A DNA stretch of 24,000 bases, from the NCBI GenBank assembly GCA_963718225.1, contig CAVQYN010000019.1:253994-277993 (forward strand). The letters run 5' to 3'. Positions 1 to 24,000 of the stretch are shown in pieces. Made by a program: the position numbers and the translations under genes. The stretch comes from an uncultured Chloroflexia bacterium. GTDB taxonomy: Bacteria; Chloroflexota; Anaerolineae; UBA4142. Numbering within the stretch: position 1 is the stretch's first letter; the number at the start of each line of letters is the position of its first letter. Under the pieces are notes generated by a model, which worked only from the letters and a program-made list of their open reading frames with translations, had not been told where the DNA came from and did no database searches.

Positions 1-233
1 TGCCAACCGTGGCGTTTGATATTCCGGTGATGCGCGAATATTTGGGCGAATGGGGCGTCTACGCGCCGCTTGGCGATGCGCGCGCATTCGCCGAACGGAT
101 TCAGGGCTTGCTCGATCAACCGGCGCGTGCACGTGAAATTGGCACGGCATTGCGCGCCCGCGCGATTGCAAATTTCTCGTGGGATCGCGCGGGTCACGCG
201 ATTGAGCGTGTGTACGAGAAGGTAATCAAGTAG
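1..233 (+). CDS. Glycosyltransferase family 1 (GT-B fold), C-terminal fragment; the 5' end lies outside the window
   Basis: The frame of ORF 9..233 is open to the window edge and stops at TAG 231-233. The tail 'FDIPVMREYLGEWGVY..GDARAFAERIQGLLDQP..REIG...ARA..FSWDR' looks like the C-terminal region of GT4/GT1 enzymes. Recognised by eye only. Confidence 0.55.
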   Translation, partial: PTVAFDIPVMREYLGEWGVYAPLGDARAFAERIQGLLDQPARAREIGTALRARAIANFSWDRAGHAIERVYEKVIK

Positions 234-245
234 AGGACAGCGTAG

Positions 246-1595
246 ATGAAAATATTGCACGACAAAACGCACATTCATAATTTGCGCGACGACGCGCTGG
301 AAATTTATCACGCGGCGCTTGCCGCCGCCGATCCGCACGCGGCGGTTTTGCGCGTGATGCATCGCGAGGGCGAGCGATTGTTCGTGCAAGACCGCGAGTA
401 CGATTTGTCACGCTATCGGCGTGCGTTGGTGATCGGCTTTGGCAAAGCGAGTCCGGCGATGGCGCGCGCGGTGGAAGAAATCATCGGCGACCGGGTTGAG
501 CGGGGGTTGGTGATTACCAAGTATGAACACACGGCGCCGCTTGAAAAAATCGATTTGCATCACGCCGGGCATCCCTTGCTCGATGAGGCAGGGTTGCGTG
601 GCACGCAACAACTTTTAGAGTTGGTAGACACCGCCACCGTCGACGATTTGGTCATCGGCGTAATTTCTGGCGGCGGCTCGGCGTTGTTGGAACTGCCGGT
701 CGATGGCATTTCGCTCGCGGACTTGCGCGCAATGACGAGTGTGCTGTTGCGCGCCGGCGTGCCGATCAACGAACTCAACACAATCCGCAAACACATTTCG
801 CAAGTTAAAGGCGGGCAACTCGCGCGGCGCGCGGGGCAGGCGCAAATCATTTCGCTGATTTTATCCGATGTCATCGGTTCGCCGCTGGACACGATTGCAT
901 CCGGTCCAACCGCGCCCGATCCGACAACCTACGCCGACGCGTTGAATATCATCGACCGGCGCGGCTTGCGCACGCAATTGCCGGCGAGCATCATCGAACA
1001 TTTGCAAGCCGGCGCAAGCGAAGAAATTCCGGACACGCCGTACGCCGATGACCCGATGTTTGCGCGCGTGCAAAATGTCCTCGTCGCCGATAATGCGATT
1101 GCGTGCGACGCGGCAGTCGAAAAAGCGCAGGCGCTCGGCTACAACACGCTGATGCTGACGACGTATTTGCAGGGCGAGACGCGCGACGTGGCGCAAGCAT
1201 TTGTCGCAATTGCGAAAGAAATCGCCAAGGCGAATCGCCCGGTGGCGCGCCCGGCGTGCGTGATCGCCAGCGGCGAAACGACGGTGTTTGTGCGCGGCAT
1301 CGGCAAGGGCGGACGCAATCAGGAATTTGCGCTCGCGTCGGCAATCGAAATTGCCGGGATGCGCAACGTCGTCGTGCTGAGTTGCGGCACGGACGGCGCG
1401 GACGGTCCCACCGACGCCACCGGCGCCATTGTCGATGGCGCGACCGTCGCACGCGCGACCGAACTTGGACTTGTGCCGCGCGCGTTTCTGGCGAACAATG
1501 ATTCGTACCATTTCTTCAAGCCGCTCGGCGATTTGATTTTCACTGGACCGACTGGAACGAATGTGAATGATATTGTTGTGGTGTTAGTGCAATAA
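246..1595 (+). CDS. Glycerate 2-kinase / hydroxypyruvate reductase-like protein (DUF4147 + MOFRL family)
   Basis: Intact 449-aa ORF. AGAGGA at 232-237 lies 8 nt before the ATG at 246. Family-typical blocks are present: GFGKASPAMA, GHPLLDEAG, ISGGGSALLELP, IRKHISQVKGG, LILSDVIGSPLDTIASGPT, SGETTV..G.GKGGRNQEFAL, GTDGADGPTDATGAIVDG, and NNDSYHFF...GPTGTNVNDI. Confidence 0.85.
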   Translation: MKILHDKTHIHNLRDDALEIYHAALAAADPHAAVLRVMHREGERLFVQDREYDLSRYRRALVIGFGKASPAMARAVEEIIGDRVERGLVITKYEHTAPLEKIDLHHAGHPLLDEAGLRGTQQLLELVDTATVDDLVIGVISGGGSALLELPVDGISLADLRAMTSVLLRAGVPINELNTIRKHISQVKGGQLARRAGQAQIISLILSDVIGSPLDTIASGPTAPDPTTYADALNIIDRRGLRTQLPASIIEHLQAGASEEIPDTPYADDPMFARVQNVLVADNAIACDAAVEKAQALGYNTLMLTTYLQGETRDVAQAFVAIAKEIAKANRPVARPACVIASGETTVFVRGIGKGGRNQEFALASAIEIAGMRNVVVLSCGTDGADGPTDATGAIVDGATVARATELGLVPRAFLANNDSYHFFKPLGDLIFTGPTGTNVNDIVVVLVQ

Positions 1596-1640
1596 CATCG
1601 TAGCACGCCTCGTGCGCGCCCTTTATGTGGCAGCAAAAAA

Positions 1641-1668
1641 ACGGGAGACCACGAGGGTCGCCCCCTAC
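1641..1668 (+). repeat. REP-like imperfect palindromic element, copy 1 (cgggagaCCACGAGGGTCGCCCCctac)
   Basis: A 16-nt exact core, ccacgagggtcgcccc (1649-1664), recurs at 17464-17479. The flanks are similar in both copies: an A-run plus GGG upstream and 'tac' downstream. It forms an imperfect hairpin and lies in the intergenic region after a gene end. Confidence 0.6.
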
Positions 1669-1676
1669 GAAAAATC

Positions 1677-1707
1677 AAGACCCGAAGGATTTTTCCCTTC
1701 GGGTCTT
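1677..1707. terminator. Bidirectional rho-independent terminator between convergent genes
   Basis: A perfect 12-bp stem, aagacccgaagg (1677-1688) / ccttcgggtctt (1696-1707), encloses a 7-nt loop. An A-run lies upstream and ttttaatttctattt lies downstream. It sits between the stop of 246..1595 (+) and the stop of 1715..3163 (-). Confidence 0.8.
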
Positions 1708-1714
1708 TTAATTT

Positions 1715-3163
1715 CTATTTCGGAGTTAGCGTTGCCGGGGCAAGCGGGACTGTCGGCGGCGCGACCGCTGGAAGCGTGGGCGCTTTGCCGCTTTTGCAAT
1801 CGTTCATGCCGCGTTGCGCCACCGTGTTGTTCGCGTCGAGTTTCAGTGCTAGATCGAAATAGGGCAGCGCCTGATTGCACTGATTTGTCTGCCCGTACGC
1901 AATTCCCAGGTACGCCAAGTCTTCGGCGTTGTTGGGATTGAGCGTGATCGCGCGGCGCAACGATGTAACCGCGTCCGCCGGTCGGTTCGCGGCGAGATAC
2001 GCAAGCCCGAGCCGGCTGATTGCCGGCGTGTATCCGCCGTACAGTTCACTGGCTTTTTGATATTCCGGAATCGCATTCAGCGGATTGTTGAAATAGATTC
2101 GCAACACCTCGGCGAGTTCAAAATGCCGGAAGAACAGTTGCGGCTCGAGCGCGGCGGTTTGTTGCCATTCCGTCAACGCGCTATCCTTTTGTCCTTGAAT
2201 CGTTAGCACCCACGCCATCGCGCGATGCGCTTCCGCGCTTTGCGGCGCGAGTTGCAACGCGGTCTGCGCTTGCGGTTCCGCATCGGTCACGCGGCGCGCC
2301 AGCAAGTATGCTTCGGCAAGAAACGCGTGCGCGTTGGCGTTTCTGCCATCGAGTTGCACGGCTTTTTCGCACGTCGCAATCGCGTCATTGCCTTGACCAT
2401 TCCACAACAGCGCGCGACAAAACTGCGCGTGCGCATCGGCGTCGCTCGGTCCCAACTGCACGGCTTGTTGTGCTTTGGTCACTGCGTCTTGAGATTGTCC
2501 TTTGAACGCGAGCGCGCGCGACCAACGCGCAATCGGCATTGCGCTCGTCGGCGCGACGCGCGCGGCGTTTTGATATTGCGCAATCGCGCTATCGATTTGA
2601 CTTTGCAGGACGAGTTGATCGGCGGTCGCAACAATCACTGCCATCTGATTCGATGTTGCCGGCTGAAAAGTTGCCGGCGTGGCAGTGGCAGACGGACGAC
2701 CGCCGCCGGTAATTGCGCGACTGATCGATTGTCCGGTCAAGTTATCGAAGAGAAATAGAAATCCGATGACGAACAATAGCGCAATCAACACGCCGCCGAT
2801 AATCAACACCGGTCCGCTTATCGGCAATGCCGGCGATGGTTTGCGCGCTGGCGCTTCGTATATTGGCTCATCGTGTACGGGTTGTTGAGGTGTGTGTTTG
2901 CGCGGCGCGACCGGCAACGGCTTGGTTTCGATAGGACCGTGTGAACTTGATGTGGCATCGCGCGGCGGTTGCGACGGAACCCAGCGCACGCCATCGTACA
3001 TATACCAACGCCCGCTTTGCGCGCCGATCATCCACCAACGATTGAGCGTATCCTGGAAACGCAATTTATCGACCTGGGCTTTGAATTGTTCGGCGGTCAA
3101 TACGCCCAGATCGAGTTTGCCTTTAAGTTCAAAAAATTGCTTTTCCAAATTTTCTACGATCAT
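1715..3163 (-). CDS. Membrane-anchored TPR-repeat protein: cytoplasmic Trp-rich N-terminal domain, one TM helix, C-terminal TPR array
   Basis: The start is placed at ATG 3163 (MIVENLEK...) rather than at the ORF-track start of 3247. That ATG overlaps the upstream gene's TGA as ATGA (3160-3163), and AGGAG lies 7 nt upstream. The TM helix is PVLIIGGVLIALLFVIGFLFLF. Several 34-aa A/L/Y/G-patterned repeats follow (e.g. ..AIAQYQNAARVAP.., ..AYLGIAYGQTNQCNQALPYFDLALKLD..). Confidence 0.7.
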   Translation of the reverse strand: MIVENLEKQFFELKGKLDLGVLTAEQFKAQVDKLRFQDTLNRWWMIGAQSGRWYMYDGVRWVPSQPPRDATSSSHGPIETKPLPVAPRKHTPQQPVHDEPIYEAPARKPSPALPISGPVLIIGGVLIALLFVIGFLFLFDNLTGQSISRAITGGGRPSATATPATFQPATSNQMAVIVATADQLVLQSQIDSAIAQYQNAARVAPTSAMPIARWSRALAFKGQSQDAVTKAQQAVQLGPSDADAHAQFCRALLWNGQGNDAIATCEKAVQLDGRNANAHAFLAEAYLLARRVTDAEPQAQTALQLAPQSAEAHRAMAWVLTIQGQKDSALTEWQQTAALEPQLFFRHFELAEVLRIYFNNPLNAIPEYQKASELYGGYTPAISRLGLAYLAANRPADAVTSLRRAITLNPNNAEDLAYLGIAYGQTNQCNQALPYFDLALKLDANNTVAQRGMNDCKSGKAPTLPAVAPPTVPLAPATLTPK

Positions 3164-3904
3164 GCGTGGCTCCTCACAGCTTCCTCGACGGCTTGCACAA
3201 ACGCCTTGAAAACTCCAATCATTCGTGTGTCCGCATCGATCATCCACTCGGGATGAAATTGCACACCGACGGCAAAATGTTGATTGTCGGATTCGATGCC
3301 TTCGATGACGCCGTCCGGCGCGCGCGCGACGACGTGAAATCCTGGCGCGATCTGTTTCAACGATTGATGATGCAGGCTGTTCACTTTAATTTTCGTCGCG
3401 CCGAGCGCGCGCGCTAATCGCGACGTCGGTTCAAGTTCGATGCTGTGCGCGAGAAAATCGTACGGATTGCCTTTGACGTGTTGATGTTTTAGCGGACTCT
3501 GCAGTTGCGCGGGAATGTCTTGATACAACGAGCCGCCCGCCGCGACGTTCATCATTTGAATGCCGCGACAAATTCCCAGCGTCGGTTTGTTTTCCGCAAA
3601 TGCCCAACGCAAGAGTTGCTAGTTCGATGGTGTCGCGTGCGGGGTCGATCTCGCCGCAATAATCTTGCACCGGCTCGCCGTACTCTTGGGGATGCACGTC
3701 GACGCCGCCTTGCATCAGCAAACCGTCCAGCCGATTGAAAATCGCGCGCAAGGTTGCCTCGCCGAGTCCGAGTGGAATCAAGAGCGGCGCGCCGCCGGCA
3801 AGTTCGATGGCGCGGGTGTACGTCGCGAGACCAGCGTAGCGCAAAAGCGTATCGTCCGGCAATGTCAGCGAACGCGTTGGAATTCCGATGAGTGGTTTGG
3901 TCAT
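3160..3904 (-). CDS. Gamma-glutamyl-GABA hydrolase-like class I glutamine amidotransferase (peptidase C26, PuuD-like); split by one frameshift in this sequence
   Basis: ORFs 3431..3904 and 3160..3612 supply the N-terminal half (MTKPLIGIPT...GGVDVHPQEYGE...DPARDTIEL) and the C-terminal half (LLRWAFAENKPTLGICRGIQMMNV...VGVQFHPEW) of a single C26 protein. They join at about 3612-3625. The total of 745 nt is 3n+1, consistent with a 1-nt insertion. ATGA start/stop overlaps occur at both ends of the gene. Confidence 0.75.
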
Positions 3905-4818
3905 AGAACTGGATTGGCCAATCGTCCCAGCCCTTCGATTTCAACTTCGATGGTGTCGCCGGGGCGCAAGTACGTTGGCGGGGTGCGATAATGTCCCACG
4001 CCGGCGGGCGTGCCGCTGGCAATAATGTCGCCCGGCATCAGTGTGATGCCTTGTGAAATAAAGGCGATGAGTTGCGCGACACCGTTGATCATAAAGCCGG
4101 TGTTGGCGTCTTGCCGCAATTCACCATTGACCCAGGTTCGAATCGCCAGATTTTGCGGATCGGCGATTTCATCGCGCGTGATAATGTGCGGACCCATTGG
4201 GCAAAACGTATCGAGCGATTTGCCGCGCGCCCATTGCTTGCCGCCTTTTTCATCGAACTGCAAGTCGCGCGCGCTAATGTCGTTCAAGTTGCAATAGCCA
4301 AACACAAAATCGAGCGCTTCAGCTTCGGGCACACGACAGGCGCGTTTGCCGATGATGACACCCAGTTCGCCTTCATAATCGACTTGATGCGTTAACTCCG
4401 CATCCCAGTGAATTGATTCGCCAGGTCCGATAATCGAATTAGGAAACTTGGGGAACAGAATCGGCTGAATGTTCGTCGTGTCCACATCGTTTTGCTCGCG
4501 GCGATGTTCGCCATAGTTCAAGCCAATCGCGACAATCTTTGACGGGTTGGACAACGGCGCGAGAAATTGCGCGGCGTCGAGCTTGAACGAAATGCCATCG
4601 ACGAAGCGATGTCCAAAGAATTCTAGCGTTTCATTCGCGGCATCCCACGCCTCCTCGCCGCGTTGAATAAATCCGAGGACGTCGGCGGCGAGATAATGCG
4701 CTTCCAGCCCGCGCGAGGCGAGATGCATCGCGCGCGCCAGATTCAAATCGATGACGTGTTCGCCGCGGACGGCGCCCCAGCGCGTCTGTCCGCCGGCGGA
4801 AAAAGTTGCAATCTTCAC
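3901..4818 (-). CDS. Fumarylacetoacetate hydrolase (FAH) family protein (2-keto-4-pentenoate hydratase / oxaloacetate decarboxylase-like)
   Basis: Intact 305-aa ORF starting at GTG 4818, with AGGAG 7 nt upstream. FAH-family blocks are present: KIVAIGLNY..H, YEGELGVIIGK, GYCNLNDISARDLQ, GKSLDTFCPMGP, GDIIASGTPAGVG. Confidence 0.85.
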   Translation of the reverse strand: MKIATFSAGGQTRWGAVRGEHVIDLNLARAMHLASRGLEAHYLAADVLGFIQRGEEAWDAANETLEFFGHRFVDGISFKLDAAQFLAPLSNPSKIVAIGLNYGEHRREQNDVDTTNIQPILFPKFPNSIIGPGESIHWDAELTHQVDYEGELGVIIGKRACRVPEAEALDFVFGYCNLNDISARDLQFDEKGGKQWARGKSLDTFCPMGPHIITRDEIADPQNLAIRTWVNGELRQDANTGFMINGVAQLIAFISQGITLMPGDIIASGTPAGVGHYRTPPTYLRPGDTIEVEIEGLGRLANPVL

Positions 4819-4841
4819 AGTTTTCTCCTGATGCGCTCAAC

Positions 4842-4870
4842 ATTCTACTACAAGTCGATGCTGTGTGCAA
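4842..4870 (-). promoter_or_regulatory. Sigma70-type promoter for the FAH / C26 amidotransferase / TPR operon
   Basis: On the minus strand: TTGCAC (4870-4865), a 17-nt spacer, then TAGAAT (4847-4842). The -10 element ends 23 nt upstream of the GTG start (4818). Confidence 0.5.
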
Positions 4871-4883
4871 AACCACGTTTGTC

Positions 4884-7203
4884 TCATCGTTCTGTTCTTA
4901 CTGCCAAACGTTGTCCGTCTCCAACAAACTCAATCGTCCCGCGCGCGCCGGTTTCCAAAATGGTTACACCTTCCATCAGCGCGCGAAATTCGGTCGATAG
5001 CGGCGTGTCGTTACTGAACACAATCGCAAATTGCGGATTCATTGCGCCGATGAAATCACGCGCAAGCTTGCGCGGCGCGACGACAATCGTTTGGTCGATG
5101 ATTTGCGCGCTCAACGCATCTTGGTCGTCGATGTTTGCGCTGTCTGCCAGCAAAATCGACGTGTTCGCCGCATCGATTTGCACTGCCGCGCGCCGCGCGT
5201 CTTCTGAGAGATGCGCGATACGCAAATGCACATGCGTATCCAAATCGATTTGCAGATCCGATTGCGCGGAGAGCAGTGGAATGTTTTTCTGCGCGAGCAA
5301 ATCATTCCACTTGCGTGTCGCCGCATTGTCCTTGGGTTGCGCGACTTGGACAATTTGCCGCACCGCGAATCGTTCCAACACGCTGGCGAGCCCAGCAAAA
5401 TGCGCGTCATCGAAATTCGTCACGACGATGACATCGATAGCGCGATCCCAAAACGGCATCCGTTCTCCCAACGCGGAGAGAATCGCGCTGGGACTCGCGC
5501 CGCCGTCGATCAACACGCGCGCGCCGTTCGGTGTTCGCACAAATGTCGCCGCGCCGCCAGTGTCCAAGAATTCGATATGAATCTTGTTGTCCGGAATCGT
5601 GAACGTGAGATTGCCGATCCACACACCGGCAATCAACGCGATACCTAGCACAAACGCCGGCGAAATTGGCAAGGGGACACTGGCAGGCGTGCCGAAGTTT
5701 TCGGTGGCGGCGCGAACTGTTCGAGCCAATGTCTTTGTGTGGCGATGAACAAGAGCAAATACGCCGCGAGGATCAGTATGTTGAAATGTCCAACCTCAAT
5801 CGCGGCAAATGGAATTTGCGCGACGGCTTGTACGACCAGAATCGTGAACTCGAGAAATGCCCACGCGATCCATGCGATGGCTTGACCGAGCGGGTTGGAA
5901 AATCATCGCGGTCATAGTCGCGAGCCCGCCCCAAATCATCACCGCCGGCTGTGCCGGCAAAATCAGAAAATTTGCAAACAAGCCGATGAGCGAGAGGCGA
6001 TGAAATGTGAATGCGATTAGCGGCGTCGTCGTAATTTGCGCGGCAATCGACACGATGAATGTGTCACTGATTGCGCCGACAATTTGCTGCGCGCGCTCGG
6101 CAGATGTGAATCGAGAATAGAAATTTTCAAACGCACGCGTGAGCGGCGCGACGTACAGAATCAGCCCGAGGGTAGCAAAGAAACTGAGTTGAAAGCCGAC
6201 ATCGAAGAGTGTGAACGGGTTCAGTGCCGACATTATCAGCGCGGCAATAGCAAGCGCGTTGAGCGCGGTGTTGGGACGATGATAGTGCGCGGCGATCACG
6301 CTCAACGAACCCATAATCGCCGCGCGCACAACCGACGCGCCGGCGCCGACGAGCAAAGTGTAAATCACAAGTCCCAGGATGACGATGAGCGTCGCACGCT
6401 TGGCGCCAACAACGCGCCGCGCGAGTTGCGCCAACAGCCCGGCGATAATCGTGATGTTGAATCCGGAAATTGCGATGATGTGCGCGGTGTTCGTCGCGTT
6501 GAACGCGTCGCGGACATTTGCGGGGATGCCGGCTTCATCACCAATCAAAATGCCGGCGAGCAACGACGCGGCAGGCTCCGGTAAAATTGTATCGATGGTT
6601 TCAAGCGCGCGTTCGCGGAAACTGTACAACATTGTCCAAAAGGGTTCGCCTTGTCCGCGCGCGAGAATTTAAACATTGCCGTAGACGCGCACGAGCGAAT
6701 GAATGCCTTGGCGCGCGAGATAATCCTTGTACGAGAAATCGTCGAATTCCGGCGGTGTCGCCGGCTCACCGAAGATTTGGATCGAATCGCCGTAGCGAAT
6801 GTCCGCCTCACGCGGCATGATGACGAGCGCAAGTCCGGCAACCTCGCGCCATTCGTTTTGCACGCGGATGCGCGAAACGCTGAGATGCGCGCGCGTGTTG
6901 TAATCACGCACCTCGGGCATATCGGATAGTGCCGACGAGCAACGCCGTACCATGATCGTCATAGTGAGCGAGGTCGTTGATGGTCCATTGCGCCGGTGCG
7001 AGCGCGCAAGTGTAACGAATTGCACCGAGGAGGAGTACGAGGGATGAAAAGTGAACGATGCGGAGGAAACTGCTGTGCCGCCAAACCGCGAACAAACCCA
7101 GTGGTAACACGAGCCACCAGAGCCAGATTTCGATTGGCACTGGGATAGCGGATGCGATGAAGATTTCACTTGCCCAGGCGATAGCCAAGTAAATCAACAG
7201 CAT
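4884..7203 (-). pseudogene. comEC: ComEC/Rec2 DNA internalisation channel (DUF4131 + competence domain + metallo-beta-lactamase domain), interrupted by 3 frameshifts and 1 in-frame TAA
   Basis: The pieces are co-linear. The N-terminal TM/OB part lies in ORFs 6904..7203 and 6669..7169. The competence domain lies in 5796..6632 (LAGILIGDEAGIP...TAHIIAISGFNI..). An unlisted frame covers about 5647-5895 (LGQAIAWIAWAFLEFTILVVQAVAQIPFAAIEV...). The MBL domain lies in 4884..5729 (IEFLDTGGAATFVRTPNGARVLIDGG). The frame switches at about 6921-6930, 5888-5897 and 5650-5735. An in-frame TAA sits at 6669-6671 (VYGNV*ILARGQGEPFW). Total length is 2320 nt (3n+1). The promoter and SD are intact. Confidence 0.8.
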
Positions 7204-7237
7204 CGATGTTCCTTCGATGGTCAGACGATTCGGGAAA

Positions 7238-7266
7238 ATTTTACATCAAATCGGCGTTGGGCGCAA
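7238..7266 (-). promoter_or_regulatory. Sigma70-type promoter of comEC
   Basis: On the minus strand: TTGCGC (7266-7261), a 17-nt spacer, then TAAAAT (7243-7238). GAAGGA lies 6 nt before ATG 7203. Confidence 0.45.
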
Positions 7267-7271
7267 TAGGT

Positions 7272-7300
7272 TTGACGAATTGCAACTCCGGTGCTAAACT
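7272..7300 (+). promoter_or_regulatory. Sigma70-type promoter of the T4SS-like operon, back-to-back with the comEC promoter
   Basis: TTGACG (7272-7277), a 17-nt spacer, then TAAACT (7295-7300). The two -35 boxes are only 5 bp apart. AGGAG at 7333-7337 precedes the ATG at 7343. Confidence 0.5.
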
Positions 7301-7342
7301 CTTTGTGAAATTATCGCAGCTTGATTTGCGAAAGGAGTTCCG

Positions 7343-7669
7343 ATGGGTGGTCTGGTTCAGAAAATTCTGGAAGGCAACTTTTCTTCGCCGCTGACTTTTG
7401 TTTTCATCATTTTCTCTCTGCTGGCGTTTTACTTTTTGGTTCGATTAGGTTGGATCTTCTTCGTGCGCGGCGACGAATTCGCCGAGAGCGTGGATGGCAA
7501 ACGCCAAGTCAAGAACACGGTGCGGCTTTTGCTCATCACCATATTCATTGCGCTCTTTAGCGGATTCATTTTCGAATTCGTGCGCGTCGGGCAAAGATGC
7601 GGTCGCGGCAAGCGCGCCCGGTGCCGCACGCGGGTTTTTCGATTGGTTGTTGGGCAAGTAAACTATTGA
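7343..7669 (+). CDS. Small 2-TM membrane protein, possibly a VirB2/TrbC-like or other T4SS accessory subunit; C-terminus uncertain
   Basis: Strong SD and ATG. There are two hydrophobic helices, PLTFVFIIFSLLAFYFLVRLGWIFF and VRLLLITIFIALFSGFIFEFV. The Arg/Cys-rich tail after about 7580 looks out of frame. A third frame gives '..SGKDAVAASAPGAARGFFDWLLGK*' ending at TAA 7658-7660, so a frameshift near 7575-7590 is possible. Confidence 0.45.
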   Translation: MGGLVQKILEGNFSSPLTFVFIIFSLLAFYFLVRLGWIFFVRGDEFAESVDGKRQVKNTVRLLLITIFIALFSGFIFEFVRVGQRCGRGKRARCRTRVFRLVVGQVNY

Positions 7670-8733
7670 AGAAATATTTTCCGATCACGCTGACAGCAGT
7701 GTTGTTGTCGGCAATTTTCTTTTTAGCAATCGATGTATCCATCGCGCACGCGCAAGGTCCGCTGTCCGATGGCGCGGATAAACTCGCGGCGATTGCGCGG
7801 CTCGTGCTCGATGTCCTGCAAGGTAGATCGACGATTGGTGCGGACGCGCTGTTCGCGCAATCCAAGCAGGCGTTGGCAGATTTGATCAACAGTCCGCAAG
7901 CCGATTTCGTTTTTCTCGATTTTGGCAATCCAAATTTGCCGTTCAACCAATTCGCCGCGACGCTCGCGCGCAACTTGCTCTTGCTCACGCCGCTCTACGC
8001 GCTCGCCTATCTCGGCATTCTCGTCTTTGGCATTTGGAAAGAAAAATCGATTCCGAATCCATTGCTCTATCTCGCGCTCGTCGCCGGCGTCATGTTTTTT
8101 CTCGCTGCGTTTGCCGGTATCACGCAAGGCATCGGCGAACTAGGACGCATGATTGCCGTGAGCATCGGCGGCGCGGGCAACGCGATGTTCCTGCGCGGCG
8201 CGTTGCTCGACACGACGATTCGGATTCTCGTGACGTTGCAAAAGAACGGCGGCGTGCTGGCGGTCATCGCATTGCTTGTCGCGATGGTCGAAACGGTTGT
8301 CATCTTGATTCAACTTGTCTATCGCGGCTTGGCGATGGCACTCTGGCGATTCATCGGCGTGTTGTTGATTCCGCTTTCGGTTCTGCTCGAAGGCGGCAGC
8401 CCGAAAACGGCGGGCAAGGTCATCGCCGGGTTTTTTGAAGCGTGGCTCGATGTCGTCGGCAAAATCACCTTGCTCTTGATCGTGCTCTCGATTGCCAGCG
8501 CGGATGCGTTTGCCAATTTGGTTTGGCTGATTCTGCCGGCGGGATTGCTCATCGTCGTTTCGTCGTGGGTATTTTTGAAACCGGCGTTCACGATGATTCG
8601 TGACGCAATTGCGCGCGTCTGGTCGAACATAGCGCCGGCAGAAGCCGACGAGTCGGCGCAAATCTCGTCGTCCGCGGAAGCCGCGCGTTCGCGGGAGATT
8701 GACGAGCAACGGAGAAAGTTGATTGAGGAGTAA
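7666..8733 (+). CDS. Polytopic membrane protein with signal peptide, VirB6/TrbL (PrgH/TcpH)-like
   Basis: This is the frame of ORF 7597..8733. The start is proposed at TTG 7666, a TTGA overlap with the upstream stop, giving LKKYFPITLTAVLLSAIFFLAIDVSIAHA|QG, which looks like a signal peptide. An exported region of about 90 aa and about 6 TM helices follow, then an acidic/basic C-terminal tail. The VirB6 assignment rests on topology and gene context only. Confidence 0.4.
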   Translation: MKKYFPITLTAVLLSAIFFLAIDVSIAHAQGPLSDGADKLAAIARLVLDVLQGRSTIGADALFAQSKQALADLINSPQADFVFLDFGNPNLPFNQFAATLARNLLLLTPLYALAYLGILVFGIWKEKSIPNPLLYLALVAGVMFFLAAFAGITQGIGELGRMIAVSIGGAGNAMFLRGALLDTTIRILVTLQKNGGVLAVIALLVAMVETVVILIQLVYRGLAMALWRFIGVLLIPLSVLLEGGSPKTAGKVIAGFFEAWLDVVGKITLLLIVLSIASADAFANLVWLILPAGLLIVVSSWVFLKPAFTMIRDAIARVWSNIAPAEADESAQISSSAEAARSREIDEQRRKLIEE

Positions 8734-8742
8734 AGTTCGCAA

Positions 8743-8795
8743 GTTTCAGGTTGCAAAGTGCGATTTCCTGAAACCTGAAACTTGGAACCTGAAAC
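8743..8795 (+). promoter_or_regulatory. Inverted plus tandem CTGAAAC repeat cluster immediately upstream of the ATPase start
   Basis: GTTTCAGG (8743-8750) is the exact inverse of CCTGAAAC (8767-8774), with a 16-nt loop between them. Direct copies follow immediately at CTGAAAC 8775-8781 and CCTGAAAC 8788-8795. The last copy ends 1 nt before ATG 8797. Confidence 0.45.
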
Positions 8796-8796
8796 A

Positions 8797-11250
8797 ATGC
8801 ACTCGCCCCGAAATATTTTCCTCACGCGCCTCTGGGCGTTTCTCAATTACCGCACCACCATCGGCTTGACGTGGCTGGAAATTCTCACCGCCAGCGGCGT
8901 CGGCATGCTGCTGGTTTGGATTTCTCTGCACGATTGGGCGGGCTTGACGGTTGGCGGTCCGCTGGCAATCTATTTTCTCCTCGCCGGTTTCTTATCGCGA
9001 ATGGCATTTCCCGCTCGACGGTTTGCGCGCGTTGTACGCGTGGTTCAACAAGCCGCTCGATGTGAAACCCGAGCCGACGAAGAAATATTACGCGCTCGCG
9101 TTGTTTGCCCTTGCAATTTTTGTCATCGTCTTTTCGATCTTTTTCGATTGGCGCGTCTTTGCGTTGCTCGCGCTTGCTTTTTTGCTCGCGGCGATTTTGC
9201 TCTGGGCGATTCATGACCGCGCCACGCACGGCAATCGATTAGATTTGCACGCCGTCGCCGCGCGTTTGCCGGTGCGCGACGTGATGACCGATGGGCAAAT
9301 CGTGCATCAAGACGGCAGTCGTTCGCGCGCGTCGATTATTACGTTGGGGCGAAGCGGGTACAAGCCAGCATTGCAAGCGACAGACGTTGCGAACGTGCTG
9401 ACGAAATTTCTCGCCCAACTCGCTCAGCGCGAAGAAGGCGCATTGCCGATTCGATTGTTCTGGCTCACCGATTATCACCTGGGTCAACTCGATCTCCGCA
9501 ATCTCAGCGACGCCGATCAAAAATATTTGCAGGAACTGCGCGCGCTGGCGGAATCGGGCGCGCGCAAAGCGCGCGTGGTCATCACGGGCATCGTCTATCC
9601 CACGCAATTGGAAAACCCGGTGCGGGATTGGCTCGCGCAACTTGATTTTAGTCTCGCGCCGCTCGGCGCGTACGCGGTCGAATCGCTGTTGCGCATGTTA
9701 ATGAACGGCGAAAGTTTTCTTGGGACAGATTCAGCAAGCCGCGACTCAACGCGGAAGGCAATCTGCCGCATGTGATTTATCGCGGCTTTGTGCCGGAGCA
9801 AATGCAATTTGGCGAACAGGTGCAGACGAATCGGAATGTGCTGGACGTGTTGCGCATCGACACGCCGTTTCCGGAAGCGCGCGAGGCGTTGATGCGTGCG
9901 TTGCAATCGGTCGATGGCATGTTGACCATCACGCTCACGCCCTTGCCGCGCGATGCAATCGGCGACAACATTGCGCGGGCAAATTCTGGCGGCGCGTGTC
10001 CCGGCTTGGGGCGTCCCAAACAAGCGCGCGCGATGCGCGAGGTGTTGCAGAAACTCGAAGACCGCCGGAGCTTGGAATATCTTTTCGATACACAGACGCA
10101 CTTGATTACGTGGGGACGCGATGCGGACGCGGCGGAGAAAAATCAATCGCTGGCGATGTCTTATCTCGCGGCGCTCGAATCCACGCCGCTGACTGGACGC
10201 GAACTCGATTCGCTCGATGCGTGGATGCCGGTTTTGTCGATTCCGCAGAACGCTGATCGATTCTCGCGCCTCATTGATTGGCTGGTGCGCGCGCCGCGCC
10301 AACCCTCGCAACGCTTGCTGACGACCGAAGCGATTACGACTCTCGCACATGAAGAAGGTTCGGATGTGTACCTTGCCGATGCGAGTAATCGCATTTTGTT
10401 GGGACGGAGTGTGGATATCGGCAAAGAGGGTTTGCGCTACGCCGACTTTCGCGCGGATACGGGACCGGTGTTGCTCGTGAGCGATCAGGGCGGCGGCAAA
10501 ACATCGACGCTGATTGTGTGGTTCATTCTGCGCTTGCAATTGCTCAAGTACAAAATCGTCGCCGTGAATTTGAAATACTCATCGCGCATGCAAGTGGCGG
10601 TGGAAAAAATCGGCGGCATCGTTTTGCATCCGATCGATGACCTTGACGATTTTGAACGCCAGACGCGCGAGGCGTTGTTCACCAAGCGCGCAGTGATTTA
10701 TCAACCGGTCAAAGGCACGCGCAAATTTTCAATTGCCGATGATCCGTGCCTGCGAACTTTTATGCGCGTCTTTTACGAAGAATGGCTGCCCAATCGTAAC
10801 GTGCCTGCCGCGCTGGTCATCGATGAAATTCATCGCTTGATGCCAAAGGACACGCCGCTTTCACCGAACGCGGCGGAGACCGCGACGCTCGTCGCCGAAG
10901 CGTTCAAAGATTGGGCGGAACGCAAATTGGTGATTGCCGCGGCGACGCAAACGTTGCGCGACTTGCTCGGCAGTAATTTGGGCGTCGCGTTACAAAAATT
11001 TCGCACGATGGTGTACTTTCAAGTTGGTCCCGAAGATCGCGAGATGCTGTTTGAAAAAGGGTATGAGCCGATGTTACTCAACGAAATTATCGGCGTCCGC
11101 CGGCGTCCGCGCGGTTACGGCGTGCTGGTGATGCCGGATGGTTTTTATACGACGTTGCGCGTGCTAGTGACGCAAGAGGAAAAAGAAGTGATTCAACGCT
11201 TGGACGTGGAAGAAACGTCCGATACCACGCCGCAACTGGAGTTTGATTGA
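8797..11250 (+). CDS. PrgI/VirB3-like TM segment joined to a VirB4/TraC/CagE-like T4SS ATPase; two compensating frameshifts in this sequence
   Basis: Three co-linear ORF pieces make up the gene: 8782..9216, 8951..9775 and 9772..11250. The N-terminus 'FLNYRTTIGLTWLEILTASGVGMLLVWI' resembles the GLTxRQ-type TM motif of PrgI/VirB3-like proteins, as recalled from memory. Further TM helices follow (YYALALFALAIFVIVFSIFF, VFALLALAFLLAAILLWAI). The rest has a VirB4-like layout: Walker A VLLVSDQGGGKTSTL, then IVAVNLKYSS...GGIVLHP, Walker B AALVIDEIHRLM, and motif AAATQTLRDLLGS. The frame switches at about 8986-8998 and about 9713-9720 (GESF|SWDRFSKP, at a T-run). The total of 2454 nt is 3n. Confidence 0.6.
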
Positions 11251-11854
11251 ATGCAAATTCCTGCGATGAATCGCGATGCCGTGCTCGTGCTGGCCATTGT
11301 AACGATTGCCTTGCTGTGTCTGCCGTTGTTGGGAATGTTGTTCGGCGATTTCAATCCGGCGGCGATGACGAATGCATCCGCGCCCGGCGTCACGCCGACG
11401 CTGGCGGCGCGCGCGTATCTTTTGCCCTTTCGCCAAGTGTTTGCGATTGGACTTGCGGAGCCGATTACGCGCACGACATTTTTGCTGTACGAAAATGGCA
11501 CCGATGTTTTTCAAGTCATCGGTCAGCGCGGCGCATACACGCGTTTGCAAACTCTCGATGCAAAAATGAATTTCTGGACGGCGTCGGAGAATGTGTCGCT
11601 GACGCCGACGGCATCGGCGCAGTACCGATTTGAGCGACCGTAATAAAGTTCTGCGTCTGATTCCGGCGACCGGCTATGCGTGTTTGCACGAGGATGCGCC
11701 GCCGCCCTTGTTCAGTGCGTGCCAACCGCTACCGAATTTTTCGTCGGCGCGGCTGAGCGGCAAAATGACGTCCGGCTCCGTTGTGGTCTACTTGGTTGAA
11801 ATCGATGGCAAGGCGTACTACGTTCCGCCGGAAATCATACTGACGATTCCATGA
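11251..11854 (+). CDS. N-terminally anchored hypothetical protein with SH3-like beta-rich segments. The ORF track gives two ORFs (11251..11643 and 11630..11854); they may be one gene split by a frameshift.
   Basis: The ATG at 11251 directly abuts the ATPase TGA (11248-11250). The TM anchor is AVLVLAIVTIALLCLPLLGML. The segments '..VFQVIGQRGAYTRLQTLDAKMNFWTASENVSL' and '..SGSVVVYLVEIDGKAYYVPPEIIL' resemble bacterial SH3-like folds. The second ORF has only a TTG start, no SD, and a 14-nt overlap. The combined length of 604 nt is 3n+1. Against a single gene, the first ORF ends in a TAATAA double stop. Confidence 0.35.
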
Positions 11855-11867
11855 GCGAGAGCAAAAC

Positions 11868-11902
11868 AAAAAGCCGGGTTTCTTTAAGAAACCCGGCTTT
11901 TT
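11868..11902. terminator. Bidirectional rho-independent terminator between convergent operons
   Basis: aaaaagccgggtttc (11868-11882) pairs perfectly with gaaacccggcttttt (11888-11902). A-tracts and T-tracts lie on both sides. Confidence 0.85.
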
Positions 11903-11916
11903 GTTTCCGTGCGAGA

Positions 11917-14250
11917 CTAAGGAGAACAACTGTTTGTAAACGTGGCTTGGTTTGAAACAAAATCATTGGGTGTGAGAACGTGCAATTTTTGCCAGCCCGC
12001 GCCGGCGGGCGCGGATGCCCATGTGTCGGTCACTTGGAGTGTTCCCGCGCCGCTGAAAGTCAATGAGGCAGACGGTTTATTGATGCCGTCACTGCGTTCC
12101 CAACGGAAACTCACACTGCCCGCGCCGTTCGCGGTGATGTTCGCAGAGAAATTGAACGTGCCGGGACACGCACCGGTAAACGTCGTTGGTGTTGCGCCGG
12201 CAACCACGCTGGTGACTTGGAATGGAACCGGCGTCGGTGTATTGGTCGGAATCGGAGTGAAGGTTGGTGTGCTCGTCGGAATCGGCGTGCGCGTTGGTGT
12301 GAACGTTGGCGTGCTCGTCGGAACCGGCGTAAAGGTTGGCGTGCTCGTTGGAATCGGCGTGTGGTTGGCGTGCTAGTGAACGTCGCGGTGGGCAATGGCG
12401 TTGCGGTAGGTCCGGTCAGCGTACGCGTCAGTTCGTTGTTGCTGTAATTGCCTTCTTCCACTTCGCGCAACATGTTCACGCGAACGACCACGACTTGCGA
12501 GCCGACAACGGTATAATTCGGCACGAGCAACCGCGCGTCTTGTCCCGGCGGAATCGTAAAAATCGGGCGGTCACCATAAACCGAATTGTTATTGGCAGTC
12601 ACTTGGACGTAGAACTGGCGCGTGACCGCGGCGGTGCCATCGTTGCGCACCGTATACAAAATTTCGTTGGACGGCGTCAATAAAATCTCCGTGACGACGA
12701 GGTCGGGCATTTCTTGAATTGAAATCGTCACCGAACGTTCGATGGTGCCGCCCGCGTTGTTGGCGATGAGATGGTAAATTGTTGTGGCATTGGGCGTGAC
12801 CAAGCGACTGCTGATCGGATCGACTTTGTCTTGATTTAAGAAAACTTGGTCGGCGCCGGTAACGTTCCACGTGAGCAAAACCGAAACACCGCGCGTGATG
12901 ACGGTGCGCGTCGAAGAAAAATCGTTAATGACCGGCACACCCGGTAAAGTTGGCGGTGGCGTGGAGCGTCGGTGGGAGCGTCGCGCTCGGTGGCGGCGTG
13001 GGAGTGATGGTGGGTGTGTTTGTCGGCGTGGCGGTGGGCCAATGACTGCCGACGACGGTAAATTGCCATGCGCGCGAGGCTTTGTTGCCGGAAGAGTCGC
13101 GCACTTCGACCAAGATAACATGCTGACCGGATTCTAAATCGGCGTTGTACGTAATCGAGGTTTCGGTCAACACGGCTTGCGCGGTTACGTCACGACCATC
13201 GACGACCATGCGCAAAGTCTTGAAATCGATGGCGCGATTATCACGGAAGCTTGCAGAAATCGGCACGCGCGTCGTCACCGAGCCGGGCAAGGGGTTTGGC
13301 GAGATCGTCGCATTCTCTGATGGCTCAAAACGCACGACGGTTGGCAGAGTTGTGTCGCGGGTGAGCCAATAGCCCGCCGCAATTGCAATGCCGGCAACGA
13401 GCAACGCAATCACCAGCGCGAGTCCGATGAATGGCAATGAGCAACCAAACAAGCTCGCGGGTGCTTGTGGTTCGCCCGGCAGTTCAGCGGGCGGCAGTTC
13501 TTCTGCCGGCAGTTCTTCCGCCGGCGGAAATTCCACCGCCGGTTCTTCGCCGGGAATTTCTTCCGATGTATCTTCGCTCAGCCGCGCGTCGCGTACCACC
13601 TTGGCGCGAATCATTTCCGCCAACGATTCTGGCAAACTGACTGCCGGCAAATAGCCGAACAAGGAACCTTGCGTGCCAAAGCGTCGTTGTAGCCCCCATG
13701 TGTGTTCGGGATCGATTTGCGCCGAAGCCGGGCGTCCGTGTTGGCGCGCGAGAACATCGAATTGCGCGTTGAACGATTTGGTTGCTTCTTCGAGGAGGCG
13801 CGGCAAATCGGTGCGCATAACCCCCAGCGCGCGCGCTTTTTCGGTGGGCGAGAGTCCGTGCAATTCTTCAATCACAAGAACGGCGCGATGAAATGCCGGC
13901 ATCGTGCGCGCGGCGTTCCAAATGTCGCCGACGAGACCCGGTACGCCGGGTTCGTCTGTGGCTAACAATTCCTCCAAGCCATCTTTTTGCCGGAGAAAAT
14001 TCAGTGCCAAGTCACGCGCGAGACTGTACAGCCAACCGCGCAGTGAAACTTGTTCACTCAATTCGCTCGTCGCCGATGGCAGTCGCTCGAAAATTTCCTC
14101 CAGCAAACGCGCGGCTTGATCCCGGTCGCCAATCACGCGATAGGTAAAATCGTACAGGTCGGCGCTGTACCGATCGAACAAATCACCCAGCGCGTGACGA
14201 TGTCCTTGATTTAATTCGGCAATGAGTTCGTGATCCGATTTGCTTCCCAC
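11917..14250 (-). CDS. ECF-type sigma-70 family domain fused via one TM helix to extracytoplasmic Ig-like, CARDB and Pro/Thr-linker domains; two compensating frameshifts in this sequence
   Basis: GTG 14250 is preceded by GGGAGG 6 nt upstream. Sigma region 2 is present (LFDRYSADLYDFTYRVIGDRDQAARLLEEIFERL, LRGWLYSLARDLALNFLRQ) and so is region 4 (FHRAVLVIEELHGLSPTEKARALGV..). The TM helix is LPFIGLALVIALLVAGIAIAAGYWL. The extracytoplasmic part has an Ig-like domain (..GQHVILVEVRDSSGNKASRAWQFTV), a second Ig-like domain, and a CARDB-like domain (PDLVVTEI...YTVRNDGTAA...EGNYSNNE). A TPxPTSTPTF linker and a C-terminal beta domain follow. The pieces are 12925..14250, 12111..13121 and 11917..12207. 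The frame switches at about 12950-12975 and about 12350-12371. The total of 2334 nt is 3n. Confidence 0.7.
12228..12385 (-). repeat. Tandem ~30-nt coding repeats encoding a Pro/Thr linker (TP[IV]PTSTPTF, about 4-5 units)
   Basis: Recurrent DNA units ggttggYgtgctcgtYggaaYcggcgt are visible on the + strand. They translate on the minus strand as TPIPTSTPTF TPVPTSTPTF TPTR TPIPTSTPTF TPIPTNTPTP. Confidence 0.7.
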
Positions 14251-14274
14251 AGCGAACCTCCCGCAGGTGTGCGG

Positions 14275-15252
14275 TTATGTGCGCGTCATTTGTGATAATG
14301 ACAACCCGGCGCGCCAGAGATAATACAAACCCAGCAAGGTCACCGGCAAAAAGAGCGTTGCGTGCAGAACCAAGGTGTAACTTGTCGCCAGGTTTTGTTC
14401 GACGCCGAACGCCGTCAACACGTACACAATCGGCGCGTCAAAGACGCCCACATAACCCGGCGTGCTCGGCGCAATCGTCACGAGATTGGCGAACGCGCAC
14501 GCGAGCAAAAAGACCGGAAATGATAGCGTAATGCCAAAGCCCCATGCAATTACCACGTACATCGCTGTTTCAAAAAGCCACGCAATAATCGATAGCGCAA
14601 AGACGGCAAAGGAATCGGCGGGGCTACGCAGAACGCCTAATCCTTCCAAGAGCGAATGCGTGAGCCGCGTCGCGCGTTCACGCCACGCTGCCCGCGGCAA
14701 CCGCGCGACAAAAAAATCGACGAGACGTTCGGTGCGGCGCGGCATACCGGCGAGAATTGCCAAGCCGATGATTGCGGCAATCAAAATCGCGGCAACGAGA
14801 CGCAGGCGCATCGTTTGCGATTCATCGGCAAAGTTGAGCAAGAACGATGCGATGACGATGAACGTCAGCATCGTCAAGCCATCGAAAATGCGCTCGACGA
14901 CAATCGTAACCAACGTTGCGGCTTTGCTGACATTCTCTTGCGCGCTCAAGACAAACGTACGGACCACTTCGCCGAGCCGTGCCGGCAAGATATCGTTTGC
15001 CATGTAGCCGATCACGACGGCGCGAAAGAGCGTGCCGAAGGCAATCGGCTTGATCGAACGGAGCAAGAAATACCAACGAAGCGCGCGCACGCCTACGCCG
15101 ATAAAATATAACGCCAGTGCGGGAATCAAGACCCAGTATTGCGCGCGTTGCAATGACGCGAGCATTTTGGCGGGGTCGGTTTGGTAGAACACGTACGCCA
15201 GCAAAATTAGGCTGATGACCAGACCCAGCCAGAGACCGCGTTGTTTGAACAT
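14275..15252 (-). CDS. Flippase-like / lysylphosphatidylglycerol-synthase TM-region family (UPF0104) integral membrane protein
   Basis: Polytopic membrane ORF with N-terminal blocks typical of the family: LGLVISLILLAYVFYQTDP....LIPALALYFIGVGVRALRWYFLL, GYMANDILPARLGEVVR. The ORF-track start (15309) lies inside a terminator hairpin. ATG 15270 lies inside a TGcTATGAT extended -10 element (15274-15266). ATG 15252 (MFKQRGLW..) is therefore preferred, but the start is uncertain. Confidence 0.6.
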   Translation of the reverse strand: MFKQRGLWLGLVISLILLAYVFYQTDPAKMLASLQRAQYWVLIPALALYFIGVGVRALRWYFLLRSIKPIAFGTLFRAVVIGYMANDILPARLGEVVRTFVLSAQENVSKAATLVTIVVERIFDGLTMLTFIVIASFLLNFADESQTMRLRLVAAILIAAIIGLAILAGMPRRTERLVDFFVARLPRAAWRERATRLTHSLLEGLGVLRSPADSFAVFALSIIAWLFETAMYVVIAWGFGITLSFPVFLLACAFANLVTIAPSTPGYVGVFDAPIVYVLTAFGVEQNLATSYTLVLHATLFLPVTLLGLYYLWRAGLSLSQMTRT

Positions 15253-15284
15253 TTGTCTTGTACTAATCATAGCACACATCGACC

Positions 15285-15332
15285 AAAAATAAAAGAGGCG
15301 CCAGACCACTTGTTGAGAGTGTCTGCGCCTCC
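15285..15332 (-). terminator. Rho-independent terminator after the SWIM gene
   Basis: On the minus strand, GGAGGCGCAGAC pairs with GTCTGGCGCCTC (11 bp with one bulged G) across a 14-nt loop. UUUUAUUUUU follows the stem. Confidence 0.6.
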
Positions 15333-15352
15333 AGTCTATTTAGTTGGAAAAA

Positions 15353-15601
15353 CTACCGCGTTTCCTGGCTCGGCGGCAGCATAACGCCCAGCACGCGTTC
15401 CATCGCCATCGTGTGACTGCACAAGCCGTGCGTGGCAAAATACTTGCATCCACACGACCAACGTCCGGCGTCATAAGCTACATCGTACGTACTGTTATCG
15501 CCTTCGAGCGCGACGCGGAACTGTTTGAAAACGACACGGCGGTTTTGCTCTGCCGCGTACCGCTTCGCCTTTTCGATCTTGCCGATCATGCTGGAGTCCA
15601 T
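15353..15601 (-). CDS. Small SWIM zinc-finger protein (82 aa)
   Basis: AGGAG lies 6 nt before ATG 15601. The CxCx(n)CxH signature is present as WSCGCKYFATHGLCSH. Confidence 0.6.
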   Translation of the reverse strand: MDSSMIGKIEKAKRYAAEQNRRVVFKQFRVALEGDNSTYDVAYDAGRWSCGCKYFATHGLCSHTMAMERVLGVMLPPSQETR

Positions 15602-15643
15602 GTCATTCTCCTGACGCGAGTTTGGGGTGCACAGCCGATGGGA

Positions 15644-15750
15644 CGAAAAAGCACCAGACGCGAACGCGCGTCTAGTGCTCTATGCCCAAAACCTCGTATG
15701 CCCGATCTGGCGGGCGGCTGTGCCATTCATAGTTGGATTCTGTTTCCTTG
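15644..15750 (-). ncRNA. Candidate ~105-nt leader RNA or small RNA ending in a strong intrinsic terminator upstream of the SWIM gene
   Basis: The minus-strand promoter is TTGACT (15784-15779), a 17-nt spacer, then TATACT (15761-15756). About 70 nt downstream there is a 13-bp hairpin, AGCACUAGACGCG / CGCGUCUGGUGCU (15679-15650), followed by UUUUU. The SWIM gene SD and ATG lie about 40 nt further on. The motif GGGCAUA occurs twice in the leader. No known riboswitch class was recognised. Confidence 0.35.
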
Positions 15751-15794
15751 CGCCAAGTATATGCCGATTTGGTGGAAAAGTCAAAACGAAAATT

Positions 15795-15823
15795 TTGACC
15801 CACCGTCGATTTTGTAGTAAAAT
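15795..15823 (+). promoter_or_regulatory. Sigma70-type promoter directed toward the DASS transporter gene
   Basis: TTGACC (15795-15800), a 17-nt spacer, then TAAAAT (15818-15823). Its -35 box lies 10 bp from the -35 box of the divergent minus-strand promoter. Confidence 0.55.
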
Positions 15824-15870
15824 CATTGTGTCGATGCGCGAAGACGCGCGTCAACGCAATTCGAGTGCTG

Positions 15871-15908
15871 AACGCCTCTCGAGCTATCGAGAGGCGTTTT
15901 GTTTTTTC
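15871..15908 (+). terminator. Intrinsic terminator inside the 5' leader of the DASS transporter gene (candidate attenuator)
   Basis: A perfect 12-bp stem, AACGCCUCUCGA (15871-15882) / UCGAGAGGCGUU (15887-15898), encloses the loop GCUA and is followed by UUGUUUUUU. It lies about 45 nt after the predicted TSS and about 57 nt before ATG 15966. An 8-bp hairpin precedes it (GAUGCGCG-AAGA-CGCGCGUC, 15833-15852). Confidence 0.6.
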
Positions 15909-15965
15909 GATTTTTCACTTGCCAAACGGCAAGCAGAAGAATAAATTCATTCTCATGGAGGAGAA

Positions 15966-17432
15966 ATGAAATTGAATTGGAAAGCTCTTATTCCGATTGC
16001 AGTGTGGGCCATCTTGGCGGCGTATGGCTTTTTTGTCGGTGCGCCCGCCGGACTGACGCTGAGCGCGTGGCTGTACTTTGCGCTCTTTGCCGCCGTGATT
16101 CTCGGTTTGATCTTGGAACCGATTCCCGCCGCGGCAATCGGCTTGATCGGCGTCGCGTTTGCCGCCGCAATGCGGTACGTCAATGCCGACATCACGCAAT
16201 CGGTGAACTGGGCGCTCGCCGGTTTCGCCGACACGACGGTGTGGCTCATCTTCGGCGCGTTCGTGTTCTCGATGGGCTATAACAAAACCGGTTTGGGACG
16301 CCGCATCGCGTTGATGCTCGTGCGCTGGCTCGGCGGTCGTACGCTAGGTCTGGGATACGCCATTGCGTTGTCCGACTTGGTGCTCGCGCCCGGCACGCCG
16401 TCGAACACGGCGCGCAGTGGCGGCACGGTCTACCCGGTGATTCGCAACATCCCGGCGTTGTACGGCTCGGAGCCGAATAGTCCGAGCGCGCGCAAGATCG
16501 GCTCGTACATTATGTGGACGGCGTTAGCCGCGACGTGCGTCACGTCGTCGATGTTTATCACCGCGCTTGCGCCGAATGCCGCTGCGTTGACCATCGTCAA
16601 GAATACTGCGAAGATCGACATCAACTGGGTGCAATGGTTCCAAGGATTTTTGCCGGTTGGTATCGTCTTGCTCTTGCTCGTCCCGGTGCTGACGTATTTC
16701 ATCTATCCGCCCGAAATAAAAACGAGTAAAGAAATTCCGGAATGGGCGGGCAAAGAACTCGCCAAGATGGGCAAGGTCTCGACGAAAGAACTCATCATGG
16801 TCGGATTGGTCGTTCTGGCGATCTTTTTGTGGATCACCGGCTCGAATGTCTTGTTCGCGTTGCCGTACTTTGGCACGAACTTTATCAACGCCACGACGGT
16901 GGTTTTAGTGGGCATCGCGTTGATGCTCGTCACCAACATCGTAACCTGGGATGAGATTACGAGCAACAAAGCCGCGTGGAATGTGTTGGTGTGGTTTGCT
17001 ACACTCGTCACGCTGGCGAATGGATTGAATCAGGTGGGCTTTGTCCGCTGGTTTGCAAATCTCGCCTCCGCGCCGTTGAAGGGCATGGATCCGATGATGA
17101 TTTTGGTGATCCTGGTTGTGCTCTTCTTCTTCATTCACTATTTCTTTGCATCGCTGAGCGCGCACACGAGCGCGGTCTTGCCGTTGATACTCGGCGTGGG
17201 TGTCGCGTTGTTGCCGGCGACCTTGATCATGCCCTTTGCTTTGCTCTGCGTTTACTCGTTGGGGCTGATGGGTATCCTAACACCGTACGCCACCGGTCCT
17301 TCGCCGATTTATTACGGCAGTGGTTACATCTCCCGCACCGATTTCTGGAAACTGGGATTGATCTTTGCGGTTGTTTTCGTCATCGGACTGTTGGTGATCG
17401 GCATCCCGTACTTGACGTCGATCAAACTGTAA
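15966..17432 (+). CDS. DASS-family anion permease (2-oxoglutarate/malate, citrate or tartrate:succinate exchanger-like; CitT/TtdT type)
   Basis: Intact 488-aa polytopic ORF with GGAGGAG 4 nt before the ATG. The sequence is typical of anion-permease (DASS) proteins: ..GLGRRIALMLVRWLGGRTLGLGY.., APGTPSNTARSGG, and a C-terminal repeat half with LTPYATGPSPIYYGSGY. Confidence 0.8.
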   Translation: MKLNWKALIPIAVWAILAAYGFFVGAPAGLTLSAWLYFALFAAVILGLILEPIPAAAIGLIGVAFAAAMRYVNADITQSVNWALAGFADTTVWLIFGAFVFSMGYNKTGLGRRIALMLVRWLGGRTLGLGYAIALSDLVLAPGTPSNTARSGGTVYPVIRNIPALYGSEPNSPSARKIGSYIMWTALAATCVTSSMFITALAPNAAALTIVKNTAKIDINWVQWFQGFLPVGIVLLLLVPVLTYFIYPPEIKTSKEIPEWAGKELAKMGKVSTKELIMVGLVVLAIFLWITGSNVLFALPYFGTNFINATTVVLVGIALMLVTNIVTWDEITSNKAAWNVLVWFATLVTLANGLNQVGFVRWFANLASAPLKGMDPMMILVILVVLFFFIHYFFASLSAHTSAVLPLILGVGVALLPATLIMPFALLCVYSLGLMGILTPYATGPSPIYYGSGYISRTDFWKLGLIFAVVFVIGLLVIGIPYLTSIKL

Positions 17433-17454
17433 CTGAATATCTGCGTGAAACAAA

Positions 17455-17482
17455 AAGGGGCGGCCACGAGGGTCGCCCCTAC
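17455..17482 (+). repeat. REP-like palindromic element, copy 2; probably also the terminator hairpin for the convergent genes
   Basis: In aaaaaGGGGCGGCCacgagGGTCGCCCCtac, a 9-bp stem (one G.U pair) is formed. It has the same 16-nt core as 1649-1664. Its 3' end overlaps the TAG stop (17479-17481) of the minus-strand PNPOx-like gene. Confidence 0.6.
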
Positions 17483-17934
17483 AAATTTATTTCCTCTTTG
17501 TATCCAAATTCCCGCGTGTTATCGATCCAGCGCATCCAACGCGCATTGATTTTGTACAACTCGATCACGCCAAGTTTTTCATGCGCTTGCCCCAACGCTT
17601 TAACCGATGTCAGCCACGATGCAACAAATGGAAATTTGCCGACGTAAAGCGTATATCCCCGCGCGCGTTCGATGGTTTGTTCAACACGCGATACTTGCCC
17701 GATGATTTGCGCGCCGCGAATGTCTTGCCAACCTTGCGATGCGCCGTGAATCGTCGCACTGACACGTGCATCGCGCAGAAAATTTTGAACGTGCCGCGTT
17801 TTGGGATCAGACAAGAAATAAAACGTCGATTCCTCGTGCGTGAAAAACAAATCGCACGCGTGCGGCGAACCATCGGCGTTGGTCGTCGCAAGCGTGAGCG
17901 TGTTCTGCCTCGATACAAACTCGCGCCAGTCCAT
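17479..17934 (-). CDS. Pyridoxamine 5'-phosphate oxidase-like FMN-binding split-barrel protein
   Basis: The start is taken at ATG 17934 (MDWREFVSRQNTLTLATTNADGSPHACDLFF...), 2 nt after the ubiX stop. The upstream part of the 290-aa ORF-track call overlaps ubiX and is Arg-rich out-of-frame sequence. The pattern TLATTxxDGxP...F.. is typical of the PNPOx-like family. Confidence 0.65.
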   Translation of the reverse strand: MDWREFVSRQNTLTLATTNADGSPHACDLFFTHEESTFYFLSDPKTRHVQNFLRDARVSATIHGASQGWQDIRGAQIIGQVSRVEQTIERARGYTLYVGKFPFVASWLTSVKALGQAHEKLGVIELYKINARWMRWIDNTREFGYKEEINL

Positions 17935-17936
17935 CG

Positions 17937-18500
17937 CTATTCTTTCCAGCGCGTGTACAAATTGTTCTCGACGCCGATGCGCGCGAGGATGCGCCCGACC
18001 GTGCCATTGATCACATCGTCGAGTGTTTGCGGCTTGCCGTAGAACGCCGGCATCGGCGGGAAAATGATCGCGCCCATTTCGGTCGCTTGCGTCATCAAAC
18101 GCAAATGTCCCAGATGCAACGGCGTCTCGCGCACGACGAGAATCAACGGGCGACCTTCTTTCAGCGTGACATCCGCCGCGCGCGCGATGAGATCGGCGGA
18201 GTACGAGTTGGCAATCGCCGAAAGCGATTTGATACTGCACGGAATTACAATCATTCCGCGCGTAACAAAACTGCCGCTCGCAATCGATGCGCCGATTTGC
18301 CGGACATCGTGGACCGTGTGCGCCAGCGCCTCGACATCTTTCAATGTCCAATCAGTTTCGGCGGCGATGGTTTGCTTGGCGGCGGCGCTGATAACCAAAT
18401 GTGTTTCGATGTTCGACGTGGCGTGCAATGCTTCCAGCAAGCGAATGCCGTAGATGACGCCGCTGGCGCCGGAAATTGCAACGATAATTCGTTCAGTCAT
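17937..18500 (-). CDS. ubiX: Flavin prenyltransferase UbiX (prenyl-FMN synthase)
   Basis: The start ATG at 18500 overlaps the upstream stop as ATGA. The sequence MTERIIVAISGASGVIYGIRLLEAL...MIVIPCSIKSLSAIANSYSADLIARAADVTLKEGRPLILVVRETPLH..HLRLM...GAIIFPPMPAFY is a close match to the UbiX/Pad1 family. Confidence 0.9.
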   Translation of the reverse strand: MTERIIVAISGASGVIYGIRLLEALHATSNIETHLVISAAAKQTIAAETDWTLKDVEALAHTVHDVRQIGASIASGSFVTRGMIVIPCSIKSLSAIANSYSADLIARAADVTLKEGRPLILVVRETPLHLGHLRLMTQATEMGAIIFPPMPAFYGKPQTLDDVINGTVGRILARIGVENNLYTRWKE

Positions 18501-19169
18501 TTTGATATGATTTCCCAATTCTTTTCACGCGCGAGATTTTCCAATTGTGGGTCGGGGTACACCGCGACCGGATGACCGACCATATCGAACAGCGCCCGGT
18601 CGCTGATCGAATCGGCATACGCATAACTCGCGGCGAAATCAATGGCGATGCCGCGCGCTTTCAACCATTCGTGCGTGCGCGTACCTTTAGCGTCGCCCAT
18701 ACACACCGGCGGAATCACGCGCCCAGTGAATCGATTATTCACAACTTCGATTTCCGTACCCACCGTGCCGGTCGCGCCGAGCGCATCACCCAGAACTTGC
18801 AGCGTCGGCGCGAGCATTGCGGAAACGAGAACGACGATGTGCCCTTGCGCGATATGCTCTTTCAATCGCGCGATGACATGCCTCGTTTGCAGTCGGCTGA
18901 ATGTATTGCTCGGCGACCCAGCGTAGCGCGGTATCGCCACGCGCGTGTTCCCAGCCGCGCACAAGCGTGCCGAGCGTGAGCACCCACGGCTTGCGAAACG
19001 TTTCTTCATCGATCAGTTTTAATTTGCGCAAGAACAGCAACGGCATGTTGCGCGCCATGTACAGGCGGGTGCGATTTTTGCCGCCATGTTCGGAAACGTA
19101 TTGCGTCAGCCCGCGCCACATGTTCGCGTTGTACAGCGTGCCATCGACATCAAAGAATGCGCCAATCAT
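18497..19169 (-). CDS. HAD-IB family hydrolase (phosphoserine phosphatase-like); one frameshift in this sequence
   Basis: The N-terminal piece is 18786..19169 (MIGAFFDVDGTLY.., the DxDGT motif). The C-terminal piece is 18497..19009 (..GHIVVLVSAML....GDAKG......AYADSISDRALFDMVGHPVAVYPD). They join at about 18890-18897 (AEQYIQP|LQTRHVIARLKEH), which fits one extra nt at 18893. The total of 673 nt is 3n+1. An extended -10 element, TGcTATAAT (19195-19187), and a GAGGAG SD precede ATG 19169. Confidence 0.7.
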
Positions 19170-19222
19170 TGTTGCTCCTCGACGGGATTATAGCACATTC
19201 TCACCAGGCTCGCGAGAAAACA

Positions 19223-19251
19223 TTGACATTTGTTTCCCTTTGTTGCATAAT
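19223..19251 (+). promoter_or_regulatory. Sigma70-type promoter of the TPR-ndk operon
   Basis: TTGACA (19223-19228), a 17-nt spacer, then CATAAT (19246-19251). The ATG at 19250 lies inside the -10 element, which argues for the downstream GTG start. Confidence 0.5.
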
Positions 19252-19273
19252 GACGTCGGACTTGGAGGAAGAT

Positions 19274-20488
19274 GTGAACGACGCGGCGTCGCTTCGATTA
19301 TACATCCAAAAAATCGACGAGTTCATTCAGCAACAACAATTCGATGACGCGATTGCGTTGGGCAAGCACGTGCTCGTGCGTTATCCGCAATACGCGCGCG
19401 TGCACGAACGCTTGGGCAAGGCATACTGGATGGTGCGCGATGAGCAATCTGCCGAGGCGGCGTTTCTGCGCGTGCTTGCCGCCGACCCGGAAAATGTCGC
19501 CGCGCACACCGGCTTGGCGCAAACGCTGGCCGTGCGTGCGCCAAGTCAAGCGCTTTGGCACGCAGAATGTGCGTATGATCTTGCGCCGGACGACGCCGCG
19601 CATCAAGACCTGGTACTGCGATTATGCGATCGAGCCGGCAAATCGATTACGCGTCTCGAGCCGACGCCGGTGGTGCGGGCGCGCGCGCACTTGGGTGAAG
19701 GTCAAATCGATCCAGCGATTCGTGAACTACGCACAGCCATTGCCAATGCGCCTTCGCGGTTTGATACCTGGGTCGTGTTGGCGGAAGCGCTTTGGCGCGG
19801 TGATTATTCGCGCGACGCCGCACACATTTCGGAAACGATTGTGCGTCGACTGCCGGATTGTCTCAAGGCGAATTTGATTTTGGGTACGGTGTGGAAACGT
19901 TTTGGAATTGAGGCAAGCGCACAGCATCTTGCGCGCGCGCAAGAAATCGATCCGCTGAACGAAGTGGCGGACAAGTTGCTCGGCACGCGCTCGCCGTTCC
20001 AAGTCGTCGATCCGACCATGGCGGATTATGTTCCCAGCGCCGAAGAAAAAATCAAAACCGTAGCCAACACGTCTGTCATCATCGATTCGGAAGCCGTGCG
20101 CGCAATCGACGATGACGAAGCTGGTCCGATGGAATCGTTAGTGGAAGAAGCGGAATCAATCATCGCGCAATATATTGATGCGGAGAAATCGGCGGCAGAA
20201 TCGCCGCGCGAACTAGTGCCGGTGAAAGACATCGATCATCTGACCTTGGCGCGCGAGCACCGTGACGCGAATCTCTGGCACCAAGCGCTCGCGGAATACG
20301 ATTGGGTTGTGCAGCATTCGCTGAGCCAAGTGGATGAGGTGATTCGGGATTTGGAGATCCTCGCACAACGCGCAGACATGCCAGTGCGGACACACCATAT
20401 TCTTGGTGATGCGTACGCGCGCGCGGATCGGCTTGCGCAAGCGTTATATCATTATCGTTTTGTGCTCGAACACATATCGGAATCTTGA
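19274..20488 (+). CDS. Tetratricopeptide-repeat protein
   Basis: The start is taken at GTG 19274, with GGAGG at 19264-19268. TPR-like units are present (..AIALGKHVLVRYPQYARVHERLGKAYW.., ..AEAAFLRVLAADPENVAAHTGLAQ..), followed by an acidic linker and a C-terminal helical region. The stop TGA lies at 20486-20488. Confidence 0.6.
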   Translation: MNDAASLRLYIQKIDEFIQQQQFDDAIALGKHVLVRYPQYARVHERLGKAYWMVRDEQSAEAAFLRVLAADPENVAAHTGLAQTLAVRAPSQALWHAECAYDLAPDDAAHQDLVLRLCDRAGKSITRLEPTPVVRARAHLGEGQIDPAIRELRTAIANAPSRFDTWVVLAEALWRGDYSRDAAHISETIVRRLPDCLKANLILGTVWKRFGIEASAQHLARAQEIDPLNEVADKLLGTRSPFQVVDPTMADYVPSAEEKIKTVANTSVIIDSEAVRAIDDDEAGPMESLVEEAESIIAQYIDAEKSAAESPRELVPVKDIDHLTLAREHRDANLWHQALAEYDWVVQHSLSQVDEVIRDLEILAQRADMPVRTHHILGDAYARADRLAQALYHYRFVLEHISES

Positions 20489-20499
20489 CGGAGGTTGTG

Positions 20500-20949
20500 G
20501 TGCAACGAACTTTGGTGCTGGTAAAACCGGACGGGGTTCAACGCGCGTTGGTGGGCAAAATTCTAGCGCGTTTTGAAGAACGCGGCATGAAAATCGTTGG
20601 GTTGAAAATCGTGCAAGTCAGCCGCGAACTGGCGGAGAAACATTACGCCGTTCACAAAGGCAAGTTTTTCTACGAAGGGTTGGTGAGTTACATCACCTCC
20701 AGCCCGGTCGTCGCGCTGGCGCTGGAAGGGCACGAAGCTATCGGCGCAGTGCGCGCGATGGTTGGTGCGACGCGCCCGTGGGAAGCCGCCGCCGGCACAA
20801 TTCGCGGCGATTACGCGATGATGGGTTTGCGCAATTTGATTCACGCTTCGGACGCGGAGGAAACGGCGAAGAATGAAATTGCGTTGTGGTTCAAGCCCGA
20901 TGAATTGGCAACTTATACGCGCGATCTCGACAAGTGGGTGAATGAGTAA
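20500..20949 (+). CDS. ndk: Nucleoside diphosphate kinase
   Basis: (M)QRTLVLVKPDGVQRALVGKILARFEERGMKIVGLK...GTIRGDYA....NLIHASDA is canonical Ndk sequence. GTG 20500 is preferred because GGAGG at 20490-20494 lies 5 nt upstream. GTG 20497 and TTG 20485 are alternative starts. Confidence 0.9.
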   Translation: MQRTLVLVKPDGVQRALVGKILARFEERGMKIVGLKIVQVSRELAEKHYAVHKGKFFYEGLVSYITSSPVVALALEGHEAIGAVRAMVGATRPWEAAAGTIRGDYAMMGLRNLIHASDAEETAKNEIALWFKPDELATYTRDLDKWVNE

Positions 20950-21016
20950 GCGCCCTTCGACTACGTTCCGCTACGCGGAACTCCGCTCAGGGTGCCAAGA
21001 AATCGAATGAAACAAA

Positions 21017-21040
21017 ACGACGCGGAGCCATCCGCGTCGT
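21017..21040. terminator. Terminator hairpin between convergent ndk and rsfS, stronger on the minus strand
   Basis: A 10-bp stem, acgacgcgga / tccgcgtcgt, encloses the loop gcca. Read on the minus strand it is followed by UUUUGUUUCAUU. Read on the plus strand it is followed only by UUCUUGUGG. Confidence 0.6.
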
Positions 21041-21062
21041 TTCTTGTGGCGAGAGAATAATG

Positions 21063-21407
21063 CTACTGCATTCGCACGACAATCGGCGCGCGCTCCCACA
21101 ATTTTTCCAAGCGATAGTAATCGCGCATCGACCGGCTGAACAAGTGCGCGATCACGCCGTTGTAATCGAGGAGAACCCAGCCCGAGTCCGGCGTGCCTTC
21201 GGTGCCGAGCGGCGCAATGTGATGCTTTTTGAGACTCTTGCGCAAATCATCGGCGATTGCTTTCATCTGCCGTTCATTATCGCACGTCGCAACAACCAAA
21301 TAATCGGCGATGACTGTCAGCGCTCGCGTATCGAGCAGGATAATGTCTTCGCCCTTTTTGTCGGAAATCGCATCGACGACATAGTGAGCCAGCGCGCTAG
21401 GTTCCAG
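21063..21407 (-). CDS. rsfS: Ribosomal silencing factor RsfS (iojap-like), apparently with a CTG start
   Basis: The ORF track begins at an internal TTG (21299), but the same frame stays open upstream and encodes LEPSALAHYVVDAISDKKGEDIILLDTRALTVIADYLVVATCDNERQ.., the conserved RsfS N-terminus. No ATG, GTG or TTG occurs between the upstream TAG and 21299. GGAGG (21419-21415) lies 7 nt before CTG 21407. Confidence 0.75.
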   Translation of the reverse strand: MEPSALAHYVVDAISDKKGEDIILLDTRALTVIADYLVVATCDNERQMKAIADDLRKSLKKHHIAPLGTEGTPDSGWVLLDYNGVIAHLFSRSMRDYYRLEKLWERAPIVVRMQ

Positions 21408-21434
21408 AGAATTGCCTCCTGCAGGTTTAGTTGA

Positions 21435-21463
21435 ATACTAGCGTGGATTGGGGTGAGTGTCAA
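21435..21463 (-). promoter_or_regulatory. Sigma70-type promoter of rsfS
   Basis: On the minus strand: TTGACA (21463-21458), a 17-nt spacer, then TAGTAT (21440-21435). Confidence 0.5.
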
Positions 21464-21472
21464 GTTCGATTT

Positions 21473-21501
21473 TTGACCCCTCGCGACAAACGCGATACAA
21501 T
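21473..21501 (+). promoter_or_regulatory. Sigma70-type promoter of selA; predicts a leaderless mRNA
   Basis: TTGACC (21473-21478), a 17-nt spacer, then TACAAT (21496-21501). The selA ATG (21508) begins 7 nt after the -10 element and has no SD. Confidence 0.5.
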
Positions 21502-21507
21502 ACGATT

Positions 21508-22877
21508 ATGAAACAAGACCAACTGCGCAATCTGCCGGCGGTCGATGGGCTGTTGCAAGATCACGTCGTGCGCGAACTTGAACAACGCTTTGGACGCATG
21601 CTCGTTGTCGATGCGTGTCGCACCGCGCTCGATGCCGCGCGCCAAGCGATTCTCGCCGGCGGCGATGCGCCGATGCCGGCGTTGCTCATTGATGATATTT
21701 ACGAACGCGTCGCGCAAGCGGTGCGACCGTCGCTCGTGCCGGTCATCAACGCAACCGGCGTCATCATTCACACGAACTTGGGACGTGCGCCGCTATCCGA
21801 TGACACGCTCGCCGCGATGAAAATCGCCGGGCAAAACTATTCCAATCTCGAATATGATCTGGGTGCAGGCGAGCGCGGCTCGCGCCATGCGCACGCGGAA
21901 TCGATAATCACGCGTTTGACCGGCGCGGAAGCGCGGTCATCGTCAACAATAATGCGGCGGCGGTGATGTTGATCCTTGCCGCGTTCGCGCGCGGCAAGCA
22001 AGTCATCATCTCGCGCGGACAACTCGTCGAAATCGGCGGCGGGTTTCGCATTCCGGAAGTGATGCAACAGTCCGGCGCGATGCTGGTTGAGGTTGGCACG
22101 ACGAATCGTACCTATATCGCCGACTACGCGCGCGCAATCAACGAGCAGACGGCGTTGCTGATGCAAGTGCATTCGTCGAATTTCAAGATGGTCGGGTTTA
22201 CGCATCAACCCACGCTCGCCGAACTTGTCGCGCTCGCGCACGAACGGAAAATTTTATGCGTCGATGATTTGGGAAGCGGCGCTCTGATCGACACGAGCGT
22301 ATACGGACTGGCACACGAGCCGATGCCGCAAGAATCGCTGGCGACCGGTGCAGACCTTGTTTCGATTAGCGGCGATAAATTGCTTGGCGGACCGCAAGCC
22401 GGCATCATCGTCGGTCGCAAGAACGCCATCGACGTTTTGAAAAAGCATCCGCTCACACGCGCGCTCCGCGTCGATAAAGTGACGCTCGCCGGCGTGCAGG
22501 CGACGCTGTTGCATTATCTGAAAAACGAAGCGACGAAAAAAATTCCGATTTGGATGATGCTCTCCGCCACGCGCGAATCGCTCGACGCGCGCGCGCAGAA
22601 ATGGGCGGAACAATTGCGTGCTGCAAAAATCGATGCGCAAGTCATTGATGCAGAATCGACGGTGGGCGGGGGCGCGTTGCCCGGTGAAACGTTACCCACG
22701 CGCGCGCTGGCGATTGCGATTGCATCGCCTGACAATTTTGCCCAGCGTCTGCGCGAAAACACGCCGCCGATCATCGCGCGCATTGAGGAGAATCGCGTAG
22801 TGTTTGACCCGCGCACGGTGCTGGCGATTGAAGAGAAGGCGTTATTGGCGGGGATTGAGCAATGCGGTAACGCTTGA
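21508..22877 (+). CDS. selA: L-seryl-tRNA(Sec) selenium transferase SelA; one frameshift in this sequence
   Basis: MKQDQLRNLPAVDGLL... ...VINATGVIIHTNLGRAPL...YSNLEYDL..G.RGSR....LTGAEA lies in ORF 21457..21966. AVIVNNNAAAVMLIL...VIISRGQLVEIGGGFRIPEVM..SGA.LVEVGTTNRT....SNF...GFT lies in ORF 21963..22877. The join at 21931-21936 fits a single missing nt. The total of 1370 nt is 3n+2. Confidence 0.85.
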
Positions 22878-22935
22878 GGTGCTGAGGCGCAAACGAGATG
22901 GTTGTCACCGGGCAACTATTATAGCAATGACGAAA

Positions 22936-22971
22936 CAAAAAAACGCGGGAGCATGCTCCCGCGTTTTTTTG
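22936..22971. terminator. Bidirectional rho-independent terminator between convergent selA and the MVD-like gene
   Basis: aaaaaaaCGCGGGAGCAUGCUCCCGCGttttttt is a perfect palindrome flanked by an A7 run and a T7 run. Confidence 0.85.
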
Positions 22972-22988
22972 TTTGTGCTGACTGTAGC

Positions 22989-23976
22989 TTAGAACAAGTG
23001 CTCGTCAACCAATCGCGCCGCGCCACCCGGCGCATTGACAATGATTTGTTGCACACCCTCGATTTTTTGCGCTAACGACGCTACTTGGTTCGCGTCTTTT
23101 GCCTCGCAAATCAAATGGACATTCGGTCCCGCGTCGAGTGTAAAGTACACGCCGAGTCCTTCGCTTCGCCATTGCTGTGCCGCTTGAATCACGCGCACCA
23201 TCGCCGGCGTCCAGTAAAAAATCGGCGGCGACTGAAGTCATTGCCATCATGTGCAATTCGACGGCATCTTCTTCGACGGCTGGACCAAGCGCGGACAAAT
23301 CCTTTGCGAAAATTGCGCGGCGCACGCGCTCCAATCGATTGGGCAAGGTACGCAAGCGTTCCGCGAGAAAATGACTCGATAGCGCGGCGGCGTGTCCATC
23401 GGTTGAACCAACTTTTTTTTCCTCGGTGCTAACAATCGCGATGACGTCGCGCAACGCCCAATGTTCCGGCGACGCGATGCTTGCCGCAAACGAACTCGCG
23501 CTATCCGCGCCGGCATACCATTCGACAAATCCCCCGGGAATCGAGCGCGCGGCGGAACCAGAACCTTGCCGCGCAAGGATCGATAATTCGCGTTCGCCAA
23601 GCTGCAAGCCCGCCGCGCGCGTCGCCGCCAGCGAGAGTGCTGCAAACGCGCTCGCGCTCGACGCGATGCCTGCGCCCATCGGAAAATTATTTTGCGATTG
23701 CACACACGCGCGCGTTTCGATTTTGGCAATTGCCCGCACGCGGTCGAGATGCGCGACGACCCGCTCATGCGCCGCGCCGCGTGTTTCCGCGCCGCCAATC
23801 GCAATCGCATCGGCGTTGAGATGCGCGTCGAAAGCGACGGTCGTCGTCGTCGTCGCGTGATCGAGATTCATCGAAATGGAATTATTGAGCGGAATGCGGA
23901 GCACGCCATCGCGATTGCCCCAGTATTTGATGAATGCAATGTTGCTGCAACTGACCGCAGTGGATTTTTGTGGCAT
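22989..23976 (-). CDS. mvaD: Diphosphomevalonate decarboxylase family (GHMP kinase fold) protein, either MVD or phosphomevalonate decarboxylase; one frameshift in this sequence
   Basis: NIAFIKYWGNRD...NNSISMNL....PMGAGIASSASAFAALSLA....LARQGSGSAARSIPGGFVEW lies in ORF 23005..23976. SPPIFYWTPAMVRVIQAAQQWRSEGLGVYFTLDAGPNVHLIC lies in the frame of 22989..23201. The join at about 23228-23236 (MMAMTS|SPPIFYW) fits one extra nt. The total of 988 nt is 3n+1. Confidence 0.85.
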
Positions 23977-24000
23977 TGATTTGCCTACCTTTTCTAAAAT

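Follow-up and report, generated by a model that had tools for sequence, protein, structure and literature searches.

A conserved four-gene chromosomal operon of Chloroflexota centred on a very divergent relative of VirB4

A short string of genes lies back to back with comEC in a 24-kb stretch of DNA (the window) from a member of the Chloroflexota (Anaerolineae), and raises the question of whether it encodes a T4SS-derived machine and, if so, whether that machine works with ComEC, as an earlier note on this sequence had proposed. The string, or module, is an operon of four genes that is conserved on chromosomes of Chloroflexota (Anaerolineae). It is centred on a very divergent relative of VirB4, the motor ATPase of type IV secretion (conjugation) machines, and has none of the genes that DNA mobilisation requires. 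It forms a single run of + strand genes at positions 7343-11854 of the window (Table 1), and its GC content equals that of the flanks. The tight junctions described previously are present between genes 1 and 2 (TAA..TTG, 7659-7668) and between genes 3 and 4 (TGA|ATG, 11248-11253), as are the strong terminator and the single promoter, a promoter-like site at 7272-7300 that is kept in relatives. The divergent promoters of the module and comEC stand back to back within 7238-7300, and the 5 bp reported between the two -35 boxes was confirmed, the comEC box (GCGCAA on the + strand) matching the consensus at only three of six positions. In many relatives, cassettes of up to 5 kb (R-M, TA, NKWYS and others) are inserted between genes 2 and 3, at the position of the intergenic spacer. 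Thus, the 'operon' is not always a single transcription unit.

Table 1. Coordinates of the module, its control signals and the neighbouring comEC gene in the window
Feature	Position	Strand	Basis or remarks
comEC	4884..7203	-	Pfam: DUF4131 + Competence + metallo-beta-lactamase; four ORFs from indels
comEC promoter	-10 TAAAAT 7238-7243 (good); weak -35 TTGCGC 7261-7266	-	direct reading
Module promoter	-35 TTGACG 7272-7277; 17-nt spacing; -10 TAAACT 7295-7300 with TG	+	promoter scan and direct reading
Gene 1 (105 aa, two TM helices, about 17-35 and 62-80)	7343..7661	+	intact 105-aa orthologues, 16 loci
Gene 2 (polytopic membrane protein, ~355 aa)	7666..8733	+	TTG start at 7666 inferred
Intergenic spacer, genes 2-3	8734..8796	+	GTTTCAGG/CCTGAAAC repeats immediately 5' of ATPase start
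Gene 3 (VirB4-like ATPase, 816 aa)	8797..11250	+	intact homologues, AF2 model, Foldseek, motif coordinates
Walker A, GGGKTS	10489-10506	+	in gene 3
Walker B, VIDEIH	10816-10833	+	in gene 3
ATQ motif	10936-10953	+	in gene 3
Gene 4 (surface protein, about 200 aa)	11251..11854	+	N-terminal TM anchor, Pro/Thr-rich linker, beta-rich C-terminus
Intrinsic terminator, bidirectional	11864..11906	.	hairpin, 21-nt arms 100% complementary, A and T runs either side (pair I3)

The gene count of four to five given earlier was revised to four, since the apparent splits are 1-bp indels. The frame of gene 1 is broken by an insertion in a G run near 7591, gene 3 is split into three frames by insertions at 8991, 9715, 9743 and 9956 and a deletion at 10000, and gene 4 is broken by an insertion at 11625. 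On a contig with 96.3% DNA identity, both the ATPase (816 aa) and gene 4 (200 aa) are intact. The split ORFs are found in the public assembly too, and indels of the same kind break comEC and the genes for a C26 peptidase and SelA within the window. Thus, the indels are a genome-wide feature of the assembly.

By its predicted fold, the 816-aa product of gene 3 is a VirB4-family ATPase with intact catalytic motifs and its own membrane anchor. The N-terminus carries TM hairpins (residues about 26-64 and 93-142), and a VirB4-type N-terminal domain is followed by a C-terminal P-loop domain. The Walker A, Walker B and ATQ motifs reported previously are present, and throughout the family (>90 intact homologues at 64-95% identity, 814-850 aa in length) the Walker A GGGK[ST], Walker B DE.H and TQT/RD motifs are invariant. 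The AF2 model is of moderate confidence (pLDDT 64.7, with residues 500-566 and 724-816 below 50). A Foldseek search with this model returned TrwK/VirB4 of R388 as all of the top 14 matches (E 2.4e-19 to 3e-9), and the first 13 of these (E 2.4e-19 to 2.6e-14) extended over 723-825 aligned columns, so that the N-terminal domain is included in the match. The next families were B204 (6e-6) and the C-terminal domain of Thermoanaerobacter VirB4 (7e-6), with TcpA and EccC (both 5e-5) and HerA (7e-5) lower still. Relative to HerA, FtsK-type and T4CP folds, the E-value of the VirB4 fold is therefore better by over 13 orders of magnitude, although TM-scores reach only ~0.3 because domain placement differs. 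A broad family profile searched against PDB also found TrwK (E 0.0065), in two collinear stretches that span Walker A and ATQ. In that sequence-only PDB search EccC was level with TrwK, but over Walker A alone.

The other three proteins are less readily placed. The gene 1 product has a charged 18-aa loop and a conserved C-terminal GFFDWLLGK; its one family match is a faint hit to NF045849 (pilin-like conjugal transfer; E 0.02), and it showed neither a match to VirB2, VirB3 or PrgI nor a detectable pilin signature. The listed ORF of gene 2 starts at ATG 7597, within gene 1. Its product bears a signal peptide ending AHA/QGP, a ~60-aa extracytoplasmic helical stretch, some 6-7 TM helices and, at the C-terminus, a charged helix that is conserved. 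It had no Pfam, NCBIfam or PDB match, and hhalign gave E 0.09 against TrwI/VirB6 and E 0.75 against PrgH. In gene 4, the length of the Pro/Thr-rich linker varies among relatives, and the C-terminus consists of two beta-rich modules with two invariant Cys (alignment A5). Gene 4 adjoins the ATPase gene in most loci and is missing there in L037.

Profiles of Pfam, NCBIfam, PADLOC and PHROGs recognised none of the four proteins, the ATPase included. The Pfam search that had been suggested thus named no family, and structure prediction with Foldseek yielded a VirB4 fold for the ATPase but no VirB6 fold match for the gene 2 protein (best E 0.7). The labels considered for the parts, namely a PrgI/VirB3-like TM segment, a VirB6/TrbL-like protein and SH3-like proteins, found no fold or profile support, and SH3-like in particular lacks a Pfam or PDB sequence match. 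Of the four parts, only the ATPase is thus tied to a T4SS by test; topology and gene order suggest the same origin for the others.

MAGs of more than 20 Chloroflexota species carry the operon. The gene order 1-2-3(-4) is kept in 26 GTDB species loci as well as in others from metagenomes, and is unchanged in remote homologues of 19-24% identity. The ATPase gene is always accompanied by genes 1 and 2 (a 2-TM protein of 105 aa and a signal-peptide polytopic protein of ~355 aa), and gene 4 usually follows. In relatives the loci are flanked by housekeeping genes (FAA hydrolase, comEC, cobalamin genes, FtsK, DnaE, PolA, FtsH), and no relaxase, coupling protein, VirB8-like protein, wall hydrolase or integrase was found beside the module. 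Within the 24-kb window, the reported absence of relaxase, T4CP, VirB8/TcpC, integrase and att-like repeat was confirmed. Similarly, searches of plasmids (72,556), phages (50,697) and IMG/VR viral contigs found no relatives. Purifying selection on the module genes is strong, with dN/dS of 0.06-0.2 overall; in unsaturated pairs the ATPase has values of 0.065-0.09 and gene 1 of about 0.06.

Housekeeping context, lack of mobility genes, low dN/dS and absence from plasmids, phages and viruses argue for a functional machine, derived from a T4SS and fixed in the chromosome, over the remnant of an ICE. This agrees with the earlier proposal that the module descends from a T4SS and lies outside any mobile element. 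Two observations had been named as telling against that proposal, an ATPase nearer to HerA/FtsK than to VirB4 and a location inside an ICE or plasmid in relatives. Since the ATPase is nearest to VirB4 and the relatives' loci show no ICE or plasmid context, the proposal stands on both points. We consider it probable that the module is a chromosomally fixed, vertically inherited and functional four-gene envelope machine of T4SS descent, restricted to one clade of Chloroflexota (Anaerolineae and relatives).

Among known systems, the module comes closest to a chromosomal T4SS of Patescibacteria and to Ced/Ted of archaea. The T4SS of Patescibacteria/CPR has no relaxase (Quinonero-Coronel et al. 2025, PMC12102498) and is considered to have been co-opted for non-conjugative use. 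Like the module, it is of monoderm type and widespread in its lineage, which is sister to Chloroflexota, and alongside its VirB4 it encodes a VirB6-like protein as well as small TM proteins (VirB3/PrgI, VirB2-like), a set similar to that found here. However, the VirB4, PrgI and pilin of CPR are found by CONJScan/Pfam profiles, whereas no profile library sees the module components; no VirB3-VirB4 fusions were found in the CPR study (PMC12102498), whereas the module has TM hairpins fused to the ATPase; and the module has no pilin arrays. Further, CPR hosts are epibionts, while those of the module are free-living with normal-sized genomes.

Ced and Ted are archaeal DNA-import systems composed of CedA1/TedC, CedA/TedA and CedB/TedB (PMC9905601). 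Ced, Ted and the module are each, by topology, a domesticated chromosomal set in which a membrane-associated VirB4-like ATPase is joined by a small 2-TM protein and a polytopic protein with 6-7 TM helices. None of them has a relaxase or coupling protein, and their components are too divergent for sequence searches. The Ted ATPase gene sometimes lies a few genes from the other two, as it does in many relatives of the module. The module differs in being bacterial, in having an extra wall-spanning fourth protein and in lacking linked genes for Ups-like pili, HerA/Rad50 and ParA. Among the minimal conjugative T4SSs of Gram-positive bacteria (MPF_FATA: pCF10 PrgF-PrgL; ICEBs1 Con proteins), which share a monoderm envelope with the module, the annotated pCF10 order PrgF-PrgH-PrgI-PrgJ-PrgK is collinear with small 2-TM protein, polytopic protein, TM hairpins plus VirB4, and anchored wall protein. 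Nevertheless, the module proteins have no sequence similarity to PrgH, PrgI or PrgJ, and the module lies outside mobile elements and lacks a VirD4-like coupling protein, a relaxase, a VirB8-like PrgL/TcpC and a peptidoglycan hydrolase domain.

In the mechanism that we propose, a VirB4-like hexamer would sit at the cytoplasmic face, held by VirB3-like hairpins, and would dock on a channel or platform formed by the gene 2 protein, in the place of VirB6/PrgH/CedA. ATP hydrolysis may then either pull the small 2-TM subunit from the membrane into a short conjugative-type filament (in the place of VirB2/PrgF/CedA1) or move a substrate through the gene 2 channel, and the gene 4 protein would span the cell wall via its Pro/Thr linker to contact the wall or a target. 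A conjugation-type exporter is thought unlikely, as there is no coupling protein. If the T4SS-derived identity is granted, a role of the Ced/Ted/ComB kind, in DNA import or in the exchange of DNA between cells, is quite possible, and exchange in the manner of Ced/Ted or ComB may be taken as a reasonable guess. A surface filament, adhesion or protein export is possible though more doubtful, and some other function is rather unlikely.

A T4SS-derived machine that handles protein and not DNA is, taken as a whole, also rather unlikely. The machine would build a surface filament or adhesin with gene 1 or gene 4 as the subunit, for example in cell-cell contact of filamentous Anaerolineae, or would export protein. 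Pilus biogenesis employs VirB4 together with partners of the VirB2 and VirB6 types. Trw and Ptl are discussed in PMC12857230, and the relaxase-less T4SS of Patescibacteria offers a case of presumed non-conjugative use (PMC12102498). The wall-spanning protein of gene 4, in which the Pro/Thr linker varies and the pair of Cys is conserved, would suit a surface role; on the other hand, gene 1 lacks a pilin signature, gene 4 is not always beside the ATPase and no effector-like cargo genes are conserved.

A ComB-like uptake machine obligatorily paired with ComEC, in which the module would bring DNA to or through the wall and ComEC across the membrane, is distinctly unlikely, both as a reading of its own and as a share of the total within the functional split above. 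H. pylori ComB is a T4SS derivative without VirD4, VirB11 or relaxase, in which VirB4 is the sole ATPase and DNA is handed to ComEC (PMC12857230). The module similarly has a VirB4-like motor without coupling protein or relaxase, as do ComB and Ced/Ted (PMC12857230, PMC9905601), and in one subclade it has comEC as divergent neighbour. The two stand head to head in the window and in L004/L037, L005, L009, L021 and L039, with all four promoter blocks kept in the comEC-adjacent relatives (alignment A6) and intact comEC orthologues (762-769 aa) at the same position in L037 and L039. These kept back-to-back promoters allow co-regulation in that subclade without demonstrating it. The R-M systems repeatedly lodged inside the module would suit a DNA-handling locus, which is only a hint.

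Against such a partnership, comEC adjoins the module in only 6 of 21 informative loci, all closer relatives; it is not adjacent in L001, L002, L006, L008, L010, L013, L015-L017, L019, L022-L025 and L038, nor in more distant members or remote homologues. The synteny survey that had been proposed thus upheld the gene order and the absence of relaxase and T4CP, but not a general adjacency to comEC. A lack of conserved adjacency had been named beforehand as a third observation that would tell against the proposal, and it largely applies. To our knowledge, ComEC is near-universal in bacteria, so that, until there is evidence for more, its adjacency within one subclade counts as ordinary synteny. 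Moreover, ComB operates in a diderm envelope and includes homologues of VirB7-10 as well as recognisable VirB2/3/6/8. None of these is detectable in the module; no ComB2/3/6-10 homologue was found, and comEA, comF, dprA and pilus genes are not linked to it. The evidence for pairing is weak, the proposed joint action with ComEC was not borne out, and comEC is best described as a divergent neighbour of the module.

It is very improbable that gene 3 encodes a membrane-anchored HerA/FtsK-type P-loop ATPase outside the T4SS, belonging to a system for defence or another purpose and located at a hot spot of defence genes. R-M and TA cassettes do cluster inside the locus, remote homologues give weak AAA_22, DUF87 and HerA/mad8 matches, and EccC ties with TrwK as noted above. 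However, the full-length VirB4 fold is strongly favoured by Foldseek, the family proper has no PADLOC match, and the cassettes are variable insertions and not conserved partners. Finally, a decaying, non-functional remnant of an ancient ICE, with the frameshifts as real pseudogenisation, would fit the broken window copies of genes 1, 3 and 4 and the loss of most T4SS parts, but is close to refuted by the assembly-wide indels, the low dN/dS and the intact genes of relatives, both on the nearly identical contig and among the many homologues.

The module is most likely an envelope machine that derives from a T4SS and has been reduced to a VirB4 motor bearing a membrane anchor of its own, a polytopic protein as partner, a small subunit with two transmembrane (TM) helices and a wall-spanning surface protein. 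It appears in the window as a string of ORFs in shifting frames. An earlier note counted 4-5 coupled genes; the single coupled string holds, but the number is four once 1-bp indels are repaired. L036, a JGI metagenome contig, shares 96.3% DNA identity with window 8158-13324; in it the ATPase gene (816 aa) is intact, and so is the next gene (200 aa). Relative to L036, the window has 1-base insertions at 8991, 9715, 9743, 9956 and 11625 and a deletion at 10000, and an additional G near 7591 throws gene 1 out of frame. Across the window, 1-bp indel breaks occur at 3160-3904, 4884-7203, 7591, 8991-10000, 11625 and 21457-22877; the split genes are those encoding a C26 peptidase (two pieces), SelA (two pieces) and ComEC (four), together with three of the four module genes. 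Because housekeeping genes are equally affected, these indels are treated as assembly errors. The 416,999-bp NCBI/ENA contig is also on record with these ORFs in split form (492 and 274 aa), and thus the breaks belong to the public assembly, which seems to contain about one indel error per 500 bp.

Features of the module and its surroundings (window coordinates)
Feature	Position	Strand	Description
Module	7343-11854	+	ORF string, four genes
Gene 1	7343-7661	+	105 aa, two TM helices (after repair)
Gene 2	about 7666-8733	+	about 355 aa, signal peptide and 6-7 TM helices
Gene 3	8797-11250	+	816-aa ATPase (after repair)
Gene 4	11251-11854	+	about 200 aa, N-terminal TM anchor (after repair)
comEC	4884-7203	minus	four ORF pieces
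Promoter-like site	7272-7300		TTGACG, 17 nt, TAAACT, with TG
comEC -10	7238-7243	minus	good
comEC -35	7261-7266	minus	weak
Inverted repeat	11864-11906		21 nt, perfect, A and T runs at flanks
Spacer between gene 2 and ATPase	8734-8796		equivalent of the insertion site in relatives
CTGAAA-type repeats	8743-8795		directly 5' of the ATPase start codon
Downstream block	11917-15309	minus	three gene products, convergent with the module
Repetitive stretch	12232-12361		30- and 12-nt repeats, in the PKD/CARDB protein

The promoter-like site of the module stands back to back with -10 and -35 elements of comEC on the opposite strand, and the two -35 elements, read directly from the window, are 5 bp apart as previously described. 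Promoter and terminator scans performed overall no better than shuffled controls. The promoter call is made because of position and conservation in the promoter-region alignment (A6), which are stronger evidence than the scan; all four promoter blocks are kept in relatives with comEC adjacent. A perfect inverted repeat closes the module. Immediately ahead of the ATPase start, which has no Shine-Dalgarno sequence, are short repeats of the form (C)CTGAAA(C/T), one of them in inverted orientation (GTTTCAGG). Similar repeats occupy the same place in L036 (560-645) and in four other loci of relatives (L005, L021, L025 and L010), and may be a regulatory or translation signal.

An AlphaFold2 model of the ATPase, built from a 23-member alignment, has moderate confidence (pLDDT 64.7). 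In a Foldseek comparison of this model with the PDB, the first 14 matches were all to TrwK, the VirB4 of plasmid R388. Matches 1-13 had E values of 2.4e-19 to 2.6e-14 across 723-825 aligned columns, and the match therefore takes in the VirB4 N-terminal domain; at this pLDDT, the model has the two-domain VirB4 architecture of an N-terminal domain and a RecA-like C-terminal domain. Residues of Walker A (G564-G566, K567), Walker B (D675, E676, H678; DE.H) and the TQ motif (T716-Q717-T718) are invariant in 23/23 sequences, as are several arginines, and G566, K567, E676, H678 and D721 are still invariant once homologues at 19-24% identity are added. The proposal of a VirB4-like ATPase with these three motifs is thus borne out by the Foldseek match and motif invariance. 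Based on this moderate-confidence model, the enzyme appears to be VirB4-related, and it is the sole module protein tied to T4SSs by a test.

In a profile check of the kind suggested in the earlier note, the ATPase matched neither Pfam CagE_TrbE_VirB and AAA_10 (to E 10) nor the NCBIfam VirB4 models (to E 1), and the remote homologue P0100 matched only VirB4_plasma (NCBIfam, E 0.21). Judged by sequence profile, the family falls outside curated VirB4 models. Against PDB sequences, the narrow 23-member profile (A1) had zero matches, while the broad profile including remote homologues (A4) weakly matched TrwK (E 0.0065) and EccC (E 0.0067); the TrwK match comprises two collinear stretches, in the Walker A and ATQ regions, and the EccC match covers Walker A alone. 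The first ~150 residues are modelled as two TM hairpins, in the place of a separate VirB3/PrgI in other systems. Continuity of this segment with the ATPase is seen; the label 'PrgI/VirB3-like' is putative, and hhalign found no VirB3-type similarity to TrwM (VirB3 of R388) or PrgI using single-sequence templates of low power. Among PDB sequences, the second hairpin (profile 96-144; window about 9080-9230) hit two chains of F-type conjugative pilins, 5leg and 9mzt, at a non-significant E of 3.7, no more than a lead.

All four proteins and their remote homologues were searched against Pfam, NCBIfam, PADLOC and PHROGs, with nothing above threshold. Similarly, hhalign comparisons of the family profiles with single R388 and pCF10 proteins (VirB2/3/4/5/6, PrgF/G/H/I/J/L) were all non-significant with these low-powered single-sequence templates, and a further family profile (A2) matched one designed protein only among PDB sequences. 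The gene 1 protein is a helix-loop-helix in the membrane with a conserved C-terminal GFFDWLLGK (alignment A3). Its only family hint is a faint NCBIfam match, far under cut-off (E 0.02), to a Mycoplasma ICE 'pilin-like conjugal transfer protein'; the PDB sequence search and hhalign with single-sequence templates found no similarity to VirB2, VirB3, PrgI or PrgF, and the A3 profile gave spurious GPCR TM noise alone against the PDB. For gene 2 (model pLDDT 67), the best Foldseek E value against the PDB was 0.7, which is no match, and hhalign values for TrwI/VirB6 (E 0.09) and PrgH (E 0.75) were non-significant with templates of the same low power; we infer the designation 'VirB6-like' from position and topology only. 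Besides its TM anchor, the gene 4 protein carries a Pro/Thr linker whose length varies between species (0 to about 90 residues) and two beta-rich modules with two invariant cysteines (alignment A5). Its former description as SH3-like is not upheld: no SH3_3, SH3b or related family was found in the 17 members scanned (Pfam, E 1), and the A5 profile retrieved claudin and archaeal pilin noise alone from the PDB.

Gene order in the module corresponds to that of PrgF-PrgH-PrgI-PrgJ-PrgK of pCF10, and it also resembles the pilin-channel-ATPase triad of Ced/Ted (PMC9905601). Neither the window nor the +/-10 kb around the module in five loci of relatives (L001, L002, L037, L038, L039) contained a relaxase, coupling protein, VirB8-like protein, hydrolase or integrase, and the lone FtsK in those five loci is of the housekeeping 4TM-alpha-gamma form; the absences reported earlier for the window, including att-like repeats, are thus confirmed. 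Compared with the minimal monoderm T4SS set (VirB1, B3, B4, B6, B8, D4), the module lacks VirD4/TcpA, a VirB8-like protein and a wall hydrolase nearby; the polytopic gene 2 product has the position and topology expected of VirB6, to which its relationship is putative. The lack of a coupling protein argues against a conjugation-type exporter and for a role in import or in filament or surface assembly. Coupling proteins are also absent from ComB, Ptl, Trw and Ced/Ted (PMC12857230).

A more specific reading of the T4SS-derived machine, which we consider unlikely, is that of a bacterial counterpart of the archaeal Ced/Ted systems: a domesticated minimal conjugation-type apparatus that would import or exchange chromosomal DNA between cells of free-living monoderm Chloroflexota, co-regulated with ComEC in part of the clade, with a ninth, deeply divergent VirB4 lineage hidden from T4SS profiles and maybe a shared ancestry with the T4SS of Patescibacteria. 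Its parts would be a pilin-like 2-TM protein, a VirB6-like channel, a VirB3-VirB4 fusion motor and a wall-spanning adaptor. In architecture, sizes and TM counts the module matches Ced/Ted, and its setting is likewise chromosomal and free of mobile-element genes. Pilin and VirB6 homology is putative here, with spurious profile matches for gene 1 and no Foldseek match for gene 2.

For the T4SS-derived machine in general, the nearest bacterial precedent is the chromosomal T4SS without relaxase of Patescibacteria, the sister lineage of Chloroflexota; unlike the module, it is detected by standard profiles, has no VirB3-VirB4 fusions and belongs to bacteria of epibiotic lifestyle (PMC12102498).

The earlier note proposed a possible ComB-like machine taking up DNA together with ComEC, which is now a minority possibility. 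comEC is a very common gene, and its adjacency is therefore weak functional evidence. Among the 21 loci with enough upstream sequence, comEC lies head to head with gene 1 in six (the window, L004/L037, L005, L009, L021 and L039). It is not adjacent in L001, L002, L006, L008, L010, L013, L015-L017, L019, L022-L025, L038 or the remote relatives. The adjacency is thus not conserved throughout the relatives but is a subclade synteny, within which comEC and the module may be co-regulated, as their conserved divergent promoters would allow. Further, no ComB2, B3 or B6-B10 homologues were detectable; only the B4-like ATPase is present.

More than 90 ATPase homologues at 64-95% identity were found, all from Chloroflexota/Anaerolineae MAGs and all named 'hypothetical', with no cultured carrier among the named matches. 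When 1.84 billion cluster representatives were searched exhaustively, only 18 matched, none in an annotated family; there, the family forms one 50% cluster with five remote full-length relatives (19-24% identity) and nothing else. A further word-index search with a divergent profile recovered the same family and nothing new. Genes 1, 2 and 3 always occur together, in 26 GTDB species loci and further metagenome loci, and gene 4 is next in most loci (missing in L037). In the remote relatives the order is the same: first a 2-TM protein of ~105 aa, then a polytopic protein of ~380-400 aa, the ATPase and a TM protein with a Pro/Thr linker. The neighbours are ordinary chromosomal genes, and searches of 72,556 plasmids, 50,697 phages and IMG/VR gave no relatives of the module. 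Pairs with unsaturated dS give a dN/dS of 0.065-0.09 (ATPase) and about 0.06 (gene 1). From this co-occurrence, setting, lack of relatives in those collections and low dN/dS, we conclude that the module is a functional, vertically inherited, chromosomal system.

An ICE remnant or other conjugative element is rejected: besides the missing relaxase, integrase and plasmid, phage or viral relatives, there are no replication genes, a repeat search of the window found no att-like repeats flanking the module, and its GC content is like that of neighbouring genes. The view of a domesticated, non-mobile T4SS-like system is supported, and the original observation is real and largely accurate. A HerA/FtsK-type defence ATPase is also rejected. 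DUF87 and FtsK_SpoIIIE (Pfam) appeared in only one remote homologue, under cut-offs (E 0.001-0.01), PADLOC had no match, and in the scoring of VirB4 against HerA/FtsK/DUF87 families, VirB4 was well ahead by Foldseek (2e-19); the next families were STIV2 B204 (6e-6), the Thermoanaerobacter VirB4 C-terminal domain (7e-6), TcpA and EccC (5e-5) and HerA (7e-5). A phage packaging ATPase is dismissed, the likeness to B204 and terminase being confined to the P-loop.

Surveys of T4SSs depend on VirB4 profile HMMs. The ATPase family is invisible to Pfam and NCBIfam, yet conserved on the chromosome and under strong selection in an abundant environmental lineage; thus, the known spread of T4SS-derived machines is probably underestimated. 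Chloroflexota are unmentioned in a 2025 field-wide review of T4SS diversity. The module would join the few domesticated T4SSs (ComB, Ced/Ted, Patescibacteria) as a free-living monoderm case without coupling protein, and, through the sisterhood of Chloroflexota and Patescibacteria, could bear on the origin of the essential CPR T4SS. If it moves DNA, it would represent a new gene-exchange route in a major group of bacteria in sediment, soil and wastewater.

Several features of the surrounding loci may be recorded. Insertions recur in the spacer that separates gene 2 from the ATPase (L001/L014, L004/L037, L006, L008, L009, L015, L016, L017, L019, L022, L023, L038, L039). These inserts of 0.6-5.2 kb hold at least three distinct R-M cassettes (types N6_Mtase/Eco57I-type with partner and N6_N4_Mtase with partner), DUF433/DUF5615 toxin-antitoxin pairs, a GNAT gene and between two and four NKWYS genes; the spacer is <360 bp in the window and six other loci. 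The downstream block encodes a PKD/CARDB surface protein, an LPG_synthase_TM protein and a fusion in which an ECF-type sigma-70 region 2 protein is joined to a TM segment and a Big_13 domain. The block is syntenic with the module in L005, L008, L009, L021 and L026, and not in more distant relatives. The locus of the remote homologue P0106 (19% identity to the ATPase; L031, 4608-17251) has about 14 co-oriented genes without Pfam match between ftsH and polA, including a second polytopic protein, a 536-aa coiled-coil protein and several TM proteins with Pro/Thr linkers, and a prepilin peptidase gene is nearby; this run may be a fuller form of the machine. In L038 (17497-22493), the DnaE (PolIII alpha) gene near the module has an intein with a LAGLIDADG endonuclease domain.

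Follow-up and report, generated by a model that had tools for sequence, protein, structure and literature searches.

The spacer between a SWIM gene (minus strand) and a DASS transporter gene (plus strand) in an Anaerolineae (Chloroflexota) MAG probably holds two independent cis-acting attenuators, a reading to which we assign a probability of about 0.6. The leader on the SWIM side would act by ribosome occlusion, in the manner of pyrE and pyrBI, and the leader on the DASS side by an antitermination of the ANTAR type that involves two hairpins, P1 and P2. Both mechanisms are known in principle, and the two leader families are new to Rfam. The coordinates of all features (Table 1) refer to the window, that is, the whole stretch of 24,000 nucleotides that was analysed.

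Table 1. Features of the two divergent leaders and their genes, in window coordinates.
Feature	Position	Strand	Details
Second hairpin and T run	15285..15332	-	directly 3' of the SWIM stop codon
SWIM SD and gene	15353..15612	-	SD AGGAG 15612..15608; ATG 15601; gene 15601..15353, 82 aa; Pfam SWIM PF04434
SWIM leader terminator	15645..15679	-	13-bp stem, 15679..15667 with 15662..15650; loop CGUU; U5 15649..15645
SWIM upstream ORF (putative leader peptide)	15680..15730	-	16 codons, MNGTAARQIGHTRFWA, at 15730..15683; stop UAG 15682..15680
SWIM leader promoter	15756..15784	-	TTGACT-17-TATACT; -35 15784..15779, -10 15761..15756; consensus scan
DASS leader promoter	15795..15823	+	TTGACC-17-TAAAAT; consensus scan
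P1 hairpin	15830..15855	+	core GCGCG/CGCGC, 15836-15840 with 15845-15849
P2 hairpin (putative antiterminator)	15863..15878	+	GAGUG-CUGAA-CGCCUC; consensus (A/G)AGGUG-AYGAA-YGCCU(Y)
DASS leader terminator	15870..15908	+	GAACGCCUCUCGAG-CUAU-CGAGAGGCGUUU, then U-rich tail
Third hairpin, spacer, SD and start	15918..15968	+	CUUGCC-AAAC-GGCAAG 15918-15933; A/U-rich spacer; SD GGAGGAG 15957-15963; start 15966
DASS transporter gene	15966-17432	+	PF00939 / TIGR00785

An earlier note on this DNA had named the two flanking genes, and domain searches gave the same identities. It had also placed a promoter and a leader terminator ahead of each gene, and all four elements were recovered at those positions by consensus scanning, by our own terminator finder and by folding. 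Each of the two promoters matches 10 of the 12 consensus positions, and the scan returned four promoter-like sites, compared with a mean of 0.6 in shuffled sequences. The gap between the two -35 boxes measures 10 bp, and transcription would start near 15749 in the SWIM leader and near 15830 in the DASS leader. The hairpin of the minus strand, read from the sequence and folded, has the form AGCACUAGACGCG-CGUU-CGCGUCUGGUGCU (15679..15650) and is followed by U5. It was detected by the purpose-made terminator finder and missed by the tail rule of a simple scanner (5 T within 8 bases). The terminator hairpin of the DASS leader (15870-15899) comprises 13 pairs and a 4-nt loop, followed by UUUUGUUUUUU. 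Both leaders fold far more stably than shuffled sequences (z = -6.5 on the plus strand, z = -3.6 on the minus strand).

The promoters are conserved as well. The ATTGACTTTT...ATCGGCATATACT block of the SWIM leader is kept in ~20 relatives of the family, TTGAC..TATACT is found in most of 80 wider SWIM loci, and TTTTGACC...TAAAAT is kept in the orthologous DASS leaders. Both leaders are kept in relatives and, therefore, lie far beyond chance. In this sense, the succession of promoter, leader, terminator and SD, from which the earlier note had argued for regulation, belongs to genuine regulatory leaders. A functional link between the back-to-back promoters was also considered. We rejected it because the SWIM and DASS genes reside on separate contigs in every relative examined. 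The back-to-back arrangement is peculiar to the source genome, where the two leaders appear to be independent, unrelated modules that are neighbours by happenstance. At the gathering score, Rfam returned no match over the whole window, in keeping with the failure of the earlier note to match either leader to a known riboswitch class. Searching 15000-16500 at E<=10 gave terminator-like chance matches only, the best being RefA9 with 32 bits against a cut-off of 49. Neither leader family is present in Rfam, and none turned up in our literature searches, which were few and not aimed at these families directly.

In the SWIM leader, the UAG of the upstream ORF (uORF) abuts the terminator, the stop ending exactly at the first stem base (15679). 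This contact had been pointed out before, together with the poor SD of the mini-ORF. The SD is indeed weak (AAGGAA, 13 nt upstream), and the position of the stop codon proved to be what defines the SWIM leader throughout the phylum. The layout of promoter, mini-ORF, terminator and SWIM gene is kept in ~20 family relatives and in most of 80 loci from Anaerolineae, Ardenticatenia, Thermoflexales and Longimicrobiaceae. As judged from these comparisons, it recurs across Chloroflexota and in some Gemmatimonadota. A terminator (hairpin plus T run) occupies the equivalent place in 82 of 93 distinct SWIM loci, as compared with 19.5% of random upstream regions of the source genome. The stem sequences of these terminators diverge widely between taxa, and the distance from the terminator end to the SWIM ATG is ~28-113 nt, typically 30-65 nt.

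With the uORF taken from the first start codon, 48 of 71 loci had their stop at -6..+15 nt from the terminator foot (versus 3 and 6 for the other two frames). The first-ATG rule used here is naive, and in about one third of loci it gives another ORF or one running past the terminator. A stop within -5..0 of the stem foot was found in 34 loci, versus 2 and 2 in the other frames; the SWIM loci being kin, all these counts overstate independence. All three stop codons are used (20, 14 and 14). The uORFs span 9-25 codons, and their peptides have diverged, with no conservation across orders. Twenty-nine of the uORF starts are SD-led, with a good SD (AAGGAG or GAGGAG) in the relatives, and 15 are leaderless, lying no more than 9 nt after the -10 hexamer. 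Moreover, the uORFs vary synonymously at GG[C/U/A] and CG[C/A]. An SD-led or leaderless start and synonymous variation are signs that the uORF may be translated. Within the family, codons 7 and 10 of the uORF specify Arg, and a small CCCG...CGGG hairpin lies inside the frame. An arginine-sensing uORF was considered and rejected, because these two codons are lost in other orders.

From this conserved anatomy we infer the direction of control and the physiological signal of the SWIM leader. In E. coli, pyrE (rph-pyrE) and pyrBI are controlled by a ribosome close behind the polymerase, which blocks the terminator hairpin; no RNA antiterminator is needed. The SWIM leader would work along similar lines. 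Its promoter would drive a short uORF that stops at, or just inside, the 5' foot of the terminator, ~45 nt before SWIM. A ribosome ending the mini-ORF would cover or unwind the lower 5' arm, so that the terminator is blocked and RNA polymerase continues into SWIM. Were the mini-ORF untranslated, or the ribosome to fall behind the polymerase, the hairpin would form and transcription would end before SWIM. If ribosome occlusion decides termination in this way, SWIM expression would be tied to translation keeping pace with transcription. In agreement with this model, the sequences and folds reveal a frame that ends beside the intrinsic terminator, or passes through it, and no conserved RNA antiterminator, as in pyrE and pyrBI. 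The uORFs of Longimicrobiaceae, which run through the terminator, resemble pyrBI in particular. In pyrE, the distance between the stop codon and the hairpin is critical (PMC4166923). Unlike in pyrE, the SWIM uORF is a dedicated frame of variable length, sometimes leaderless, and not the end of a real gene. The SWIM leader also differs from both pyrE and pyrBI in lacking a U-rich pause tract that would point to nucleotide sensing, in regulating a SWIM zinc-finger gene, and in its hosts, Chloroflexota and Gemmatimonadota.

Placing a uORF before a terminator is also the general layout of stalling-type attenuators. The SWIM leader might thus be a leader-peptide attenuator of the trp/his type, or one that senses antibiotics, like vmlR or whiB7, in which a stalled ribosome frees an RNA antiterminator. 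The Arg codons and the CCCG...CGGG hairpin of the family uORFs would fit such a device. As in trpL, hisL and pheL, a short leader ORF lies 5' of a terminator and the position of the ribosome decides. However, peptide comparison and folds found neither the codon run nor the 2:3 antiterminator helix of classical trp-type leaders. No run of one regulatory codon exists in the SWIM uORFs, and neither the RNAalifold family alignment nor single folds of leaders cut before the 3' arm revealed a conserved partner helix for the terminator 5' arm. The peptides differ between orders, and the feature that has been kept, the stop at the stem foot, is one that stalling models do not require. The expected polarity is different too: reaching the stop favours termination in trp-type leaders and should prevent it in the SWIM leader. 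A ribosome at the stop codon is the antiterminating state in TnaC, as in our model, but the target of TnaC is Rho and its action depends on a conserved peptide, which the SWIM leader lacks. Altogether, we consider a stalling mechanism unlikely and favour ribosome occlusion.

In the DASS leader, conservation takes another form. In orthologous leaders, compensatory changes preserve both P1 and the terminator. A covariance model (R1) located the motif in 20 of the 23 genomes of the family, and ~9-11 copies belong to the source genome. The sequence variant occurs in this one Anaerolineae family only. The tandem hairpins P1 and P2 were found in ~70 copies. In the family consensus, P1 carries an R-A-U-G loop, and P2 reads GGUG-AYGAA-YGCC, its 3' arm being the terminator foot. 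The earlier note had made hairpin conservation in relatives a key point for both leaders; on this side it is seen as covariation of P1 and the terminator over 72 copies. In P1, pairing holds in 91.9% of cells, and both sides have changed in 4 of its 5 pairs; the corresponding figures for the terminator are 94.9% and 11 of 12. The observed values were reached by 0 of 500 shuffles. P2 is paired in 84.9% of cells, with a nearly invariant GGU/GCC core and an outer pair that alternates between A-U and G-C. Alignment columns 114-121 are shared by the P2 loop and 3' arm and by the terminator 5' arm; among them, column 116 is C or U, pairs with G108 throughout and also covaries with column 177. The window shows the same overlap, its P2 loop and 3' arm forming the first bases of the terminator 5' arm, and its P2 is slightly degenerate, a G-to-A change weakening the hairpin. 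A weak antiterminator had been proposed in which UUCGAG pairs with CUCGAG. Its position was right, as it falls in the same place as P2, but the helix conserved in the family is that of P2 (GGUG...YGCC).

The loops of the two hairpins resemble each other. In the window, the P1 loop is AAGA, or GAAGAC (15840-15845) if read as a hexaloop. Across copies, 25 P1 loops have 6 nt, and 30 have 4 nt with a G-C/U-G pair closing them. On a hexaloop reading of these 55 copies, G occupies position 4 in 45, but position 1 holds G in 29 and A in 20. For P2, the loop consists of the 5 nt AYGAA; if the G-Y pair opens, it becomes the 7-nt GAYGAAY with G at position 1. Nearly every P2 loop carries G at the counterpart of position 4. 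The linker between P1 and P2 is unconserved (median ~16 nt, range 2-46 nt). Further downstream, the third hairpin, the SD and the start region, where UUCAUU can pair with AAUGAA at the start codon, are kept in some genera only. A leader peptide was ruled out for the DASS leader: an ATG often occurs in the P1 loop, but with neither an SD nor a conserved frame. In the source genome, ~11 copies of the motif precede different operons in the same orientation. The genes 3' of the copies encode multihaem cytochromes, molybdoenzymes, NiFe hydrogenase, bd oxidase, Rieske/cytochrome b and the DASS transporter.

As for the protein that reads this motif, we infer its identity from the RNA and from the gene content. 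ANTAR genes (PF03861) are present in all family genomes, 1-3 in each, and the source genome has three, two coding for REC-ANTAR and one for GAF-ANTAR proteins. In 6 genomes, copies of the motif are found no more than 12 kb from an ANTAR gene, and some are near a kinase/REC-ANTAR pair. The C27 regulator is related along its whole length to Rv1626/PdtaR (1e-48) and to EutV (2e-37). In the source genome, no homologues of CAT_RBD, HutP or GlpP were found. The co-occurrence of motif and ANTAR genes across the family genomes cannot discriminate between readers, because ANTAR genes occur in every one of them and the motif variant is family-specific. With these data, the leaders of the DASS family most likely form a regulon under antitermination of the ANTAR type, with loops that depart from the usual ones. 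Unless another factor intervenes, the 13-bp terminator would outcompete P2. A dimeric RNA-binding antiterminator that reads the similar loops of P1 and P2 would stabilise P2 and allow read-through into DASS, and the likeliest reader would be a REC-ANTAR response regulator whose gene accompanies that of a histidine kinase close to other copies of the motif.

Similarities to known ANTAR targets are several. EutV/eut of Enterococcus faecalis, NasR/nasF, AmiR/amiE and PdtaR of mycobacteria also involve two small tandem hairpins with similar loops and G at position 4, the second of which overlaps the terminator 5' arm. Likewise, ANTAR systems have multiple motif copies per genome and a REC-ANTAR protein encoded near its cognate kinase. 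The differences are also clear. ANTAR antitermination has so far been tied mainly to ethanolamine and nitrogen metabolism, whereas the regulon of the DASS motif is respiratory. In eut leaders, the linker between P1 and P2 has 5-12 nt, and the linker of the DASS motif is longer and variable. By the rule for ANTAR targets, each loop has six nucleotides, the first being A and the fourth G (PMC3369931, PMC8934654). In contrast, position 1 of the DASS-motif P1 is G as often as A, and its P2 loop, of 5 or 7 nt, is no hexaloop.

These departures from the A1/G4 rule could mean that a non-ANTAR RNA-binding regulator binds the motif and exploits the same competition between P2 and the terminator, and the restriction of the motif to one family, when ANTAR proteins are widespread, points in the same direction. 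We find this doubtful, since ANTAR is the sole known antiterminator RNA-binding domain found in the source genome, the two similar loops suit a dimeric reader, and copies of the motif are repeatedly linked to a kinase/REC-ANTAR pair. Dispensing with a protein altogether, the DASS leader would be a riboswitch for a small molecule or ion, for instance a dicarboxylate or some metabolite related to redox state. Its conserved structure, its terminator as an expression platform and its place 5' of a transporter gene would suit this reading. We regard a riboswitch as very unlikely, because no Rfam match appeared even at E<=10, because the linker varies freely and only the loops of both hairpins and the stem of P2 are conserved, and because some 11 copies before diverse respiratory genes would be unusual for a metabolite aptamer. 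The earlier note had listed riboswitches, attenuators and protein-dependent antitermination as candidate classes for both leaders; the last two are supported, and the first is not, as neither leader has a conserved core resembling a ligand pocket and the minus leader reads as codons. The same source had suggested stand-alone divergent sRNAs. More broadly, one or both leaders could be chiefly stand-alone units that yield a short sRNA or a micropeptide and end at a terminator of their own, with other promoters serving the downstream genes. A strong promoter ahead of a strong terminator would give transcripts of ~80-105 nt in abundance, and a weak promoter-like site (9/12) overlaps 15919-15947, downstream of the DASS terminator, and could bypass its gate. 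Nevertheless, each leader travels with its own gene across genera, the two genes being unlinked elsewhere. The terminators lie only ~30-65 nt from the gene starts, which in most loci is too short for a promoter and an SD-led 5' UTR. The uORF peptides lack conservation across orders, and the plus motif keeps one orientation before ~11 different operons. Stand-alone function is, on these grounds, highly improbable, and we retain the reading of two attenuators.

If ribosome occlusion holds, the SWIM leader offers a clean natural case of terminator control by that process alone, kept very long in evolution and using both SD-led and leaderless initiation. It would also be a good system for the study of transcription-translation coupling outside Proteobacteria, and it draws attention to the widely conserved, uncharacterised SWIM mini-protein as a factor under tight regulation. 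The DASS motif defines a regulon of ~10 operons in an uncultured Anaerolineae family and is directly usable for regulon annotation in the MAGs of this family. In addition, it suggests that ANTAR antitermination can govern respiration and that loop recognition by ANTAR proteins is looser than the A1/G4 hexaloop rule. As a bolder and tentative proposal, the SWIM leader might be a dedicated sensor of ribosome-polymerase distance, from Chloroflexota into Gemmatimonadota, with the SWIM protein as the effector of a novel translation- or envelope-stress response, given its LPG_synthase_TM neighbour. In parallel, one kinase/REC-ANTAR pair with non-canonical loop recognition might gate most of the respiratory chain of the family.

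Regarding the SWIM protein itself, more than 475 relatives of this zinc-finger protein were found. It has no match among PDB sequences, and its AlphaFold2 model, although confident (pLDDT 87.5), has no fold neighbour in the PDB (best Foldseek E 0.7). Our searches found no literature on the function of the mini-protein. Its gene is probably monocistronic, because a hairpin and T run directly follow its stop codon, and a similar hairpin with a T run lies 3' of SWIM in 72 of 94 loci. The constant neighbour of the SWIM gene is a flippase-like LPG_synthase_TM gene.

The 364-bp spacer between the SWIM zinc-finger gene and the DASS transporter gene, whose identities hold, carries the arrangement described in the earlier note, namely two divergent promoters that each run through a leader into a terminator. 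A consensus scan confirmed both near-consensus promoters, with -35 boxes 10 bp apart. On the minus strand, the terminator is the hairpin AGCACUAGACGCG-CGUU-CGCGUCUGGUGCU followed by U5, and the UAG of the mini-ORF ahead of it (hereafter uORF) ends exactly on the first base of the stem. On the plus strand, the hairpin runs into a U-rich tail. Both leaders folded far more stably than shuffled sequences (z = -6.5 for the plus leader and z = -3.6 for the minus leader), and an Rfam scan confirmed that neither has a family. The interpretations proposed earlier are supported in part: each leader is probably a cis-acting attenuator of a known general kind, and neither looks like a riboswitch or an sRNA.

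Features of the SWIM-DASS region (window positions)
Feature	Position	Strand	Remark
SWIM-leader promoter	15784..15756	minus	10/12 consensus positions
SWIM-leader uORF	15730..15683	minus	16 codons
uORF stop codon	15682..15680	minus	UAG
SWIM-leader hairpin and U5	15679..15645	minus	
SWIM gene	15601..15353	minus	
Hairpin and T run 3' of SWIM	15332..15285	minus	
DASS-leader promoter	15795..15823	plus	10/12 consensus positions
DASS-leader terminator	15870-15899	plus	
DASS transporter gene	15966-17432	plus	

The window sits on contig C19 of a 3.6-Mb MAG (81% complete), and the SWIM protein has its relatives in MAGs labelled Anaerolineae, Anaerolineales or Chloroflexota. When the DNA was searched against 40 relatives, the query split at the two -35 boxes; in every genome, the SWIM gene and its leader (to 15784) lay on one contig and the DASS gene with its leader on another. 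Hence, the back-to-back layout is peculiar to the source genome, and each leader needs a separate explanation.

The SWIM leader keeps a fixed order in about 20 genomes drawn from the family of the source organism and from a sister family: promoter, SD, short ORF, stop at the hairpin, U tract, SD and SWIM ATG. The promoter is highly conserved (ATTGACTTTT...ATCGGCATATACT), an AAGGAG/GAGGAG SD lies about 11 nt ahead of the uORF start, and the uORF opens with AUGAAUGG or AUGAGUGG (M-N/S-G-x-x-A-R...). Its stop falls at or inside the first hairpin bases, often as UAG in AGCAC-UAG-ACGCG. Two sister-family loci carry an unrelated terminator (GAAUCCAAG...CUUGGAUUC) in an unchanged layout, their 12-codon ORF stopping at the foot of the stem. 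The same design recurs in 80 further loci from Anaerolineae, Ardenticatenia, Thermoflexales and Longimicrobiaceae (Gemmatimonadota), where sequences have diverged almost completely; it is absent from two Dehalococcoidia SWIM loci. What is conserved in the SWIM leaders is geometry, a stop codon on the stem foot, and not sequence. Most family members (L022-L030) also have a GGGC-N4-GCCC hairpin followed by CCCAAUU(C) between terminator and SD, which is degenerate in the window (GGCUGUGCACCCCAAAC; 15614-15644, minus strand).

A search for perfect stems of at least 6 bp followed by a T run found a terminator upstream of SWIM in 82 of 93 distinct regions, against a background of 19.5% in 600 random long-ORF upstream regions of the source genome. 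As uORF start we took the ATG nearest downstream of the -10 box, or a GTG/TTG with an SD ahead of it, blind to the stop position. Under this rule, the in-frame stop lay -6 to +15 nt from the stem foot in 48 of 71 loci, compared with 3 in the +1 frame and 6 in the +2 frame. Within -5 to 0, the counts were 34 versus 2 and 2, and the commonest position was -1 (17 loci). The stops comprise 20 UAG, 14 UAA and 14 UGA, and the uORFs span 9 to 25 codons with diverged peptides. Among the uORFs with a stop in the -6 to +15 interval, 29 are preceded by an SD and 15 others begin at most 9 nt past the -10 hexamer, that is, they are leaderless. The maintenance of the frame under two initiation modes argues strongly that the uORF is translated. 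A further sign of translation comes from the family itself, where codons 3, GG(C/U/A), and 7, CG(C/A), have invariant first two bases. RNAalifold, applied to SWIM leaders truncated before the 3' arm, found no conserved partner for the terminator 5' arm; the sole structure returned was a CCCG...CGGG hairpin inside the uORF.

A ribosome with a stop codon in its A site covers about a dozen nucleotides downstream. Given this reach and the position of the stop, we read the SWIM leader as a ribosome-occlusion attenuator. A ribosome at the uORF stop would shield the lower 5' arm, which is required for termination; translation in step with transcription would thus allow read-through into SWIM, and an untranslated or lagging uORF would lead to termination ahead of it. 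The signal sensed might be translation capacity, polymerase speed or stalling at the stop codon, or the SWIM protein might autoregulate uORF initiation. The closest described cases are pyrBI and pyrE. In pyrBI, the frame of the leader extends across the attenuator, as the uORF does across the terminator in the Longimicrobiaceae SWIM leaders. In E. coli, pyrE is expressed again once the stop codon of rph is brought closer to the loop of the attenuator (PMC4166923).

With the terminator typically ending 30-65 nt ahead of the SWIM start codon, and with an SD of its own, the SWIM gene must be transcribed via read-through. Behind SWIM, 72 of 94 loci have a second hairpin with a T run, so that the gene looks monocistronic. 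The gene that follows encodes a flippase-like LPG_synthase_TM protein and is conserved beside SWIM in 43 loci. In the window, the hairpin after the SWIM stop is bulged and followed by UUUUAUUUUU, and downstream of it lies a conserved TGcTATGAT (15274..15266, minus strand). This resembles an extended -10, so the LPG_synthase_TM gene may have its own promoter. Its start codon may then be the ATG at 15252, which would make it nearly leaderless, or the one at 15270, instead of the GTG with which the longest ORF opens (15309). The SWIM protein itself (82 aa) is very widely conserved (>475 loci), nearly always adjoins the flippase-like gene and has 12 invariant residues, including C50, C52, C61 and H63. 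It had no sequence match in the PDB, and its confident AlphaFold2 model (pLDDT 87.5) had no fold neighbour there; neither search nor model gave a clue to function. The SWIM leader is a phylum-wide uORF-on-terminator leader of a gene without assigned function.

The DASS leader belongs to a multi-copy motif. We collected 13 orthologous leaders, and the 11 that were aligned have in common the promoter TTTTGACC...TAAAAT, a covarying P1 stem, a GGUG box and the terminator. A covariance model built from them (R1) found the motif in 20 of 23 family genomes, with many copies per genome; the source MAG has nine copies by R1 and eleven by the refined model R2, only one of them in the window. Among 121 genomes sampled across the class, only those of the family showed the multi-copy signal. 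Two weaker R2 copies in the source genome score 35.0 and 33.5 bits (C19:289588-289682, minus strand, about 11.6 kb past the window end, and C32:173338-173433).

Across 72 aligned copies, P1 is 91.9% paired, with both sides changed in 4 of 5 pairs, and the terminator 94.9% paired, with both sides changed in 11 of 12; none of 500 shuffles reached these values and slid controls collapsed. The most conserved stretch, (A/G)AGGUG-AYGAA-YGCCU(Y), forms P2, a 5-6 bp hairpin in which loop and 3' arm double as the opening bases of the terminator 5' arm. Its GGU/GCC core is almost invariant, the outer pair alternates between A-U (14) and G-C (11), and 27 copies close the stem with G-C and 25 with G-U, the same C/U column covarying with its terminator partner. 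Tested separately, P2 pairing was matched by only 8 of 2000 shuffles. The window's P2 is slightly degenerate (GAGUG for GAGGUG), and the UUCGAG/CUCGAG antiterminator suggested earlier falls on the same spot, but is not the helix conserved in the family. Read as a hexaloop, the P1 loop follows R-A-U-G-N-N: of 55 copies, 45 carry G at position 4, and position 1 is G in 29 and A in 20; the P2 loop opens with the same G-A-Y-G. The linker between the two hairpins is unconserved (2-46 nt, median about 16 nt).

ANTAR targets consist of two tandem hairpins with hexanucleotide loops bearing A1 and G4, the second overlapping a terminator (PMC3369931, PMC8934654). The DASS-leader motif shares the dual hairpins, the terminator overlap, the G at position 4, and a multi-copy regulon with a linked regulator. 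Unlike canonical ANTAR targets, it has G as commonly as A at position 1, a P2 loop of 5 or 7 nt instead of 6, and a longer linker. On this comparison, the motif would work like an ANTAR target and is probably a variant member, putatively bound by an ANTAR protein. The riboswitch that had been considered for this leader is unlikely, because conservation is limited to two loops, the linker is variable, the many copies precede diverse genes and Rfam returned no match.

Among the genes behind motif copies, Pfam searches identified the DASS transporter (14 orthologues), adjoined in some genomes by an Iso_dh/tartrate-dehydrogenase-like enzyme, as well as molybdopterin oxidoreductases, MtrC-like multihaem cytochromes, NapC/NirT-type cytochromes, cytochrome bd oxidase, NiFe hydrogenase small subunit, Rieske protein, cytochromes b and c, rhodanese, DsrE, CoA-transferase and a haem-motif sensor kinase. 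By these annotations, the motif-bearing genes form a respiratory and energy regulon. ANTAR genes occur in all 23 family genomes (1-3 each), the source genome having two REC-ANTAR and one GAF-ANTAR; a search for CAT_RBD, HutP and GlpP antiterminators found none in this genome, which is 81% complete. One REC-ANTAR gene adjoins a HisKA_2-type kinase gene, and two motif copies heading a cytochrome cluster lie 8-11 kb away. The product of this kinase-linked REC-ANTAR gene is related over its full length to M. tuberculosis Rv1626/PdtaR (1e-48) and to EutV of E. faecalis (2e-37). In six genomes, a motif copy lies within 12 kb of an ANTAR gene, the closest at 0.7-1.3 kb. The DASS leader is a member of a family-specific, ANTAR-like respiratory regulon. 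A limited literature search, not aimed directly at the two leader families, found no description of either.

Several copies (L139 at G000:C32, ~68960-69010; L142, L143, L148, L130 and L181) have a palindromic -35 region, ATTGAC-nAAA-GTCAATGACA (TTGAC-N4-GTCAA), resembling an FNR/CRP-type box. Its place is taken in 15 of 72 copies by a direct repeat, TTTTGACC-N6-TTTGACTTG, which the kinase and REC-ANTAR operon (G000:C27, ~84730) also carries. These boxes suggest a second, promoter-level control layer on the same regulon.

In the region beyond the DASS terminator (15918-15968, plus strand), a third hairpin, CUUGCC-AAAC-GGCAAG, is conserved in some genera and overlapped by a weak promoter-like site, TTGCCA-17-TAAATT. 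In the same stretch, UUCAUUCUC is able to pair with GAGAAAUGAA, and this pairing, which spans the SD and start codon, could mask DASS translation. Finally, outside the window, G000:C4:17151-17744 holds two divergently oriented copies of the 5' part of a DASS gene, each about 84% identical, 5 bp apart and with many indels, which reflect the decay of an inverted duplication or else an artefact of MAG assembly.
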